Shown here: one piece after another, positions 1 through 64,000 of the stretch
How positions within the stretch are numbered: the first letter of the stretch is position 1
Layout: each line of letters opens with the position of its first letter
Source of the DNA: Escherichia coli O127:H6 str. E2348/69
Lineage (GTDB): Bacteria; Pseudomonadota; Gammaproteobacteria; Enterobacterales; Enterobacteriaceae
Assembly: GCF_000026545.1 (NCBI RefSeq)
Contig: NC_011601.1
DNA length: 64,000 bases
Direction: 5' to 3' (one strand)
The notes under the pieces: generated by a model
Database searches by the model: none
The model's input: the letters and a program-made list of their open reading frames with translations, nothing else
What the model was told of the DNA's origin: nothing
Made by a program: the position numbers and the translations under genes

Positions 1-8293: not shown

Positions 8294-9849
8294 GCGTTTA
8301 GCCCCTTTTTCTGCAACTGAGTCTGCGCAACGGCGCTGGCCCATAGCGCCGCCTGTGCATTGCTGCTGGCAATGATGATGCCCGCATTTTGTAGTGCGCT
8401 TATCTGCTGACTGCGTATTTGCGGATCAGCTTCCGTTCCGCAAACGTGCGCAATCAGCAACGGAGCGTTATTCATGTCGATGTGTGAAAGTTGGTCCAGT
8501 AATTCGCTGGCAGGCGTCGTGGAAGCGCCATAACCAAGTACCAGGTCGAATAACACGACGGCAGTGTGTGAGTCGTTGAGTTCGTTGAGCAGACGTTGAT
8601 TGCGCAGAGTCGGGTCGATCATTGGATGCGGTTTGCCACGGGTGAAATCATCGTCGCCCATATCGATCAACGTGTGATCTTCGCTTTGCCAGATATTTGC
8701 CAGAGCACGATTACCCGCAACTGGCGTATTGGAAGCTGCGCTGAATCCCTTTTGTTGGCAGATAAGTTGCGCTTCGTAGCAGAAGGTTCCTCCGGCGAAA
8801 ACACCGCGTATCGCCTGGCGATGGGCTGGCAGACGCTGGCAGGCGTTTTGTAACATTGTGAGATCGTCGCAGGAAATCTCGGTCTCGACAGCCGGAATTG
8901 GCTGATCATTCAGTAACGCTACGGCGATATTTGCGGCGCTGGCAAGTGTGGTGGCCGCGGTGATATTGGGACGTGCCAGATCATGCGGATTCGCACCGAG
9001 GAAATTCACCACCACGGGTTTTCCACAAGCCTCGGCGCGCTCCAGAATAGTCTGGGCAACGATCGGTGAAGGCGGTTTTGAAATCAGCACAATCACGCGA
9101 GTTTCATCGTCTTGCGCCAGCGCATCTAAAGCGAAGAGCATCGATATTCCACCAATCTCTTCACTGAGATCATGTCCGCCTGTTCCCAACGCCTGAGAAA
9201 TACCCGCTCCGAGCTGGTCGATTCGGCAAGTCACTTCCTGTAGCCCGGTGCCTGACGCGCCAATAACACCAATTGCTCCGCGTTTCACCACATTAGCGAA
9301 GCCTAACGGAATGCCGTTAACAATGGCGGTTCCACAGTCAGGTCCCATTACGATGCGCTGACGTTCTCGGGCAAGCGTTTTGATAGATTTTTCCTGCCCG
9401 ATACTGACGTTATCGCTGAACATTATCACGTTCATTCCGAGGTTTAACGCTTTCATTGCTTCGGCGGCGGCGTAGTCTCCCGGTACAGAAATGAGTGCCA
9501 GGTTGGCCTCGGGTTCGGCTTCCAGTGCCATTTCCAGGCTGACCTTTTCCGGTGTTTTAATGCCACTATCCGTTTCATCATCGGGTTTGCTGGTCAGACG
9601 TTGCTGGGCCAGTACCAGTGCTTCATTGCAAATATCTTCTTCACCCATGACTGCAATCACTAAATCATTGGGACTGGCGTTGATTTCGTTACCCAGACCC
9701 GCATCGCGCAATTGTTCGAGATTATTGGGCGTTCCCATGACGACCGAGGCCTGTTGAATACCGGGCAACTTGCTGATTTGCGCGGAAATCTGCATCAGAG
9801 AAACTGAGTCCTGATAAAGATTACTGAAAACTTTATATTTAACTTTCAT
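8290..9849 (-). CDS. FdrA/YahF-like protein (succinyl-CoA synthetase alpha-like CoA-binding/ligase fold)
   Basis: 519-aa ORF with glycine-rich CoA-ligase-like motifs (GAIGVIGASGTGLQE, MGPDCGTAIVNGIPLGFAN); same size class as K-12 YahF/FdrA. Confidence 0.75.
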   Translation of the reverse strand: MKVKYKVFSNLYQDSVSLMQISAQISKLPGIQQASVVMGTPNNLEQLRDAGLGNEINASPNDLVIAVMGEEDICNEALVLAQQRLTSKPDDETDSGIKTPEKVSLEMALEAEPEANLALISVPGDYAAAEAMKALNLGMNVIMFSDNVSIGQEKSIKTLARERQRIVMGPDCGTAIVNGIPLGFANVVKRGAIGVIGASGTGLQEVTCRIDQLGAGISQALGTGGHDLSEEIGGISMLFALDALAQDDETRVIVLISKPPSPIVAQTILERAEACGKPVVVNFLGANPHDLARPNITAATTLASAANIAVALLNDQPIPAVETEISCDDLTMLQNACQRLPAHRQAIRGVFAGGTFCYEAQLICQQKGFSAASNTPVAGNRALANIWQSEDHTLIDMGDDDFTRGKPHPMIDPTLRNQRLLNELNDSHTAVVLFDLVLGYGASTTPASELLDQLSHIDMNNAPLLIAHVCGTEADPQIRSQQISALQNAGIIIASSNAQAALWASAVAQTQLQKKGLNA

Positions 9850-9943
9850 GCTGTTACGCCTGTTTCATTCCGCCCGATAGCAAAATTCGGGCAAAGCATC
9901 CCCGTGTAGCCCCATAAACGGGCTACGGGAGAAAAGGTTGAAA

Positions 9944-10804
9944 TCAATTCATGGTGTTCAGGGTTCGAAAGCCATGCAGCATTCCTGCAAGGCAATCTAC
10001 TCCTGACGTTGCGCCAAATTGCATGACCTGTTCTGCACAGGATGCGATTGTCATTGCCGATGTGCTCCCAACCAGTTGTGCGAGTAACTGGCAAATCGGT
10101 TCTGAAAAATGTCCCTGAAGCGCACGCTCCAGATAATGACGACTGATATCCGTGGTGTTGTGCGCATGTTGATCAATTGCCTGCTGCAACCGGTATTGAT
10201 GATCGGCAAGTGGTGCAGGGAGTTGCCATAACCAGAGCGCTGCCAGATAGCCCAACAAATAGTCATCTCCATCGGGCGTTAAGCCTTTACCAAAGCCGAT
10301 CAGTTGTGGCACCTGGCGTGCCAGCGCATCTGGATGTTCCATAATTGCTAATCCCTGGTGCGTGAGGCTATCCGGCAGGTGCAATGTGCTTTGAACGTTA
10401 TGTTCCAGACAAAATAAAAGCCGTTGCGATGCCATCGTTGGGTAGTGCTGGAAAACCAAAGGGAATGCCTCAAGTGTCAGCATTCTCCCCACAAATGGCG
10501 ACTGCCAGAGCGTTGCGTTATCGAGCGCCACACAAAATCGAGGTGTCCGCAGTAAGCCTGGGGTTAACTGAATGGGATCTGAATGGGCAATCTCTCTTCG
10601 CCAGTCCCAACATTCAGGTAGCCAGACTCTGGCAGCATCAGGGAGATTCAGATACGTTTGCGCACACAACAGAGTGATGAATGTTCCCGCGTCTGAATAC
10701 AGATTTACCGCATGTTTAAAAGCGCTATGCAGACGTAAATCTTGCGTTTCATTCTGCGGGAAAAGATATCCCAACGACGATGCGCAAAGCGTAACCTGTA
10801 CCAT
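9944..10804 (-). CDS. DUF2877 protein (YahE/YlbF-like)
   Basis: 286-aa ORF, same size as K-12 YahE; positioned immediately upstream of the FdrA-like gene as in the yahEFG and fdrA-ylbEF clusters. Confidence 0.55.
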   Translation of the reverse strand: MVQVTLCASSLGYLFPQNETQDLRLHSAFKHAVNLYSDAGTFITLLCAQTYLNLPDAARVWLPECWDWRREIAHSDPIQLTPGLLRTPRFCVALDNATLWQSPFVGRMLTLEAFPLVFQHYPTMASQRLLFCLEHNVQSTLHLPDSLTHQGLAIMEHPDALARQVPQLIGFGKGLTPDGDDYLLGYLAALWLWQLPAPLADHQYRLQQAIDQHAHNTTDISRHYLERALQGHFSEPICQLLAQLVGSTSAMTIASCAEQVMQFGATSGVDCLAGMLHGFRTLNTMN

Positions 10805-10809
10805 CGGCG

Positions 10810-11478
10810 TTAGCCTTCCAGACCTGCAATAATGGCTTTGGAATCAGTAACCCAACCGAAAATGGCACCTTGTGCTTTGATCATCTCGAGGGCGTATTTC
10901 TGGAATTCCGGGAAATAGGAGCCGACACAATCTTCCGGGATAATGCATTCATAGCCACGATCATTTGCTTCGCGCACGGTGGTGGTTACGCAAACTTCGG
11001 TTGTTACACCACAAACTATCAGCGTCTTGATACCGTGGTTTTGCAAAATCAGATGTAAGTCGGTTTGATAAAACGCGCCTTTGCCAGGCTTATCAATCAC
11101 CGGTTCGCCTGCCACCGGGTACAGTTCAGGAATGATGTCATGACCTGCTTCACCTCTGACCAGAATGCGTCCCATCGGTCCTGGTTCACCAATAAAGGTT
11201 TTTCCGCCGCGCGTCAGTTTGGCTGGCGGGCAGTCGCTTAAGTCTGCACGATGGCCTTCACGAATATGAATAACCATAATTCCTTTTTGACGTGCGGCTG
11301 CCAGCACCTCTGTACATGGTGCGATAGCCGTGCGTACCCGTGAAACATCATTGCCCAGTGCCTCACCGAAGCCCCCTGCTTCGACAAAGTCACGCTGCAT
11401 GTCGATCATGACCAGTGCAGTTGTGCGCGGATCAAAAGGTAATTCAAAGGGTTGAGCCTGAAAAATGGATTGCGTCAT
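10810..11478 (-). CDS. Isochorismatase-family cysteine hydrolase (N-carbamoylsarcosine amidase/RutB/BiuH-like)
   Basis: 222-aa ORF; N-terminal ALVMIDMQRDF (catalytic Asp region) and LIVCGVTTEVCV (catalytic Cys motif) typical of the family; AGGAGA Shine-Dalgarno; first gene of the operon. Confidence 0.8.
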   Translation of the reverse strand: MTQSIFQAQPFELPFDPRTTALVMIDMQRDFVEAGGFGEALGNDVSRVRTAIAPCTEVLAAARQKGIMVIHIREGHRADLSDCPPAKLTRGGKTFIGEPGPMGRILVRGEAGHDIIPELYPVAGEPVIDKPGKGAFYQTDLHLILQNHGIKTLIVCGVTTEVCVTTTVREANDRGYECIIPEDCVGSYFPEFQKYALEMIKAQGAIFGWVTDSKAIIAGLEG

Positions 11479-11638
11479 GGTAAATCTCCTGTCTGATGTT
11501 TAAACGATCCAGTTGTTCTGAGAACGAGTATTCAGGAGAAAAGCGGCACAAAACAGGAAAAAAGTTTGCCGCACAGCAACGAAATTTTTGCATTCAGCAG
11601 GTGGTGTGATGACGAATGTGAAGGGAGTCAAAGAGTGG

Positions 11639-11669
11639 CATACAGCAACAAATTTTTTGATGCTGTATG
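11639..11669. promoter_or_regulatory. Perfect 9-bp inverted repeat CATACAGCA-N13-TGCTGTATG in the operon upstream region
   Basis: Read directly; lies about 160 bp upstream of the first operon gene and downstream of ysgA; no U-tract on the transcribed strand, so more likely a protein-binding dyad than a terminator. Confidence 0.3.
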
Positions 11670-11734
11670 GTTTTGAGATTAAAAAAATCGTTGAAATTGT
11701 GTGAGCTTAATCATCAGATTTAGCGACTATGGCG

Positions 11735-12544
11735 TTACTTTTTAACACCATACTGTGTAAACCATTCCAACATTCGCTGCCAGCCGTCTTTCGCAGACTC
11801 GGCATGATAGCTCGGACGATAATCGGCGTTGAATGCATGCCCGGCATCCGGGTAGACGATAATCTCTGCTTTCGCATTAGCAGCCCGCAGCGCCTGGCGC
11901 ATAGTTTCAACGCTCTCCTGCGGAATGCTGTTATCCTGGCCGCCATATAAGCCGAGAACCGGCGCGTTAAGATCGGTTGCGATATCAACAGGTTGTTTCG
12001 GTGAATTCAGCGACTTATCGCCCGTCAGTTTGCCGTACCACGCCACTGCGGCTTTTAGCTGTGGATTATGCGCGGCATACAGCCAGGTGATACGTCCACC
12101 CCAGCAGAATCCGGTGATCATTAAACGATGAACATCGCCGCCGTTGCGGGAAGCCCAACTGGCGACATGATCGAGATCGGCCAGCACCTGCGAGTCAGGC
12201 ACTTTTGCTACCAGACCGCTAAGCAACGTGGGGATATCGGCAAAATCATTCGGATCGCCTTCGCGGAAGTAAAGTTCAGGTGCGATAGCCAGATACCCCT
12301 CCAGCGCCAGACGGCGACAAATGTCGCGGATATGTTCATGCACGCCAAAAATTTCCTGCACTACAATGACCACTGGCAGTGGGCCATCGCTTTGCTTTGG
12401 TCTGGCATGGTAAGCAGGCATGTTATCCCCTTGTGAAGGGATAGAGGTGAAGCCCGCCACAATCGCGTCGTCCGGAGTCTGAACGATGGTCGAAGCGAGA
12501 GGCGATGCAGCAGGTGCAAATCCAGATTGTTGTGTTGTTGCCAT
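11735..12544 (-). CDS. ysgA: Dienelactone hydrolase-family protein
   Basis: Translation from MATTQQSGFAPAASPL... matches my recollection of K-12 YsgA; GGAGAA Shine-Dalgarno before ATG at 12544; neighbour of udp as in K-12. Confidence 0.85.
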   Translation of the reverse strand: MATTQQSGFAPAASPLASTIVQTPDDAIVAGFTSIPSQGDNMPAYHARPKQSDGPLPVVIVVQEIFGVHEHIRDICRRLALEGYLAIAPELYFREGDPNDFADIPTLLSGLVAKVPDSQVLADLDHVASWASRNGGDVHRLMITGFCWGGRITWLYAAHNPQLKAAVAWYGKLTGDKSLNSPKQPVDIATDLNAPVLGLYGGQDNSIPQESVETMRQALRAANAKAEIIVYPDAGHAFNADYRPSYHAESAKDGWQRMLEWFTQYGVKK

Positions 12545-12805
12545 GGTATTCTCCGTACCCTTATAAAAATGTTGCGCAATGTTAACTATAGTCAGCATGC
12601 AACAAATCACATTGCCTGAATCGGCTCATCTTTTATGCAGTCCTGCAGAATGAAGAGTGATTTATGTGATTTGCATCACTTTTGGCGGGTAAATTTATGC
12701 AACGCATTTTCGTCATGGTGATGAGTATCACGAAAAAATGTTAAACCCTTCGGTAAAGTGTCTTTTTGCTTCTTCTGACTAAACCGATTCACAGAGGAGT
12801 TGTAT

Positions 12806-13567
12806 ATGTCCAAGTCTGATGTTTTTCATCTCGACCTCACTAAAAACGATTTACAAGGGGCTACGCTTGCCATCGTCCCTGGCGACCCGGATCGTGTGGA
12901 AAAGATCGCCGCGCTGATGGATAAGCCGGTTAAGCTGGCATCTCACCGCGAATTCACCACCTGGCGTGCAGAGCTGGATGGTAAACCTGTTATCGTCTGC
13001 TCTACCGGTATCGGCGGCCCGTCTACCTCTATTGCTGTTGAAGAGCTGGCACAGCTGGGCATTCGCACCTTCCTGCGTATCGGTACAACGGGCGCTATTC
13101 AGCCGCATATTAATGTGGGCGATGTTCTGGTTACCACGGCGTCTGTTCGTCTGGATGGCGCGAGCTTGCACTTCGCACCGCTGGAATTCCCGGCTGTCGC
13201 TGATTTCGAATGTACGACTGCGCTGGTTGAAGCTGCGAAATCCATTGGCGCGACGACTCACGTTGGCGTGACAGCTTCTTCTGATACCTTCTACCCAGGT
13301 CAGGAACGTTACGATACTTACTCTGGTCGCGTAGTTCGTCACTTTAAAGGTTCTATGGAAGAGTGGCAGGCGATGGGCGTAATGAACTATGAAATGGAAT
13401 CTGCAACCCTGCTGACCATGTGTGCAAGTCAGGGCCTGCGTGCGGGTATGGTGGCGGGCGTTATCGTTAACCGCACCCAGCAAGAGATCCCGAATGCTGA
13501 GACGATGAAACAAACCGAAAGCCATGCGGTGAAAATCGTGGTGGAAGCGGCGCGTCGTCTGCTGTAA
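12806..13567 (+). CDS. udp: Uridine phosphorylase
   Basis: MSKSDVFHL... 253-aa product; GAGGAG Shine-Dalgarno; PNP/UDP family. Confidence 0.95.
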
Positions 13568-13584
13568 TTCTCTTCTCCTGTCTG

Positions 13585-13612
13585 AAGGCCGACGCGTTCG
13601 GCCTTTTGTATT
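13585..13612 (+). terminator. Rho-independent terminator downstream of udp
   Basis: GGCCGA-CGCGT-TCGGCC hairpin followed by TTTTGTATTTTT. Confidence 0.7.
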
Positions 13613-13707
13613 TTTGCGTAGCGCCTCGCAGGAAATGCCTTTCCAACTGGACGTTTGTACAGCACAATTCTATTTTGTGCGGGTAAGTTGTTGCGTCAGG
13701 AGGCGTT

Positions 13708-15135
13708 GTGGATTTCTCAATCATGGTTTACGCAGTTATTGCATTGGTGGGTGTGGCAATTGGCTGGCTGTTTGCCAGTTATCAACATGCGCAGCAAAAA
13801 GCCGAGCAATTAGCTGAACGTGAAGAGATGGTCGCGGAGTTAAGCGCGGCAAAACAACAAATTACTCAAAGCGAGCACTGGCGCGCTGAGTGCGAGTTAC
13901 TCAATAACGAAGTGCGCAGCCTGCAAAGTATTAACACCTCTCTGGAGGCCGATCTGCGTGAAGTAACCACGCGGATGGAAGCCGCACAGCAACATGCTGA
14001 CGATAAAATTCGCCAGATGATCAATAGCGAGCAGCGCCTCAGTGAGCAGTTTGAAAACCTCGCCAACCGTATTTTTGAGCACAGCAATCGCCGGGTTGAT
14101 GAGCAAAACCGTCAGAGTCTGAACAGCCTGTTGTCGCCGCTACGTGAACAACTGGACGGTTTCCGCCGTCAGGTTCAGGACAGCTTCGGTAAAGAAGCAC
14201 AGGAACGTCATACCCTGACCCACGAAATTCGCAATCTCCAGCAGCTCAACGCGCAAATGGCTCAGGAGGCGATCAACCTGACGCGCGCGCTGAAAGGCGA
14301 CAATAAAACCCAGGGCAACTGGGGCGAGGTGGTATTGACGCGGGTGCTGGAGGCTTCCGGTCTGCGTGAAGGGTATGAATATGAAACTCAGGTCAGCATC
14401 GAAAATGACGCCCGCTCGCGGATGCAGCCGGATGTCATCGTGCGGTTGCCGCAGGGAAAAGATGTGGTGATCGACGCCAAAATGACGCTGGTCGCCTATG
14501 AACGCTATTTCAACGCCGAAGATGACTACTCCCGCGAAAGCGCGCTACAGGAACATATTGCGTCGGTGCGTAACCATATCCGTTTGCTGGGACGCAAAGA
14601 TTATCAACAGCTGTCGGGGCTGCGAACTCTGGATTACGTGCTGATGTTTATTCCTGTTGAACCCGCTTTTTTACTGGCGCTTGACCGTCAGCCGGAGCTT
14701 ATCACCGAAGCATTGAAAAACAATATTATGCTGGTGAGCCCCACCACGCTGCTGGTGGCGTTGCGTACTATCGCCAACCTGTGGCGTTATGAGCATCAAA
14801 GTCGTAACGCCCAGCACATCGCCGATCGCGCCAGCAAGCTGTACGACAAAATGCGCTTGTTTGTCGATGACATGTCCGCGATTGGTCAAAGTCTCGACAA
14901 AGCGCAGGATAACTATCGCCAGGCAATGAAAAAACTCTCTTCAGGTCGCGGAAATGTGCTGGCGCAGGCAGAAGCGTTTCGCGGTTTAGGGGTAGAAATT
15001 AAACGCGAGATTAATCCGGATTTGGCTGAACAGGCGGTGAGCCAGGATGAAGAGTATCGACTTCGGTCGGTTCCGGAGCAGCCGAATGATGAAGCTTATC
15101 AACGCGATGATGAATATAATCAGCAGTCGCGCTAG
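13708..15135 (+). CDS. rmuC: DNA recombination protein RmuC (GTG start)
   Basis: 475-aa coiled-coil protein, conserved position after udp. Confidence 0.9.
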   Translation: MDFSIMVYAVIALVGVAIGWLFASYQHAQQKAEQLAEREEMVAELSAAKQQITQSEHWRAECELLNNEVRSLQSINTSLEADLREVTTRMEAAQQHADDKIRQMINSEQRLSEQFENLANRIFEHSNRRVDEQNRQSLNSLLSPLREQLDGFRRQVQDSFGKEAQERHTLTHEIRNLQQLNAQMAQEAINLTRALKGDNKTQGNWGEVVLTRVLEASGLREGYEYETQVSIENDARSRMQPDVIVRLPQGKDVVIDAKMTLVAYERYFNAEDDYSRESALQEHIASVRNHIRLLGRKDYQQLSGLRTLDYVLMFIPVEPAFLLALDRQPELITEALKNNIMLVSPTTLLVALRTIANLWRYEHQSRNAQHIADRASKLYDKMRLFVDDMSAIGQSLDKAQDNYRQAMKKLSSGRGNVLAQAEAFRGLGVEIKREINPDLAEQAVSQDEEYRLRSVPEQPNDEAYQRDDEYNQQSR

Positions 15136-15229
15136 CCCATTGGGGGTAGTTAAGCCGGGTAGAAATCTAGGGCATCGACGCCCAATCTGTTACACTTCTG
15201 GAACAATTTTTTGATGAGCAGGCATTGAG

Positions 15230-15985
15230 ATGGTGGATAAGTCACAAGAAACGACGCACTTTGGTTTTCAGACCGTCGCGAAGGAACAAAAAGCGGATAT
15301 GGTCGCCCACGTTTTCCATTCCGTGGCATCAAAATACGATGTCATGAATGATTTGATGTCATTCGGTATTCATCGTTTGTGGAAGCGATTCACGATTGAT
15401 TGCAGCGGCGTACGCCGTGGGCAGACCGTGCTGGATCTGGCTGGTGGCACCGGCGACCTGACAGCGAAATTCTCTCGCCTGGTCGGAGAAACTGGCAAAG
15501 TGGTCCTTGCTGATATCAATGAATCCATGCTCAAAATGGGCCGCGAGAAGCTGCGTAATATCGGTGTGATTGGCAACGTTGAGTATGTTCAGGCGAACGC
15601 TGAGGCGCTGCCGTTCCCGGATAACACCTTTGATTGCATCACCATTTCGTTTGGTCTGCGTAACGTCACCGACAAAGATAAAGCACTGCGTTCAATGTAT
15701 CGCGTGCTGAAACCCGGCGGCCGCCTGCTGGTGCTTGAGTTCTCGAAGCCAATTATCGAGCCGCTGAGCAAAGCCTATGATGCATACTCCTTCCATGTGC
15801 TGCCGCGTATTGGCTCACTGGTCGCGAACGACGCCGACAGCTACCGTTATCTGGCAGAATCCATCCGTATGCATCCCGATCAGGATACCCTGAAAGCCAT
15901 GATGCAGGATGCCGGATTCGAAAGTGTCGACTACTACAATCTGACGGCAGGGGTTGTGGCGTTGCATCGTGGTTATAAGTTCTGA
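15230..15985 (+). CDS. ubiE: Ubiquinone/menaquinone C-methyltransferase
   Basis: 251 aa, SAM-binding motif LDLAGGTGD. Confidence 0.95.
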
Positions 15986-15998
15986 CAGGAGACCGGAA

Positions 15999-18241
<2,243 letters not shown>

Positions 18242-18319
18242 TTTTTTCATCGCTCAAGGCGGGCCGTGTAACGTATAATGCGGCTTTGTTTAATCATCAT
18301 CTACCACAGAGGAACATGT

Positions 18320-18589
18320 ATGGGTGGTATCAGTATTTGGCAGTTATTGATTATTGCCGTCATCGTTGTACTGCTTTTTGGCACCAAAAAGCTCGGCTCC
18401 ATCGGTTCCGATCTTGGTGCGTCGATCAAAGGCTTTAAAAAAGCAATGAGCGATGATGAACCAAAGCAGGATAAAATCAGCCAGGATGCTGATTTTACTG
18501 CGAAAACTATCGCCGATAAGCAGGCGGATACGAATCAGGAACAGGCTAAAACAGAAGACGCGAAGCGCCACGATAAAGAGCAGGTGTAA
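18320..18589 (+). CDS. tatA: Twin-arginine translocase subunit TatA
   Basis: [33 protein letters not shown]. Confidence 0.95.
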
Positions 18590-18592
18590 TCT

Positions 18593-19108
18593 GTGTTTGA
18601 TATCGGTTTTAGCGAACTGCTATTGGTGTTCATCATCGGCCTCGTCGTTCTGGGGCCGCAACGACTGCCTGTGGCGGTAAAAACGGTAGCGGGCTGGATT
18701 CGCGCGTTGCGTTCACTGGCGACAACGGTGCAGAACGAACTGACCCAGGAGTTAAAACTCCAGGAGTTTCAGGACAGTCTGAAAAAGGTTGAAAAGGCGA
18801 GCCTCACTAACCTGACGCCCGAACTGAAAGCGTCGATGGATGAATTACGCCAGGCTGCGGAGTCGATGAAGCGTTCCTACGTTGCAAACGATCCTGAAAA
18901 GGCGAGCGATGAAGCGCACACCATCCATAACCCGGTGGTGAAAGACAATGAAACTGCGCATGAAGGCGTAACGCCTGCTGCTGCACAAACGCAGGCCAGT
19001 TCGCCGGAACAGAAGCCAGAAACCACGCCAGAGCCGGTGGTAAAACCTGCTGCGGACGCTGAACCGAAAACCGCTGCGCCTTCCCCTTCGTCGAGTGATA
19101 AACCGTAA
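18593..19108 (+). CDS. tatB: Twin-arginine translocase subunit TatB
   Basis: [26 protein letters not shown], 171 aa. Confidence 0.95.
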
Positions 19109-19110
19109 AC

Positions 19111-19887
19111 ATGTCTGTAGAAGATACTCAACCGCTTATCACGCATCTGATTGAGCTGCGTAAGCGTCTGCTGAACTGCATTATCGCGGTGATCGTGATA
19201 TTCCTGTGTCTGGTCTATTTCGCCAATGACATCTATCACCTGGTATCCGCGCCATTGATCAAGCAGTTGCCGCAAGGTTCAACGATGATCGCCACCGACG
19301 TGGCCTCGCCGTTCTTTACGCCGATCAAGCTGACCTTTATGGTGTCGCTGATTCTTTCAGCGCCGGTGATTCTCTATCAGGTGTGGGCGTTTATCGCCCC
19401 AGCGCTGTATAAGCATGAACGTCGCCTGGTGGTGCCGCTGCTGGTTTCCAGCTCTCTGTTGTTTTATATCGGCATGGCGTTCGCCTACTTTGTGGTCTTT
19501 CCGCTGGCATTTGGCTTCCTTGCCAATACCGCGCCGGAAGGGGTACAGGTATCCACCGACATCGCCAGCTATTTAAGCTTCGTTATGGCGCTGTTTATGG
19601 CGTTTGGTGTCTCCTTTGAAGTGCCGGTGGCAATAGTGCTGCTGTGCTGGATGGGAATTACCTCGCCAGAAGACTTACGCAAAAAACGTCCGTATGTGCT
19701 GGTTGGCGCATTTGTTGTCGGGATGCTGCTGACGCCGCCGGATGTCTTCTCGCAAACGCTGCTGGCGATCCCGATGTATTGCCTGTTTGAAATCGGTGTC
19801 TTCTTCTCACGCTTTTACGTTGGTAAAGGGCGAAATCGGGAAGAGGAAAACGACGCTGAAGCAGAAAGCGAAAAAACTGAAGAATAA
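19111..19887 (+). CDS. tatC: Twin-arginine translocase subunit TatC
   Basis: 258-aa six-TM protein. Confidence 0.95.
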
Positions 19888-19928
19888 ATTCAACCGCCCG
19901 TCAGGGCGGTTGTCATATGGAGTACAGG

Positions 19929-21241
<1,313 letters not shown>

Positions 21242-21362
21242 TTACGCTAAGTTAATTATATTCCCCGGTTTGCGTTATACCGTCAGAGTTCACGCTAATT
21301 TAACAAATTTACAGCATCGCAAAGATGAACGCCGTATAATGGGCACAGATTAAGAGGCTACA

Positions 21363-22856
21363 ATGGACGCCATGAAATATAACGATTTACGCGACTTCTT
21401 GACGCTGCTTGAACAGCAGGGTGAGCTAAAACGTATCACGCTCCCGGTGGATCCGCACCTGGAAATCACTGAAATTGCTGACCGCACTTTGCGTGCCGGT
21501 GGGCCTGCGCTGTTGTTCGAAAACCCTAAAGGCTACTCAATGCCGGTGCTGTGCAACCTGTTCGGTACGCCAAAGCGCGTGGCGATGGGCATGGGGCAGG
21601 AAGATGTTTCGGCGCTGCGTGAAGTTGGTAAATTATTGGCGTTTCTGAAAGAGCCGGAGCCGCCAAAAGGTTTCCGCGACCTGTTTGATAAACTGCCGCA
21701 GTTTAAGCAAGTATTGAACATGCCGACAAAGCGACTGCGTGGTGCGCCCTGCCAACAAAAAATCGTCTCTGGCGATGACGTCGATCTCAATCGTATTCCC
21801 ATTATGACCTGCTGGCCGGAAGATGCCGCGCCGCTGATTACCTGGGGGCTCACCGTAACGCGCGGCCCGCATAAAGAGCGGCAGAATCTGGGCATTTATC
21901 GCCAGCAGCTAATTGGTAAAAACAAACTGATTATGCGCTGGCTGTCGCATCGCGGCGGCGCGTTGGATTATCAGGAGTGGTGTGCGGCGCATCCGGGCGA
22001 ACGTTTCCCGGTTTCTGTGGCGCTGGGTGCTGATCCCTCCACGATTCTCGGTGCAGTCACCCCCGTTCCGGATACGCTTTCAGAGTATGCGTTTGCCGGA
22101 TTGCTACGCGGCACCAAAACCGAAGTAGTAAAGTGTATCTCCAATGACCTTGAAGTGCCCGCCAGTGCGGAGATTGTGCTGGAAGGGTATATCGAACAAG
22201 GTGAAACGGCGCCGGAAGGGCCGTATGGCGACCACACCGGTTACTATAACGAAGTCGATAGTTTCCCGGTATTTACCGTGACGCATATTACCCAGCGTGA
22301 AGATGCGATTTACCATTCCACCTATACCGGGCGTCCGCCAGATGAACCCGCGGTACTGGGCGTGGCGTTGAACGAAGTGTTCGTGCCGATTCTGCAAAAA
22401 CAGTTCCCGGAAATTGTCGATTTTTACCTGCCGCCGGAAGGCTGTTCTTATCGCCTGGCGGTAGTGACAATCAAAAAACAGTACGCCGGACATGCGAAGC
22501 GCGTCATGATGGGGGTCTGGTCATTCTTACGCCAGTTTATGTACACTAAGTTCGTGATCGTCTGCGATGATGATGTCAACGCACGCGACTGGAACGATGT
22601 GATTTGGGCAATTACCACCCGTATGGACCCGGCGCGGGATACTGTTCTGGTAGAAAATACGCCTATTGATTATCTGGATTTTGCCTCGCCTGTCTCCGGG
22701 CTGGGTTCAAAAATGGGGCTGGATGCCACGAATAAATGGCCGGGGGAAACCCAGCGTGAATGGGGACGTCCCATCAAAAAAGATCCAGATGTTGTCGCGC
22801 ATATTGACGCCATTTGGGATGAACTGGCTATTTTTAACAACGGTAAAAGCGCCTGA
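21363..22856 (+). CDS. ubiD: 3-octaprenyl-4-hydroxybenzoate decarboxylase
   Basis: 497-aa UbiD-family product. Confidence 0.95.
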
Positions 22857-22901
22857 TGCGCGTTTGTTTTGCCCTATTTATCGATCCGACAGAGAAAGCG
22901 C

Positions 22902-23603
22902 ATGACAACCTTAAGCTGTAAAGTGACCTCGGTAGAAGCTATCACGGATACCGTATATCGTGTCCGCATCGTGCCAGACGCGGCCTTTTCTTTTCGTGCT
23001 GGTCAGTATTTGATGGTAGTGATGGATGAGCGCGACAAACGTCCGTTCTCAATGGCTTCGACGCCAGATGAAAAAGGGTTTATCGAGCTGCATATTGGCG
23101 CTTCTGAAATCAACCTTTACGCGAAAGCAGTCATGGACCGCATCCTCAAAGATCATCAAATCGTGGTCGATATTCCCCACGGAGAAGCGTGGCTGCGCGA
23201 TGATGAAGAGCGTCCGATGATTTTGATTGCGGGCGGCACCGGGTTCTCTTATGCCCGCTCGATTTTGCTGACGGCGCTGGCGCGTAACCCAAACCGTGAT
23301 ATCACCATTTACTGGGGCGGGCGTGAAGAGCAGCATCTGTATGATCTCTGCGAGCTTGAGGCGCTTTCGTTGAAGCATCCTGGTCTACAAGTGGTGCCGG
23401 TGGTTGAACAACCGGAAGCGGGCTGGCGTGGGCGTACTGGCACCGTGTTAACGGCGGTATTGCAGGATCATGGTACGCTGGCAGAGCATGATATCTATAT
23501 TGCCGGACGTTTTGAGATGGCGAAAATTGCCCGTGACCTGTTTTGCAGCGAGCGTAATGCGCGGGAAGATCGCCTGTTTGGCGATGCGTTTGCATTTATC
23601 TGA
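22902..23603 (+). CDS. fre: NAD(P)H-flavin reductase
   Basis: Start at [14 protein letters not shown] (ATG 22902), 233 aa. Confidence 0.95.
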
Positions 23604-23689
23604 GATATAAAAAAACCCGCCCCTGACAGGCGGGAAGAACGGCAACTAAAACTTTATTCAGTGGCATTTAGATCTATGTCGCATCCGGC

Positions 23690-23880
23690 AATTGGTGCAC
23701 GATGCCTGATGCGACGCTGGCGCGTCTTATCAGGCCTACATTGGTGCCGGATCGGTAGACCGGATAAGGCGTTCACGCCGTATCCGGCATACAGTGCCCG
23801 ATGCGACGCTGCCGCGTCTTATCGGGCCTACAAAAGTTCTGAACCGTAGACCGGATAAGGCGTTCACGCCGCATCCGGCA
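23690..23880. repeat. Cluster of REP (repetitive extragenic palindromic) elements
   Basis: Repeated GCCTGATGCGACGCTGGCGCGTCTTATCAGGCCTAC / CCGGATAAGGCGTTCACGCCGCATCCGGCA units in alternating orientation between fre and fadA. Confidence 0.8.
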
Positions 23881-23885
23881 AGTGG

Positions 23886-25058
<1,173 letters not shown>

Positions 25059-27248
25059 TTAAGCCGTTTTCAGGTCGCCAACCGGACGGGCTGGCTCAAC
25101 CGGGGGATAGTACGGTTCGTTATGACGTGCTTTATTACGCAGACCTTCCGGTACTTCATACAGCGGGCCGAGGTGCTGATATTGCTGTGCCATATCGAGG
25201 TATTTTGCGCTGCCGAGGGTGTCCAGCCAGCGGAACGCGCCGCCGTGGAACGGAGGGAAGCCCAGGCCGTAGACCAGCGCCATATCCGCTTCTGCCGGAG
25301 TGGCGATAATGCCCTCTTCCAGACAGCGGACCACTTCGTTGACCATCGGGATCATCATGCGGGCGATAATCTCTTCTTCGCTGAAATCGCGCTTCGGCTG
25401 GCTCACTTCTGCCAGCAGGTCGTCAACAGCGGCGTCTTCTTCTTTCTTCGGCTTACCTTTGCTGTCTTCTTTATAACGCCAGAAACCGAGGCCGTTCTTC
25501 TGACCAAAGCGGTTGGCATTAAACAGCGCGTCGATGGCATCGCGATAATCTTTCTGCATCCGCTGCGGGAAGCCTGCTGCCATGACTGCCTGGGCATGAT
25601 GTGCGGTGTCAATGCCCACAACATCCAGCAGATATGCCGGACCCATCGGCCAGCCAAACTGTTTTTCCATCACTTTGTCGATCTTGCGGAAATCCGCGCC
25701 GTCGCGCAGCAACTGGCTGAAACCGGCGAAATAGGGGAACAGTACACGGTTGACGAAGAAGCCGGGGCAGTCGTTGACCACAATCGGCGTCTTGCCCATC
25801 TTGCTCGCCCAGGCGACGACTTTCGCGATGGTTTCGTCGGAGCTTTTCTCGCCGCGAATAATTTCCACCAACGGCATCCGGTGCACCGGGTTAAAGAAGT
25901 GCATCCCGCAGAAGTTTTCCGGACGTTCCAGCGCGTTGGCCAGTTCGCTGATAGGAATGGTTGAAGTGTTAGACGCCAGCACGGTATCCGGGCGTACTTT
26001 CTGCTCGGTTTCTGCCAGCACGGCTTTTTTCACTTTCGGGTTTTCAACAACCGCTTCTACCACAACATCCACGCGGTCAAACCCGGCGTAGTCGAGCGTT
26101 GGGTGAATTGTGGAGATCACGCCAGCCAGTTTCAGACCATCGATCTTGCCGCGCTCAAGCTGCTTGTTCAGCAGTTTCGCGGCTTCGGTCATGCCGAGGG
26201 TTAACGACTTGTCGTTGATATCTTTCATGACAACCGGCACGTCTTTCCACGCAGACTGGTAGGCGATGCCGCCGCCCATAATGCCTGTGCCCAGCACAGC
26301 GGCCTGTTTCGGGGTTTCAACATCTTTGGTGAGTTTCTTCGCTTTACCTTTTACATATTGATCGTTAAGGAAAATGCCGACCAGTGCGCGGGCTTCGTTG
26401 GTATGCGCCAGCGGGACAAAACTTTTGTTTTCCAGGTTTAAGGCTTCTTCACGACCAAAACGGGCCGCCGCTTCAATGGTTTTTACTGCGGTGATGGGGG
26501 CCGGATAATGTTTCCCCGCCGTTTGCGCGACCATCCCTTTAGCGATGGTGAAGCTCATGGCGGCTTCAATCTTGCTCAGTTTTAGCGGTTCCAGCTTCGG
26601 CTGACGTTTTGCTTTCCAGTCGAGGTCGCCGTTAATGGCCTGGCGTAAAATCGCCATCGCCCCTTCAACCAGTTTTTCTGCTTTGACTACACCATCCACC
26701 AGACCGATTTTCAGCGCCTGATCCGCGCCGACATCTTTACCGGCGGCAATGATTTCCAGCGCACTGTCAGCACCGAGCATACGTGGCATACGTACAGAAC
26801 CGCCAAAGCCCGGCATGATGCCCAGTTTGGTTTCCGGCAGACCGATGCGCAGATCCGGCGTCGCCAGACGATAATCGGTCGCCAGCACGCATTCGCAGCC
26901 ACCGCCCAGCGCATAGCCGTTGACGGCAGCAATGGTCGGCACCGGGAGATCTTCCAGGCGATTAAACACGCTATTGGCAAAGTGCAGCCACTGACTTAAC
27001 TGTTCTTCAGGAACGAGGAACAGGGACAAAAATTCGGTGATATCAGCACCGACGATAAAGGCTGCTTTGTTCGAACGCAGCAGCAGCCCTTTTAGATCTG
27101 ATTGCTGTTCCAGCACGCCGATGGCCTCGCCGAGGCTGGCGACGGTGGCAGTGTCGAGTTTATTAACTGAACCTGGGGCATCAAATACCAGTTCGGCAAT
27201 GCCATCTTCCAGCCAGTCAAGGTACAGGGTGTCGCCTTTGTAAAGCAT
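25059..27248 (-). CDS. fadB: Fatty-acid oxidation complex alpha subunit (enoyl-CoA hydratase/3-hydroxyacyl-CoA dehydrogenase)
   Basis: Start chosen at [23 protein letters not shown] (ATG 27248), 729 aa; the longer six-frame ORF start is rejected. Confidence 0.95.
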
Positions 27249-27273
27249 GTCAGTCTCCTGAATCCGCAAGGTG

Positions 27274-27290
27274 ATCTGGTCGTACCAGAT
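27274..27290. promoter_or_regulatory. FadR operator in fadBA promoter
   Basis: Palindrome ATCTGGTCGTACCAGAT 26 bp upstream of the fadB start, matching the FadR consensus half-sites. Confidence 0.6.
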
Positions 27291-27437
27291 GCATCGAAGT
27301 GTGTATTTTGTGTTAAAAATATGCAAATAAAATATTAAGGAAATGCCGATCTGATCACGCTCGGCAGAAATCACGCTCTGGATGAACGATGTGCTAATAT
27401 GCGGAGACTTAAGGTCAAAAAAACAGAAGGGTAAAAA

Positions 27438-28769
27438 ATGGAATCACTGGCCTCGCTCTATAAAAATCATATAGCTACCTTACAGGAACGGACTCGCGAT
27501 GCGCTGGCGCGCTTCAAGCTGGATGCGTTACTTATTCACTCCGGCGAACTGTTCAACGTTTTTCTCGACGATCATCCCTATCCGTTTAAAGTGAACCCGC
27601 AATTCAAAGCGTGGGTGCCAGTAACTCAGGTGCCAAACTGCTGGCTGCTGGTGGATGGCGTGAATAAGCCGAAACTGTGGTTCTATCTGCCGGTTGATTA
27701 CTGGCACAACGTCGAACCGCTGCCGAACTCCTTCTGGACTGAAGATGTAGAAGTGATCGCGCTGCCGAAAGCCGATGGCATTGGTAGTCTGTTGCCTGCT
27801 GCGCGCGGCAATATCGGTTATATCGGTCCGGTGCCAGAACGTGCGCTGCAACTGGGTATTGAGGCCAGCAATATCAACCCGAAAGGGGTGATCGACTACC
27901 TGCATTACTATCGCTCCTTCAAAACCGAGTACGAACTGGCCTGTATGCGTGAAGCGCAGAAAATGGCGGTCAACGGTCATCGCGCGGCAGAAGAAGCGTT
28001 CCGTTCTGGCATGAGCGAGTTCGATATCAACATTGCCTATCTGACCGCGACCGGTCATCGTGATACCGACGTACCTTATAGCAACATTGTGGCGCTTAAC
28101 GAACACGCTGCGGTGTTGCATTACACCAAACTGGACCACCAGGCACCGGAAGAGATGCGCAGCTTCCTGCTGGATGCCGGGGCCGAATATAACGGCTATG
28201 CGGCTGATCTAACCCGTACCTGGTCGGCAAAAAGCGACAACGACTACGCACAGCTGGTGAAAGACGTAAATGATGAGCAACTGGCGCTGATCGCCACCAT
28301 GAAAGCAGGCGTCAGCTATGTGGATTACCATATCCAGTTCCATCAGCGCATCGCCAAACTGCTGCGTAAACATCAAATCATCACCGATATGAGTGAAGAA
28401 GCGATGGTCGAAAACGATCTCACCGGACCGTTTATGCCGCACGGTATCGGCCATCCGCTGGGCCTGCAGGTGCATGACGTAGCCGGTTTTATGCAGGATG
28501 ATAGCGGTACGCACCTCGCGGCACCGGCAAAATATCCGTACCTGCGCTGCACCCGTATTCTCCAGCCGGGCATGGTGTTAACCATCGAACCGGGTATCTA
28601 CTTCATCGAATCGCTTCTGGCACCGTGGCGTGAAGGGCAGTTCAGCAAACACTTCAACTGGCAGAAAATTGAAGCACTGAAACCGTTCGGCGGCATTCGT
28701 ATCGAAGACAACGTGGTGATTCACGAAAACAACGTGGAAAACATGACCCGGGATCTGAAACTGGCGTGA
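27438..28769 (+). CDS. pepQ: Xaa-Pro dipeptidase (prolidase)
   Basis: 443-aa M24-family peptidase, divergent from fadB. Confidence 0.95.
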
Positions 28770-29383
28770 TGGAAAGCTGGTTAATTCCTGCGGCACCGGT
28801 CACGGTCGTTGAAGAGATCAAAAAGAGCCGCTTCATTACGCTGTTGGAGCATACCGATGGCGTTGAGGCGGCAAAAGCGTTTGTTGAATCGGTGCGGGCA
28901 GAACACCCCGATGCCCGCCACCATTGCGTGGCGTGGGTGGCGGGTGCGCCGGATGATTCTCAACAGCTGGGTTTCTCTGACGACGGGGAGCCGGCGGGAA
29001 CGGCAGGTAAACCGATGCTCGCCCAACTAATGGGCAGCGGCGTCGGGGAAATTACCGCTGTGGTGGTGCGCTACTACGGCGGCATATTGCTTGGCACCGG
29101 TGGGTTAGTGAAAGCGTATGGCGGCGGCGTGAATCAGGCGCTGCGCCAGCTAACGACCCAACGCAAGACACCATTAACCGAATATACTTTGCAATGTGAA
29201 TATAGTCAGTTAACCGGCATTGAAGCGTTGCTGGGGCAGTGTGACGGCAAAATTATTAACAGTGATTATCAGGCATTCGTTCTGCTGCGGGTGGCGCTTC
29301 CGGCGGCGAAAGTGGCTGAATTTTCCGCAAAGCTGGCGGATTTTAGCCGTGGTTCATTGCAATTGTTAGCGATTGAAGAATAA
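28769..29383 (+). CDS. yigZ: IMPACT-family protein YigZ
   Basis: [22 protein letters not shown]...; start overlaps pepQ stop. Confidence 0.9.
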   Translation: MESWLIPAAPVTVVEEIKKSRFITLLEHTDGVEAAKAFVESVRAEHPDARHHCVAWVAGAPDDSQQLGFSDDGEPAGTAGKPMLAQLMGSGVGEITAVVVRYYGGILLGTGGLVKAYGGGVNQALRQLTTQRKTPLTEYTLQCEYSQLTGIEALLGQCDGKIINSDYQAFVLLRVALPAAKVAEFSAKLADFSRGSLQLLAIEE

Positions 29384-29421
29384 TCCCCACTTCGTTTTGC
29401 AGAACTAAGGAAGCGGCAGAG

Positions 29422-30873
29422 ATGCATTTTCGCGCCATTACCCGAATCGTTGGACTACTGGTCATCTTATTTTCAGGGACCATGATTATCCCTGGGCTGG
29501 TAGCACTCATCTACCGGGATGGAGCGGGCCGCGCTTTTACCCAGACCTTTTTTGTCGCCCTCGCCATTGGCTCTATGCTTTGGTGGCCGAACCGCAAAGA
29601 GAAGGGCGAACTGAAATCCCGTGAGGGGTTTCTGATAGTGGTGCTGTTCTGGACCGTGCTGGGTAGCGTCGGTGCGCTCCCTTTTATCTTCTCGGAAAGC
29701 CCGAACCTCACGATTACCGATGCGTTTTTTGAATCTTTCTCTGGCCTGACCACCACGGGGGCCACTACGCTGGTGGGGCTGGATTCGCTCCCTCATGCCA
29801 TCCTCTTTTATCGCCAGATGCTGCAATGGTTTGGCGGTATGGGGATCATCGTGCTGGCGGTTGCGATACTGCCTATCCTCGGCGTGGGTGGGATGCAGCT
29901 CTATCGCGCAGAAATGCCCGGCCCGCTGAAAGATAACAAAATGCGCCCGCGAATTGCGGAAACGGCGAAAACCCTGTGGTTGATTTATGTCTTGCTGACC
30001 GTCGCCTGTGCGCTGGCGTTGTGGTTTGCTGGAATGGATGCCTTTGATGCCATCGGCCATAGCTTTGCGACTATCGCTATTGGCGGCTTCTCGACACATG
30101 ATGCCAGTATCGGTTATTTCGACAGCCCGACTATTAACACTATCATTGCTATCTTCCTGCTGATCTCTGGCTGTAACTACGGTCTGCACTTTTCACTGTT
30201 AAGTGGGCGTAGTCTGAAGGTTTATTGGCGCGATCCGGAATTTCGCATGTTTATCGGCGTACAGTTTTCACTGGTGGTTATTTGTACACTCGTACTGTGG
30301 TTTCATAATGTCTACAGTTCGGCGCTGATGACAATTAACCAGGCGTTTTTCCAGGTGGTGTCGATGGCGACAACCGCCGGGTTTACAACTGACAGCATTG
30401 CCCGCTGGCCGCTCTTTTTGCCGGTACTGCTTTTATGTTCAGCTTTTATCGGCGGTTGTGCCGGGTCAACGGGCGGTGGCCTGAAAGTGATCCGCATCCT
30501 GCTGCTGTTTAAGCAGGGGAACCGTGAGCTGAAACGACTGGTGCATCCGAACGCCGTCTATAGCATTAAGCTGGGGAATCGCGCACTGCCGGAACGTATC
30601 CTCGAAGCCGTTTGGGGATTTTTCTCCGCCTATGCATTGGTGTTTATTGTCAGTATGCTGGCGATTATCGCCACGGGCGTGGATGACTTTTCTGCCTTTG
30701 CCTCGGTTGTTGCAACATTGAATAACCTGGGGCCAGGGCTTGGCGTGGTTGCTGATAACTTTACCAGTATGAACCCGGTGGCTAAATGGATCCTGATTGC
30801 CAACATGCTGTTTGGTCGTCTCGAGGTCTTTACATTGCTGGTGCTCTTTACCCCGACTTTCTGGCGTGAATGA
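29422..30873 (+). CDS. trkH: Potassium uptake protein TrkH
   Basis: 483-aa polytopic membrane protein. Confidence 0.95.
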   Translation: MHFRAITRIVGLLVILFSGTMIIPGLVALIYRDGAGRAFTQTFFVALAIGSMLWWPNRKEKGELKSREGFLIVVLFWTVLGSVGALPFIFSESPNLTITDAFFESFSGLTTTGATTLVGLDSLPHAILFYRQMLQWFGGMGIIVLAVAILPILGVGGMQLYRAEMPGPLKDNKMRPRIAETAKTLWLIYVLLTVACALALWFAGMDAFDAIGHSFATIAIGGFSTHDASIGYFDSPTINTIIAIFLLISGCNYGLHFSLLSGRSLKVYWRDPEFRMFIGVQFSLVVICTLVLWFHNVYSSALMTINQAFFQVVSMATTAGFTTDSIARWPLFLPVLLLCSAFIGGCAGSTGGGLKVIRILLLFKQGNRELKRLVHPNAVYSIKLGNRALPERILEAVWGFFSAYALVFIVSMLAIIATGVDDFSAFASVVATLNNLGPGLGVVADNFTSMNPVAKWILIANMLFGRLEVFTLLVLFTPTFWRE

Positions 30874-30884
30874 TGGAGTAATAC

Positions 30885-31430
30885 GTGAAAACATTAATTC
30901 TTTTCTCAACAAGGGACGGACAAACGCGCGAGATTGCCTCCTACCTGGCTTCGGAACTGAAAGAACTGGGGATCCAGGCGGATGTCGCCAATGTGCACCG
31001 CATTGAAGAACCACAATGGGAAAACTATGACCGTGTGGTTATTGGCGCTTCTATTCGCTATGGTCACTACCATTCTGCGTTCCAGGAATTTGTCAAAAAG
31101 CATGCGACGCGGTTGAATTCGATGCCGAGTGCCTTTTACTCCGTAAATCTGGTGGCGCGTAAACCGGAGAAGCGTACTCCACAGACCAACAGCTACGCGC
31201 GGAAGTTTCTGATGAACTCGCAATGGCGTCCCGATCGCTGTGCCGTCATTGCCGGGGCGCTGCGTTACCCACGTTATCGCTGGTACGACCGTTTTATGAT
31301 CAAGCTGATTATGAAGATGTCAGGCGGTGAAACGGATACGCGCAAAGAAGTTGTCTATACCGATTGGGAGCAGGTGGCGAATTTCGCCCGAGAAATCGCC
31401 CATTTAACCGACAAACCGACGCTGAAATAA
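30885..31430 (+). CDS. hemG: Menaquinone-dependent protoporphyrinogen oxidase HemG (flavodoxin-like; GTG start)
   Basis: [22 protein letters not shown]..., 181 aa. Confidence 0.9.
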
Positions 31431-31479
31431 GCATAAAGAATAAAAAATGCGCGGTCAGAAAATTATTTTAAATTTCCTC

Positions 31480-31507
31480 TTGTCAGGCCGGAATAACTCC
31501 CTATAAT
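31480..31507 (+). promoter_or_regulatory. rrn P1 promoter (-35 TTGTCA, 16-bp spacer, -10 TATAAT) with AT-rich UP element upstream
   Basis: TTGTCAGGCCGGAATAACTCCCTATAATGCGCCACC matches the canonical rrn P1. Confidence 0.85.
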
Positions 31508-31598
31508 GCGCCACCACTGACACGGAACAACGGCAAGCACGCCGCCGGGTCAGCGGGGTTCTCCTGAGAATCTCAACAGAGAAAAGCAAAAAAAATGC

Positions 31599-31626
31599 TT
31601 GACTCTGTAGCGGGAAAGCGTATTAT
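31599..31626 (+). promoter_or_regulatory. rrn P2 promoter (-35 TTGACT, -10 TATTAT)
   Basis: TTGACTCTGTAGCGGGAAAGCGTATTATGC. Confidence 0.8.
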
Positions 31627-31662
31627 GCACACCCCGCCCGCTGAGAAAAAGCGAAGCGGCAC

Positions 31663-31682
31663 TGCTCTTTAACAATTTATCA
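31663..31682 (+). other. rrn leader boxA antitermination element
   Basis: TGCTCTTTAACAATTTATCA. Confidence 0.85.
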
Positions 31683-31806
31683 GACAATCTGTGTGGGCAC
31701 TCGAAGATACGGATTCTTAACGTCGCAAGACGAAAAATGAATACCAAGTCTCAGGAGTGAACACGTAATTCATTACGAAGTTTAATTCTTTGAGCATCAA
31801 ACTTTT

Positions 31807-33348
<1,542 letters not shown>

Positions 33349-33416
33349 CCTTAAAGAAGCGTACTTTGAAGTGCTCACACAGATTGTCTGATGAAAATGA
33401 GCAGTAAAACCTCTAC

Positions 33417-33493
<77 letters not shown>

Positions 33494-33535
33494 AATTTGC
33501 ACCGCAAATTTGAAGAGGTTTTAACTACATGTTAT

Positions 33536-33611
33536 GGGGCTATAGCTCAGCTGGGAGAGCGCCTGCTTTGCACGCAGGAGGTCTGCGGTTCGATCCCGCA
33601 TAGCTCCACCA
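33536..33611 (+). tRNA. alaT: tRNA-Ala (TGC anticodon), spacer tRNA
   Basis: GGGGCTATAGCTCAGCTGGGAGAGCGCCTGCTTTGCACGCAGGAGGTCTGCGGTTCGATCCCGCATAGCTCCACCA. Confidence 0.95.
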
Positions 33612-33794
33612 TCTCTGTAGTGATTAAATAAAAAATACTTCAGAGTGTACCTGCAAAGGTTCACTGCGAAGTTTTGCTCTTTAAAAATCTGGATCAAGCT
33701 GAAAATTGAAACACTGAACAACGAGAGTTGTTCGTGAGTCTCTCAAATTTTCGCAACACGATGATGGATCGCAAGAAACATCTTCGGGTTGTGA

Positions 33795-36698
<2,904 letters not shown>

Positions 36699-36796
36699 AC
36701 AACGCCGAAGATGTTTTGGCGGATTGAGAGAAGATTTTCAGCCTGATACAGATTAAATCGACAGGTCATAACGTGACGTGTTGATAAAACAGAATT

Positions 36797-36916
36797 TGCC
36801 TGGCGGCCTTAGCGCGGTGGTCCCACCTGACCCCATGCCGAACTCAGAAGTGAAACGCCGTAGCGCCGATGGTAGTGTGGGGTCTCCCCATGCGAGAGTA
36901 GGGAACTGCCAGGCAT
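36797..36916 (+). rRNA. rrfA: 5S ribosomal RNA (120 nt)
   Basis: TGCCTGGCGGCCTTAGCGCGGTGG...GGAACTGCCAGGCAT. Confidence 0.97.
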
Positions 36917-36928
36917 CAAATTTAGCGA

Positions 36929-36958
36929 AAGGCCCAGTCGGAAGACTGGGCTTTTTTG
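36929..36958 (+). terminator. rrn operon rho-independent terminator
   Basis: GGCCCAGTC-GGAAG-ACTGGGC followed by TTTTTT; a REP element follows. Confidence 0.85.
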
Positions 36959-37018
36959 CGTTGGTGCGGAATAAATACCGGATGCGACGCTGGCGCGTCT
37001 TATCCAGCCTACTTTTGC

Positions 37019-37546
37019 TTATCCGTCCTGCTTTTGCATCCACTCCACCACAAAATCAGCCAGCCCCTCAACATCATTAATATCCAGTAACGCGACATCA
37101 AGATTAAGCGGCACATCACTGGCTACAGCAATAACATGCCTGTCTATCACTAATTCTTCCGGTCGATGTCCGGCTCCATCGCGAAACAGCACAATCTTTG
37201 CGATCTCTTCATGCTTAAACCCTTCGACCAGAATCAAATCCAGCTTTGAGGTATCCATTCGACTTGCGAGAAAATGTAGATCCAGCTCTTCTTCGTCTGG
37301 TGTTTCCGTCATCAAGGCCCATCGTTGCTGGCTGGCAACGATGGTTTGTGCCGCGCCAGCCTTGCGCAGCTCATAGCTATCTTTGCCTGGCTTATCAACA
37401 TCCATATCATGGTGCGTATGCTTAATCAGCCCTGGACGGATCCCTCTGGCGCATAATGCCGGGATCAGTTTTTTCAAAAGCGTAGTTTTTCCGGTACCAC
37501 TCCACGCGGCAAAGGCGAGTAACGGTATCATCGTTTTTCCTGCCAT
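37019..37546 (-). CDS. mobB: Molybdopterin-guanine dinucleotide biosynthesis adapter protein MobB
   Basis: 175 aa, P-loop GTGKTT. Confidence 0.9.
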
Positions 37547-38112
37547 CGGGCAAGCTCCTCTGGCGTATTCACGTTTATAAATGCCTCTTTACGATCGCTG
37601 AAATCAACCGCATGACCGCCAGCCAGACGCATAAATGCCATAACCCGGCGTTCTCCTGCTTGCAGATATTCCAGTAATAAAGGCTCAATTGCGCGGTTTA
37701 CCAGAGCAATAGTCGGGTGATCGCGTTCACCGTCGTGGACCCACACGACAGGCGTATCTTTGCGCTGATGATTAAGCCGGACGGCTAAATCATGGGGAAT
37801 GTAAGGCGTATCGCACGGGCAAAACAAAAACCACTCACCCGCTTCCTGCTGCATTACTGAAAGCATTCCTGCCAGAGGGCCAGGGTAATCCGCCAGTGAA
37901 TCTTCAATCACTTTCAGACCGCTTACCTGATAGATTTCCTGATGACGATTAGCATTAACCACGACGTGAGAAAGCTGCGTCATAAGCGCGTCAGCGACAT
38001 GCTGCCATAATGGTTTGCCGTTTAATTCAAGCAATCCTTTATCTACGCCGCCCATTCGTCTGGCTTTACCGCCCGCCAGCACAACGCCTGTTATCGTCGT
38101 CATCAGATTCAC
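37528..38112 (-). CDS. mobA: Molybdenum cofactor guanylyltransferase MobA
   Basis: 194 aa, overlaps mobB start. Confidence 0.9.
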
Positions 38113-38181
38113 CGATATCGCCTCTTTTATTGTGGGATTGACCCTGCTAACGTGTCTGTCTCAAGAGTAAGGAGCATTACT

Positions 38182-38451
38182 ATGAAATGTAAACGTCTGA
38201 ATGAAGTTATTGAACTCCTCCAGCCAGCCTGGCAAAAAGACCCAGACCTTAACCTGCTGCAATTTTTGCAGAAACTGGCGAAAGAGTCAGGTTTTGACGG
38301 CGAACTGGCGGATTTGACGGATGACATTCTGATCTATCACCTGAAAATGCGTGATTCCGCGAAAGATGCGGTGATCCCGGGTTTGCAGAAAGATTATGAA
38401 GAAGATTTCAAAACGGCGCTATTACGCGCACGTGGCGTAATTAAAGAGTAA
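38182..38451 (+). CDS. yihD: Small conserved protein YihD (DUF1040)
   Basis: Start at [18 protein letters not shown] (ATG 38182), 89 aa. Confidence 0.85.
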
Positions 38452-38527
38452 AAGCTTGTAAGCGGCGCAACCAAAATCATCGTGAAATGATATCCTTCAT
38501 CATTCGTAATGTTTTCCGGATGATGGG

Positions 38528-39514
38528 ATGAACAACAGCGCTTTTACTTTCCAGACACTACACCCGGATACCATCATGGACGCTCTGTTTGAGCATGGGA
38601 TTCGGGTGGATTCCGGTCTTACCCCGCTTAACAGCTATGAAAACCGTGTCTATCAATTTCAGGACGAAGATCGTCGACGTTTTGTCGTCAAATTTTATCG
38701 CCCTGAACGTTGGACAGCCGATCAAATCCTCGAAGAACATCAATTTGCGTTGCAGCTGGTTAACGATGAAGTTCCGGTCGCAGCACCTGTGGCCTTTAAT
38801 GGTCAGACTTTATTGAACCATCAGGGATTTTATTTCGCTGTTTTTCCAAGCGTCGGTGGTCGCCAGTTCGAAGCTGATAATATCGATCAGATGGAAGCGG
38901 TTGGGCGTTATTTAGGGCGTATGCACCAGACGGGGCGCAAACAGCTTTTTATCCATCGCCCGACCATCGGTTTGAATGAATATCTCATTGAGCCACGCAA
39001 GCTGTTTGAGGACGCTACACTGATACCTTCCGGGTTGAAAGCGGCATTTCTGAAAGCGACAGATGAGCTGATCGCCGCCGTTACAGCACACTGGCGGGAA
39101 GATTTCACCGTTCTGCGGCTACATGGAGACTGCCACGCCGGGAATATTCTCTGGCGCGATGGTCCAATGTTTGTTGATCTGGATGATGCACGTAATGGTC
39201 CGGCTATTCAGGATTTGTGGATGTTGCTCAATGGCGATAAAGCCGAGCAGCGGATGCAACTGGAAACTATTATTGAAGCTTATGAAGAATTTAGCGAGTT
39301 CGACACCGCTGAAATCGGACTGATTGAACCTTTACGCGCCATGCGTTTGGTTTATTATCTTGCCTGGCTAATGCGGCGTTGGGCTGATCCCGCGTTCCCG
39401 AAAAATTTCCCGTGGTTAACCGGGGAAGATTACTGGCTGCGACAGACGGCGACTTTTATAGAACAGGCAAAAGTTCTACAAGAACCCCCTTTGCAATTAA
39501 CACCTATGTATTAA
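38528..39514 (+). CDS. srkA: Stress-response Ser/Thr protein kinase SrkA (YihE)
   Basis: 328-aa eukaryotic-like kinase fold (HGDCHAGNILW). Confidence 0.9.
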   Translation: MNNSAFTFQTLHPDTIMDALFEHGIRVDSGLTPLNSYENRVYQFQDEDRRRFVVKFYRPERWTADQILEEHQFALQLVNDEVPVAAPVAFNGQTLLNHQGFYFAVFPSVGGRQFEADNIDQMEAVGRYLGRMHQTGRKQLFIHRPTIGLNEYLIEPRKLFEDATLIPSGLKAAFLKATDELIAAVTAHWREDFTVLRLHGDCHAGNILWRDGPMFVDLDDARNGPAIQDLWMLLNGDKAEQRMQLETIIEAYEEFSEFDTAEIGLIEPLRAMRLVYYLAWLMRRWADPAFPKNFPWLTGEDYWLRQTATFIEQAKVLQEPPLQLTPMY

Positions 39515-39530
39515 TCGGAGAGAGTAGATC

Positions 39531-40157
39531 ATGAAAAAGATTTGGCTGGCGCTGGCTGGTTTAGTTTTAGCGTTTAGCGCATCGGCGGCGCAGTATGAAG
39601 ATGGTAAACAGTACACTACCCTGGAAAAACCAGTTGCTGGCGCGCCGCAAGTGCTGGAGTTTTTCTCTTTCTTCTGCCCGCACTGCTATCAGTTTGAAGA
39701 AGTTCTGCATATTTCTGATAACGTGAAGAAAAAACTGCCGGAAGGCGTGAAGATGACTAAATACCACGTCAACTTCATGGGGGGTGACCTGGGCAAAGAG
39801 CTGACTCAGGCATGGGCTGTGGCGATGGCGCTGGGCGTGGAAGACAAAGTCACAGTTCCGCTGTTTGAAGGCGTACAAAAAACCCAGACCATTCGTTCAG
39901 CATCTGATATCCGCGATGTATTTATCAACGCAGGTATTAAAGGTGAAGAGTACGACGCGGCGTGGAACAGCTTCGTGGTGAAATCTCTGGTCGCTCAGCA
40001 GGAAAAAGCTGCAGCTGACGTGCAATTGCGTGGTGTTCCGGCGATGTTTGTTAACGGTAAATATCAGCTGAATCCGCAGGGTATGGATACCAGCAATATG
40101 GATGTTTTTGTTCAGCAGTATGCTGATACTGTGAAATATCTGTCCGAGAAAAAATAA
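39531..40157 (+). CDS. dsbA: Periplasmic thiol:disulfide oxidoreductase DsbA
   Basis: 208 aa with signal peptide and CPHC active site. Confidence 0.95.
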
Positions 40158-40174
40158 TTCAATGTAAATTACAT

Positions 40175-40206
40175 AAAGCCCGTGAATATTCACGGGCTTT
40201 TTTTAT
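40175..40206 (+). terminator. dsbA rho-independent terminator
   Basis: AGCCCGTG-AATATT-CACGGGCT followed by TTTTTTT. Confidence 0.8.
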
Positions 40207-40311
40207 TATTAAATAAATATAAATACATTCTGATAATGCGTCCTGCTGCTGGACATTATTTCAGCATAAGTGGATATTCAAAGTTTTGCTGTTTTATCAG
40301 GGAATATTTAT

Positions 40312-41742
40312 ATGATACGTAAGTCAGCTACAGGTGCTATTGTTGCGTTAGCCGTAATCTGGGGTGGTGGCACATGGTACACAGGTACGCAAATTCAACC
40401 TGGTGTCGAAAAGTTTATTAAAGGTTTTAACGATGCTAAAAAGAAAGGTGAACATGCCTACGATATGACGTTAAGTTATAAAAATTTTGACAAAGGCTTT
40501 TTTAATTCCCGTTTTCAAATGCAAATGACATTTGATAACGGTGCACCCGATCTCGATATCAAGCCAGGCCAGAAAATTGTATTTGATGTGGATGTTGAGC
40601 ACGGTCCGTTGCCCATCACAATGTTAATGCGTGGTAATGTCATCCCCGCACTGGCAGCGGCAAAAGTGAAATTAGTGAATAATGAACTGACACAACCGCT
40701 ATTTATCGCCGCGAAAAATAAATCGCCCGTGGAAGCGACATTGCGATTCGCGTTTGGTGGCTCATTCTCCACGACATTAGATGTTGCCCCTGCAGAGTAT
40801 GGAAAGTTTTCTTTTGGTGAAGGCCAGTTTACTTTTAATGGTGATGATAGTTCATTGTCTAACCTGGATATTGAAGGCAAAGTCGAAGATATTGTTCTGC
40901 AATTTTCACCAATGAACAAAGTAACGGCGAAAAGTTTTACCATTAATTCTCTGGCGCGATTAGAAGAAAAGAAATTTCCGGTTGGTGAAAGCGAGTCGAA
41001 ATTTAATCAGGTTAATATTATCAACCAAGGGGAAGTCGTTGCCCAAATCGATGCTTTCGTTGCAAAAACCAGGCTGGATCGCGTTAAAGACAAAGATTAT
41101 ATCAATGTCAATCTGACCTACGAACTTGATAAGTTAATAAAAGGGAATCAGCAACTCGGTAGTGGTGAGTGGTCATTGATTGCTGAATCTATTGATCCAT
41201 CAGCGGTGCGCCAATTTATCATCCAGTATAACATTGCGATGCAGAAGCAGCTTGCTGCACACCCCGAGTTAGCAAACGATGAAGTTGCTCTGCAAGAAGT
41301 GAATGCTGCATTGTTCAAAGAGTATTTACCGTTATTACAAAAAAGTGAGCCGACCATTAAACAACCGGTAAGATGGAAGAACGCACTCGGCGAACTAAAG
41401 GCCAATCTGGATATCAGTATTGCCGACCCAGCCAAATCTTCATCATCCACAAACAAAGATATTAAATCGCTCAATTTTGATATGAAGTTACCGCTTAATG
41501 TCGCCACAGAAACCGCAAAACAGCTTAATTTATCTGAAGGGATGGATGCGGAAAAAGCGCAAAAGCGGGCTGATAAGCAAATCAGTGGGATGATGACATT
41601 AGGTCTGATGTTACAGTTAATCACGATTGACAACAATACCGCCTCGCTGCAACTGCGTTATACACCGGGTAAAGTTGTTTTTAACGGACAGGAGATGAGC
41701 GAAGAAGAATTTATGTCTCGTGCCGGACGTTTTGTTCATTAA
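40312..41742 (+). CDS. yihF: DUF945 periplasmic/outer-membrane-associated protein YihF
   Basis: Start at MIRKSATGAIVALAVIWGGG (signal/anchor), 476 aa. Confidence 0.85.
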   Translation: MIRKSATGAIVALAVIWGGGTWYTGTQIQPGVEKFIKGFNDAKKKGEHAYDMTLSYKNFDKGFFNSRFQMQMTFDNGAPDLDIKPGQKIVFDVDVEHGPLPITMLMRGNVIPALAAAKVKLVNNELTQPLFIAAKNKSPVEATLRFAFGGSFSTTLDVAPAEYGKFSFGEGQFTFNGDDSSLSNLDIEGKVEDIVLQFSPMNKVTAKSFTINSLARLEEKKFPVGESESKFNQVNIINQGEVVAQIDAFVAKTRLDRVKDKDYINVNLTYELDKLIKGNQQLGSGEWSLIAESIDPSAVRQFIIQYNIAMQKQLAAHPELANDEVALQEVNAALFKEYLPLLQKSEPTIKQPVRWKNALGELKANLDISIADPAKSSSSTNKDIKSLNFDMKLPLNVATETAKQLNLSEGMDAEKAQKRADKQISGMMTLGLMLQLITIDNNTASLQLRYTPGKVVFNGQEMSEEEFMSRAGRFVH

Positions 41743-41745
41743 AAT

Positions 41746-41782
41746 ACTCACTCGCCTCTGCTCATTCAGAGGCGAGTAAAAC
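41746..41782. terminator. Bidirectional hairpin terminator between convergent yihF and yihG
   Basis: ACTCGCCTCTG-CTCATTC-AGAGGCGAGT. Confidence 0.7.
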
Positions 41783-42715
41783 TTACTTTTCCTGCCGCTG
41801 TGATGACATCAACGATGTCAGAAGCCGGTCTTTTTCCTGCCACAATGAGTTCAGCCATTGCTGAAAATGGCGCTTAAAGCTTTTGTCATTGATGTAGTCG
41901 CCATGTAACTCATCGGCAATAGGCTGTAAATCCACATGTACGACAATTCGCGTCAGTTTACCGCTTAACATATCGAAGAACGGCTGACGGTTATTGTCCG
42001 GATAACACAGCGTAACATTAAGCAGTTTATCGAATTGTTTACCCAGTACATTTAGCGCCATTGCAATGCCTGCCGCCTTTGGTGGCAACAAGTTTTGAAA
42101 AGTGGAGTGGGTTTGCTGATGTTTTTCTTGCGTGAAACGGGAGCCTTCAACGAAATTGACAATAGTGGTGGGATGCAGGCGAAACTTTTCACAAGAACGC
42201 CGAGTGGTTTCAACATCTTTACCACGTCGCTCCGGATGACGTAATAAATAAGCGCGGGAATAACGCTTCATAAACGGCATATCCAGCGCCCAGCACGCCA
42301 GGCCAAGAAAAGGCACCCAGGCCAGCTGCTGCTTGAGGAAATATTTATTCATCGGAATGTGCTTACGAAACAGCACGCACAGTACGACAATATCTGCCCA
42401 ACTACGGTGGTTACAAATAAGCAGATACCAGTTCTTCTTACTTAACCCTTCCAGCCCGTGAACTTCCCATTGCAGGTATGGGTTCAGATGCAGTAATACC
42501 GCCAGACATTCACACCAGCAATACATCATAAAATCACAAAAACGCGAAACCTTTCGCCAAATGACTGGCACAGGTAGCAATAGTTTTACAATCCCGGCAA
42601 TGATGATCGGGACGGAACAAAAAATAGTGACCAAAATGGTCAATACGATACTCAGCAAAAGGGTTATCGCAGCGAGTATTCTCGTCATAATGAATTTATT
42701 CAAAAGGTTAGCCAT
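41783..42715 (-). CDS. yihG: Acyltransferase-family membrane protein YihG (PlsC-like)
   Basis: Start at [13 protein letters not shown]; NHRSWxD acyltransferase motif. Confidence 0.85.
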
Positions 42716-42946
42716 AGACAGTGCGCTAAAGAAGCGCAAGGCGCAGATTTTAGCAGAAAACGACCCAAATAACGGATGATCCTTAAGGAGAAAAATAATT
42801 CATATCTATCCACATTAGAAAAAATCCCATTATCTCAATTATTAGGGATGGCTTTATTTTTAACTGCATGAAAAACAAAGACAAACATCATGCTGTAAAA
42901 AGCATGATAATAAATTAAAAGCGATGTAAATAATTTATGCACAAAG

Positions 42947-42955
42947 TTATCCACA
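42947..42955. promoter_or_regulatory. Consensus DnaA box TTATCCACA in the polA upstream region
   Basis: Exact 9-mer consensus about 125 bp upstream of polA; a second 8/9 match (TATCCACA) at 42807-42814. Confidence 0.5.
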
Positions 42956-43078
42956 TGACGATTTGCGAGCGATCCAGAAGATCTACAAAAGATTTTCGCG
43001 AAAAGCGGTGAAAAACTCATGTTTTTATCCTGTCTGTGGCATCCTTTACCCATAATCTGATAAACAGGCACGGACATT

Positions 43079-45865
43079 ATGGTTCAGATCCCCCAAAATC
43101 CACTTATCCTTGTAGATGGTTCATCTTATCTTTATCGCGCATATCACGCGTTTCCCCCGCTGACTAACAGCGCAGGCGAGCCGACCGGTGCGATGTATGG
43201 TGTCCTCAACATGCTGCGCAGTCTGATCATGCAATATAAACCGACGCATGCAGCGGTGGTCTTTGACGCCAAGGGAAAAACCTTTCGTGATGAACTGTTT
43301 GAACATTACAAATCACATCGCCCACCAATGCCGGACGATCTGCGTGCACAAATCGAACCCTTGCACGCGATGGTTAAAGCGATGGGACTGCCGCTGCTGG
43401 CGGTTTCTGGCGTAGAAGCGGACGACGTTATCGGTACTCTGGCGCGCGAAGCCGAAAAAGCCGGGCGTCCGGTGCTGATCAGCACTGGCGATAAAGATAT
43501 GGCGCAGCTGGTGACACCAAATATCACGCTTATCAACACCATGACGAATACCATCCTCGGACCGGAAGAGGTGGTGAATAAGTACGGCGTGCCGCCAGAA
43601 CTGATCATCGATTTCCTGGCGCTGATGGGTGACTCCTCTGATAACATTCCCGGCGTACCGGGCGTCGGTGAAAAAACCGCGCAGGCATTGCTGCAAGGTC
43701 TTGGCGGGCTGGATACGCTGTATGCCGAGCCAGAAAAAATTGCTGGGTTGAGCTTCCGTGGCGCGAAAACAATGGCAGCGAAGCTCGAGCAAAACAAAGA
43801 AGTTGCTTATCTCTCATACCAGCTGGCGACGATTAAAACCGACGTTGAGCTGGAGCTGACCTGTGAACAACTGGAAGTGCAGCCACCGGCGGCGGAAGAG
43901 TTGTTAGGGCTGTTCAAAAAGTATGAGTTCAAACGCTGGACTGCTGATGTCGAAGCGGGCAAATGGCTACAGGCTAAAGGGGCGAAACCCGCAGCCAGGC
44001 CGCAGGAAACCAGTGTTGCAGACGAAGCGCCAGAAGTGACGGCAACGGTGATTTCTTATGACAACTACGTCACCATCCTTGATGAAGAAACACTGAAAGA
44101 GTGGATTGCGAAGCTGGAAAAAGCGCCGGTATTTGCATTTGATACCGAAACCGACAGCCTTGATAACATCTCTGCTAACCTGGTCGGGCTTTCTTTTGCT
44201 ATCGAGCCAGGCGTAGCGGCATATATTCCGGTTGCTCATGATTATCTTGATGCGCCCGATCAAATCTCTCGCGAGCGTGCACTCGAGTTGCTAAAACCGC
44301 TGCTGGAAGATGAAAAGGCGCTGAAGGTCGGGCAAAACCTGAAATACGATCGCGGTATTCTGGCGAACTACGGCATTGAACTACGTGGGATTGCGTTTGA
44401 TACCATGCTGGAGTCCTACATTCTCAATAGCGTTGCCGGGCGTCACGATATGGACAGCCTCGCGGAACGTTGGTTGAAGCACAAAACCATCACTTTTGAA
44501 GAGATTGCGGGTAAAGGCAAAAATCAACTGACCTTTAACCAGATTGCCCTCGAAGAAGCCGGACGTTACGCCGCCGAAGATGCAGATGTCACCTTGCAGT
44601 TGCATCTGAAAATGTGGCCGGATCTGCAAAAACACAAAGGGCCGTTGAACGTCTTCGAGAATATCGAAATGCCGCTGGTGCCGGTGCTTTCACGCATTGA
44701 ACGTAACGGTGTGAAGATCGATCCGAAAGTGCTGCACAATCACTCTGAAGAGCTCACCTTGCGTCTGGCTGAGCTGGAAAAGAAAGCTCATGAAATTGCA
44801 GGTGAAGAATTTAACCTTTCTTCCACCAAGCAGTTACAAACCATTCTGTTTGAAAAACAGGGCATTAAACCGCTGAAGAAAACTCCGGGTGGCGCGCCGT
44901 CAACGTCGGAAGAGGTACTGGAAGAACTGGCGCTGGACTATCCGTTGCCAAAAGTGATTCTGGAGTATCGTGGTCTGGCGAAGCTGAAATCGACCTACAC
45001 CGACAAGCTGCCGTTGATGATCAACCCGAAAACCGGGCGTGTACATACCTCTTATCACCAGGCAGTAACCGCAACGGGACGTTTATCGTCAACCGATCCT
45101 AACCTGCAAAACATTCCGGTGCGTAACGAAGAAGGTCGCCGTATCCGCCAGGCGTTTATTGCGCCAGAGGATTATGTGATTGTCTCAGCGGACTACTCGC
45201 AGATTGAACTGCGCATTATGGCGCATCTCTCGCGTGACAAAGGCTTGCTGACCGCATTCGCGGAAGGAAAAGATATCCACCGTGCAACGGCGGCAGAAGT
45301 GTTTGGTTTGCCACTGGAAACCGTCACCAGCGAGCAACGTCGTAGCGCGAAAGCGATCAACTTTGGTCTGATTTATGGCATGAGTGCTTTCGGTCTGGCG
45401 CGGCAATTGAACATTCCGCGTAAAGAAGCGCAGAAGTACATGGACCTTTACTTCGAACGCTACCCTGGCGTGCTGGGGTATATGGAACGCACCCGTGCTC
45501 AGGCGAAAGAGCAGGGCTACGTTGAAACGCTGGACGGACGCCGTCTGTATCTGCCGGATATCAAATCCAGCAATGGTGCTCGTCGTGCAGCGGCTGAACG
45601 TGCAGCCATTAACGCGCCAATGCAGGGAACCGCCGCCGACATTATCAAACGGGCGATGATTGCCGTTGATGCGTGGCTACAGGCTGAGCAACCGCGTGTG
45701 CGTATGATCATGCAGGTACACGATGAACTGGTATTTGAAGTCCATAAAGATGATGTCGATGCCGTCGCGAAGCAGATTCATCAACTGATGGAAAACTGTA
45801 CCCGTCTGGATGTGCCGTTACTGGTGGAAGTGGGGAGTGGCGAAAACTGGGATCAGGCGCACTAA
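43079..45865 (+). CDS. polA: DNA polymerase I
   Basis: 928-aa product [45 protein letters not shown]...; 5'-3' exo, 3'-5' exo and polymerase domains. Confidence 0.98.
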
Positions 45866-46013
45866 GATTCGCCTGAACATGCCCTTTTTTCGTAAGTAAG
45901 CAACATAAGCTGTCACGTTTTGTGATGGCTATTAGAAATTCCTATGCAACAACTGAAAAAAAATTACAAAAAATGCTTTCTGAACTGAACAAAAAAGAGT
46001 AAAGTTAGTCGCG

Positions 46014-46122
46014 TAGGGTACAGAGGTAAGATGTTCTATCTTTCAGACCTTTTACTTCACGTAATCGGATTTGGCTGAATATTTTAGCCGCCCCAGTCAG
46101 TAATGACTGGGGCGTTTTTTAT
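46014..46122 (+). ncRNA. spf: Spot 42 small regulatory RNA
   Basis: GTAGGGTACAGAGGTAAGATGTTCTATCTTTCAGACC...GCCGCCCCAGTCAGTAATGACTGGGGCGTTTTTTA; conserved polA-engB intergenic location. Confidence 0.9.
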
Positions 46123-46139
46123 TGGGCGAAAGAAAAGAT

Positions 46140-46235
46140 CCGTAATGCCTGATACGCCATGTTTATCAGGCCAACGGTAGAATTGTAATCTATTGAATTT
46201 ACGGGCCGGATACGCCATATCCGGCACAAGCATTA
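46140..46235. repeat. REP elements downstream of spf
   Basis: GCCTGATACGCCATGTTTATCAGGCC and CGGGCCGGATACGCCATATCCGGCAC palindromic units. Confidence 0.7.
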
Positions 46236-46246
46236 AGGCAAGAAAA

Positions 46247-46894
46247 TTATTCGCCGTCCTGCGTTTCTTCTACAGGCTGCATCTCGCTAAACCAGGTATC
46301 CAGTTTCTGCCGCAGCTTGTCCACGCCTTGTTTCTTCAGCGAAGAAAACGTTTCAACCTGCACATCACCGTTAAACGCCAGCACCGCTTCACGCACCATA
46401 TTCAATTGCGCTTTACGTGCGCCGCTTGCCAGTTTGTCCGCTTTGGTCAGCAGTACCAGCACGGCGATATTGCTGTCTACCGCCCACTCAATCATCTGCT
46501 GATCCAAATCTTTCAGCGGATGGCGAATATCCATTAGCACCACCAGACCTTGCAGGCTCTGACGTTTTTCGAGGTACTCGCCGAGCGCGCGCTGCCATTT
46601 GCGCTTCATCTCTTCCGGGACTTCCGCATAACCGTACCCAGGCAAGTCAACCAGACGCTTGCCGTCAGCCACTTCAAACAGGTTGATAAGCTGGGTGCGC
46701 CCCGGGGTTTTTGAGGTACGAGCCAGGCTTTTCTGGTTAGTCAGCGTGTTCAGCGCGCTGGATTTACCTGCGTTGGAACGGCCTGCAAAAGCCACTTCAA
46801 TTCCGGTATCGGAAGGTAGGTGGCGAATATCAGGCGCACTCATCACAAAATGCGTCTGTTGATAATTCAAATTAGTCAAAGCGGTCGTCTCCAT
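46247..46894 (-). CDS. engB: Ribosome biogenesis GTPase EngB (YihA)
   Basis: G1 motif GRSNAGKSS; exact start uncertain (six-frame ORF begins [10 protein letters not shown]; the recalled K-12 product starts at MTNLN). Confidence 0.9.
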
Positions 46895-47149
46895 CAGTCA
46901 AAGCTTTGCGGCGATTATACCTGAACCATAATAAAAGGCGGATTTTTCGGCGTGAGCGTTGTAAGTAAAAGCCATATGCTTTGTGAGACATTGCCGATAG
47001 TCTTTATGCGAAATAGCAGAGAAAATTCTGCGACGTATGTCAAATAAGCTATATAAATCAGTTAATTGCTTTTATATAAAACTCTGAAAATGTGCAAATA
47101 CTGATGGCGGTTGATTGTTTATTTAAAGCAAAGGCGTAAAGTAGCACCC

Positions 47150-47392
47150 ATAGAGCGAGGACGCTAACAGGAACAATGACTCAGGATGAGGGTCAGGAGC
47201 GCCAGGAGGCGAAGACAGAGGATTGTCAGGAAGATAAACGTCCGGAGACGTAATTAAATGGAAATGGAATCAACACGGATTGTTCCGGCTAATGGAAAAA
47301 CAGGGTGTGTTGGCGGCCTGCAAGGATTGTAAGACCCGTTAAGGGTTATGAGTCAGGAAAAAAGGCGACAGAGTAATCTGTCGCCTTTTTTC
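47150..47392 (+). ncRNA. csrC: CsrC, CsrA-sequestering small RNA
   Basis: Begins ATAGAGCGAGGACGCTAACAGG; multiple GGA-containing motifs (CAGGATG, CAGGAGC, CAGGAGG, CAGGAAG, ACGGA, AAGGA); terminator GGCGACAG-AGTAAT-CTGTCGCC plus T-run; conserved engB-yihI location. Confidence 0.8.
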
Positions 47393-47460
47393 TTTGCTTG
47401 CTTTCTGTTAGATTCCGCCGCAAATCTATACTGAATAAAACGGCTAAAAGACGAACCATT

Positions 47461-47970
47461 ATGAAACCATCATCTTCAAACTCACGCAGCAAAGGTCATG
47501 CAAAAGCGCGTCGAAAAACACGCGAGGAGCTGGATCAGGAAGCTCGTGACCGTAAGCGTCAGAAAAAACGTCGTGGTCATGCGCCGGGCAGCCGCGCAGC
47601 GGGCGGTAACACCACGTCAGGCAGCAAAGGTCAGAACGCACCAAAAGATCCACGTATTGGCAGTAAAACCCCTATTCCATTGGGCGTGACTGAAAAAGTC
47701 ACCAAACAGCACAAACCGAAGAGTGAGAAACCTATGCTTTCACCGCAGGCGGAGTTGGAGTTACTGGAAACGGATGAGCGTCTGGATGCGCTGCTGGAAC
47801 GTCTGGAAGCAGGCGAAACCCTGAGCGCCGAAGAGCAATCCTGGGTGGATGCCAAACTGGATCGTATTGATGAGTTGATGCAGAAACTCGGCCTCTCTTA
47901 TGACGATGACGAAGAAGAGGAAGAAGACGAGAAGCAAGAAGACATGATGCGTCTGCTGCGGGGCAACTAA
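47461..47970 (+). CDS. yihI: Der GTPase-activating protein YihI
   Basis: Start at [24 protein letters not shown], 169 aa, basic N-terminus and acidic C-terminus. Confidence 0.9.
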
Positions 47971-48158
47971 CGGATTGCCGCCGTGGGCCTTCCCGTTCTG
48001 CTGATAACCCTTCCGGTTATATGTTATCTGGTGTGGTTATTCGTTAAACTACAGCGGTTGTCGCGGCGACAAAAGTGGCTGCGCAACCGGCTGATGACTC
48101 GAAACGGGCATCCGCCGGTACGCCGTAGCCGCCAGAGACGCCATCGGAAGGAGTGAGC

Positions 48159-49532
48159 ATGTCTGTACAGCAAATCGACTGGGATCTGGCCCTGATCCAG
48201 AAATATAACTATTCCGGGCCACGATACACCTCGTACCCGACCGCGCTGGAGTTTTCAGAAGACTTCGGCGAACAGGCGTTTTTACAAGCCGTGGCGCGCT
48301 ATCCTGAGCGTCCATTATCTCTCTACGTACATATTCCGTTCTGCCATAAGCTTTGTTACTTCTGCGGTTGCAATAAGATTGTTACTCGCCAGCAGCACAA
48401 GGCCGATCAGTATCTGGACGCGCTGGAGCAAGAAATCGTCCATCGTGCACCGCTGTTCGCCGGGCGTCACGTCAGCCAATTGCACTGGGGCGGCGGAACG
48501 CCGACGTATCTGAATAAAGCGCAAATCAGCCGTCTGATGAAGCTGCTGCGCGAAAACTTCCAGTTCAATGCCGATGCGGAGATCTCGATCGAAGTCGATC
48601 CGCGGGAAATCGAACTGGATGTACTCGATCATTTACGCGCCGAAGGCTTTAATCGGCTGAGCATGGGCGTGCAGGACTTCAACAAAGAAGTGCAACGTCT
48701 GGTTAACCGCGAGCAGGATGAAGAGTTCATCTTTGCACTGCTTAACCATGCGCGTGAGATTGGCTTTACCTCCACCAACATCGACCTGATTTACGGCCTG
48801 CCGAAACAGACGCCGGAGAGTTTCGCCTTTACCCTGAAACGCGTGGCGGAGCTGAACCCCGATCGTCTGAGCGTCTTTAACTACGCGCATTTGCCGACCA
48901 TTTTTGCTGCTCAGCGCAAAATCAAAGACGCTGAACTGCCGAGTCCGCAGCAAAAACTCGATATCCTGCAGGAAACCATCGCCTTCCTGACACAATCGGG
49001 CTATCAGTTTATCGGTATGGATCACTTTGCCCGTCCGGATGACGAGCTGGCGGTGGCCCAGCGTGAAGGCGTGCTGCATCGTAACTTCCAGGGCTACACC
49101 ACTCAGGGCGATACCGATCTGCTGGGGATGGGCGTTTCCGCCATCAGCATGATTGGCGACTGCTACGCGCAGAACCAGAAAGAGTTGAAGCAGTACTATC
49201 AGCAAGTGGATGAACAAGGCAATGCGCTGTGGCGTGGTATTGCGCTAACGCGTGATGACTGTATTCGCCGCGATGTGATTAAGTCGCTCATCTGCAACTT
49301 CCGTCTGGATTACGCCCCTATTGAGCAACAGTGGGATTTGCTCTTCGCTGATTACTTTGCGGAAGATCTCAAGTTGCTCGCCCCGTTAGCAAAAGATGGG
49401 CTGGTGGATGTGGATGAGAAGGGAATACAGGTGACGGCGAAAGGTCGCTTGCTGATCCGCAACATTTGCATGTGCTTTGATACCTATCTGCGCCAGAAAG
49501 CGCGGATGCAGCAGTTCTCTCGGGTGATTTAA
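48159..49532 (+). CDS. hemN: Oxygen-independent coproporphyrinogen III oxidase (radical SAM)
   Basis: Start at MSVQQIDWDLALIQKY; CxxxCxxC radical-SAM motif (CHKLCYFCGC). Confidence 0.95.
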   Translation: MSVQQIDWDLALIQKYNYSGPRYTSYPTALEFSEDFGEQAFLQAVARYPERPLSLYVHIPFCHKLCYFCGCNKIVTRQQHKADQYLDALEQEIVHRAPLFAGRHVSQLHWGGGTPTYLNKAQISRLMKLLRENFQFNADAEISIEVDPREIELDVLDHLRAEGFNRLSMGVQDFNKEVQRLVNREQDEEFIFALLNHAREIGFTSTNIDLIYGLPKQTPESFAFTLKRVAELNPDRLSVFNYAHLPTIFAAQRKIKDAELPSPQQKLDILQETIAFLTQSGYQFIGMDHFARPDDELAVAQREGVLHRNFQGYTTQGDTDLLGMGVSAISMIGDCYAQNQKELKQYYQQVDEQGNALWRGIALTRDDCIRRDVIKSLICNFRLDYAPIEQQWDLLFADYFAEDLKLLAPLAKDGLVDVDEKGIQVTAKGRLLIRNICMCFDTYLRQKARMQQFSRVI

Positions 49533-49599
49533 ATTGTGAATGGCGCTTCGTTTACAAAGTAGAAAACGAAAGCGCCATCAATGTGCTGAGAACAAGATT

Positions 49600-49745
<146 letters not shown>

Positions 49746-49986
49746 CCGGCGTAAACAACGAGCTTCAGCTAAACAGCCCTATCATCGCGGCACACAGCAC
49801 GGCAGCAACAGCAGTTTGCGGTGTGTGGCTGTCAACTGCGCCACTCGATACCAGATTAATTATTGATTCCAGCATAATGACTCTCCCCGTTTTCCGGGCA
49901 AGATCATACTGAACTTATAGGAACAGTAAAGCGCAAAATACCAGCAATTTGCGCTCAATAATCAATCTTTACACACAAGCCGTGAA

Positions 49987-51396
49987 TCACTCCATCCCCA
50001 GCTCTTTTAACTTACGCGTCAGGGTGTTGCGGCCCCAGCCAAGTAGCCGCGCCGCTTCCTGTTTATGCCCCTGCGTATGTCGCAGCGCGGTGGTCAGTAA
50101 CGTCCGTTCCAGCTCTGGCTGTGCTTCGGAAAGCAGGTTTTGATGACCGGAACGCAGCGCTCTGTCTGCCCACTGTGCTAACAGCGTTGCCCAACTGTCC
50201 GGCTGCATGTGCGAAGGGCTTTCTGCTACGGTGGATTCAAACAGTTCGCCAGGCAAATCCTGAATCAACACTTCCTGTCCGGCAGCCATTACCGTTAGCC
50301 AGCGGCAGGTGTTTTCCAGCTGGCGCACGTTGCCTGGCCACGTCAGACGCGTCAGCGCGGCTTCGGTTTCCGGATGCAGCAACTTCGCTTCTACGCCCAG
50401 CTCTCGCGCGGCAACCTGTAAAAAATGGCGCGCCAGACGGGGAATATCTTCCCGACGTTCGCGCAGCGGCGGCAGATGAACGCGGATGACGTTCAGGCGG
50501 TGGAACAGATCCTCACGGAACTTGCCTTCCTGCACCCGCTGTTCAAGATTCTGGTGAGTGGCAGCGATAATCCGCACATCTACTTTCACCGGCGCATAGC
50601 CGCCAACGCGATAAAACTGACCGTCTGCCAGCACGCGCAGCAAACGCGTCTGCACATCTAGCGGCATATCGCCAATTTCATCGAGAAATAATGTACCGCC
50701 ATCAGCCTGTTCAAAACGCCCCTGACGAATGGTATTCGCGCCGGTAAATGCGCCTTTCTCGTGACCAAACAGTTCGGATTCGATCAAATCCTTCGGGATA
50801 GCCGCCATATTGAGCGCGATAAACGGCGCTTTGGCTCGCGGACTGTGGCGATGCAGGGCATGAGCGACCAGTTCTTTACCGGTGCCGGACTCGCCGTTAA
50901 TCAGCACGCTAATAGAAGAACGCGAAAGCCGACCGATAATCCGGAACACGTCCTGCATGGCTGGCGCCTCACCGATGATATCGGTCGTTGGGCCGTTAAG
51001 CTGAACATTACGCGGCTGCTGCTGTTCCTGGTAATGACTGATGGCGCGCTCAACCAGCGCCACGGCTTCGTCGATATCAAACGGTTTGGGCAGATAATCA
51101 AATGCCCCTTGTTGATAGGCGCTGACGGCAGCATCCAGATCGGAATGTGCGGTCATAATGATGACCGGAAGCATCGGATGGCGCTGTTTAATCTGCTTGA
51201 GCAGCGCCAGCCCGTCCATTCCCGGCATACGGATATCTGAAAGCAGCACATCCGGCGTTTTGCTCGCCAGCGCCTCCAGTACTTCCGCGCCGTTCTCAAA
51301 TGTCGTACAGGTTAAACCCGCTCCAGCGAGCGCACGTTCAAGCACCCAACGGATGGAACTATCGTCATCGACTACCCAGACTATCCCTCGTTGCAT
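49987..51396 (-). CDS. glnG: Nitrogen regulation response regulator NtrC (sigma-54 activator)
   Basis: Start at [12 protein letters not shown] (ATG 51396); AAA+ GESGTGKE motif; C-terminal HTH. Confidence 0.95.
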
Positions 51397-51407
51397 AAAC
51401 GTCACCT

Positions 51408-52457
51408 TTATTTCCTGATAGGCAGGTAAACCGAGAACTCGGTATGACCTGGCCAACTGGTAAATTCAATTTTGCCTGAATGCTGATCAATCAAATTACG
51501 GGCGATGGATAAGCCAAGCCCGGTGCCACCTTCGCGGCCGCTGACCATCGGGTAAAACAGCGTATCCTGCAAATGAGGCGGAATGCCCGGCCCGTTATCT
51601 TCCACATCAATCCGCGCCGCCAGCCGATAGCGCTCGCCGTGTAAGGTCAGTTGAAACGCTGTGCGGGTACGCAGAATGATTTCACCACCCTCCGGCCCCA
51701 GCGCCTGTAGCGCATTGCGCACAATATTCAGCAAGACCTGTTCAATTTGATCCGGGTCGTGCGCCAGTTCCGGCAGGCTGGGGTCGTAATCCCGAATCAA
51801 CCGCACGTTGTTCGGCAGTTCCATCGACACCAGCGTCACCACGCGTTCAGCCACTTTGTGAATACTTTCGGTAATGCGCGTACCGGGCAGCTGCGGCCCC
51901 AACAGACGGTCGACCAGATTTCGCAGCCGGTCCGCCTGTTCGATAATCACTTTGGTATATTCGAGTAGTGACGGGTCAGGTAATGCTTTGCTGAGCAGCT
52001 GCGCCGCGCCACGTAAACCGCCAAGCGGATTTTTAATCTCATGTGCCAGGCCGCGCACTAAATCACGGGCAGCAACCTGCTGGGCGTGCTGTAGCTGTTC
52101 CTGACTTAAGCGGCGCTGGTTATCCATCGGTGCCATCTCCAGCAGGATCATGCCGTCCGGCATACGCTGAGCCGTCACAGAAAGGATATGCGAGCGCCCG
52201 TCGATGACCAGCGTCACTTCGTTATCGGTAAAACCTTGCCCCGCCTCCAGACTTTCTTGCATCAGCTCGATATTTAATGAGAAGTAGCTCAACAGTTCCG
52301 GTAACGGCGTACCAAACAATTTGCGGGAGCTTTGGGCGAGCAGTTGTTGCGCGGCGGGGTTGGCGTAATGGATCGCCAGATTGTCATCGATTAACAAAAT
52401 ACTGTTAATCAGCGAGTTGAGGATCTGCCCAGCATCGGGCTGCGTGCCTGTTGCCAT
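51408..52457 (-). CDS. glnL: Nitrogen regulation sensor histidine kinase NtrB
   Basis: 349 aa, H-box HEIKNPLGG. Confidence 0.95.
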
Positions 52458-52630
52458 AAAGCAGTCTCCTGAACAGGTTGCACCATTTTAGTGCATTATA
52501 GCTTTTTACGGATAAAAAGCGCGAAGCATCAGAGAATTGACGGAGAAAAAAGCCCATGCAGAGATGGGCTGAAAGTTTCCACGGCAACTAAATCCCGGCG
52601 TTGTTGCGCCGGGTAGTACAACTTCAACTA

Positions 52631-54040
52631 TTAGACGCTGTAGTACAGCTCAAACTCTACCGGATGCGGAGTCATACGCACGCGGTCATCTTCTTCGCGA
52701 CGCAGAGCGATGTACGCATCGATCGCTTCATCCGTGAACACGCCACCAGCTTTCAGGAACTCGCGATCCAGATCCAGTTCGTTCAGTGCTTCTTCCAGAG
52801 AGCCTGCAACCTGTGGGATCTCTTTCGCTTCTTCTGGCGGCAGGTCATACAGGTTTTTGTCCATGGCTTCGCCCGGATGGATCTTGTTCTTGATGCCATC
52901 AAGACCGGCCATCAGCAGGGCAGCAAAGCACAGGTACGGGTTAGCCGCCGGGTCCGGGAAACGTACTTCGATACGACGTGCTTTCGGAGAAGAAACCACC
53001 GGAATACGGATAGACGCAGAACGATTACGCGCAGAGTAAGCCAGCATTACCGGTGCTTCGTAGCCCGGGACCAGACGCTTGTAAGAGTTGGTGGTCGGGT
53101 TTGCCAGGGCGTTAATCGCTTTCGCGTGTTTGATTACGCCGCCAATGTAGTACAGCGCCTGTTCAGACAGACCTGCGTATTTGTCGCCAGCAAACAGGTT
53201 GACGCCGTTTTTAGACAGCGACATGTGGCAGTGCATACCGGAACCGTTATCACCGAACATCGGTTTTGGCATAAAGGTCGCGGTCTTGCCGAAACGGTGC
53301 GCCACGTTGTGCACGACATATTTGTAGATCTGAATTTCGTCAGCTTTTTTGGTCATGGTATTGAAGCGGGTAGCCACTTCGTTCTGACCTGCGGTAGCGA
53401 CTTCGTGGTGATGAGCTTCAACCACCAGACCCATCTGTTCCATCACCAGACACATTTCAGAACGAATATCCTGAGCTGAGTCTACCGGCGGAACCGGGAA
53501 GTAACCGCCTTTCACTGCCGGACGGTGACCTTTGTTACCACCTTCATATTGGGTGGAGGAGTTCCATGCGCCTTCGATATCGTCGATAGCAACGTGGGAA
53601 CCGGAGATAGACGATCCGAAACGGATGTCATCGAACAGGAAGAATTCAGGTTCTGGCCCGAACAGTACGGTGTCGGCAATGCCAGTAGAACGCAGGTAAT
53701 CTTCAGCGCGCTTCGCAATAGAGCGCGGGTCACGGTCATAGCCTTGCAGGGTGCCAGGTTCAAGGATGTCGCAACGGATAATCAGGGTAGAATCGGCGAA
53801 GAACGGGTCAATCACTGCGGTGGATGCGTCTGGCATCAGCACCATATCGGATTCGTTAATGCCTTTCCAGCCGCCAATCGAGGAGCCGTCAAACATTTTG
53901 CCTTCTTCGAAGAATTCGGCATTCACCTGATGAGCAGGGATAGTGACGTGCTGTTCTTTACCTTTGGTATCGGTGAAGCGCAAATCAACAAACTTCACTT
54001 CGTGCTCGTTCAGCATCGTCAGTACGTGTTCAGCGGACAT
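52631..54040 (-). CDS. glnA: Glutamine synthetase
   Basis: 469-aa product [35 protein letters not shown]... Confidence 0.98.
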
Positions 54041-54120
54041 ACTTTAACTCTCCTGGATTGGTCATTGTCGTCGTGGTAACGAAATCTGCAATTAAATGGG
54101 CCGTGTCGCCGTAAAAAAGA

Positions 54121-54140
54121 TAAAGCGAAATCTGTGCCAA
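54121..54140 (-). promoter_or_regulatory. glnAp2 sigma-54 promoter (-24 GG / -12 GC)
   Basis: Minus-strand TTGGCACAGATTTCGCTTTA about 80 bp upstream of the glnA start. Confidence 0.85.
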
Positions 54141-54194
54141 CTTTTAAATTGCCCCTAAAAGGCGTTATCATGCTTAACATCGTGCAAAAGGGCT

Positions 54195-54262
54195 GCACCA
54201 TGATGTGAATGTTGCACCAATATAGTGCTTCAATGGAAACATTAAGCACCATATTGGTGCAA
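54195..54262. promoter_or_regulatory. NtrC enhancer sites upstream of glnA
   Basis: TGCACCA/TGGTGCA-type dyads: TGCACCAATATAGTGCT (54214-54230) and the perfect palindrome GCACCATATTGGTGC (54246-54260). Confidence 0.75.
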
Positions 54263-54412
54263 TGACCTTTGGATAACCCTTTTTATGCTCCGTGAAAGCG
54301 ATCACAAAGGGACTCTGCAATACTTGTTTGCGGAGGATGTTTGTGATCCTGTTTTGTAGTGCGATTAATCCGTGTACAATAACGCGCTATTTCTAATGCC
54401 TGAGGCAAAGTT

Positions 54413-56236
54413 GTGATCGAAAAATTGCGTAATATCGCCATCATCGCGCACGTAGACCATGGTAAAACCACCCTGGTAGACAAGCTGCTCCAACAATCCG
54501 GTACGTTCGACTCTCGTGCCGAAACCCAAGAGCGCGTGATGGACTCCAACGATTTGGAGAAAGAGCGTGGGATTACCATCCTCGCGAAAAACACCGCTAT
54601 CAAATGGAATGATTACCGTATCAACATCGTTGATACCCCGGGGCACGCCGACTTCGGTGGTGAAGTTGAACGTGTAATGTCCATGGTAGACTCAGTGCTG
54701 CTGGTGGTTGACGCATTTGACGGCCCGATGCCGCAAACGCGCTTCGTAACCAAAAAAGCGTTTGCTTACGGCCTGAAGCCGATTGTTGTTATCAACAAAG
54801 TTGACCGCCCTGGCGCGCGTCCTGATTGGGTTGTGGATCAGGTATTCGATCTGTTCGTTAACCTCGACGCGACCGACGAGCAGCTGGACTTCCCGATCGT
54901 TTACGCTTCTGCGCTGAACGGTATCGCGGGTCTGGACCACGAAGATATGGCGGAAGACATGACCCCGCTGTATCAGGCGATTGTTGACCACGTTCCTGCG
55001 CCGGACGTTGACCTTGACGGTCCGTTCCAGATGCAGATTTCTCAGCTCGATTACAACAGCTATGTTGGCGTTATCGGCATTGGCCGCATCAAGCGCGGTA
55101 AAGTGAAGCCGAACCAGCAGGTTACTATCATCGATAGCGAAGGCAAAACCCGCAACGCGAAAGTCGGTAAAGTGCTGGGCCACCTCGGTCTGGAACGTAT
55201 CGAAACCGATCTGGCGGAAGCTGGCGATATCGTGGCGATCACGGGTCTTGGCGAACTGAACATTTCTGACACCGTTTGCGACACGCAAAACGTTGAAGCG
55301 CTGCCGGCACTCTCCGTTGATGAGCCGACCGTTTCTATGTTCTTCTGCGTTAACACCTCGCCGTTCTGCGGTAAAGAAGGTAAGTTCGTAACGTCTCGTC
55401 AGATCCTGGATCGTCTGAACAAAGAACTGGTACACAACGTTGCGCTACGCGTAGAAGAAACCGAAGACGCCGATGCGTTCCGCGTTTCTGGTCGTGGCGA
55501 ACTGCACCTGTCTGTTCTTATTGAAAACATGCGTCGTGAAGGTTTCGAACTGGCGGTATCCCGTCCGAAAGTAATCTTCCGTGAAATCGACGGTCGTAAA
55601 CAAGAGCCGTATGAAAACGTGACGCTGGACGTTGAAGAACAGCATCAGGGTTCTGTGATGCAGGCGCTGGGCGAACGTAAAGGCGACCTGAAAAACATGA
55701 ATCCAGACGGTAAAGGCCGCGTACGTCTCGACTACGTGATCCCAAGCCGTGGTCTGATTGGCTTCCGTTCTGAGTTCATGACCATGACTTCTGGTACTGG
55801 TCTGTTGTACTCCACCTTCAGCCACTACGACGACGTACGTCCGGGTGAAGTGGGTCAGCGTCAGAACGGCGTACTGATCTCTAACGGTCAGGGTAAAGCG
55901 GTAGCGTTCGCGCTGTTCGGTCTGCAGGATCGCGGTAAGCTGTTCCTCGGTCACGGTGCTGAAGTTTACGAAGGTCAGATTATCGGTATTCACAGCCGCT
56001 CTAACGACCTGACTGTAAACTGCCTGACCGGTAAGAAACTGACCAACATGCGTGCTTCCGGTACTGACGAAGCCGTTGTTCTGGTTCCGCCTATCCGCAT
56101 GACTCTGGAACAAGCTCTGGAGTTCATCGATGATGACGAGCTGGTAGAAGTGACTCCGACCTCTATCCGTATTCGTAAACGTCACCTGACGGAAAACGAT
56201 CGTCGTCGCGCCAACCGCGCACCGAAAGACGATTAA
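54413..56236 (+). CDS. typA: Ribosome-associated translational GTPase BipA/TypA (GTG start)
   Basis: 607 aa, [23 protein letters not shown]. Confidence 0.97.
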
Positions 56237-56254
56237 TTTCGTTTTTTAGTCATA

Positions 56255-56286
56255 AAAAACCTGCCAGCGATGGCAGGTTTTTTTTG
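56255..56286. terminator. Bidirectional rho-independent terminator between typA and the convergent DeoR-type regulator gene
   Basis: AAAAAA-CCTGCCA-GCGA-TGGCAGG-TTTTTTTT. Confidence 0.8.
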
Positions 56287-56342
56287 GCTTATGGAAAACA
56301 AAATCCGCTGAAATTCCCAGCGGATTTTCCGAAGTTTCAATT

Positions 56343-57131
56343 TCAGGATACTTCTTGCTCGGCAACCACCAGTTCAACATTCTCTTCACTTAACAACTGG
56401 CAGAAAGAATTGGGAGGTGGGGCATCAGTAAAAAAAGCCCTGACATTCCGTGCATTGCCAATTGAAACGGCAGCAGACGCGGTAAACTTCGTATGATCGG
56501 CCACTAACAATGTATTCCGCGCATGTTTAATCATCGTTCTCGCGACTAACGCTTCATTGACATCAAATTCCAGCAGGGTGCCGTCATGTTCAATGGCACC
56601 TATACTGGTGATTAAATAATCTGCGCGGAAGCCTTCAATAAAATCCACGGCTCCTGGGCCGATAATCCCACCGTTATGAGCGCGTAAAGTGCCTCCCGGC
56701 ACCATCACTTCAATATCCTGATTCTTATAAAGAATCTGTGCCACACGCAGGCTATTAGTGATAATGCGTAAATCACGCCGGTTGAGTAATGCCCTGGCAA
56801 CGGCTTCTACGGTTGTACCGATGGTGATAAAGACGGTACAGCGTTCGGGAAGGTAATCGGCGACTGCCTCAGCGATCGCCCGTTTCTCGGCGGTGAGCGA
56901 AAGTTCCCGTTGCTCAAAAGCGGTATTCATGACGCTGGAGACGCGCCCGGCCCCTCCATGATGACGGGTGATCAAGCCCTGCTCACTGAGTTTTCGGATA
57001 TCCCGGCGCACGGTTTGCGTTGAAACATCCAGCAGTTGTGCCAGTTCTTCAATATTCATATAACCGCGTTCTGCGATTAGATGAACGAGTTGGTCATGGC
57101 GTGGATTACCTGTCACTGCGATGATACTCAT
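56343..57131 (-). CDS. DeoR-family transcriptional regulator, YihW (CsqR)-like
   Basis: 262-aa ORF; N-terminal DeoR HTH (MNIEELAQLLDVSTQTVRRDIRKL) plus sugar-phosphate-binding domain; my recalled K-12 CsqR sequence aligns closely. Confidence 0.8.
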   Translation of the reverse strand: MSIIAVTGNPRHDQLVHLIAERGYMNIEELAQLLDVSTQTVRRDIRKLSEQGLITRHHGGAGRVSSVMNTAFEQRELSLTAEKRAIAEAVADYLPERCTVFITIGTTVEAVARALLNRRDLRIITNSLRVAQILYKNQDIEVMVPGGTLRAHNGGIIGPGAVDFIEGFRADYLITSIGAIEHDGTLLEFDVNEALVARTMIKHARNTLLVADHTKFTASAAVSIGNARNVRAFFTDAPPPNSFCQLLSEENVELVVAEQEVS

Positions 57132-57170
57132 GAATACTCCCTTGCCCCTCCTCGGTAGATGTTTACCATT

Positions 57171-58067
57171 TTACGCATAAAGTGACAAAAATGATTCGGT
57201 TTGCTCACGATTAGGAATGCCGGCCCGACCGCCAGGCTGGGTACATTTCATCGCGGCAACCGCACTGGCAAAACGAATAGCCTCTTTTGTTGGCATTTTT
57301 TCTGCCAACGCTACCGCGAGTGCGCCGTGAAAAACATCGCCTGCTCCAGTGGTATCAACCACATTGACAGAAAATGCCTCCTGTTGACACAAATGACCAT
57401 CTTCAATCCACAACGATCCTTCAGAACCCAGCGTAACATACACTTTACCTGCTGTTTGTGTCGTTGCCTGGAACAAACCTTCTTCAGGTGACTGCAGGCC
57501 AGTCATGCGTTTCAGCCCTGGTGTTGAGAACACGGCGTGATCGGCAAGCGCGACAAGTGGAGAAATATCCTGCGGTGTCATATCGGCGTCTAAAAGCGTT
57601 GTCACACCCGCAAGGCGCGCTAGCGAGAATGCTTTTTCAGTACCGCTATGCCAGCGAACATCGGCCAGAATCAGATCATAACGAGAGAAATCGATCGCTT
57701 CTAACCATTCGGCATCAGTACCGAGATCAGGACTTGGATAATTAACGATAATCCGTTCGCCATGCTGATCAACGAGGATCGCTGATTGCGACGAACGGGC
57801 GTTAGGATATCGGCGGCAAAATGCGGTATTGACGCCCCAACCCTCAAGTTCTGCAAGTAAGGTATTTCCACAACTGTCATCGCCGACGCGACCGATGAAA
57901 TCAACCTCCACGCCAAGCTTTGCGATTGCAACAGCGGCTGTTGCTGCCGGGCCGCCACCAATCTCAAGATAATGATTTGCCTGATATTTCCCGCCACCCT
58001 CCGGCAGAGTGGGCAAAGAATAAATTCTGTCCTGAACTGTGATACCCACGCATGCAATTCTGGTCAT
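57171..58067 (-). CDS. PfkB-family sugar kinase, YihV (6-deoxy-6-sulfofructose kinase)-like
   Basis: Start at [11 protein letters not shown] (ATG 58067); ribokinase-family DTTGAGD motif; N-terminal extension of the six-frame ORF rejected. Confidence 0.8.
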
Positions 58068-58146
58068 ATTTGTCTTGTCCTGTTTAATTTTGTCGTCTTT
58101 GGTCAATTTAAATGACACAAATGATCAAATTAGTGATGCGTGTCGT

Positions 58147-58181
58147 GTTTTTGAACATAAATTACAAATATGCTCAAAAAC
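58147..58181. promoter_or_regulatory. Imperfect 13-bp inverted repeat GTTTTTGAACATA-N9-TATGCTCAAAAAC in the divergent kinase/reductase promoter region
   Basis: 12 of 13 positions complementary; surrounded by repeated TTTGTC motifs; candidate operator. Confidence 0.35.
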
Positions 58182-58239
58182 AGACGAAAACGAATTTTCA
58201 ATTGTCATTATTTTGTCAATGTCAGACAGGAGAGTATTC

Positions 58240-59118
58240 ATGGCAACCATTGCATTTCTCGGGCTGGGGCAGATGGGTAGCCCAATGGCTAACAATCTAT
58301 TGCAAAAAGGGCATTCATTGCAGGTATTTGATGTCAATACACAGGCCGTCGATGCGCTAGTTACGCAGGGGGCCACTGCGGCACAAACCCCAGCGGAAGC
58401 GGCAGCAAGCGCTGAATTTATCATCACTATGCTTCCCAATGGGGACATTGTTCGACAGGTGCTGTTGGGGGAAAAAGGCGTCTGTGAAACTGTTTCATCT
58501 GACGCGTTATTGATTGATATGTCGACTATTCATCCCTTACAGACCGATGCATTAATACGGGAATTACAAGAAAAAGGCATCAATATGATGGACGCCCCCG
58601 TGGGCAGAACGTCAGTGAATGCGATTGATGGCACATTGCTGATTTTAGCGGGCGGCACTGATGAGCAGATTGCGCGTGCACGCCCGATTCTCATGTGCAT
58701 GGGTAATGAGCTGGTCGAGGCTGGCGGCCCAGGAATGGGGATCCGCGTGAAGCTAATTAACAACTATATGAGCATTGCGCTTAATGCGCTGTCCTCCGAA
58801 GCCGCTGTGTTATGTGAGTCACTGGGATTAAATCTTGATGTCGCAATTAAGGTGATGAGTGGTACGGCAGCAGGGAAAGGACATTTTACGACCACCTGGC
58901 CTGGCAAAGTGCTGAAAGGCGATCTTTCTCCCGCCTTCATGGTGGACCTGGCATTGAAAGATCTGCGTATTGCAGTTGACGTCGCTCGGGAAACGGGGGC
59001 GCCGCTCAATATGGGGATTGCAGCAGAAAGTTATTACGCCGCAGCAAGTCAAGACGGCAAAGGGCGGCAGGACTGGAGCGCCCTGCTAAATCAGGTTCGC
59101 CAGCAGGCTGGTCTTTAA
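58240..59118 (+). CDS. NAD(P)-dependent beta-hydroxyacid dehydrogenase, YihU (3-sulfolactaldehyde reductase)-like
   Basis: Start at [20 protein letters not shown] (Rossmann GLGQMG; ATG 58240 with AGGAGAG Shine-Dalgarno); 3-hydroxyisobutyrate dehydrogenase family. Confidence 0.8.
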
Positions 59119-59142
59119 TTTTATCTATTAACAGGAGTTTCT

Positions 59143-60030
59143 ATGTCATCCCACTTCACCCCATTTACGCTGAAAGATATCTCCCGCCCAGGTGGTGGAT
59201 TCGCCATGTTAGCTGTCGATCAGCGTGAGGCCATGCGCCTGATGTTTGCGGCAGCAGGGCAGCCAAAACCCATCGCCGACAGTGTACTCACCGATTTTAA
59301 AGTTGCCGCGACCCGAATCCTTTCTCCTTATGCTTCTGCCGTTCTGGCGGATAAACAATTTTGTCTTGAACAAATAGTCGAGCAGGGCGCTGTGGCTAAT
59401 TCTTGCGGCCTGATTGTCGCTGCCGATCTTTTTATCCCAGGTAATGGCATCCCGGTTGATAGCGTTGAAATAGATATGTCCGTCGACCCGCATAAAGCCC
59501 GTGAAATGGGGGCTAAGGCAATGAAATTACTTGTACTCTGGCGTGAAGATGAACCCGCAGAGGAACGTCTGGCAATGGTTGATAAATTTGTTCGTCGCTG
59601 CCGTAGTGCCGGGCTGGTTAGCATTATTGAACCTGTGGTGCGTCCACCTCGTCGCGGTTGGGACTTTGATCGTGAAAGCGCCATTGTTGCCGCCGCCGCA
59701 GAGCTTGGTGGAACAGAGGCTGATCTTTACAAAGCCGAGATGCCATTAGGGGGCAAAGGCGATGAAAAAACCTTACTTGCCGCCTGTCAGCAACTTAACG
59801 ATCAGATGAAGATGCCGTGGGTAATTCTTTCTTCTGGCGTTGATGCCGATATTTTTGGCCGTGCAGTAAGTATTGCCATGAAAGGTGGTGCGTCGGGCTT
59901 CCTGGCTGGACGAGCGGTTTGGGCGTCGGTTGTTGGTGCACAAGATCCACAAACCATGCTGCGCGATGTCTCCGTTCCACGCTTGCAACGGCTGGCTGAA
60001 ATTGTCGATGAAGGTATCGCGCAACGCTAA
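59143..60030 (+). CDS. Class I aldolase of the LacD/tagatose-bisphosphate family, YihT (sulfofructose-phosphate aldolase)-like
   Basis: 295-aa ORF ([15 protein letters not shown]...VWASVVG) immediately downstream of the reductase gene. Confidence 0.8.
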
Positions 60031-60062
60031 TCCCCTATGGATATCGATTCTGGAGAATAACA

Positions 60063-61073
60063 ATGGATAAAATTACCCAGGTTTTATTTTCAGATATTGG
60101 GAAAGTCACCACTCAATATGTTGAAGTACCACACCAGCAACTTAAACCGCACGAAGTACGGATTGCGCCCGTGTTCTACGGGATATGCGGTTCGGATCTG
60201 CATGTTCTGAAAGGCGGTCATCCGTTTGCCAAACCGCCTGTCGTCCCCGGTCATGAAATTGCAGCGCGCGTTACGGAAGTGGGCAGCGACGTTAAAAATG
60301 TACAGCCGGGCGATCATGTTGTGGTCGATCCCATCATGGCTTGCATGGAATGCCGAGCCTGCAAAGCAGGACGTTTTAATCTTTGTGAACCACCGCAGGT
60401 TGCTGGTTTTCGCGCACCGGGCTTTGCTCGCTCACAACACATTGTTCCTGCGCGTAATTGCCATGTCGCACCAGCCTCTTTACCGCTAAAAGTGTTGGCC
60501 TTTGCCGAACCGGCGGCTTGTGCTCGTCACTGCGTTAACCGAATGCCGAAAGCTTCTCTGGAAAGCGTACTGGTGATTGGTGCCGGAACGATAGGCTTAT
60601 CCATCGTGCAGGCACTGCGCATTATGGGGGCAGGTAAGATTACCGTGATTGAACCTGACGCTGCCAAACGCGCGCTGGCGTTAAAACTGGGCGCAGCAGA
60701 AGTTTGGGCACCAGGTGAGCTGGCCGCAGATGTGCGATTTACGGGGGCGATTGATGTCGTTGCAGCGCAGGCCACGCTTAACGATGCATGTACCCGTGTA
60801 TATGCCGGAGGCACCGTCGTGTGCATGGGCGTACCAAGTGGGCCGCGTGAAATACCATTACCGATGATGCAACGTTTCGAGCGTGACTTGCTCAACTCTG
60901 GCATGTACATCCCTGAAGATTTCGATGCTGTTATCGAATGGCTGGCGGATGGGCGGTTTGATACCAGTGAACTGGTTACCGATTTATTTGCCATTGAGGA
61001 TGCAGCGGCGGCATTCGAACGCGCGCAGCAAAATGACTCCATAAAGGTCATGCTGCAATTTGCGCCGGAATGA
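60063..61073 (+). CDS. Zinc-dependent medium-chain alcohol/polyol dehydrogenase (sorbitol/threonine dehydrogenase-like)
   Basis: Catalytic-zinc motifs CGSDLH and GHE, structural-zinc cysteine cluster CMECRACKAGRFNLC, NAD-binding GAGTIGL; GGAGAA Shine-Dalgarno. Confidence 0.85.
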   Translation: MDKITQVLFSDIGKVTTQYVEVPHQQLKPHEVRIAPVFYGICGSDLHVLKGGHPFAKPPVVPGHEIAARVTEVGSDVKNVQPGDHVVVDPIMACMECRACKAGRFNLCEPPQVAGFRAPGFARSQHIVPARNCHVAPASLPLKVLAFAEPAACARHCVNRMPKASLESVLVIGAGTIGLSIVQALRIMGAGKITVIEPDAAKRALALKLGAAEVWAPGELAADVRFTGAIDVVAAQATLNDACTRVYAGGTVVCMGVPSGPREIPLPMMQRFERDLLNSGMYIPEDFDAVIEWLADGRFDTSELVTDLFAIEDAAAAFERAQQNDSIKVMLQFAPE

Positions 61074-61142
61074 TTTTCTAAATCTCTGTCTGGCGCTGCG
61101 TCACGTCAGCGCCACCCTACAACAATTAAAAAGGACACTGCG

Positions 61143-62576
61143 ATGAGTCAAATCACCAGTCCTGAAACTTATTCAATTAGTCGGCCACAGGACGTAATTG
61201 ATATTGTTAATAAGAACTCTGCAATCAACACCAGTATCGGCGTTATTTTTATTGCTTTGGGCGGCATATTGATTGATGCCTACCAGGCGGCGATGGTGGG
61301 GTTTGGTAATAAATACATTGCCGCTCAATTCGGCATTTCGCCGGGTCTTGCTGCAACCGTCAATGCATCAGTATTAATCGCCGCGTTAATTGGCGGTTTA
61401 TTAGCGAACCGAGTAATAAACCGCTTTGGGCAAAAGCGGGCATTTATTATTGGCATGGGGCTGTGCACCATCGGTGCTGCAGCGGTAGCTATTGCTCCCA
61501 GTATCTGGTGGGTGCTGGTGTGCCGCGTCATCATGGGCTTTGGTTTAGGCATCGACTTCCCTTTGGCAACCAATGCCGTGGCAGAGCTTCGTGGTTCAAC
61601 GTCGAAGAAAACCGGAACGTCGGTCAACCTCTGGCAAATGGCCTGGTATGTTTCGACAACCGTTGTTTATTTGGTGCTTTTGCCGCTGCTTCTGTCGGGT
61701 ATCGCTGAAGAACAATTGTGGCGTTACGGAATATTCATCGGAGCTATTTTTGCAGTCATCTTCATGATTTTGCGTTACTTCTTTATTGGTGAATCCGCAA
61801 TGTGGGCCGCACGCGTCGGGCGTTACCAGGAAGCGTGCGACATTCTGGGAAAACGTTATGGTGTTCAGGCTCGCGTTGCGGCATCGGGTACAACAGAAGC
61901 GAAATTCTCGGAAAAAGCAGAGAATAAATACAGTGGTGGATATGGCATCTTATTTAATGATCGTTACCGCAAACGCACCATTCTTGGCTGTGTCGTGGCA
62001 ACCATGCAGGCGTGGCAATATAACGCCGTAGGTGTTTATCTTCCTCTTACGTTGGCGGGAATAATAAGTGGCGGGCTTACTGGCGCGTTGACCGGTTCTG
62101 CCGTCGTGAATGCCCTTTGTGGGGTGACAGGCGGGATGATCGGCTCGTTTATTCTCCAACGACTGGGTACTCGCCGACAGTCGATGTATGGATTTGCTGT
62201 TGTGACCTTAGCATTGCTGTCGTTAGGCGCACTGGCAACGACTAATCCCTGGCTGTCTTTAGGGTTATTGGGATCAATTATTTTCTTCCATTCAGCGGGT
62301 CCTGGTGGGCTGGGCATGACCATTGCCACACTCTCTTATCCTCCCGCTATTCGCCCTACTGGGGTCGGATTTGCCCGCGCTATTATGCGCACAGGGGCAA
62401 TTGCAGGACTCATTTTCTGGCCGATGCTGTGGGGTGCGTTGAAAACTGAAGCGTTTTACTGGTTGGCAATCGTGCCATTCCTGGGATTCCTGACCTGTGT
62501 ATTGATTAATTGGGAACCACTGGGTGCAAATGTTGATGCTGAGGACGCAGAGGTTCTGGCTGAATTGAAGAAATAA
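61143..62576 (+). CDS. MFS transporter, sugar-porter-like (12 TM)
   Basis: 477-aa hydrophobic ORF with an MFS-type loop motif (GLLANRVINRFGQKRA). Confidence 0.75.
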   Translation: MSQITSPETYSISRPQDVIDIVNKNSAINTSIGVIFIALGGILIDAYQAAMVGFGNKYIAAQFGISPGLAATVNASVLIAALIGGLLANRVINRFGQKRAFIIGMGLCTIGAAAVAIAPSIWWVLVCRVIMGFGLGIDFPLATNAVAELRGSTSKKTGTSVNLWQMAWYVSTTVVYLVLLPLLLSGIAEEQLWRYGIFIGAIFAVIFMILRYFFIGESAMWAARVGRYQEACDILGKRYGVQARVAASGTTEAKFSEKAENKYSGGYGILFNDRYRKRTILGCVVATMQAWQYNAVGVYLPLTLAGIISGGLTGALTGSAVVNALCGVTGGMIGSFILQRLGTRRQSMYGFAVVTLALLSLGALATTNPWLSLGLLGSIIFFHSAGPGGLGMTIATLSYPPAIRPTGVGFARAIMRTGAIAGLIFWPMLWGALKTEAFYWLAIVPFLGFLTCVLINWEPLGANVDAEDAEVLAELKK

Positions 62577-62610
62577 TTTAATGCGCATCGGTTTAAGCCG
62601 ATGCGCATTA
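62577..62610. other. 14-bp perfect inverted repeat TTAATGCGCATCGG-(6)-CCGATGCGCATTAA between the two transporter genes
   Basis: Read directly; no T-run follows, so not a canonical intrinsic terminator. Confidence 0.5.
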
Positions 62611-62674
62611 ATTCAAACTGCCCACGTTTAGTGGTTCGTATCCCAGATTTCTCGCCTACCAGGAGAGGAAAATT

Positions 62675-64000
62675 ATGTCTGAAAAGTTACCCGCACCGCG
62701 TGAAGGGCTTTCCGGTAAAGCCATGAGACGTGTCGTTATGGGCAGTTTCGCAGGCGCGTTAATGGAATGGTATGACTTCTTTATTTTTGGCACGGCAGCA
62801 GGACTGGTATTTGCACCGCTGTTTTATCCAGACAGCGATCCTTTTATAGGTCTTATAGCTTCCTTTGCGACCTTTGGTGTCGGTTTTCTGACTCGTCCTT
62901 TAGGTGGCATCGTCTTTGGTCATTTTGGCGATAAAATAGGGCGAAAAATAACGCTTATCTGGACGTTGGCTATTGTCGGTTGCTCCACATTTTTGATTGG
63001 TTTTATTCCGACGCATCAGGAAATTGGGATCTGGGCACCGCTCATATTAATGGTGCTACGTTTAATTCAGGGCTTTGGTCTTGGTGGCGAGTACGGCGGA
63101 GCGGCATTGATGACCATAGAATCAGCGCCCGAATCCCGACGCGGATTTTTAGGTTCACTCCCGCAAACGGCTGCGTCTGTGGGTATTATGCTGGCAACCG
63201 GTATTTTTGCTCTCTGTAACCATTTTCTGACTTCGGAGCAGTTTCTCTCCTGGGGATGGCGCATTCCGTTTTGGCTTTCTGCGGTGATGTTGATCGTTGG
63301 GCTGTTTATCCGCCTGCATACCGAAGAAACGCTGGATTTTCAAAAGCAAAAAACGACGAATAATAAAGAAAAGCCCGTTCCTCCGTTGATTGAATTATTC
63401 AAAAAACATCCACGAAATATTTTATTGGCACTGGGTGCGAGGCTGGCGGAAAGTGTCTCCTCTAATATTATTAACGCCTTTGGTATTGTCTATATTTCCA
63501 GCCAATTAGCATTGTCGCGAGATATTCCCCTGACGGGTATGTTGATTGCCTCGGCGATCGGTATTTTCAGTTGTCCATTGGTTGGATGGTTATCAGATCG
63601 TATAGGTCAAAAAAGTCTGTATTTGTCGGGAGCAGGATTTTGTGTCCTGTTCGCGTTTCCTTTCTTCTTATTACTGGATAGCAAAAGTACGCTCATCATC
63701 TGGTGCAGTATGATCCTCGGCTACAACTTAGGTCCGACGATGATGTTTGCCGTGCAGCCAACACTTTTCACCCGCATGTTCGGTACCAAAGTACGATATA
63801 CCGGCCTTTCTTTTGCTTATCAATTTTCCGCGATTCTTGGCGGACTAAGCCCCCTTATCGCCTCAAGTTTGCTGGCGCTAGGGGGAGGAAAACCGTGGTA
63901 TGTCGCTCTGTTTTTATTTGCTGTCTCAGTTCTTTCCTTTGTTTGCGTCTGGCTGATTGAGCCGACCGATGAACAAGAAACCGCTTCTTACTGCTACATC
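62675..64000 (+). CDS. MFS transporter of the metabolite:H+ symporter (MHS) family, 3' end beyond window
   Basis: My own translation from ATG 62675 (AGGAGAGG Shine-Dalgarno) is open to the window end (442 codons); MHS signature GHFGDKIGRK after TM2; not in the supplied ORF track because no stop codon is reached. Confidence 0.75.
   Translation, partial: MSEKLPAPREGLSGKAMRRVVMGSFAGALMEWYDFFIFGTAAGLVFAPLFYPDSDPFIGLIASFATFGVGFLTRPLGGIVFGHFGDKIGRKITLIWTLAIVGCSTFLIGFIPTHQEIGIWAPLILMVLRLIQGFGLGGEYGGAALMTIESAPESRRGFLGSLPQTAASVGIMLATGIFALCNHFLTSEQFLSWGWRIPFWLSAVMLIVGLFIRLHTEETLDFQKQKTTNNKEKPVPPLIELFKKHPRNILLALGARLAESVSSNIINAFGIVYISSQLALSRDIPLTGMLIASAIGIFSCPLVGWLSDRIGQKSLYLSGAGFCVLFAFPFFLLLDSKSTLIIWCSMILGYNLGPTMMFAVQPTLFTRMFGTKVRYTGLSFAYQFSAILGGLSPLIASSLLALGGGKPWYVALFLFAVSVLSFVCVWLIEPTDEQETASYCYI

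What the first reader, a model, noticed from the sequence alone, without database searches (positions are those of the whole stretch)
11479..11734. Candidate control region of the carbamoyl-type operon with a perfect 9-bp dyad
The 256-bp region between ysgA and the first operon gene contains CATACAGCA-N13-TGCTGTATG (11639-11669) and a smaller GTTCT-G-AGAAC palindrome (about 11503-11513). The dyad is not followed by a U-tract in either orientation, so it is unlikely to be the ysgA terminator. It is a plausible operator for the nearby LysR or RpiR regulator.
Basis: seen in the sequence. Interest (0 to 1): 0.3.

Follow-up and report, generated by a model that had tools for sequence, protein, structure and literature searches.

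The report
LysR-type operator upstream of carbamoyl operon
The perfect 9-bp dyad is real, and its inner 19-23 bp is a conserved binding box, most likely for the LysR-type regulator encoded at the end of the same gene island; this makes it an ordinary but previously undescribed operator in the promoter of an uncharacterised nitrogen-compound operon.

Summary
The window is E. coli E2348/69. The 256-bp spacer is entirely island DNA (the ExPEC "metE..ysgA/tkt1" island). It lies between the ysgA stop and the first gene of a minus-strand operon: BiuH-like cysteine hydrolase, DUF2877, FdrA, DUF1116, carbamate kinase and further genes, ending in a LysR gene.

The dyad CATACAGCA-N13-TGCTGTATG is at 11639-11669 as stated. 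In about 20 Enterobacterales homologues of the operon only its inner part, GCATCAA-N5-TTGYTGC, is conserved in sequence. The outer arms are not conserved. A second, related box lies 69-71 bp downstream (79-81 bp in a few genera), at about -65 from a conserved -10 (AATACT). It is followed by an AAAC-N9-GTTT element at about -39, which is the classic layout of a LysR-type promoter. A CRP-like site (TTTGA-N6-TCACA) lies between the two boxes.

The core TCAAAAAATTTG matches 12/12 the validated operator core of PunR, the closest characterised relative of the island's LysR. More distant taxa, where the LysR gene is adjacent or divergent, have ATC-N9-GAT boxes.

Verdict: the dyad is a distal LysR-type operator in a compound LysR + CRP promoter. 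It is not a terminator and not an RpiR site. No binding assay exists. This is a new member of a known kind, of modest interest.

The parts
11639..11669 (.).
   Evidence: (I3)
11643..11665 (-). Conserved 23-bp distal box CAGCATCAAAAAATTTGTTGCTG. Its core TCAAAAAATTTG (11649-11660) equals the PunR-type core TCAAwAwwwTTG.
   Evidence: Top hit in the 64-kb window (25.8 bits) with a matrix built only from non-E. coli sites. Alignment A2 has invariant TTG and near-invariant CATCAA. PunR consensus from PMC8376909. It is the only TCAAWWWWWTTG in the window.
11574..11596 (-). Proximal box TGAATGCAAAAATTTCGTTGCTG (RBS-like), centre 11585, about -65
   Evidence: Second-best matrix hit in the window (17.9 bits). 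Direct repeat D1. Conserved block TGCAAAAwwTTCGTTGC in A2.
11551..11567 (-). AAAC-N9-GTTT element (ABS-like), centre about -39, overlapping the -35 position
   Evidence: Conserved AAAYnnTTTnnCTGT block in all Enterobacterales homologues
11617..11632 (.). CRP-like site TTTGActccctTCACA (9/10 of TGTGA-N6-TCACA), centre about -104.5, between the two boxes
   Evidence: TCACA is invariant in A2. The site shifts by +10 bp together with the distal box in the 80-bp-spacing genera.
11700..11715 (.). Second CRP-like site GATGAttaagcTCACA (8/10), centre about -187.5; its TCACA half is invariant
   Evidence: Shewanella L023 has a perfect CRP site at the equivalent position.
11674..11696 (-). Weak third copy or half-box TTTCAACGATTTTTTTAATCTCA, 31 bp upstream of the distal centre (tentative)
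   Evidence: I4, I6. Matrix hits 32 bp upstream of the distal box in L014, L025 and L030.
11527..11532 (-). Predicted sigma-70 -10 hexamer AATACT, with no recognisable -35. The predicted start is about 11519-11520, in a conserved CAG.
   Evidence: [AT]ATACT is conserved 47-70 nt before the ATG in 20/20 Enterobacterales homologues; ATACT is invariant in A2. The start position is inferred, not mapped.
11515..11525 (.).
11535..11572 (-). Hairpin GCGGCAAAC...GUU..UGCCGC plus UUUUCUCC tail. It is the most terminator-like element for ysgA read-through and overlaps the ABS/-35 region.
   Evidence: -10.4 kcal/mol, z = -2.3. One search flagged a smaller, different stem in this area (11568-11580), not this hairpin. 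Not conserved in other genera.
10810..11478 (-). First operon gene: BiuH-like isochorismatase-family cysteine hydrolase. Shine-Dalgarno AGGAG at 11486-11490.
1724..2629 (-). Island LysR-type regulator (PunR/AllS-like), last gene of the module; proposed binder of the boxes
   Evidence: PunR 287 bits, AllS 215 bits, both below the equivalog cut-offs; 34% identity to PunR; recognition helix VPSAISYT vs VPSAVSYT
11735..12544 (-). ysgA. The island junction is at about 11747, inside its last codons, so the whole spacer is island DNA.
   Evidence: searches compared

Best explanation
The dyad is the promoter-distal operator of the island's own PunR/AllS-like LysR-type regulator (gene at 1724-2629). 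It forms part of a compound, activator-dependent sigma-70 promoter for the cysteine hydrolase / DUF2877 / FdrA / DUF1116 / carbamate kinase operon.

Shown by sequence comparison. Relative to a conserved -10 (AATACT, 11527-11532) the region holds:
- a proximal box at about -65 and an AAAC-N9-GTTT element at about -39, the canonical LysR RBS/ABS layout;
- a CRP-like site at about -104.5;
- a second CRP-like half-site at about -187.5.

Inferred. The regulator binds the symmetric distal box with the highest affinity. A second regulator unit binds the proximal RBS/ABS. The two are held on a fixed relative helical face: the spacing is 69-71, 79-81 or 100-103 bp in different lineages. CRP bending between them helps cooperative binding or looping that sets basal repression and/or inducer-dependent activation. 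The inducer is unknown; it is probably a small N-rich carbamoyl compound taken up by the NCS1 permease.

The perfect 9-bp arms are an E. coli-lineage extension of the conserved core. They are not themselves the conserved unit.
For: (1) Sequence conservation rather than structure conservation. In alignment A2 (18 upstream regions from E. coli, Edwardsiella, Citrobacter, Buttiauxella, Rahnella, Serratia and others) CATCAA and TTG of the dyad core are invariant or near-invariant, while the flanks diverge. On the E. coli hairpin, inner pairs are kept in 17/18 sequences without change. The six outer pairs are paired in only 7-9 of 18.

(2) A matrix built only from non-E. coli distal sites ranks the dyad first in the 64-kb window (25.8 bits) and the proximal box second (17.9). 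Hits of 11 bits or more are 47-fold enriched in the 400 nt upstream of the gene across 80 loci; 16 of the hits are the training sites themselves.

(3) Geometry. The conserved [AT]ATACT is present in 20/20 loci. The proximal box lies about -65 and the AAAC-N9-GTTT element about -39.

(4) Distal-to-proximal spacing falls in classes that differ by whole helical turns.

(5) By NCBIfam the regulator is closest to PunR. PunR's operator, validated by ChIP-exo, fluorescence polarisation and EMSA, has the consensus TsttwTCAAwAwwwTTGaaGGCA (PMC8376909). The dyad core TCAAAAAATTTG matches the central 12/12. The HTH regions are similar.

(6) The orthologous LysR gene travels with the operon. It is downstream in enterics and on the plasmid copy, immediately upstream in Vibrionaceae, Shewanella and Halomonas (two ATC-N9-GAT boxes), and divergent in Crenobacter, Laribacter and Pseudovibrio (one box in the divergent spacer).

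(7) Upstream neighbours differ (ysgA, yigL-like, dbpA, ABC ATPase, glycosyltransferase), so the roughly 250-bp control region belongs to the operon.

(8) There is no Rfam family and only one copy per genome.
Against: - No binding, footprint or transcript-start data exist; -10, the start and all positions are predictions.
- The distal box at about -134 is outside the canonical LysR position, so its role (auxiliary, looping or repression) is conjecture.
- In the 68%-identical plasmid copy the distal core is degenerate by the matrix (2.0 bits), yet a different perfect 7-bp dyad (ATAAACA-N12-TGTTTAT) sits at the same place. This fits symmetry selection, a shifted specificity or chance, and is unexplained.
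- In E. coli the right half is GTT, not GAT (T-N11-T rather than T-N11-A).
- No box was found upstream of the LysR gene itself.
- Helical phasing rests on only three spacing classes.
- The TCACA boxes could belong to the regulator's extended site rather than to CRP.
- The K-12 allD-fdrA spacer, controlled by the paralogue AllS, has no such core.
Confidence: 0.7

Rival explanations
1. The dyad is an RNA hairpin at the 3' end of ysgA: a U-tract-poor terminator or a 3'-end stabiliser. The island insertion removed the K-12 metE/ysgA bidirectional terminator, so a replacement would be needed.
For: It forms a stable hairpin (-14.3 kcal/mol, z = -6.2) 66-96 nt after the ysgA stop. K-12's terminator AAACCGGGTGGTAATACCACCCGGTCTTTT is absent here because the junction lies inside ysgA's last codons. 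Outer arms are complementary, with different sequences, in some lineages such as Buttiauxella L010, Rahnella L025/L028 and the plasmid copy.
Against: There is no U-tract and the terminator scan does not call it. The core is conserved as sequence whatever gene lies upstream. Outer pairs are paired in only about 44% of sequences, near chance. The plasmid hairpin is weak (-4.8 kcal/mol, z = 0.15). Spacing to the proximal box changes in units of one helical turn, which is a DNA-protein property. A better terminator-like hairpin with a UUUUCU tail exists at 11535-11572.
Confidence: 0.1
2. The box is bound by a different protein: IHF (the core resembles WATCAANNNNTTR), the host's own PunR, or another A/T-core-recognising factor. 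The island LysR would then act only at the proximal site or not at all.
For: ATCAAAAAATT fits ATCAANNNNTT of the IHF consensus (from my own knowledge). The core is identical to the PunR core. The distal position (-134) between or next to CRP-like sites is typical of architectural proteins.
Against: The W and R positions of the IHF consensus are not met, and Edwardsiella and Serratia variants break ATCAA or TT. The site is two-fold symmetric (GCA-N13-TGC; ATC-N9-GAT in distant taxa), unlike asymmetric IHF sites. The validated PunR operator scores only 11.6 bits with the box matrix against 25.8 for the dyad, and 2/11 flank positions match the PunR consensus. The same box type occurs at the canonical LysR position and in divergent LysR spacers.
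Confidence: 0.12
3. The perfect dyad has no function of its own. It is a relic of a tandem duplication of the RBS unit (30-nt repeat D1) plus chance symmetry in A/T-rich DNA.
For: A 9-bp perfect inverted repeat appears in about 3% of composition-matched 256-bp sequences. The outer arms are lineage-specific. The distal core is degenerate in the plasmid copy.
Against: The distal box is retained at a fixed, phase-preserving distance in about 19 Enterobacterales and in Photobacterium, Motilimonas, Shewanella and Halomonas, although the surrounding spacer has diverged. It is the best-scoring copy of the motif in E. coli.
Confidence: 0.05

Closest known systems
PunR (YdhB) operator in the punR-punC spacer of E. 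coli K-12 (PMC8376909)
   Same: Both are 23-bp imperfect palindromes with an identical 12-nt core pattern TCAAwAwwwTTG (K-12: TTCAAAAATTTTG). The regulator here is PunR's closest relative by NCBIfam (287 bits) and has a near-identical recognition helix. Both control uptake or catabolism of N-rich heterocycle-related compounds.
   Different: The flanks differ (CAGCA...TGCTG vs TsttW...aaGGCA; 2/11 positions match). The regulator is only 34% identical and scores below PunR's equivalog cut-off. The gene is not divergent from its target. There are two (perhaps three) boxes plus CRP-like sites instead of one box. Binding is untested here.
Canonical LysR-type promoter (RBS at about -65 with T-N11-A dyad, ABS near -35; e.g. 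CbnR, BenM, OccR; from established knowledge)
   Same: The proximal box at about -65 and the AAAC-N9-GTTT element at about -39 reproduce this geometry. There is no -35 hexamer, as in activator-dependent promoters. Relatives have textbook ATC-N9-GAT boxes.
   Different: The E. coli version reads ATC-N9-GTT. The regulator gene lies at the far end of the operon, co-directional with it.
allFGHK (fdrA-ylbE-ylbF-ybcF) operon of K-12, activated by the LysR-type AllS and by ArcA (PMC12535856; PMC11326118)
   Same: It has a paralogous enzyme set (FdrA, DUF1116, DUF2877, carbamate kinase) under a paralogous LysR-type activator. AllS is the second-best NCBIfam hit (215 bits).
   Different: The K-12 allD-fdrA spacer has no TCAA-N5-TTG core. 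This operon adds a BiuH-like hydrolase, an AtzF C-terminal-domain protein and an NCS1 permease. Its substrate is unknown.
Two-site looping by LysR-type NAC at gdhA, and CRP-assisted multi-activator promoters (from my own knowledge, not tested here)
   Same: Two like sites on a fixed helical face, with a bend-inducing CRP-like site between them.
   Different: Looping here is purely inferred from the spacing classes.

Membership tests
LysR-type (LTTR) operator | Interrupted dyad containing T-N11-A (e.g. ATC-N9-GAT) | tested here: inconclusive
   The E. coli dyad core reads ATC-N9-GTT (T-N11-T, one arm off) within GCA-N13-TGC symmetry. Edwardsiella, Photobacterium, Motilimonas, Shewanella and Halomonas homologues have exact ATC-N9-GAT or TCAA-N5-TTGA.
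LysR-type (LTTR) operator | RBS centred near -65 with an ABS near -35 of the regulated promoter | tested here: not met
   The dyad itself is centred at about -134 from the predicted start. The criterion is met by the proximal box (about -65) plus AAAC-N9-GTTT (about -39). Positions depend on a predicted -10.
LysR-type (LTTR) operator | A cognate LTTR gene genetically linked to the target across genomes | tested here: met
   An orthologous LysR gene is in the E. coli island and the plasmid copy, immediately upstream in 11 marine gamma-proteobacterial and other loci, and divergent in 5 loci.
LysR-type (LTTR) operator | Direct, sequence-specific binding by the regulator | not testable with these tools
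   Needs EMSA, footprinting or ChIP.
PunR-type box | 23-bp imperfect palindrome TsttwTCAAwAwwwTTGaaGGCA | tested here: inconclusive
   The core matches 12/12 but the flanks only 2/11. The validated K-12 PunR site scores 11.6 bits with the box matrix against 25.8 for the dyad. It is the same operator family but not PunR's own site.
Intrinsic (Rho-independent) terminator | G+C-rich stem-loop immediately followed by a U-tract | tested here: not met
   A stem is present, but the tails are CCACUCUUUG (minus strand) and GUUUUGAG (plus strand), and the scan does not call it.
Conserved RNA structure / known RNA family | Base pairs maintained by compensatory change; match to an Rfam model | tested here: not met
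   Inner pairs never vary. Outer pairs are paired in 7-9 of 18 sequences. Paired cells are 62% against 59% in shuffles. No Rfam hit is better than E = 0.05, and none is at the dyad.
CRP site (neighbouring elements 11617-11632 and 11700-11715) | TGTGA-N6-TCACA at a helical-phase-compatible distance upstream of the promoter | tested here: inconclusive
   The matches are 9/10 and 8/10. TCACA is invariant in A2. 11617-11632 is one of only three sites in the window with one mismatch or fewer; one of the other two lies in the ysgA-udp spacer, which I take from my own knowledge to be the udp promoter's CRP site. Perfect CRP sites occur in L019, L023 and L040. Binding is untested.
IHF site | WATCAANNNNTTR with an A/T-rich 5' tract; asymmetric | tested here: not met
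   cATCAAAAAATTt fails the W and R positions. The site is symmetric. Variants in other genera break the pattern.
Dispersed repeat (REP/BIME/ERIC) | Many copies per genome | tested here: not met
   The median is one place per genome, always at this locus (or its plasmid paralogue).

The most novel reading that the evidence does not exclude
The two PunR-type boxes are kept at 70 + about 10n bp on either side of a CRP site, with a possible third half-box 31 bp further upstream. Together they may assemble a looped LTTR-CRP-LTTR nucleoprotein complex. This would be a conserved, mobile roughly 250-bp 'regulatory cassette' that travels with an uncharacterised, ATP-yielding carbamoyl-compound pathway (BiuH-like hydrolase, OXTCase-like FdrA/DUF1116/DUF2877 and carbamate kinase). 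That pathway is present in E. coli B (NEBExpress), Nissle 1917, ST131 and APEC plasmids. The operator motif would give a handle for finding the pathway's inducer and substrate.
Probability: 0.25. Interest if true: 0.5.

Novelty: new member of a known kind. Interest (0 to 1): 0.33.

Why it matters
The operon is carried by about 28% of complete E. coli genomes, including B2 ExPEC, Nissle 1917, ST131 and E. coli B laboratory derivatives such as NEBExpress. A second copy sits on APEC-type conjugative plasmids. Its first enzyme is 70-90% identical from E. coli to Burkholderia, Vibrio and Mycobacterium. The pathway has nevertheless only been discussed in silico (PMC12928451).

This analysis defines the promoter, the two regulator boxes and the likely CRP input. 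That gives concrete, cheap experiments (EMSA oligonucleotides, reporter fusions, inducer screens) for finding what the pathway degrades and when it is expressed. As a regulatory element it is conventional.

Tried and rejected
- Terminator reading: no U-tract, structure not conserved.
- Known RNA family: none in Rfam.
- RpiR as regulator: the gene (679-1524) belongs to the PTS/tkt1 half of the island and is absent from the plasmid copy and from other genera that keep the boxes.
- Distal box serving a conserved divergent gene: the upstream neighbours are unrelated housekeeping genes, mostly co-directional.
- Autoregulatory box in front of the LysR gene: none scoring 10 bits or more; only a -10-like TATACT and a 10-bp hairpin there.
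- Same motif in the K-12 AllS-controlled allD-fdrA spacer: absent.
- IHF, Lrp (flanks CAGCA/TGCTG fit but the spacing is wrong), FNR, Nac, sigma-54, PurR and CytR resemblances considered by eye: none fits in spacing or conservation (inference, no tool).
- Dispersed repeat: single copy per genome.
- Search of plasmids for intermediate variants of the control region: only near-identical copies found.
- The promoter scan found no minus-strand sigma-70 promoter because there is no -35; the -10 call rests on conservation only.

Full report
**Where the finding sits**

The window is E. coli E2348/69 (100% match). The 256-bp spacer 11479-11734 lies on the minus strand between the ysgA stop (11735-11737) and the ATG (11478-11476) of a cysteine hydrolase. 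That gene opens an eight-gene module: cysteine hydrolase, DUF2877/AllH-like, FdrA, DUF1116/YlbE, carbamate kinase, an allophanate-hydrolase C-terminal-domain protein, an NCS1 'cytosine' permease and a LysR-type regulator. In this strain the DUF1116 gene is split by ISEc13.

K-12 lacks the module. There metE and ysgA are 39 bp apart and share a bidirectional terminator. The junction is at about 11747, inside ysgA's last codons, so the whole spacer is island DNA. About 1,499 of 5,426 complete E. coli genomes carry the spacer at 99% identity or more. About 120 plasmid records carry a 68%-identical copy of the whole LysR + operon module. The island is the ExPEC 'GR 29 metE..ysgA / tkt1' island, which has been discussed only in silico (PMC12928451).

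**Check of the observation**

CATACAGCA-N13-TGCTGTATG is at 11639-11669 and is unique in the window. It extends to 14-nt arms with one mismatch and a 3-nt loop. As RNA it folds at -14.3 kcal/mol, z = -6.2. A perfect 9-bp inverted repeat with a short spacer turns up in about 3% of composition-matched 256-bp sequences, so it is suggestive but not decisive.

The small palindrome is at 11515-11525, not about 11503-11513. It is not conserved. The tails after the dyad are CCACTCTTTG (minus strand) and GTTTTG (plus strand). Neither is called a terminator.

**Comparative evidence**

A scan of one genome per species returned 80 loci encoding a 66-98%-identical hydrolase, mostly followed by the same DUF2877-fdrA-DUF1116-arcC genes. 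About 20 Enterobacterales upstream regions (E. coli, Edwardsiella, Citrobacter, Buttiauxella, Rahnella, Serratia, Budvicia and others) were anchored on an invariant [AT]ATACT 47-70 nt before the ATG. They share the same blocks (alignment A2 of 18 of them):

- a proximal block tGCAAAAwwTTCGTTGCTG-N6-AAAYnnTTTnnCTGT;
- a TtTGA-N6-TCACA block;
- a distal block GCATCAAwwwwwTTGYTGC;
- a further TCACA plus T-run.

The outer arms CATA/TATG are not conserved.

On the E. coli hairpin drawn over A2, the inner pairs (CAA/TTG, GC/GC) are unchanged in 12-17 of 18 sequences. The six outer pairs are paired in only 7-9 of 18. Overall pairing (62%) barely exceeds the shuffles (59%). The plasmid copy's hairpin is weak (-4.8 kcal/mol, z = 0.15). 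There is no Rfam match. This is the signature of a sequence-specific protein site, not of an RNA structure.

**Specificity of the motif**

A 23-nt matrix made only from the 16 non-E. coli distal sites ranks the E. coli dyad first in the 64-kb window (25.8 bits) and the proximal box 11574-11596 second (17.9 bits). The next hit scores 13.4. Hits of 11 bits or more are 47-fold enriched in the 400 nt upstream of the hydrolase gene across 80 loci. Part of that is circular, because 16 hits are the training sites. The proximal boxes were not used for training and are found in nearly every enteric locus. TCAAWWWWWTTG occurs once in the window, inside the dyad.

**Geometry**

Placing the start 7-8 nt after AATACT (11527-11532) puts it at about 11519-11520, in a conserved CAG. 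This start is inferred. On that basis:

| Element | Window coordinates | Centre relative to predicted start |
|---|---|---|
| AAAC-N9-GTTT element | 11551-11567 | about -39 |
| Proximal box | 11574-11596 | about -65 |
| CRP-like site 1 | 11617-11632 | about -104.5 |
| Distal box (the dyad) | 11643-11665 | about -134 |
| CRP-like site 2 | 11700-11715 | about -187.5 |

The -65/-39 pair with no -35 hexamer is the textbook LysR-type RBS/ABS layout (established knowledge).

Distal-to-proximal centre distances are 69-71 bp in most enterics. They are 79-81 bp in Buttiauxella, the '18061' genome and Limnobaculum, and 100-103 bp in Photobacterium, Motilimonas, Shewanella and Halomonas. These classes differ by whole helical turns. 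In the 80-bp class the CRP-like site moves with the distal box. This argues for a face-of-the-helix constraint between bound proteins, though it rests on only three classes.

**Who binds**

By NCBIfam the island regulator is closest to PunR (287 bits, cut-off 345) and then AllS (215 bits). It is 34% identical to K-12 PunR and has a very similar recognition helix, VPSAISYTIKK vs VPSAVSYTVRQ. PunR's operator was validated by ChIP-exo, fluorescence polarisation and EMSA. Its consensus is TsttwTCAAwAwwwTTGaaGGCA, and the K-12 site is tggtTTCAAAAATTTTGcaggca (PMC8376909). The dyad core TCAAAAAATTTG matches the central 12/12.

The flanks differ, and the PunR site scores only 11.6 bits with the box matrix. 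The box is therefore of the PunR type but has its own specificity.

The orthologous LysR gene accompanies the operon in three arrangements:

- at the distal end in enterics and on the plasmid;
- immediately upstream in Vibrionaceae, Shewanella, Halomonas and Thorsellia, mostly with two boxes, several of them exact ATC-N9-GAT;
- divergent in Crenobacter, Laribacter, Craterilacuibacter and Pseudovibrio, with one box in the divergent spacer, the classic autoregulatory layout.

RpiR (679-1524) belongs to the island's PTS/tkt1 half. It is absent from the plasmid copy and from the other genera. Upstream neighbours of the operon are unrelated genes, so the control region belongs to the operon.

**CRP**

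TTTGActccctTCACA (11617-11632) is one of only three sites in the window within one mismatch of TGTGA-N6-TCACA. One of the other two lies in the ysgA-udp spacer; from my own knowledge I take it to be the udp promoter's CRP site. TCACA is invariant in A2. Perfect CRP sites occur in the Avibacterium, Shewanella and Thorsellia spacers. Catabolite control is therefore likely but untested. The TCACA boxes could alternatively belong to the regulator's extended footprint.

**Most likely mechanism**

The dyad is a distal, high-symmetry operator of the island's LysR-type regulator. The proximal RBS/ABS is the activation site. The two are kept in phase around a CRP-induced bend, probably for cooperative binding or looping (inference).

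Confidence:
- that it is a functional protein-binding regulatory site: about 0.85;
- that the binder is the island's LysR-type regulator: about 0.7;
- the looping role is speculative.

**Caveats**

- There are no binding or transcript-start data.
- The E. coli right arm reads GTT, not GAT.
- The distal core is degenerate in the plasmid copy (2.0 bits), although a different perfect 7-bp dyad (ATAAACA-N12-TGTTTAT) occupies the same place. The plasmid regulator is 91% identical, with two substitutions in the recognition helix. This remains unexplained.
- No box precedes the LysR gene.
- The paralogous K-12 allD-fdrA spacer, controlled by AllS (PMC12535856), lacks the core.

**Rivals**

- ysgA 3' hairpin or terminator: about 0.1.
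- Another protein such as IHF or host PunR: about 0.12.
- Functionless relic or chance: about 0.05.

**Novelty and interest**

This is an undescribed operator of an uncharacterised LysR-type regulator, so it is a new member of a well-known kind. Interest is modest (0.33). Its main value is as an entry point to a widespread but unstudied carbamoyl-compound pathway.

Noticed in passing
window 6980-8344 / 5668-7041 (L001 3969-6594): The DUF1116/YlbE gene of the operon is interrupted by an ISEc13 transposase in E2348/69. The operon is probably non-functional in this strain although its control region is intact.
   Followed up: partly
window 2655-2678 and about 2690-2700 (minus strand): A perfect 10-bp hairpin GGCTGAATCT-ggag-AGATTCAGCC lies in the 77-bp gap between the permease and the LysR gene, preceded by a TATACTcag -10-like element. 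This may be a separate LysR promoter or an attenuator. No regulator box is present there.
   Followed up: partly
window 11535-11572 (minus strand): The hairpin GCGGCAAAC...UGCCGC followed by UUUUCUCC (-10.4 kcal/mol) overlaps the ABS/-35 region. It is the most terminator-like element for ysgA read-through. It is specific to E. coli.
   Followed up: partly
window about 11738-11750 vs L002 5355-5385: The island junction falls inside the last codons of ysgA. The YsgA C-terminus therefore differs from K-12 (...QYGVKK* vs ...QYGGKKSL*), and the K-12 metE/ysgA bidirectional terminator is lost.
   Followed up: partly
L003 (pGDE043-2) 1790-10230; 82 PLSDB plasmids: A second copy of the LysR + operon module sits on conjugative plasmids (78 E. 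coli, 4 Klebsiella), many of them from poultry or APEC isolates. Proteins are 91-96% identical but the promoter is only 68% identical.
   Followed up: partly
window 10810-11478; loci L004-L083: The BiuH-like cysteine hydrolase is unusually conserved: 80-91% identical from E. coli to Vibrio, Burkholderia and Dyella, and about 70% to Mycobacterium and Chloroflexi. It nearly always sits with FdrA/DUF1116/DUF2877 and carbamate kinase. This suggests an ATP-yielding phosphorolysis of a biuret/allophanate-like carbamoyl compound (speculation).
   Followed up: no
window 11674-11696: A weak third copy or half-box (CAACGATTTTTTTAAT) lies 31 bp upstream of the distal box. Equivalent hits occur 32 bp upstream in L014, L025 and L030. 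It might form a mirror-image RBS/ABS pair with the distal box.
   Followed up: partly
window 12665-12680: A near-perfect CRP site TGTGATTTGCATCACT lies in the ysgA-udp spacer. It was picked up by the same scan, and I take it to be the known CRP/CytR-controlled udp promoter.
   Followed up: no
window 7020-7050, 40175-40200, 47357-47392, 56254-56328, 62578-62611: Other long perfect inverted repeats (11-17 bp arms) occur elsewhere in the window. They are probably terminators or IS ends and were not examined.
   Followed up: no

Follow-up and report, generated by a model that had tools for sequence, protein, structure and literature searches.

Spot 42 and CsrC RNA genes on either side of yihA in Escherichia coli E2348/69

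In the chromosome of Escherichia coli E2348/69 (EPEC O127:H6), the minus-strand gene yihA (engB) is almost certainly flanked by two separately transcribed regulatory RNA genes, both on the plus strand: spf, which specifies Spot 42, and csrC, which specifies CsrC. Both identifications are already known, and the arrangement is the standard one of E. coli. Knowledge of Spot 42 dates back to the 1970s and that of CsrC to 2003, while SpfP, the small protein encoded within Spot 42, was added in 2022. The window analyzed is a stretch of 64,000 nt, from whose first letter all positions are counted. Its part from 45800 to 47500 is 100% identical to the E2348/69 chromosome, and at least 80% of this part is carried by 5422 of the 5426 complete E. 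coli genomes. The gene order polA-spf-yihA-csrC-yihI-hemN is given by NCBIfam models, RefSeq and the K-12 record, and the curated record of K-12 MG1655 lists, in order, spf (b3864), spfP (b4837), yihA, csrC (b4457) and yihI. Boundaries are those of the curated MG1655 features, mapped via pairwise alignments of both intergenic regions, and the locus is laid out as follows.

43079..45865, plus strand: polA, DNA polymerase I (NCBIfam equivalog, 1251 bits)
45866..46012, plus strand: spacer between polA and spf, the spf promoter region, 147 nt
46013..46121, plus strand: spf, Spot 42 RNA (classical form of 109 nt; 111 nt in the K-12 record, extending to 46123)
Between spf and yihA: convergent 3' spacer, 123 nt, holding two REP-like palindromes
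46247..46879, minus strand: yihA (engB), coding sequence of a ribosome-biogenesis GTPase (RefSeq WP_000183349.1)
Between yihA and csrC: divergent yihA/csrC control region, 270 nt, including the UvrY site
47150..47395, plus strand: csrC, CsrC RNA (246 nt; Rfam RF00084; mapped from K-12 b4457)
Ahead of yihI: yihI leader, 65 nt
47461..47970, plus strand: yihI, Der GTPase-activating protein (NCBIfam equivalog, 169 bits)
48153..49532, plus strand: hemN, HemN (NCBIfam equivalog, 804 bits)

A sequence-only reading of this DNA had named Spot 42 and CsrC in the polA-engB and engB-yihI intergenic regions, and had suggested that this be checked by a scan with the Rfam covariance models. With Rfam 15 at gathering thresholds, the scan of the whole 64-kb window was positive for both RNAs, each over the full length of its model. 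For Spot_42 (RF00021) the match covers 46003..46121 (+) and scores 122.8 bits, where the threshold is 80, with E = 3.6e-24 and positions 1-115 of the 115 in the model aligned. For CsrC (RF00084) it covers 47150..47403 (+) and scores 276.7 bits, where the threshold is 61, with E = 2.9e-87 and positions 1-255 of the 255 in the model aligned. Both matches are far beyond chance, no finding speaks against either identification, and a repeat permissive scan of 45800..47520 returned the same two above-threshold matches. The best clan member at the csrC locus was CsrC, not CsrB. Sub-threshold matches to Thr_leader, mir-3926, SpF25, STnc240, BjrC68, VrrA, NsiR1, ctRNA and others were rejected as terminator look-alikes because all of them sit on the two terminators, and a weak minus-strand CsrC match at 47357..47398 is accounted for by the terminator palindrome. 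The names given earlier to the neighboring genes were also right, the NCBIfam equivalog models being in agreement with polA, engB and yihI. YihA/YsxC, a synonym of EngB, is recognized by TIGR03598 at 252 bits (cut-off 124); its open reading frame spans 46247..46894, and the annotated coding sequence 46247..46879.

Could the two matches be relics that no longer function, or mere coincidences of sequence? Nothing supports such an account. The RefSeq record of E2348/69 annotates neither sRNA, in that it has spfP but lists neither spf nor csrC as an ncRNA; sRNAs of this kind are, however, not a routine part of PGAP annotation. The E-values of both matches speak against the account, as do the promoter-proximal sequence, the UvrY site and the terminators, all of which are intact, and both RNAs are conserved in 5424 of the 5426 genomes, with Spot 42 at least 99% identical in every one of these. 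The probability that the matches are remnants or coincidences is vanishingly small. Spot 42 is single-copy, and CsrC occurs at a second place in about 64 E. coli genomes; each RNA is absent from two of the 5426, and for Spot 42 and CsrC alike two of the roughly 5400 matches lie on records labelled plasmid.

Several other elements were seen elsewhere in the window. The "Erse small RNA" (RF02757) has a full-length match at 16353..16604 (+), scoring 317 bits where the threshold is 138, and since this match ends in AAAUGA it may overlap the 3' end of a coding sequence. ES222 sRNA (RF02755) is likewise matched over its full length, at 54224..54331 (+), scoring 133 bits where 62 is the threshold. 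The span 31807..36914 (+) is taken up by a complete rRNA operon comprising 16S, two tRNAs (33417..33490 and 33536..33608), 23S and 5S; StyR-44 is matched at 33679..33787, immediately ahead of 23S.

Spot 42 lies downstream of polA and is convergent with yihA/engB, a position between polA and yihA that is common to E2348/69 and K-12. The RNA is the same as K-12 spf (b3864) at all 109-111 nt, including the SpfP frame and the terminator. Its predicted fold has a free energy of -40.6 kcal/mol (z = -5.1), which none of 200 shuffled sequences equaled, and the minimum-energy and centroid folds place hairpins at nt 1-48, 61-77 and 78-101 and leave nt 49-60 single-stranded. The elements within the RNA are:

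46023..46026, plus strand: GAGG Shine-Dalgarno sequence, 5 nt upstream of the spfP AUG
46031..46078, plus strand: spfP frame inside Spot 42, 15 codons and a TGA stop (translation MFYLSDLLLHVIGFG, then stop)
46089..46121, plus strand: intrinsic terminator of Spot 42, an 11-bp stem with 8 G-C pairs followed by a U tail

The spfP frame is annotated in both E2348/69 (WP_071892919.1) and K-12 (b4837), and Spot 42 is a dual-function RNA that also codes for a protein, the 15-residue SpfP. The label of sRNA given to it earlier is sound insofar as it denotes a regulatory RNA, and is incomplete in leaving out the reading frame inside. In K-12, Spot 42 is bound by Hfq and acts through base pairing to repress galK, among other genes for non-preferred carbon sources, while transcription of spf is itself repressed by CRP (Aoyama et al., PMC8916003). 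Experiments in K-12 have shown both the translation of SpfP, which is favored at higher temperature, and its binding to CRP (PMC8916003). It is very unlikely that the RNA of E2348/69 has only one of the two roles, serving either as SpfP mRNA alone or as a base-pairing RNA alone. The intact spfP frame and Shine-Dalgarno sequence could be taken to favor the first of these, and the second could appeal to the predicted fold, where the ribosome-binding site and AUG lie within the first hairpin, which would limit translation. The RNA is nonetheless identical to K-12 Spot 42, and in K-12 base-pairing repression and SpfP activity have been genetically separated and both work (PMC8916003). As a dual-function RNA, Spot 42 of E2348/69 would, by analogy, be made in glucose and repressed by cAMP-CRP, and its base-pairing activity would be Hfq-dependent and would repress mRNAs, galK among them, whose products take up and break down non-preferred carbon sources.

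CsrC, like Spot 42, shows every feature of its family that can be read from sequence. Fourteen GGA motifs are present, and when placed on the family consensus six lie in hairpin loops, five in linkers and three in partly or fully paired positions. No other 246-nt stretch of the 64-kb window, whichever the strand, has a higher GGA count. When compared to dinucleotide shuffles of CsrC itself (mean 8.9), the excess is moderate, with 14 reached by 21 of 2000 shuffles, or about 1%, because the composition of CsrC is itself GGA-rich. The fold has a free energy of -85 kcal/mol (z = -6.2; 0 of 200 shuffles as good), and no plus-strand reading frame within CsrC exceeds 28 codons. CsrC was found in 5424 of the 5426 complete E. 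coli genomes. The elements associated with the gene are:

46960..46965, plus strand: TGTAAG half-site, 16 bp upstream of the UvrY repeat
46982..46999, plus strand: UvrY-binding 18-nt imperfect inverted repeat TGTGAGACATTGCCGATA, centered at -159.5 from csrC
47357..47395, plus strand: intrinsic terminator of CsrC, with perfect 16-nt arms and a 4-nt loop, followed by a U tract

The same bases carry a different label in RefSeq, where PGAP has placed a "hypothetical protein; frameshifted; internal stop" at 47176..47342 (+), wholly inside CsrC (H4J01_RS25580). Taken at face value, this would make the stretch a decayed protein-coding gene rather than an RNA gene, and it is not an isolated call: the pseudogene is called in E2348/69 and in strain 042, and in every genome listed the CsrC match overlies a "hypothetical protein". 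The annotated interval nevertheless contains two in-frame stops, the longest plus-strand frame in CsrC is only 28 codons, and these bases give the full-length 276.7-bit CsrC match with GGA motifs in loops. The curated K-12 record has the ncRNA csrC at this stretch, and the acidic, Gly/Gln/Glu-rich "peptide" is what is produced by translating repeated AGGA/CAGGA motifs. A decayed coding gene is thus extremely improbable, and the pseudogene is an annotation artefact arising from translated GGA-rich repeats.

As an RNA gene, csrC can be compared with what is known from K-12 and from its larger paralogue. CsrC and CsrB sequester CsrA from mRNAs through multiple high-affinity GGA sites (PMC7652899, PMC4682653), csrC transcription is activated by phosphorylated UvrY (PMC4682653), and CsrC decay is driven by CsrD with RNase E (PMC7652899). 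The sequence and spacing of the csrC UvrY repeat were set by ChIP-exo and footprinting in E. coli (Zere et al., PMC4682653), and the repeat and TGTAAG half-site found here have the sequence and spacing published there. The repeat TGTGAGACATTGCCGATA is matched exactly at a single place in the window, where 0.01 such matches would be expected. In E2348/69, phosphorylated UvrY would be predicted to activate csrC transcription by binding the inverted repeat some 160 bp upstream, GGA motifs in loops and linkers of the RNA would bind CsrA dimers and keep CsrA off its mRNA targets, and turnover would depend on CsrD and RNase E. For both RNA genes, binding by Hfq, CsrA, CRP and UvrY and the regulatory outcomes are carried over from the K-12 literature and may be expected to apply here by analogy.

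CsrB resembles CsrC in sequestering CsrA at multiple GGA sites and belongs to the same Rfam clan, CL00106 CsrB/RsmB (PMC7652899); it is also activated in a UvrY-dependent manner from a far-upstream inverted repeat (PMC4682653). The two differ in that CsrB contains 22 GGA sequences (PMC7652899, PMC4682653), compared to the 14 of CsrC here. The repeat of csrB is a near-perfect palindrome, TGTGAGAGATCTCTTACA, whereas that of csrC is less symmetrical, and CsrB needs IHF while csrC does not (PMC4682653).

Promoters for the two RNA genes were placed less directly. A sigma-70 consensus promoter scan of 45800..47520 gave no sites, against 2.2 expected, and so both promoters are putatively assigned from K-12 homology and from TAAAGT hexamers read by eye:

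46000..46005, plus strand: spf -10 candidate TAAAGT, 7 nt upstream of the 5' end
47137..47142, plus strand: csrC -10 candidate TAAAGT, 7 nt upstream of +1

The candidate -10 hexamer, and its 7-nt distance from the mapped 5' end, are the same for spf and csrC. A weak CRP-like match, TGTGATGGCTATTAGA, at 45921..45936 upstream of spf is a candidate only, and a second CRP-like match, TGCGACGTATGTCAAA, is found at 47029..47044, about 115 bp upstream of csrC, where K-12 has TGCGATGCATGTCAAA. Across the whole window the CRP consensus TGTGAN6TCACA, with up to two mismatches, gave 19 matches against 25.9 expected, and since the motif is not enriched, the CRP-like matches near spf and csrC are indistinguishable from chance.

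The sequence-only reading had also held that the two RNAs account for the intergenic regions that the open reading frames leave unexplained, and this is correct in part. Of the 381 nt between polA and yihA, Spot 42 takes up 111 (29%), and of the 581 nt between yihA and yihI, CsrC takes up 246 (42%). With the spf promoter region, the convergent spacer, the divergent control region and the yihI leader also assigned, both spacers are fully covered by plausible explanations. The span given for the two RNAs, 46014-47392, was close at its ends: it starts one base inside the 5' end of Spot 42 and stops 3 nt short, position 47392 being where the terminator stem of CsrC closes and the annotated 3' end of csrC lying at 47395. 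Between these ends it also takes in the 123-nt spacer, the complete yihA/engB gene and the 270 nt of DNA upstream of csrC.

The convergent spacer holds two REP-like palindromes between the ends of spf and yihA:

46147..46171: REP-like palindrome GCCTGATACGCCATGTTTATCAGGC
46205..46225: REP-like palindrome GCCGGATACGCCATATCCGGC

Both belong to the direct-repeat family GCCKGATACGCCAT, and each forms a hairpin. They fit the REP-type pattern with no mismatch; this pattern was counted 24 times across the window, where 3.2 would be expected, with clusters at two Rfam naRNA4/REP sites. The palindromes at 46147..46225 are therefore probably REP elements, as judged from their sequence. The K-12 record shows no repeat features between spf and yihA, nor at the REP cluster between hemN and yshB, and its silence at spf-yihA is uninformative because the hemN-yshB cluster is also unlisted. 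Matches to naRNA4 (RF02564, a REP-derived nucleoid-associated RNA) were observed at 23758..23828 and 49657..49728 (+), and coincide with REP-type palindrome clusters at about 23677..23879 and 49600..49750.

Relative to K-12, the polA-yihA spacer has a 1-nt indel at 45882, just after polA, a substitution at 45973 upstream of spf (about -40; A here, G in K-12) and three substitutions downstream of spf, so that three of the five differences are inside the REP-like palindromes. On the other side of yihA, whose coding sequence has two substitutions at its 5' end, the 270-nt region upstream of csrC has five, two of them inside the CRP-like match at 47029..47044. The UvrY repeat with its TGTAAG half-site, and the place of csrC between yihA and yihI, are as in K-12. 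CsrC itself has the length, 5' end, terminator, GGA number and hairpin layout of K-12 csrC, and differs by three substitutions in 246 nt (47235 C>T, 47259 C>T and 47293 A>T). All three fall where the Rfam consensus is unpaired, and every GGA is kept, although the base immediately 5' of a GGA is altered twice, from ACGGA to AUGGA (47259) and from AAGGA to AUGGA (47293). The E2348/69 allele is a common one, 2502 genomes having CsrC at least 99% identical to it. There is a small chance that the EPEC CsrC allele and the promoter-region substitutions could measurably change CsrA sequestration or the response of csrC to carbon source. If so, CsrA-controlled virulence genes would be tuned differently from those of K-12, but such a functional effect is improbable and of minor interest.

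The earlier statement that neither RNA is novel is borne out, both being known E. coli genes in their usual places, and no new biology follows from the locus. Its value lies in annotation. Scans confined to open reading frames leave these intergenic regions unexplained, and recognition of the two RNAs takes about 360 nt, together with regulatory DNA, out of the unexplained sequence; it also points to one pseudogene call that is false and is repeated from one E. coli genome to another.

Follow-up and report, generated by a model that had tools for sequence, protein, structure and literature searches.

How can a sulfoglycolysis locus operate when the entry genes of the known E. coli cluster are missing? 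This question is raised by the region between typA and yihX of E. coli O127:H6 strain E2348/69, which lies at the end of the window (the whole 64,000-nucleotide stretch of DNA that was analysed). In E. coli K-12, the same locus carries the sulfo-EMP cluster ompL-yihOPQRSTUVW (Denger et al. 2014; Sharma et al. 2021, PMC8006165). The RefSeq annotation and open reading frames of the E2348/69 genome instead define an eight-gene cassette, in which genes for a CsqR-like regulator and a kinase on the minus strand are followed by genes for a reductase, a class I aldolase, a Zn dehydrogenase, two MFS transporters and an epimerase-family protein:

56300..56328, no strand: palindromic hairpin with T-runs (13-pair stem, terminator-like scan) in the 107-nt spacer between typA and the regulator gene
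56343..57131, minus strand: DeoR-family regulator, CsqR/YihW homologue (71% identity to K-12 CsqR)
57171..58067, minus strand: PfkB-family kinase, YihV-like, probable 6-deoxy-6-sulfofructose 1-kinase (67% identity to YihV)
58068..58239, no strand: divergent promoter/operator region between the kinase and reductase genes (alignment with K-12 and a Hafnia-type canonical cluster)
58240..59118, plus strand: YihU-like reductase of the beta-hydroxyacid dehydrogenase family, probable sulfolactaldehyde reductase (NF012005, YihU identity)
59143..60030, plus strand: class I aldolase, YihT-like, probable sulfofructose-1-phosphate (SFP) aldolase (67% identity to YihT)
60063..61073, plus strand: Zn-dependent medium-chain dehydrogenase, proposed to form sulfofructose (RspB-like; linked to aldolase/kinase genes)
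61143..62576, plus strand: MFS transporter 1 (MFS1), Sugar_tr / aromatic-acid:H+ symporter-like (NCBIfam subfamily matches, all below cut-offs)
62578..62611, no strand: near-perfect 34-nt palindrome between the two MFS genes (14 stem pairs, 6-nt loop; terminator-like scan)
62675..64000, cut by the window end, plus strand: MFS transporter 2 (MFS2), metabolite:H+ symporter (MHS, ShiA-like; NF007414, TIGR00883)
64014-64901 (genome-equivalent window coordinates): aldose-1-epimerase-family gene, overlapping MFS2 by 11 nt (RefSeq; yihX next)

RefSeq annotates the same genes at the open reading frame positions originally predicted from the window. The location of the kinase gene likewise stands, although its start is the RefSeq ATG at 58067 rather than the GTG at 58118 chosen earlier. 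Translation of MFS2 is open to position 64000, and its true end lies 24 nt beyond the window. The typA gene ends at 56236, and the hairpin in the spacer that follows is likely a shared bidirectional terminator of typA and the regulator gene.

No homologues of YihS, YihQ, YihO/P or OmpL were found in the window or downstream of the cassette, where only the epimerase-family gene precedes yihX and no yihS-yihR-yihQ-yihP-yihO set follows. This result bears out the original prediction of a variant sulfoglycolysis-type locus lacking the isomerase, the sulfoquinovosidase and the GPH transporters, rather than one with K-12 genes and an unrelated insertion. The earlier comparison with K-12 was correct with regard to the different gene content, which includes the Zn dehydrogenase and two non-GPH MFS transporters, but it omitted the loss of yihL-yihM-yihN and the inversion of the core. 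It also held that the mutarotase had been replaced. However, a member of this family is present, because the aldose-1-epimerase-family gene lies directly after MFS2, just outside the window, although its product is only 27% identical to YihR.

The four core proteins align without gaps to K-12 YihW, YihV, YihU and YihT at 67-72% identity, in agreement with the core assignment made earlier. The regulator, 71% identical to CsqR, also matches DeoR/GlpR models of NCBIfam, every one under its equivalog cut-off. The sulfonate-pocket and catalytic residues of sulfo-EMP enzymes have been defined crystallographically (PMC8006165), and all of those published are retained in the E2348/69 proteins. The kinase keeps the K27-N109-R138 sulfonate triad together with D13, S95, D162 and D244. 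The reductase, 72% identical to YihU, keeps R123, N174 and S178, and passes the NCBIfam model NF012005 ‘sulfolactaldehyde 3-reductase’ (581.6 bits; cut-off 348). The best solved-structure matches of the aldolase are the SFP aldolases 7ag1, 7ag7 and 1to3 (406-416 bits), and residues A26, K193, S226, S227 and R253 are kept in all class I aldolase homologues of cassettes with the Zn dehydrogenase. Because of this level of identity and the complete retention of pocket and catalytic residues, the steps from sulfofructose to DHPS are very probably retained, and the core-module assignment is well supported. The region between the kinase and reductase genes is homologous to that of K-12 and of the Hafnia-type cluster, with a common block, ATAAATTACAAATAYGMTCAAAAACAGAC, and a common RBS context.

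The core of this locus is already known. A ‘short yih cassette’ or “short yihTUVW cassette” was published in 2025, whose YihW is ~72% identical to that of K-12, and which is reversed in orientation, enriched in B2/pathogenic strains and not induced by sulfoquinovose (PMC12608037). Given the same locus, the reversed orientation and the YihW identity, this is very probably the allele carried by E2348/69. In E. coli Nissle 1917, the homologous regulator binds the yihU/V region, and sulfoquinovose partly displaces it in EMSA; growth on this sugar is similar to that of K-12 (PMC12608037). The authors interpret the cassette as a truncated form of four genes that no longer serves in sulfoquinovose use, and the adjoining dehydrogenase, MFS and epimerase genes that constitute the entry module are not mentioned there.

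Among these adjoining genes, only the one for the Zn dehydrogenase encodes an enzyme that accompanies the core in every case, and it always adjoins the aldolase/kinase genes across the compared loci. The family forms its own orthologous group at no less than 55% identity, with a sharp drop below, and dN/dS for the gene is 0.016-0.026. The protein scores below every NCBIfam equivalog cut-off (e.g. 165 versus 376 bits). In 87 orthologues, the catalytic Zn ligands C42/H64/E65/E149 and the structural Zn ligands C94/C97/C100/C108 are kept, as are GxGxxG and E197. Use of NAD+ is indicated because the dinucleotide fold ends in the invariant Glu197. Also invariant in this set, and specific to the family, is R117 in the loop after the structural-zinc lobe, a position held by His in RspB and 4ej6.

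The nearest relatives of the dehydrogenase are RspB, IdnD, GatD and ketose reductase/sorbitol dehydrogenases, with which it shares the fold, the Zn sites and the CGSD(L/V)H polyol-dehydrogenase motif. Its best solved structure is that of RspB (4ilk), which we take to be L-gulonate 5-dehydrogenase, the name that JGI gives to some members of the cassette family. RspB-type L-gulonate 5-dehydrogenase yields D-fructuronate, IdnD (L-idonate 5-dehydrogenase) yields 5-ketogluconate, and GatD (galactitol-1-phosphate 5-dehydrogenase) yields tagatose-6-phosphate. In each case the carbon oxidised is the penultimate one, beside the terminal CH2OH, of a hexitol-like chain whose distal end is anionic. Formally, these reactions are carboxylate or phosphate analogues of the conversion of 6-sulfo-glucitol to sulfofructose. 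In contrast to these relatives, the cassette dehydrogenase is partnered by sulfoglycolysis genes rather than by uronate, idonate or galactitol genes.

We therefore propose, at about even chances, that the locus is a complete and self-contained alternative E. coli sulfoglycolysis allele of the sulfo-EMP type, composed of a core and an entry module, with a 6-sulfo-hexitol as the most likely substrate. An anionic sulfonated compound, most likely 6-deoxy-6-sulfo-D-glucitol or a similar 6-sulfo-hexitol, would enter, probably via the MHS transporter, and its penultimate carbon would be oxidised by the Zn dehydrogenase to give 6-deoxy-6-sulfofructose. Sulfofructose kinase and SFP aldolase would then produce DHAP and sulfolactaldehyde, and the reductase would convert the latter to DHPS, which would exit through the other MFS transporter. 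The reductase would consume the NADH formed by the dehydrogenase, so that the sulfonated half of the pathway would be redox-neutral. The entry module (the NAD+-type Zn dehydrogenase, the MHS-family MFS, the second MFS and the divergent aldose-1-epimerase-family protein) would thus substitute for YihS, YihQ, YihR, the YihO/P GPH transporters and OmpL, and the CsqR-like repressor and divergent promoter region would control the cassette.

This polyol mechanism, already put forward in the original prediction, fits best because the dehydrogenase is invariant, carries an NAD+-type fingerprint and has RspB, IdnD and GatD as its nearest relatives. A natural substrate different from sulfoquinovose also fits because that sugar does not induce the Nissle cassette. 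The identities, conserved residues and gene linkage are direct observations. That the dehydrogenase forms sulfofructose from a 6-sulfo-hexitol is our best inference by analogy, as are the nature of the substrate, the reaction direction and what each transporter carries. The exchanged entry genes point to an undescribed entry route into sulfosugar breakdown. It speaks against the polyol mechanism that no 6-sulfo-hexitol is known as a natural product, and a full-text literature search under several names gave no match.

The transporters can be assigned tentatively. MFS1 is co-conserved in all Zn-dehydrogenase-type cassettes with at least 55% dehydrogenase identity but is missing from two sister-group loci. 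One of these two also lacks the reductase and has TauE and an aldehyde dehydrogenase instead. MFS1 may be the DHPS exporter. MFS2 scores just under the cut-offs of NF007414 (408 bits) and TIGR00883 (404 bits), and a transporter of this MHS type is retained in minimal actinobacterial sister clusters (56% identity), consistent with a possible role as substrate importer. A sister-group Streptomyces cluster comprises PfkB, aldolase, a TauE-family permease, Zn dehydrogenase and an MHS-type MFS, and is adjoined by a GabD/SSADH-like aldehyde dehydrogenase gene. Such content would be expected for oxidation of sulfolactaldehyde to sulfolactate, followed by export.

The arrangement singled out in the original prediction recurs widely. 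About one in four complete E. coli genomes (1327 of 5426) carries the whole entry module, and the eight families, with no others, are conserved together in ~25 loci of Enterobacterales, Vibrio, Alphaproteobacteria and Actinobacteria. Because of this frequency and cross-phylum conservation, the arrangement is not due to chance. In Alphaproteobacteria and Actinobacteria, identity of the kinases and reductases falls to ~30% and the precise K-N-R or N-S residues are not conserved, which leaves the aldolase as the main basis for a sulfonate assignment in those loci.

Core and entry modules also appear to be exchangeable. Cassettes of Budvicia, Leminorella and Vibrio with the Zn dehydrogenase carry a class II aldolase in the class I slot, and the Budvicia protein matches PDB 8q57 and 8q58 over its full length, nearly residue for residue (505 and 493 bits). 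We take both structures to represent the class II SFP aldolases (SqiA) of Yersinia and Hafnia, and the genome encoding 8q58 joins the regulator-kinase-reductase-aldolase core to canonical mutarotase, isomerase, GH31, two GPH transporter and porin genes. The class II SFP aldolases of these two genera are SFP-specific and inactive on FBP, and they belong to hybrid sulfo-EMP1/2 clusters of Hafnia paralvei and Yersinia aldovae (Sharma et al. 2023, PMC10665668). These clusters share the core architecture of E2348/69 but differ in having a canonical entry set of PF01263 mutarotase, PF02952 isomerase, GH31 sulfoquinovosidase, two GPH transporters and a KdgM porin. In cassettes with the Zn dehydrogenase, the core proteins show 75-80% identity to their K-12/Hafnia counterparts, versus 67-70% to those of the E. 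coli alternative allele. By identity, then, the core proteins of the two cassette types are interleaved, with no divergence by entry type.

The co-conservation of the epimerase-family gene argues against the polyol reading, since polyols lack anomers, and for an aldose such as sulfoquinovose. On this alternative, which we consider unlikely, the dehydrogenase and the epimerase-family protein would together replace YihS by redox conversion of aldose to ketose, either via a short-lived 6-sulfo-hexitol or 2-keto intermediate and on-enzyme NAD(H) recycling, or assisted by an aldose reductase encoded elsewhere. The gene is translationally coupled to MFS2 and nearly universal in proteobacterial versions, and the catalytic Glu is kept in about half of the family; however, all three actinobacterial versions lack the gene, and the E. 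coli clade has Asn at the catalytic position and shows the least constraint on this gene among the eight. Likewise, growth of Nissle on sulfoquinovose without YihS, the release of its regulator by this sugar and the 71% identity of the regulator to CsqR, as well as the absence of co-conserved enzymes beyond the cassette, are set against the lack of induction by sulfoquinovose (PMC12608037). The dehydrogenase fingerprint is that of an ordinary enzyme with exchangeable NAD+ and no extra insertion. A medium-chain dehydrogenase that works as an aldose-ketose isomerase would, to our knowledge, be without precedent.

It is distinctly improbable that the substrate is another sulfonated carbohydrate (sulfofucose, sulforhamnose, a sulfogluconate derivative or a sulfo-ketose epimer) whose oxidation state or stereochemistry is adjusted by the dehydrogenase before phosphorylation. 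Other natural sulfosugars such as sulfofucose do exist (bioRxiv 10.1101/2023.08.01.551581), sulforhamnose is a product of YihS and an effector of CsqR (PMC8006165), the aldolase family is related to tagatose-bisphosphate aldolases, and the failure of sulfoquinovose to induce the cassette would be accommodated. However, sulfofructose itself is argued to be the intermediate because the kinase keeps D13 and S95, which bind its C3 and C4 hydroxyls, and because the core has not diverged by entry type. Furthermore, an aldose epimer would need an isomerase, and none is present in the cassette loci.

Less probable again is a non-sulfonated substrate, such as the deoxy-sugar proposed originally as an alternative, a uronate-like sugar or a sugar alcohol phosphate. 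In its favour, the kinase, the aldolase, the dehydrogenase and the MFS transporters are all of kinds common to sugar-acid and polyol pathways, the closest relatives of the dehydrogenase use carboxylates and phosphates, and RefSeq gives the kinase and aldolase generic names only. The E. coli ydj cluster studied by Raushel and Holden reportedly combines the Zn dehydrogenases YdjJ/YdjL, the PfkB kinase YdjH, the class II aldolase YdjI and the MFS transporters YdjE/YdjK, and thus the same order of dehydrogenase, kinase and DHAP-giving aldolase. The best NCBIfam match of the cassette dehydrogenase is the generic ‘Zn-dependent oxidoreductase’ PRK10083, which we believe to be YdjJ, and YdjI is among the class II aldolase matches. 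The ydj cluster differs in its non-sulfonated substrate class and its lack of a sulfolactaldehyde reductase, and sequence similarity is low. Against a non-sulfonated substrate stand the sulfonate-specific residues, including the K-N-R triad that replaces the PfkB phosphate-binding motif, the equivalog score of the reductase, the specificity of the 8q57 and 8q58 enzymes, and the TauE sulfonate-exporter-family gene in the sister cluster.

Disfavoured as highly improbable is the suggestion that the locus is what remains of a truncated long yih cassette, is decaying functionally and has left sulfosugar catabolism (PMC12608037): the missing isomerase, sulfoquinovosidase and GPH transporters, the lack of a transcriptional response to sulfoquinovose, the weaker regulator–DNA binding at 37 degrees C in Nissle and a frameshifted MFS1 in one strain (O121 RM8352) are outweighed by dN/dS values of 0.02-0.16 across all eight genes, by an identity to K-12 that reflects an ancient separate lineage rather than recent truncation, and by the many genomes with an intact cassette. 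The dehydrogenase, two MFS and epimerase-family genes are an integral part of a unit conserved across phyla and under purifying selection.

The window matches E. coli O127:H6 E2348/69 with 100% identity, and the open reading frames (ORFs) present from position 56343 onward agree with the RefSeq annotation, which confirms the gene arrangement originally noted here. The genes are arranged as follows.

Genes between typA and yihX in E2348/69
56343-57131, minus strand, DeoR regulator (ORF and RefSeq)
57171-58067, minus strand, PfkB kinase (ORF and RefSeq)
172 nt, divergent intergenic region between the kinase and reductase genes
58240-59118, plus strand, YihU-like reductase (ORF and RefSeq)
59143-60030, plus strand, class I aldolase (ORF and RefSeq)
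60063-61073, plus strand, Zn-dependent dehydrogenase (ORF and RefSeq)
61143-62576, plus strand, MFS transporter 1, MFS1 (ORF and RefSeq)
62675 to past the window end (stop codon 24 nt beyond), plus strand, MFS transporter 2, MFS2 (ORF and RefSeq)
64014-64901 in genome-equivalent numbering (19815-20702 of L001, the E2348/69 locus), aldose-1-epimerase-family gene, overlapping MFS2 by 11 nt and followed by yihX

The same interval in K-12 carries yihL-yihM-yihN-ompL-yihOPQRSTU and the divergent pair yihVW. Thus, in E2348/69 an inverted, eight-gene block of 8.7 kb takes the place of the entire 15-kb K-12 block. The yihS, yihR, yihQ, yihP and yihO genes, looked for just beyond the window, are absent there; only the epimerase-family gene and yihX are found. 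RefSeq labels the reductase of this alternative allele ‘yihU: sulfolactaldehyde 3-reductase’ and gives the kinase and aldolase only as ‘sugar kinase’ and ‘aldolase’ (57171-60030, L001). Therefore, the sulfoglycolytic nature of the allele is hidden by automated annotation. The 98-nt gap between MFS1 and MFS2 contains a near-perfect 34-nt palindrome (62578-62611; TTAATGCGCATCGGCTTAAACCGATGCGCATTAA) with 14 stem pairs and a 6-nt loop, which may serve in attenuation within the operon or in RNA stability, or may be REP-like. A scan for sigma-70 promoters returned fewer matches than in shuffled sequence and was not used.

The proposed match of four of these proteins to the K-12 sulfoglycolysis core was borne out by gapless alignment, with identities of 71% to CsqR, 67% to YihV, 72% to YihU and 67% to YihT. 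Judged by these alignments, the proteins are far too divergent to be allelic variants and far too similar to have another enzyme function. According to crystallography, the sulfonate pocket is formed by K27-N109-R138 in the kinase, by R253/A26 along with the Schiff-base residue K193 in the aldolase, and by N174-S178 plus the R123 backbone in the reductase (PMC8006165). All of these residues are kept in E2348/69 and in every enterobacterial-type orthologue, as are the hydroxyl-binding residues D13 and S95 and the catalytic D244 of the kinase. With its PfkB fold, intact sulfonate triad and D244, the kinase has the features of a sulfofructose kinase, and the aldolase, a class I enzyme with K193 and the R253/A26 pocket, has those of a sulfofructose-1-phosphate (SFP) aldolase; its best solved relatives are three SFP aldolase structures. 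The reductase, in which R123, N174 and S178 are retained, scores 581.6 bits against the sulfolactaldehyde reductase model NF012005 (cut-off 348). The regulator resembles CsqR-type DeoR proteins both in its identity and in the conserved operator/promoter region that separates the kinase gene from the reductase gene, where a block common to K-12 and to the Hafnia-type cluster is evident. This block is consistent with published EMSA data demonstrating cross-binding of the regulators from the long cassette and the short cassette, as the alternative allele has been called (PMC12608037). Thus, a non-sulfonated substrate is a minor alternative when set beside these pockets, and the core very probably converts sulfofructose to DHPS, the reduced sulfonate product.

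From sulfofructose onward the cassette is sulfo-EMP-like, and the isomerase and sulfoquinovosidase steps that define that pathway are missing. No sulfoquinovose (SQ)-sulfofructose isomerase (YihS, PF07221; SqvD, PF02952) is present between typA and yihX or within 10 kb on either side of all 21 orthologous loci, and an isomerase has been reported absent from elsewhere in short-cassette genomes (PMC12608037). Neither a sulfoquinovosidase (GH31 YihQ or NAD-dependent GH188) nor a GPH-type importer was found in the cassette or its orthologues, whose transporters are of the MHS and Sugar_tr types, and homologues of YihS, YihQ and YihO/P are absent within 10 kb in every cassette locus compared. An all-against-all comparison of flanking ORFs revealed no ninth co-conserved gene, including any aldo-keto reductase, isomerase or glycosidase that might account for entry. 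A long-chain mannitol-dehydrogenase-like ORF beside the cassette of Citrobacter sp. NCU1 was considered as an entry gene and rejected, as it is not conserved elsewhere.

The gene encoding the Zn dehydrogenase is unique to the alternative allele, and was used to retrieve loci from species-representative genomes onto which the K-12 and alternative-allele proteins were mapped. The part of the cassette from the dehydrogenase to the epimerase gene is complete in 1327 of 5426 complete E. coli genomes, and the K-12 yihQ-yihS region in 3886 of them. Within E. coli the allele spans lineages, as evident by the same layout in an O121 strain from creek sediment and in human, dog, cattle, pig and poultry isolates. 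The full set of eight families is found in Escherichia sp., six Citrobacter species, Phytobacter, Mixta, Erwinia, Enterobacter, Trabulsiella, Edaphovirga, Leminorella and Budvicia; it is also present, with the gene order rearranged, in Pantoea, Tenebrionibacter, Vibrio rhodolitus, Roseospira, Pleomorphomonas and Rhodopseudomonas palustris. The set minus the epimerase gene is carried by Streptomyces marincola, and a Propionibacteriaceae metagenome-assembled contig matches the gene order until it ends inside the reductase gene. The arrangement therefore recurs as a unit across Enterobacterales, Vibrio, Alphaproteobacteria and Actinobacteria. Between E. coli and cryptic Escherichia, Citrobacter and Phytobacter, dN/dS lies in the range 0.016-0.09 for seven of the genes; the epimerase gene, at 0.09-0.16, is the least constrained of the eight. 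On these grounds the cassette is judged a conserved unit rather than a remnant, and decay is only a minor alternative.

The strongest functional argument comes from the modularity of these clusters. In Leminorella, Budvicia and Vibrio, a class II aldolase occupies the slot of the class I enzyme. The Budvicia protein aligns nearly residue for residue over its full length with PDB entries 8q57 and 8q58 (505 and 493 bits), which we take to be the Yersinia and Hafnia SqiA enzymes. SqiA from these organisms cleaves SFP and not FBP (PMC10665668). The genome encoding 8q58 shares the regulator-kinase and reductase-aldolase core arrangement with the cassette, but there the core is joined to the canonical entry genes for a mutarotase, an isomerase, a GH31 sulfoquinovosidase, two GPH transporters and a porin. 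Therefore, one core module is paired with either of two entry modules. Moreover, the core proteins do not cluster by entry type: those of Budvicia, Leminorella and Edaphovirga are 75-80% identical to their canonical K-12/Hafnia counterparts, versus 67-70% to those of the E. coli alternative allele. Such a pattern would be expected were sulfofructose the common product of the two entry modules.

More distant relatives of the dehydrogenase (42-45% identity) are likewise flanked by genes for a PfkB kinase, an aldolase and an MHS-type MFS transporter. In the Streptomyces cluster of this sister group, a TauE-family permease and a GabD/SSADH-like aldehyde dehydrogenase replace the reductase and the other MFS protein. 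Sulfolactaldehyde is known to have an alternative fate, in which it is oxidized to sulfolactate and then exported, and the gene pattern corresponds to this route. At this locus (L032, 658-3269), a gene for an enolase-superfamily (MR_MLE) protein is found between the aldehyde dehydrogenase and DeoR regulator genes; the protein has the same Pfam families as SfcF, the sulfogalactonate dehydratase of the sulfofucose pathway.

The Zn dehydrogenase is the sole non-core enzyme present in every version of the cassette. It has the catalytic zinc ligands C42/H64/E65/E149, a structural zinc site, the polyol-dehydrogenase CGSDLH motif (within GICGSDLH) and the Rossmann signature G173xG175xxG178, and these place it in the medium-chain polyol/aldonate group, defined by Cys-His-Glu zinc ligands, CGSDxH and GxGxxG. 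The dinucleotide fold ends in an invariant Glu197, which predicts an NAD+ enzyme. The enzyme is most closely related to RspB, a ketose reductase, threonine and sorbitol dehydrogenases, IdnD and GatD. The cassette enzyme shares its zinc ligands and the CGSDxH motif with the RspB/IdnD/GatD/sorbitol dehydrogenase group, but not equivalog membership, as it falls under every curated threshold (PRK10083, the best, 165 bits versus a cut-off of 376; IdnD, 125 versus 469; GatD, 113 versus 550; Tdh, 139 versus 380). Since all of these scores are below cut-off, the orthologues, which form a sharply bounded group bearing only generic names, are classified here as a distinct, uncharacterized orthologous group. 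Family-specific invariants include Arg117, which lies in the loop following the structural-zinc lobe; RspB and 4ej6 carry His at this position.

RspB-type L-gulonate 5-dehydrogenase, IdnD and GatD oxidize the carbon beside a terminal CH2OH on a six-carbon chain whose other end is anionic, and yield a 2-ketose with an anionic C6. JGI names are consistent with the link between RspB-like family members and L-gulonate 5-dehydrogenase. By analogy, conversion of L-gulonate to D-fructuronate would be the exact carboxylate counterpart of conversion of 6-deoxy-6-sulfo-D-glucitol to sulfofructose. These reactions lend support to the proposal, made from the sequence, that a polyol is the substrate. In such a pathway, a 6-deoxy-6-sulfo-hexitol would be oxidized to sulfofructose by the NAD+-dependent Zn dehydrogenase, and the route would be redox-neutral because the NADH from this entry step would be consumed by sulfolactaldehyde reductase. 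The original prediction is partly supported: it holds for the sulfoglycolysis core, and we consider the chances of its specific polyol entry step to be roughly even. Tentatively, the cassette may encode an undescribed entry to sulfoglycolysis, in which a sulfonated sugar alcohol is imported by an MHS-type carrier and oxidized to sulfofructose by the Zn dehydrogenase. No sulfo-hexitol is known in nature, and a literature search with such names gave no match. If this entry is real, sulfonated polyols would form an overlooked pool in nature, drawn on by roughly one in four E. coli genomes, with B2 pathogens and Nissle 1917 among them, and by members of at least three phyla.

The main rival is a redox route from sulfoquinovose itself, in which the Zn dehydrogenase may act as a redox-type sulfoquinovose-to-sulfofructose isomerase. 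This route appears unlikely. The epimerase-family gene, present in nearly all proteobacterial versions, does not fit a polyol substrate and points to an aldose such as sulfoquinovose. However, the gene is missing from the three actinobacterial versions, is the one least constrained, and in the E. coli clade encodes Asn at the catalytic Glu position. The protein belongs to the PF01263 family, is 27% identical to YihR and retains the two conserved His residues and the Asp. The Asn (VNPLTQAPN versus VEPMSCPPN in YihR) is shared by Escherichia, Citrobacter, Phytobacter, Mixta, Erwinia, Enterobacter, Trabulsiella and Vibrio. YihR and half of the epimerase family itself retain Glu, including the proteins of Budvicia, Leminorella, Edaphovirga, Pantoea and most alphaproteobacterial orthologues. 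In the E. coli clade, this protein may be a weakened or repurposed mutarotase. Data from Nissle 1917 bear on both sides, as its regulator responds to sulfoquinovose in vitro and growth on this sugar is reported, yet the cassette is not induced by it (PMC12608037). Other sulfosugars as substrates are a minor alternative.

MFS2 scores 404.2 bits against the MHS subfamily model TIGR00883 (cut-off 443.45) and 408 against the ShiA model (cut-off 538). Because the MHS family carries organic anions and the MHS-type protein is the MFS transporter kept in the minimal actinobacterial clusters, the data weakly suggest that MFS2 would import the substrate and MFS1 would export DHPS.

The turnover of sulfoquinovose forms a major arm of sulfur cycling and, in the gut, supplies H2S-producing bacteria by way of DHPS; the pathway has E. 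coli as its model organism. In approximately 24% of complete E. coli genomes, including those of the enteropathogenic strain E2348/69 and, judging from the published account, the probiotic Nissle 1917, the alternative allele takes the place of the K-12 cluster. That the allele exists was already known: its core was published in October 2025 as the ‘short yih cassette (yihTUVW)’, which was said to occupy the same locus in reversed orientation and to be enriched in pathogens and Nissle 1917 (PMC12608037). The cassette was unresponsive to sulfoquinovose and was read as no longer participating in its degradation; the dehydrogenase, MFS and epimerase genes are not among the differentially expressed genes reported in the Nissle RNA-seq supplement (PMC12608037). 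This only paper on the allele concluded that the cassette is truncated and lacks a clear role, and it leaves the dehydrogenase, MFS and epimerase module unmentioned. Neither that module nor a Zn-dehydrogenase entry is mentioned in a 2026 sulfoquinovose review or in the CsqR phylogeny paper, the module and PF00107/PF08240 are likewise not mentioned in the JBC 2023 class II aldolase neighborhood analysis, and searches that included the RefSeq protein accessions matched no described pathway or substrate for the cassette. New relative to the searched literature are its eight-gene extent, its conservation across phyla, its module-swap relation to canonical clusters and the distinct entry reaction this implies. 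If it is an intact unit with its own entry chemistry, it offers a candidate answer to the 2025 puzzle of a conserved, sulfoquinovose-unresponsive cassette, along with either a new sulfofructose-making enzyme or a new class of natural sulfonated substrate. The scoring of sulfoglycolysis potential in genomes and metagenomes would also change, as current marker sets based on YihQ and YihS would miss the allele. Part of the locus is already published, but the lead is testable and bears on a quarter of E. coli genomes.

Several additional observations concern the history of the locus. Between E. coli and Citrobacter sp. R56 (L004 versus L001), dS reaches 1.5-2.7 (saturated) in the cassette genes, against 0.55 in neighboring typA. 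Either the cassette lineages long predate the divergence of the two species, reflecting horizontal exchange, or typA dS is lowered by codon bias. In loci from Alphaproteobacteria and Streptomyces (L018, L021, L022, L027 and L028), identity to the E. coli proteins is 64-74% for the aldolase, dehydrogenase, MFS1 and MFS2, approximately 51-55% for the epimerase, and only approximately 25-32% for the kinase, reductase and regulator. The aldolase identity exceeds that between the E. coli alternative aldolase and K-12 YihT (67%), and this enzyme apparently moves together with the entry module and not with the core found in enterobacteria. In Citrobacter sp. NCU1 (L016, 6127-9385), a reductase (79%) and a regulator (81%) of the E. 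coli type stand alone beside a second regulator and cassette, both of the Pantoea type, in which the aldolase is of class II; a long-chain mannitol-dehydrogenase-family ORF (17018-18403) comes next. This arrangement looks like a scar of module exchange. The yihL, yihM and yihN genes are kept between typA and the cassette in Escherichia sp. MOD1-EC7003 (L003, 73-2418) and two Citrobacter species (L004, 3134-6199; L017, 3138-6200), and are absent from the E. coli allele (E2348/69 and O121 RM8352). Their retention in relatives indicates that they belong to neither sulfoglycolysis module and were lost separately. In the Shiga toxin-producing strain O121 RM8352, MFS1 is annotated as frameshifted (L030, 10081-11510), with the remaining seven genes intact. 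Its kinase and aldolase have the same accessions as their E2348/69 counterparts, suggesting that the allele has spread recently within E. coli.

Follow-up and report, generated by a model that had tools for sequence, protein, structure and literature searches.

The divergent spacer between the kinase and reductase genes of the short yih cassette of Escherichia coli E2348/69 is probably (at a rough probability of 0.7) the shared promoter-operator of the cassette, on the core of which the YihW regulator would act to shut off both transcription units. According to the favoured model YihW would bind cooperatively over a near-invariant core of about 80 bp, so that transcription leftward (kinase and regulator) and rightward (reductase, aldolase, dehydrogenase and transporters) would be silenced together. 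Its strongest contact would lie at 58155-58195, over the -10 region and start site of the reductase promoter, from which RNA polymerase would be excluded. A dyad in this part of the spacer would form the right-hand operator module, and a second, weaker copy of the module, displaced leftward by 49-50 bp, would cover the kinase promoter. The ATGNTCAAA-like half-sites of the two modules, four in all, would be oriented <- -> <- ->, and a weak CRP-like site would separate the modules. CRP would probably assist both promoters from this central position, and an inducer, acting at the C-terminal domain of the regulator, would free the repressor from the DNA. The half-site model is put forward with lower confidence than the outline.

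The region is a real but ordinary repressor/promoter region that is already known at the level of the fragment. What is added here is a prediction of the operator at the level of individual bases, itself inferential, in the form of a map of the proposed positions of the repressor (58155-58195, with a further module at 58091-58129), of bases worth mutating and of the probable starts of the two promoters.

The locus and its regulator

The window, that is the whole stretch of 64,000 nucleotides that was analysed, is part of the E. coli E2348/69 chromosome (megablast match 100%). The cassette lies between typA and yihX, where strain K-12 carries ompL-yihOPQRSTUVW. The divergent spacer is 172 bp long, with the kinase and regulator genes to its left and the reductase operon to its right; the kinase ATG reads as CAT at 58065-58067 and the reductase ATG begins at 58240. 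The genes and control elements of the locus are as follows.

56343-57131, minus strand: DeoR-family regulator gene (YihW-like), 71% identity to K-12 CsqR
57168-57195, minus strand: promoter/operator-like element upstream of the regulator gene, over the kinase stop and last codons (ATTTTACGCATAAAGTGACAAAAATGAT on the plus strand)
57171-58067, minus strand: PfkB kinase gene (YihV-like), 67% identity to K-12 YihV
58068-58239, unstranded: whole divergent control region, identical in Nissle 1917 and the EMSA target in PMC12608037
58240-59118, plus strand: reductase gene (YihU-like), first gene of the rightward operon, NCBIfam sulfolactaldehyde 3-reductase equivalog
59143-60030, plus strand: YihT-like aldolase, rightward operon
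60063-61073, plus strand: Zn-dependent dehydrogenase, rightward operon
61143-62576, plus strand: MFS transporter, rightward operon
From 62675, cut by the window end at 64000, plus strand: MHS-type MFS transporter (MHS/ShiA-like), rightward operon

The regulator gene lies 39 bp beyond the kinase gene on the minus strand, and an aldose-1-epimerase gene follows the second MFS gene in the same orientation as it (the rightward genes continue in L001 11844-17602). The initial annotation took the genes that flank the spacer to encode a kinase, a reductase and a YihW-like regulator, and these identities are borne out by comparison with K-12, to which the reductase (YihU) is 72% and the aldolase (YihT) 67% identical, and by NCBIfam, where the reductase scores 581 bits against a cut-off of 348. 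The regulator shares 185 of 260 residues with K-12 CsqR, and residues 1-60, which form the winged HTH (helix-turn-helix), are nearly identical, so that an operator common to the two proteins is to be expected. Its best NCBIfam match is to the GlpR/DeoR family at 256 bits, below the family cut-off of 331.

The cassette is the "short yih cassette" of Kaznadzey et al. 2025 (PMC12608037) and is found in 1327-1365 of 5426 complete E. coli genomes (approximately a quarter), including Nissle 1917 and EPEC and ExPEC strains. At its left-hand border in E2348/69 the regulator gene directly adjoins typA and yihL-yihM-yihN are absent (window 56237-56342), and beyond typA, at about 56255-56286, there is a terminator-like sequence, AAAAAACCTGCCAGCGATGGCAGGTTTTTTTT; Nissle 1917 retains yihN upstream of the same regulator (L088 1-443).

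Purified Nissle 1917 YihW and K-12 CsqR have both been found by EMSA to shift the yihU/V spacers of both cassette types, the shifted complexes being large and partly dissolved by sulfoquinovose (PMC12608037). The Nissle spacer is identical to that of the window over 58060-58250 and the two regulators are identical at 261 of 262 residues, and therefore binding of the regulator to exactly this fragment is already known from the gel shifts of 2025. The proposal in the initial annotation that both divergent units are controlled from the spacer, to which the adjacent YihW-type DeoR regulator binds, is accordingly upheld by published work (PMC12608037). The same study found that Nissle YihW binds more weakly than K-12 CsqR, especially at 37 C, and that the short cassette of Nissle is not induced by sulfoquinovose in vivo, and its authors advise against giving the name CsqR to the short-cassette regulator.

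YihW also binds weakly in EMSA to a fragment carrying the element at 57168-57195 (PMC12608037). This element (TTTTTGTCACTTTATGCGTAAAAT on the gene strand) is invariant in about 50 species, even at synonymous positions in the last codons of the kinase gene, and is homologous to the promoter region of K-12 yihW, with its transcription start at -27/-28 (PMC5816610). It is evidently, to judge from its conservation and homology, a promoter/operator that serves the regulator gene itself and lies within coding sequence.

The conserved core of the spacer

The kinase was used to scan one genome per species, and this yielded 76 loci. A dehydrogenase-containing cassette was present at 10 of them (Escherichia sp., four Citrobacter, Mixta, Trabulsiella, Phytobacter, Enterobacter sp. 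10-1 and Erwinia typographi), about 55 had the K-12-type arrangement and three were distant Vibrio-type relatives. After removal of near-duplicates, 11 short-type and 39 long-type spacers were aligned collinearly. In this set of 50 the part of the spacer at approximately 58104-58186 is more conserved than the flanking coding sequence, and the two cassette types share a collinear core, TTTTT..CATAAATTACAAATAyGmTCAAAAACAGAC, of which the stretch from CATAAATT onwards is almost invariant from Escherichia to Yersinia, Serratia, Rahnella, Pantoea and Pectobacterium. The near-invariant core as a whole spans about 80 bp (roughly 58098-58195) and the ends of the spacer are variable except for two ribosome-binding sites. 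A blastn search in "distant" mode failed to connect the spacer of the window with those of K-12 type and gave one weak coding match only. Within E. coli the spacer is almost invariant; an O103 strain, ML775 (L083), has T58152C in the left-arm T-tract of the dyad together with C58173A in the right arm (ATGCTC to ATGATC), and two other E. coli strains have one T missing from the run at 58208-58211. The elements of the core are listed here.

58146-58159, unstranded: left dyad arm, containing half-site H3 (dyad search and repeat finder)
58160-58168, unstranded: the "N9 spacer" of the dyad, AATTACAAA, identical in 45 of 50 orthologous spacers
58169-58182, plus strand: right dyad arm, with half-site H4, a predicted -10 hexamer TATGCT (58169-58174) and a predicted start site at 58179/58180 (K-12 alignment)
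58155-58195, unstranded: stretch homologous to the K-12 CsqR/YihW in-vivo ChIP-exo footprint (alignment through K-12 spacer positions 81-121)
58091-58129, plus strand: module M1, TGTCGTCTTTGGTCAATTTAAATGACACAAATGATCAAA, over the predicted kinase -10 and start site (direct self-alignment)
58141-58178, plus strand: module M2, TGTCGTGTTTTTGAACATAAATTACAAATATGCTCAAA, containing the dyad (direct self-alignment)
58098-58106, minus strand: putative half-site H1, in M1, two mismatches to ATGNTCAAA
58121-58129: putative half-site H2, ATGATCAAA, in M1, exact ATGNTCAAA
58150-58158, minus strand: putative half-site H3, ATGTTCAAA, in M2, exact ATGNTCAAA
58170-58178: putative half-site H4, ATGCTCAAA, in M2, exact ATGNTCAAA

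The dyad described in the initial annotation, GTTTTTGAACATA (58147-58159) and TATGCTCAAAAAC (58169-58181), with 12 of 13 positions complementary and 9 bp between the arms, is present as described, and a repeat finder lengthens the arms to 14 nt with 13 of 14 (93%) complementary. A 13-nt dyad with at least 12 of 13 pairs and a gap of 0-20 bp arose in 1.3% of 2000 dinucleotide shuffles of the spacer. Its standing as an operator is mixed. The right arm is nearly invariant in the 50 orthologous spacers, but conservation of the left arm is limited to GTTTTT and CATA, and the inner triplet is GAA, AAT, CAT, CGT, AGT, AAC, AGG or AGC in short-cassette orthologues, with no change in its partner. Both cassette types retain pairs 2-6 and 12-13; pairs 7-9 are not retained in the short group, nor are pairs 9 and 11 in the long group, and no compensatory changes between the arms were found in the aligned orthologues. 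Outside Escherichia complementarity falls to about 10 of 13, and long-cassette spacers keep TTTTTGA...TCAAAAA instead. Since so little of the left arm is conserved, the symmetry appears on comparison of the orthologues to be real but degenerate, with the 12/13 match specific to Escherichia. Conservation is higher in the 9 bp gap than in the left arm, and the identity of the gap in 45 of the 50 spacers indicates that this 9-mer is a specific invariant element of the core and not a spacer, which rules out a simple model of two arms separated by arbitrary sequence.

The in-vivo data from K-12 bear directly on this part of the spacer. By far the strongest YihW peak in ChIP-exo (S/N 168) lies at NC_000913.2 4071641-4071681 (Gao et al. 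2021, PMC8464067 supplement). With an assumed offset of 1977 bp between the.2 and.3 versions of NC_000913, which has an uncertainty of about 2 bp and fits Kaznadzey's placing of 4071737 at -25/-27 from the yihV ATG, the interval corresponds to K-12 spacer positions 81-121, CGATAAATTACAAATACGATCAAAAACAGACAAGCAAAGCA, and aligns to window positions 58155-58195, again to within about 2 bp. Most bases between 58156 and 58186 are identical to the K-12 spacer. The aligned stretch holds the invariant 9-mer, the entire right arm and about 14 further bases, with just five bases of the left arm, and it centres on the right arm, with a rightward displacement of about 11 bp from the centre of the dyad. Given this displacement and the small share of the left arm, the primary in-vivo contact may be the right arm together with CAGAC(G/A)AAA rather than the dyad, and a model of two half-sites leaves the invariant 9 bp between them unexplained. 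The papers that were examined give no nucleotide-level operator for YihW/CsqR.

A larger repeat structure, overlooked in the initial annotation along with the best-conserved TGTC of the spacer (58141), was revealed when the spacer was aligned directly with itself. The best such alignment is a 39-bp module at an offset of 49-50 bp (58091-58129 against 58141-58178), with a score of 26 that was reached in none of 60 shuffles (mean 17.6, maximum 25). Direct-repeat modules are also present in Citrobacter (L004) and Phytobacter (L009) and recur when the profile of the short-cassette alignment is compared with itself. Each module consists of an inverted pair of ATGNTCAAA-like half-sites. Exact copies of this motif number three in the 172 bp, against 0.07 expected from spacer shuffles, and nine in the 64-kb window, three of which are those of the spacer; the pattern was defined post hoc and such figures overstate its significance. 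H2 is exact in 10 of 11 short-cassette orthologues and H4 in nine of 11, with at most one mismatch to H4 in 32 of 39 long-cassette spacers, and H3 is found with no more than one mismatch in four of 11 short-cassette and 31 of 39 long-cassette spacers. With up to one mismatch allowed, half-sites spaced at 22-23, 28-29 and 20 bp recur in Citrobacter, Yersinia and long-cassette spacers. A further ATGNTCAAA pair at 31789/31818 was set aside as unrelated because it lies at the 5' end of 16S rRNA and immediately upstream of it. An IHF-type reading of GATCAA...TTR showed no fit on inspection.

Repeats, promoters and alternative readings

The spacer was also described in the initial annotation as containing at least five TTTGTC/TTGTC repeats, and this count is confirmed, with enrichment over shuffled sequence. 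TTGTC starts at 58070, 58075, 58090, 58202 and 58213 (five copies, 0.73 expected, p about 0.0005), TTTGTC occurs three times (58069, 58089 and 58212; 0.31 expected) and TGTC seven times (1.66 expected), a number reached in no shuffle. The copies fall largely into two groups.

58069-58081, minus strand: TTTGTC/TTGTC pair between the kinase Shine-Dalgarno sequence (AGGA, complement of 58078-58081) and start codon
58202-58224, plus strand: TTGTCATTATTTTGTCAATGTCA cluster in the reductase mRNA leader at about +23 to +45, with the TTGTC copies 58202 and 58213

The further suggestion that the array is a DeoR-type operator is weakly supported, as the copies sit in the leaders and are kept, in the order of their positions, in 55%, 27%, 55%, 18% and 45% of short-cassette orthologues. 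No long-cassette orthologue keeps the copies at 58070 and 58075, and in this group TGTC at the positions of the TTGTC copies is kept in 0-8%. The copy at 58090 lies in the kinase leader and its TGTC is kept in 82% of short-cassette orthologues. The best-conserved TGTC, at 58141-58144, lies inside the CRP-like site and is kept in 73% of short-cassette and 95% of long-cassette orthologues. Neither leader folds unusually as RNA (z = 0.30 for the reductase leader and 1.03 for the kinase leader), which argues that the repeats are not an RNA element; a search of Rfam gave a sub-threshold match to a eukaryotic snoRNA that was dismissed as chance. Most of the repeats look incidental, and those near the two start codons are not core elements of the operator.

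It is conceivable, although judged unlikely, that the true YihW element is nevertheless a short (T)GACA/TGTC(A) sequence in direct repeats about 10-11 bp apart, with the dyad symmetry being secondary. TGTC and GACA together occur nine times in the spacer against 2.5 expected, and the TGTC at 58141 is the best conserved. Long-cassette spacers have a conserved TGACA-N5-TGACA at the equivalent place in the leader, on the other strand, where it adjoins the reductase ribosome-binding site inside an otherwise variable stretch, and AAAAAswGACA occurs four times in the long-cassette profile. A distant Vibrio-type locus (L065) has three GACA units spaced by 10 bp (GGACATAAAACGACAAAATGTGACA), and GTCAC occurs in the invariant element that precedes the regulator gene. 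However, the five TTGTC copies are poorly kept even among short-cassette orthologues and two of them lie between the kinase ribosome-binding site and the start codon, whilst in K-12 the ChIP-exo interval (81-121) stops short of the TGACA pair (131-146). A histogram of GAC-GAC spacings does peak at 10 bp, but the peak is inflated by sequence relatedness and is of qualitative use only. The (T)GACA unit may contribute to recognition by YihW.

The promoters were placed by homology to K-12 starts alone. In K-12 the yihV starts are at -25/-27 with a TAAAAT -10 sequence, and those of yihU are at -15, -25, -35, -62/-63 and -82/-92 (Kaznadzey 2018, PMC5816610). By alignment the yihV start corresponds to 58099-58101, with a -10 region at about 58105-58112, and the yihU start at -62/-63 corresponds to 58179/58180, with the K-12 TACGAT hexamer aligned to TATGCT at 58169-58174.

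58099-58112, minus strand: predicted kinase promoter, start at about 58099-58101 and -10 at 58105-58112 (alignment to the K-12 yihV start)
58132-58147, unstranded: weak CRP-like site AGTGA-N6-TCGTG, centre 58139.5 (mismatch count against TGTGA-N6-TCACA)

The right arm of the dyad would thus supply the reductase promoter with both its -10 hexamer and its start site, a classic position for a repressor. No consensus-grade sigma-70 promoter (at least 9/12 matches to TTGACA-N16-18-TATAAT) was found in a scan of 57950-58350, and a scan of the spacer region for sigma-70 promoters and terminators found nothing. The missing strong consensus fits with promoters that depend on an activator. The CRP-like site has four mismatches in 10 to TGTGA-N6-TCACA here and three in 10 in 35 of 39 long-cassette spacers, and its centre is about 40 bp from both predicted start sites (class II sites lie near -41.5). 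The outer half-sites H1 and H4 each lie over an outward-facing predicted promoter, and the region is roughly two-fold symmetric about the CRP-like site.

This arrangement invites a second explanation, considered improbable, in which the symmetric core is promoter architecture, consisting of two back-to-back weak promoters with A/T tracts and a central CRP site, and YihW acts by spreading or binds elsewhere. The coincidence of the right arm with a -10 sequence and start mapped in K-12 and the placing of the CRP-like site with respect to both starts would be accounted for, and it has been reported that CRP and RNA polymerase both bind the K-12 yihU/V spacer (PMC5816610) and that CsqR makes polymeric complexes along DNA (PMC8006165). 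Against it, the strongest in-vivo ChIP-exo signal of YihW is centred on the core, the invariant 9-mer of the dyad is not something that a promoter spacer needs, the CRP-like site of the short cassette is a poor match and no promoter reaches the consensus threshold. That the dyad and repeats are chance features of an A/T-rich spacer is very improbable, for although a comparable dyad does arise in a small percentage of shuffles and the 12/13 match is not seen outside Escherichia, more than 40 species share the conserved core, there is a homologous in-vivo footprint, and TTGTC and TGTC are strongly enriched. Cooperative repression by YihW from the core is retained as the preferred reading.

The short cassette and related systems

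The gene order regulator-kinase and reductase-aldolase-dehydrogenase-MFS-MFS is syntenic in 10 species of about seven genera, with protein identities of 84-99%, as followed up to the second MFS gene where the fetched flank ends. The transporters are not homologues of YihO/YihP and the epimerase is just 27% identical to YihR. All published sulfonate-pocket residues are kept in the kinase (K27/N109/R138) and the reductase (R123/N174/S178), and the aldolase keeps R257 (the R253 equivalent) and K197/S230/S231; this retention is found although the cassette has been reported to be unresponsive to sulfoquinovose (PMC12608037). Together the synteny, the distinct transporters and epimerase and the retained pockets suggest an alternative sulfosugar route. 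It can be proposed tentatively that the short cassette is an intact pathway of this kind, with 8-9 genes and an inducer other than sulfoquinovose, and not a truncated relic. The Zn-dependent dehydrogenase, the two unrelated MFS transporters and the distant mutarotase would stand in for the isomerase, the sulfoquinovosidase and YihO/YihP, and the same operator core would respond to a compound such as sulfofructose, sulforhamnose or a sulfonated sugar alcohol from which sulfofructose is made by oxidation. Searching the literature turned up no such route. Two cassettes that differ in gene content and in their response to inducer have in common the operator core and the DNA-reading head of the regulator, and this makes the pair a handy natural case of regulon rewiring via the effector and not the operator.

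The closest known system is the CsqR-controlled yihU/yihV region of K-12 (Shimada 2019; Kaznadzey 2018, 2025; Gao 2021), which has a homologous gene pair, a near-identical HTH, a collinear core of about 80 bp and the same chromosomal locus, and the proteins and spacers of the two cassette types cross-bind in EMSA (PMC12608037). The spacers differ in that the sequence outside the core is too diverged for blastn and the inner left arm, H2 and the leader repeats are not the same. Unlike that of K-12, the short cassette is without yihS, yihQ, yihO, yihP and ompL and has a Zn-dependent dehydrogenase and other transporters. In Nissle it also differs in its lack of induction by sulfoquinovose and in the weaker binding of its regulator (PMC12608037); should E2348/69 behave likewise, derepression by sulfoquinovose would not be among the features shared with K-12.

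The closest named NCBIfam relative of the regulator is GlpR, which likewise has multiple sites over the promoter with co-regulation by CRP. The GlpR operators of the glp regulon are tandem sites at which tetramers bind cooperatively. Zhao et al. in 1994 reportedly gave the GlpR half-site as WATGTTCGWT. Half-sites H3, H4 and H2 resemble this consensus at 7-8 of 10 positions, with different spacing and orientation; they are 20-29 bp apart, in contrast to the abutting 20-bp palindrome of GlpR, and the ATG ends of H3 and H4 face inward, opposite to those of the GlpR palindrome. The resemblance is a lead only. A likeness between the recognition helices of GlpR and YihW was considered as a sign of shared specificity and rejected, being a general signature of the DeoR family. 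Among the minor ChIP-exo peaks of K-12 YihW are the glpA promoter region and ssuE (aliphatic sulfonate utilisation) (PMC8464067 supplement). The glpA peak adjoins AAAAACGAAC, which resembles a GlpR half-site, and the minor peaks at ssuE and glpA may be cross-recognition or noise.

The operator sequences of the DeoR, UlaR and AgaR switches are unrelated to that proposed here, but these regulators have the same type of N-terminal winged HTH and of sugar-phosphate-type C-terminal domain. DeoR, UlaR and AgaR combine multi-site cooperative binding or looping with CRP. The short-cassette spacer is like them in having several putative sites over about 100 bp, large cooperative complexes and two divergent units under predicted repression.

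What the first reader, a model, noticed from the sequence alone, without database searches (positions are those of the whole stretch)
62577..62674. Perfect 14-bp palindrome between the two transporter genes
TTAATGCGCATCGG-TTTAAG-CCGATGCGCATTAA starts at the stop codon of the first transporter gene. It would form a very stable 14-bp stem, but no U-tract follows, and a separate strong Shine-Dalgarno (AGGAGAGG) precedes the second transporter. It could be a transcript-stabilising or attenuating hairpin that sets differential expression of the two carriers, or a protein-binding site. It does not resemble the REP units elsewhere in the window.
Basis: seen in the sequence. Interest (0 to 1): 0.3.

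Follow-up and report, generated by a model that had tools for sequence, protein, structure and literature searches.

The report
Conserved RNA hairpin between two transporter genes
The palindrome is real and is a single-copy RNA stem-loop, kept by selection right after the first transporter gene of a sugar-catabolism operon in E. coli and its relatives. It most likely acts as an ordinary mRNA-stabilising or weakly attenuating hairpin that lets the two carriers be expressed at different levels.

Summary
TTAATGCGCATCGG / TTTAAG / CCGATGCGCATTAA lies at 62578-62611, two bases after the TAA stop of a 477-aa MFS gene. It folds at -24.2 kcal/mol (z -6.5); shuffled windows contain no such inverted repeat.

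The window is E. coli E2348/69. The hairpin sits in the variant ("short") yih locus. It is not a generic repeat: 1328 of 5426 complete E. coli genomes have it, always at this one locus, and it is absent from viral contigs and Rfam.

Orthologous operons in Citrobacter, Mixta, Trabulsiella and others keep a hairpin at the same place while the sequence drifts. Cells are 83% paired against 25-42% for slid controls, and 8 of 15 pairs show compensatory changes. Imperfections in the stem core are G·U (13) rather than A·C (3). This points to the sense-strand RNA, not a DNA or protein site. More distant genera carry unrelated GC-rich hairpins there. A U-tract is not conserved.

Best reading (inferred, no transcript data): a 3'-exonuclease barrier or weak attenuator that uncouples MFS1 from MFS2 mRNA levels. 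This is a new member of a known kind, of low to moderate interest.

The parts
61143..62576 (+). MFS1, a 477-aa MFS transporter gene (Sugar_tr/MFS_1), with stop TAA at 62574-62576
   Evidence: ORF list. RefSeq annotation 'MFS transporter'. Pfam and NCBIfam matches.
62578..62611 (+). HP1, the reported hairpin: arms 62578-62591 and 62598-62611, loop 62592-62597. It is a conserved sense-strand RNA stem-loop.
   Evidence: Sequence. Folds at -24.2 kcal/mol, z -6.5. Covariation: 83% paired against 25-42% for slid controls, and 8 of 15 pairs compensatory. RNAalifold predicts the 10-bp core independently. G·U 13 against A·C 3 in the core. Single-copy in E. coli.
62612..62647 (+). Mostly single-stranded, A/U-rich spacer. 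It contains a weak 4-bp hairpin HP2 (CCAC 62622-62625 / GUGG 62631-62634) and two matches to the RNase E RN|WUU motif at 62645-62650. Candidate site for endonucleolytic cleavage.
   Evidence: Folds (HP2 -5.2 kcal/mol, z -0.9, not significant alone). RNase E motif as given in PMC5927463; the motif match is my reading of the sequence and could be chance. In Erwinia, Enterobacter and Phytobacter orthologs this position holds a 10-11 bp hairpin followed by UUUUCUC.
62648..62670 (+). HP3 (tentative): a small hairpin that pairs UUUCUC (62648-62653) with GAGGAA (62665-62670) and CCU (62655-62657) with AGG (62661-63). This buries the Shine-Dalgarno sequence of MFS2.
   Evidence: Predicted. 98% of cells paired, with one covarying pair (CCU/AGG <-> CCG/CGG, CCG/UGG). 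Only -8.1 kcal/mol, z -1.2 on its own, so the conservation may simply be that of the ribosome-binding site.
62661..62668 (+). Shine-Dalgarno AGGAGAGG of MFS2
   Evidence: Sequence. GGAGAGG is invariant or nearly so in 17 orthologs.
62675..64000 (+). MFS2, a metabolite:H+ symporter (MHS, ShiA-like) gene. It is cut by the window end; the full gene encodes 449 aa.
   Evidence: (TIGR00883 metabolite/H+ symporter, 404 bits).
61091..61114 (+). A second conserved intercistronic hairpin (UGGCGCUG-CGUCACGU-CAGCGCCA) between the Zn-ADH gene and MFS1. MFS1 is therefore bracketed by two conserved stem-loops.
   Evidence: It is present at the same place with changed stem sequences in Citrobacter, Mixta, the Erwinia/Enterobacter group and Trabulsiella. 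It also lacks a U-tract.

Best explanation
HP1 is a cis-acting RNA stem-loop in the polycistronic mRNA of the variant yih operon (yihU-like reductase, aldolase, Zn-ADH, MFS1, MFS2, epimerase). It forms once the ribosome has left the MFS1 stop codon. The proposed mechanism runs as follows. The 98-nt untranslated spacer, or the less well translated MFS2 segment, is cut by an endonuclease, probably RNase E in the A/U-rich single-stranded stretch 3' of the hairpin. The downstream MFS2-epimerase part is then degraded. The -24 kcal/mol hairpin stops 3'->5' exonucleases (PNPase, RNase II). The MFS1-containing segment therefore outlives the rest, and MFS1 is made in excess of MFS2. Some transcription termination or pausing at the hairpin may add to the same polarity. 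What is shown: the hairpin exists, is single-copy, and is under purifying selection as a sense-strand RNA structure across genera. What is inferred: the cleavage, the exonuclease block and the direction of the expression difference.
For: 1. Stability and position. HP1 folds at -24.2 kcal/mol and starts 2 nt after the stop. This is the longest intergenic gap of the operon, at 98 nt against 24-69 nt elsewhere. No promoter-like site lies in the gap.
2. Selection on structure. Across 17 orthologous spacers, cells are 83% paired against 25-42% for slid controls, 8 of 15 pairs are compensatory, and 0 of 500 shuffles reach the covariation score. RNAalifold recovers the core without using the E. coli fold. 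Four-fold degenerate sites of MFS1 are saturated between E. coli and Citrobacter (34-43% identical). The hairpin core stays 60-90% identical, with 8-10 of 10 pairs kept.
3. Strand. There are 13 G·U against 3 A·C cells in the core, and the A·C cells come from one lineage and one pair.
4. Position over sequence. Nineteen of 22 loci where MFS2 follows MFS1 have a GC-rich hairpin shortly after the MFS1 stop. This includes non-homologous hairpins in Leminorella, Budvicia, Edaphovirga, Vibrio and Succinivibrionaceae. Where HP1 is weak (-9 kcal/mol in Erwinia, Enterobacter and Phytobacter), the next hairpin is strong (-18 kcal/mol), so one strong hairpin per spacer is kept.
5. The U-tract is not conserved: 1-5 U of 8, median 3. 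Selection is therefore on the hairpin, not on a canonical terminator.
6. Within E. coli, at least 1326 of 1328 genomes carry one of three alleles that differ only in the loop and one flanking base. The arms are identical in all three.
7. A second conserved hairpin without a U-tract precedes MFS1.
8. The mechanism is established for malEFG and for many E. coli operons, with conserved protective 3' structures (PMC5927463).
Against: There are no transcript, 3'-end or half-life data for this locus. The cassette was not induced under the only conditions tested in a strain that carries it (Nissle 1917 on sulfoquinovose or glucose, PMC12608037). Co-transcription of MFS1 and MFS2 is inferred only from gene order, the short gap and the lack of a predicted promoter. 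Some orthologs have a fair U-run after the stem, for example UUUUUCGU in metagenomic Citrobacter-like loci and ACUUUUUCC in Vibrio, which fits termination as well. Three orthologous loci with 15-19 nt spacers have no hairpin at all. Comparative data cannot distinguish an exonuclease barrier from other roles that only need a stable hairpin.
Confidence: 0.5

Rival explanations
1. HP1 is a leaky intrinsic (Rho-independent) terminator or attenuator. A fraction of RNA polymerases stop just after HP1, so MFS2-epimerase is transcribed less than MFS1. The ribosome terminating 2 nt upstream modulates hairpin formation.
For: HP1 has a GC-rich 10-bp core directly after a stop codon. If the weak A-U base of the stem is counted as tail, the tail reads UUAAUU. 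Several orthologs have better U-runs, such as UUUUUCGU, UUUCUCAU and ACUUUUUCC. In Erwinia, Enterobacter and Phytobacter the spacer holds a 10-11 bp hairpin followed by UUUUCUC. Internal terminators that set transporter stoichiometry are known (PMC9045158, listed).
Against: The E. coli + strand tail has 3 U of 8 and is not called by the terminator scan. U content after the stem is not conserved across orthologs (1-5 of 8), while the stem is.
Confidence: 0.2
2. HP1 is a recognition or processing site for an RNA-binding factor. This could be RNase III cleavage of the 14-16 bp duplex, or binding of a 3'-hairpin-binding protein such as ProQ. Either would separate the two halves of the operon mRNA.
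For: The duplex is long and perfect in Escherichia, at 14-16 bp. GCGC/GCGC and CG/CG positions are invariant in all 17 homologous sequences, so some sequence is conserved as well as structure.
Against: The stems in Citrobacter and Mixta are only 9-13 bp, and distant orthologs use unrelated sequences. This argues against sequence-specific recognition. 14-16 bp is short for RNase III (my own knowledge, not tested).
Confidence: 0.1
3. HP1 has no present function. It is a relic of an ancestral operon-end terminator, kept perfect in Escherichia by DNA-level templated mutation within the palindrome (quasi-palindrome correction or loop flipping).
For: The Escherichia stems are perfectly Watson-Crick. 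One rare allele (20 genomes) is a spacer-less perfect 34-bp palindrome. The two main alleles differ by what looks like a flip of the loop, CTTAAA against its reverse complement TTTAAG.
Against: The core is far more conserved than saturated synonymous sites. The strand-asymmetric excess of G·U in other genera is not expected from DNA-level correction. Unrelated hairpins sit at the same position in distant genera. The whole 98-nt spacer differs at 8% between E. coli and Escherichia sp. MOD1, against 24% at four-fold sites.
Confidence: 0.08
4. HP1 is a DNA palindrome bound by a dimeric regulator, for example the locus's DeoR/YihW-type repressor acting as an internal operator or roadblock. Alternatively it is a terminator for antisense transcription, since the minus strand reads hairpin + AUUAUUUCUU.
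For: It is a perfect palindrome that contains two copies of the 8-bp palindrome ATGCGCAT. The minus strand is called terminator-like.
Against: Stem imperfections are G·U on the + strand. These would be A·C mismatches on the minus strand and asymmetric half-sites in DNA. The half-site sequence changes freely among genera. HP1 is unlike the inverted repeat in the divergent promoter region, 58146-58182, which is the likely YihW operator. The minus-strand U-run is the reverse complement of the conserved C-terminal Lys codons plus TAA, and it is not kept in distant orthologs. No minus-strand gene lies within 5 kb downstream.
Confidence: 0.05

Closest known systems
Protective 3' stem-loops of differentially decaying operons (malE-malF intercistronic structure; the set mapped by Dar & Sorek 2018, PMC5927463)
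   Same: A stable stem-loop without a canonical U-tract at the boundary between two cistrons of one operon, conserved in related species. It is expected to block PNPase and RNase II after a downstream RNase E cut.
   Different: The malE-malF element is a REP/BIME repeat present in hundreds of copies, whereas HP1 is unique to this locus. Most structures in PMC5927463 lie inside the downstream coding region, whereas HP1 is intergenic and starts 2 nt after the stop. No decay or 3'-end data exist for HP1.
Rho-independent (intrinsic) terminators / internal operon attenuators
   Same: A GC-rich hairpin immediately after a stop codon. Some orthologs have a U-rich tail.
   Different: The E. coli tail is UUCAAACU and is not called by the scan. 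The U-tract is not conserved while the stem is.
REP / BIME (palindromic unit) elements of E. coli
   Same: An intergenic GC-rich imperfect or perfect palindrome in an operon. It shares the short string GCATC(C)GG with REP arms (my reading).
   Different: HP1 is single-copy in all 1328 genomes that carry it. It does not match the REP core at up to 2 mismatches. There is no flanking GTAG/CTAC tetranucleotide.
papBA-type and pufBALMX-type intercistronic hairpins (as summarised in PMC5927463)
   Same: Hairpins flank a cistron that is selectively stabilised. Here MFS1 is bracketed by conserved hairpins at 61091-61114 and 62578-62611.
   Different: This is an analogy only. No cleavage sites or half-lives are known for this operon.

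Membership tests
REP/BIME repeat family | Many dispersed copies per genome | tested here: not met
   A 42-nt query with word size 11 and E<=10 gave exactly one locus per genome in 1328 genomes. The two 'places' are the two strands of the palindrome itself.
REP/BIME repeat family | Similarity to the REP consensus core (GCCGGATGCGGCG) and a flanking GTAG/CTAC | tested here: not met
   Fifteen REP-core matches in the window, none at 62578-62611. No GTAG/CTAC next to the stem.
Intrinsic terminator | Stable GC-rich stem-loop | tested here: met
   -24.2 kcal/mol, 14-15 bp with 7 G-C pairs.
Intrinsic terminator | U-tract (at least 5 U in 8) directly 3' of the stem on the transcribed strand | tested here: not met
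   The + strand tail UUCAAACU has 3 of 8 and is not called by the scan. Orthologs range from 1 to 5 of 8.
Intrinsic terminator | Transcript 3' ends generated by RNA polymerase release at the site | not testable with these tools
   Needs Term-seq or in vitro transcription.
Protective 3' structure of a differentially decaying operon | Stable structure at a cistron boundary inside one transcription unit | tested here: met
   It lies between co-oriented MFS1 and MFS2, with a 98-nt gap and no promoter-like site. Co-transcription itself is inferred.
Protective 3' structure of a differentially decaying operon | Structure conserved in orthologous operons | tested here: met
Protective 3' structure of a differentially decaying operon | Stable processed 3' end at the hairpin base and a longer half-life of the upstream segment | not testable with these tools
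   Needs Term-seq plus rifampicin decay RNA-seq under inducing conditions.
Any Rfam family | Covariance-model match | tested here: not met
   No match with E<=10 in 61000-64000 on either strand.
Transcription-factor operator (DNA palindrome) | Strand-symmetric conservation of half-sites | tested here: not met
   Imperfections are G·U on the + strand (13) rather than A·C (3). Half-site sequences change among genera while pairing is kept.
RNase III substrate | Roughly two helical turns of dsRNA, and cleavage in vivo | tested here: inconclusive
   The stem is 14-16 bp in Escherichia and 9-13 bp in Citrobacter and Mixta. Cleavage cannot be tested here.

The most novel reading that the evidence does not exclude
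The whole 98-nt MFS1-MFS2 spacer, together with the hairpin upstream of MFS1, may be an undescribed conserved cis-regulatory RNA module. The spacer comprises HP1, HP2 and the Shine-Dalgarno-sequestering HP3. HP1 and HP2 would set the fate of the transcript. HP3 would gate translation of the second carrier and the epimerase in response to a signal such as temperature, a metabolite, or translation of MFS1. This would be a regulated switch between two carriers of an operon whose substrate is still unknown. The evidence does not exclude it: the spacer evolves three times more slowly than synonymous sites, HP3 has one covarying pair, and nothing matches in Rfam.
Probability: 0.1. Interest if true: 0.5.

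Novelty: new member of a known kind. Interest (0 to 1): 0.25.

Why it matters
As a single element it matters little. Intercistronic hairpins that uncouple the mRNA levels of neighbouring cistrons are a well-known device.

Three points are still useful.
1. It is a clean, covariation-supported example of such a hairpin that is not a REP repeat. It lies in an accessory operon of B2 and ExPEC/EPEC E. coli and of the probiotic Nissle 1917.
2. It shows that the 'short yih cassette' is part of a widely conserved eight-gene operon with internal post-transcriptional architecture. MFS1 is bracketed by two conserved hairpins. This argues that the cluster is functional rather than a truncated remnant.
3. 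It predicts that the two carriers are needed in unequal amounts, for example an importer and a product exporter. That may help when the substrate of this operon is sought.

Tried and rejected
- Generic repeat or mobile-element remnant: rejected. The element sits at one locus per genome in 1328 of 5426 E. coli genomes, there is no exact match in viral contigs, and there is no REP-core match.
- Known RNA family: no Rfam hit with E<=10.
- Small ORFs in the spacer: rejected. These are the 41-codon ORF 62601-62726 and a 16-codon ORF starting at the ATG in the 5' arm. Neither has a ribosome-binding site, both start inside the stem, and the ATGs are not conserved in Citrobacter.
- Internal promoter for MFS2: none predicted in 62000-62675.
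- Minus-strand terminator: one search calls one, but the U-run is the reverse complement of the conserved Lys codons plus TAA. It is lost in distant orthologs, and the wobble asymmetry points to the other strand.
- Integron attC or recombination site: considered from the sequence only. The loop region GTTTAAG does not fit GTTRRRY (recalled from memory), and there is a single copy. Not pursued.
- YihW/CsqR operator: the two papers read give no DNA motif. The likely operator repeat at 58146-58182 is unlike HP1.
- HP2 and HP3 as independent findings: their folding energies are not significant on their own, so they are reported as tentative.
- Metagenome scan with the conserved ribosome-binding-site pattern: it gave only 5 loci and 3 new spacer variants. 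These were used in the alignment but added little.
- Two of the 1328 E. coli genomes carry rarer alleles with 1-2 extra mismatches in the 42-nt query. I could not list them.

Full report
**Observation**

The window matches E. coli O127:H6 E2348/69 at 100% identity. The reported sequence is present exactly as described.
- The MFS1 gene runs 61143-62576 and ends with TAA at 62574-62576.
- T62577 is unpaired.
- The arms are 62578-62591 (TTAATGCGCATCGG) and 62598-62611 (CCGATGCGCATTAA), with loop TTTAAG between them.
- AGGAGAGG lies at 62661-62668.
- The MFS2 ATG is at 62675.

As RNA the 42-nt segment folds at -24.2 kcal/mol (z -6.5; 0 of 200 shuffles fold as well). A U·G pair closes a UUAA tetraloop. 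Only one other hairpin in the 64-kb window has perfect arms of this length, at 47357-47392. Shuffled windows have none. The + strand tail UUCAAACU is not a U-tract and the scan does not call a + strand terminator. It does call the minus strand, whose tail is AUUAUUUCUU. The only correction is that the stem starts 2 nt after the stop codon, not at it.

**Context**

The locus lies between typA and yihX. It holds:
- a DeoR-type regulator and a sugar kinase on one strand;
- on the other strand, a YihU-like reductase, an aldolase, a Zn-dependent dehydrogenase, MFS1 (477 aa), MFS2 (449 aa, MHS/ShiA-like) and an aldose 1-epimerase.

This is the 'short yih cassette' of Kaznadzey et al. 2025 (PMC12608037). 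They describe it as yihTUVW. They found it in Nissle 1917 and many pathogenic strains, and it was not induced by sulfoquinovose. They do not mention the hairpin. The 98-nt MFS1-MFS2 gap is the longest in the operon, and no promoter-like site is predicted in it.

**Is it a generic repeat?**

No. A 42-nt query (blastn, word 11, E<=10) hits 1328 of 5426 complete E. coli genomes, each with exactly two 'places'. Those two places are the two strands of the palindrome at one position. The element has no exact match in viral contigs and no Rfam match. It does not match the REP core that marks the REP clusters near 23.7 and 49.7 kb.

**Variation within E. coli**

Three alleles account for at least 1326 of the 1328 genomes.

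| Allele | Genomes | Base 62577 | Loop | Stem |
|---|---|---|---|---|
| E2348 type | 865 | T | TTTAAG | 14 bp, plus a possible U·G closing pair |
| CREC-591 type | about 441 | A | CTTAAA | 16 bp, reaching into the stop codon |
| Tig207 type | 20 | T | CTTAAG | perfect 34-bp palindrome with no spacer |

All differences lie in the loop or in the flanking base. The 14-nt arms are identical in all three. The E2348 loop is the reverse complement of the CREC/MOD1 loop. The two main alleles may therefore differ by a flip of the loop rather than by two point mutations. This also explains the 441 extra megablast places.

**Comparison across species**

A scan of one genome per species with MFS1 returned 28 loci. 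The eight-gene cluster is conserved in order in Citrobacter, Mixta, Erwinia typographi, Enterobacter sp. 10-1, Phytobacter, Trabulsiella, Leminorella, Budvicia, Edaphovirga, Vibrio rhodolitus, a Succinivibrionaceae MAG and Sutterella. It is rearranged in Alphaproteobacteria and others.

MFS2 directly follows MFS1 in 22 loci.
- Nineteen have a GC-rich hairpin shortly after the MFS1 stop.
- Three have spacers of only 15-19 nt and no hairpin.

I aligned 17 homologous spacers, including three new variants from a metagenome pattern scan. On this alignment the E. coli stem gave the following results:
- 83% of cells are paired, against 25-42% when partners are slid by 1-3 columns.
- Eight of 15 pairs have changes on both sides. 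Pair 10-35 is AU 6, UA 4, CG 2, GC 1, GU 1. Pair 15-30 is GC 9, AU 4, GU 1.
- 0 of 500 shuffles reach the observed covariation score.

RNAalifold, which does not use the E. coli fold, predicts the same 10-bp core. Escherichia sp. MOD1-EC7003 shows a clean A-U to C-G double change.

Four-fold degenerate sites of MFS1 are only 34-43% identical between E. coli and Citrobacter or Mixta, which is saturation. The 20 core nucleotides are 60-90% identical, with 8-10 of 10 pairs kept. Against MOD1, four-fold sites differ at 24%, while the 28 arm nucleotides show two changes that compensate each other.

**Which strand and which molecule?**

In the 10-pair core the non-Watson-Crick cells are 13 G·U or U·G against 3 A·C. 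The three A·C cells come from one pair in the Erwinia/Enterobacter/Phytobacter lineage, next to an alignment gap. The G·U cells are spread over six pairs and several lineages. G·U on the + strand would be A·C on the minus strand, and an asymmetric half-site in DNA. Selection therefore acts on the sense-strand RNA. It does not act on a DNA palindrome, a protein operator or an antisense terminator.

The minus-strand 'U-tract' is the reverse complement of the conserved C-terminal Lys codons plus TAA. It is not kept in distant orthologs.

**What the hairpin does**

The U content of the 8 nt after the stem ranges from 1 to 5 across orthologs, with a median of 3. Only two loci reach the usual threshold. 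The conserved feature is therefore a strong hairpin, not a canonical terminator.

Where HP1 is weak (-9 kcal/mol in Erwinia, Enterobacter and Phytobacter), the next hairpin in the spacer is strong: 10-11 bp, -18 kcal/mol, followed by UUUUCUC. Where HP1 is strong, that second hairpin is a 4-bp remnant. One strong hairpin per spacer seems to be what is kept.

A second conserved hairpin without a U-tract lies between the dehydrogenase gene and MFS1, at 61091-61114. Its stem sequence changes among genera. MFS1 is thus bracketed by stem-loops. The operon ends after the epimerase gene with a strong hairpin that looks like a real terminator.

This anatomy fits the differential-decay model established for malEFG and generalised by Dar & Sorek (PMC5927463). 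In that model an endonuclease cuts in the less protected downstream part, 3' exonucleases remove it, and a stable 3' structure protects the upstream cistron.

Two further points are my own reading.
- The stretch 3' of HP1 is A/U-rich and single-stranded, and it contains RN|WUU-like strings at 62645-62650. These could be chance matches.
- A ribosome terminating at 62574-62576 should cover about the first 9-10 nt after the stop. HP1 could then form only after ribosome release. This rests on general knowledge and was not tested here.

I rate the stabiliser reading at about 0.5. The rivals are a leaky terminator or attenuator at 0.2, an RNase III or protein recognition site at 0.1, a functionless relic kept perfect by templated mutation at 0.08, and a DNA-level or antisense role at 0.05.

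**Other structure in the spacer**

HP3 pairs 62648-62653 with 62665-62670 and 62655-62657 with 62661-62663, which would bury the MFS2 Shine-Dalgarno sequence. It is predicted in every homolog, with 98% of cells paired, and it has one covarying pair. It is only -8.1 kcal/mol (z -1.2) on its own, so its conservation may be that of the ribosome-binding site. I treat it as tentative. If real, low translation of MFS2 would reinforce the decay polarity proposed above.

**Comparison with known kinds, and verdict**

The element works like the protective 3' stem-loops of differentially decaying operons, or like an internal attenuator.
- It is not a REP/BIME element. It is single-copy, has no core match and has no GTAG/CTAC.
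- It is not a canonical intrinsic terminator, because it lacks a U-tract.
- It is not in Rfam.

It is a new member of a known kind. The finding is real and well supported as a selected RNA structure, but its biology is ordinary. Interest is 0.25.

The most novel reading still open is that the whole spacer is a regulated RNA switch controlling the second carrier (probability about 0.1).

Noticed in passing
window 61091-61114: A second conserved intercistronic hairpin (UGGCGCUG-CGUCACGU-CAGCGCCA, -13.3 kcal/mol) lies between the Zn-dehydrogenase gene and MFS1. Its stem sequence changes among Citrobacter, Mixta, the Erwinia/Enterobacter group and Trabulsiella, and the conserved string CCCUACAACAA follows it. 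MFS1 is bracketed by two hairpins.
   Followed up: partly
window 56300-64000 and loci L004-L031: The 'short yih cassette' (yihTUVW in PMC12608037) is part of an eight-gene cluster: DeoR regulator, kinase | YihU-like reductase, aldolase, Zn-ADH, MFS1, MFS2, aldose 1-epimerase. The gene order is conserved from Escherichia and Citrobacter to Vibrio, Succinivibrionaceae and Sutterella, and is rearranged in Alphaproteobacteria and a Propionibacteriaceae MAG. The paper reports no induction by sulfoquinovose, so the substrate appears to be unknown.
   Followed up: partly
window 62592-62597; L002:4019-4024: The two main E. coli alleles have loops TTTAAG and CTTAAA, which are reverse complements of each other. 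The difference looks like a flip of the hairpin loop. The alternative is two point changes through the rare perfect-palindrome allele CTTAAG, found in 20 genomes.
   Followed up: partly
L009:7470-7500, L027:7470-7500, L029:7470-7500: In Erwinia typographi, Enterobacter sp. 10-1 and Phytobacter the MFS1-MFS2 spacer has a weak first hairpin. It also has a 10-11 bp second hairpin (CUGUGGGUGAA...UUCACCCACAG) followed by UUUUCUC. This looks like an internal intrinsic terminator abutting the Shine-Dalgarno hairpin.
   Followed up: partly
window 58146-58182: A 14-nt inverted repeat, TGTTTTTGAACATA-N9-TATGCTCAAAAACA, lies in the divergent region between the kinase gene and the yihU-like gene. It is a likely operator of the DeoR/YihW-type repressor.
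   Followed up: no
window 47357-47392 and 56248-56289: Two strong hairpins with A-runs and U-runs on both sides: GAAAAAAGGCGACAGA/TCTGTCGCCTTTTTTC with perfect 16-nt arms, and AGTCATAAAAAACCTGCCA/TGGCAGGTTTTTTTTGGCT. They look like bidirectional or ordinary intrinsic terminators.
   Followed up: no
window 23677-23879 and 49658-49750: Clusters of REP (palindromic unit) copies.
   Followed up: no
L001:11911-11955: After the epimerase gene, outside the window, a 13-bp hairpin UUGCGAAAAAGC...GCUUUUUCGCAA probably marks the end of the operon before yihX.
   Followed up: no
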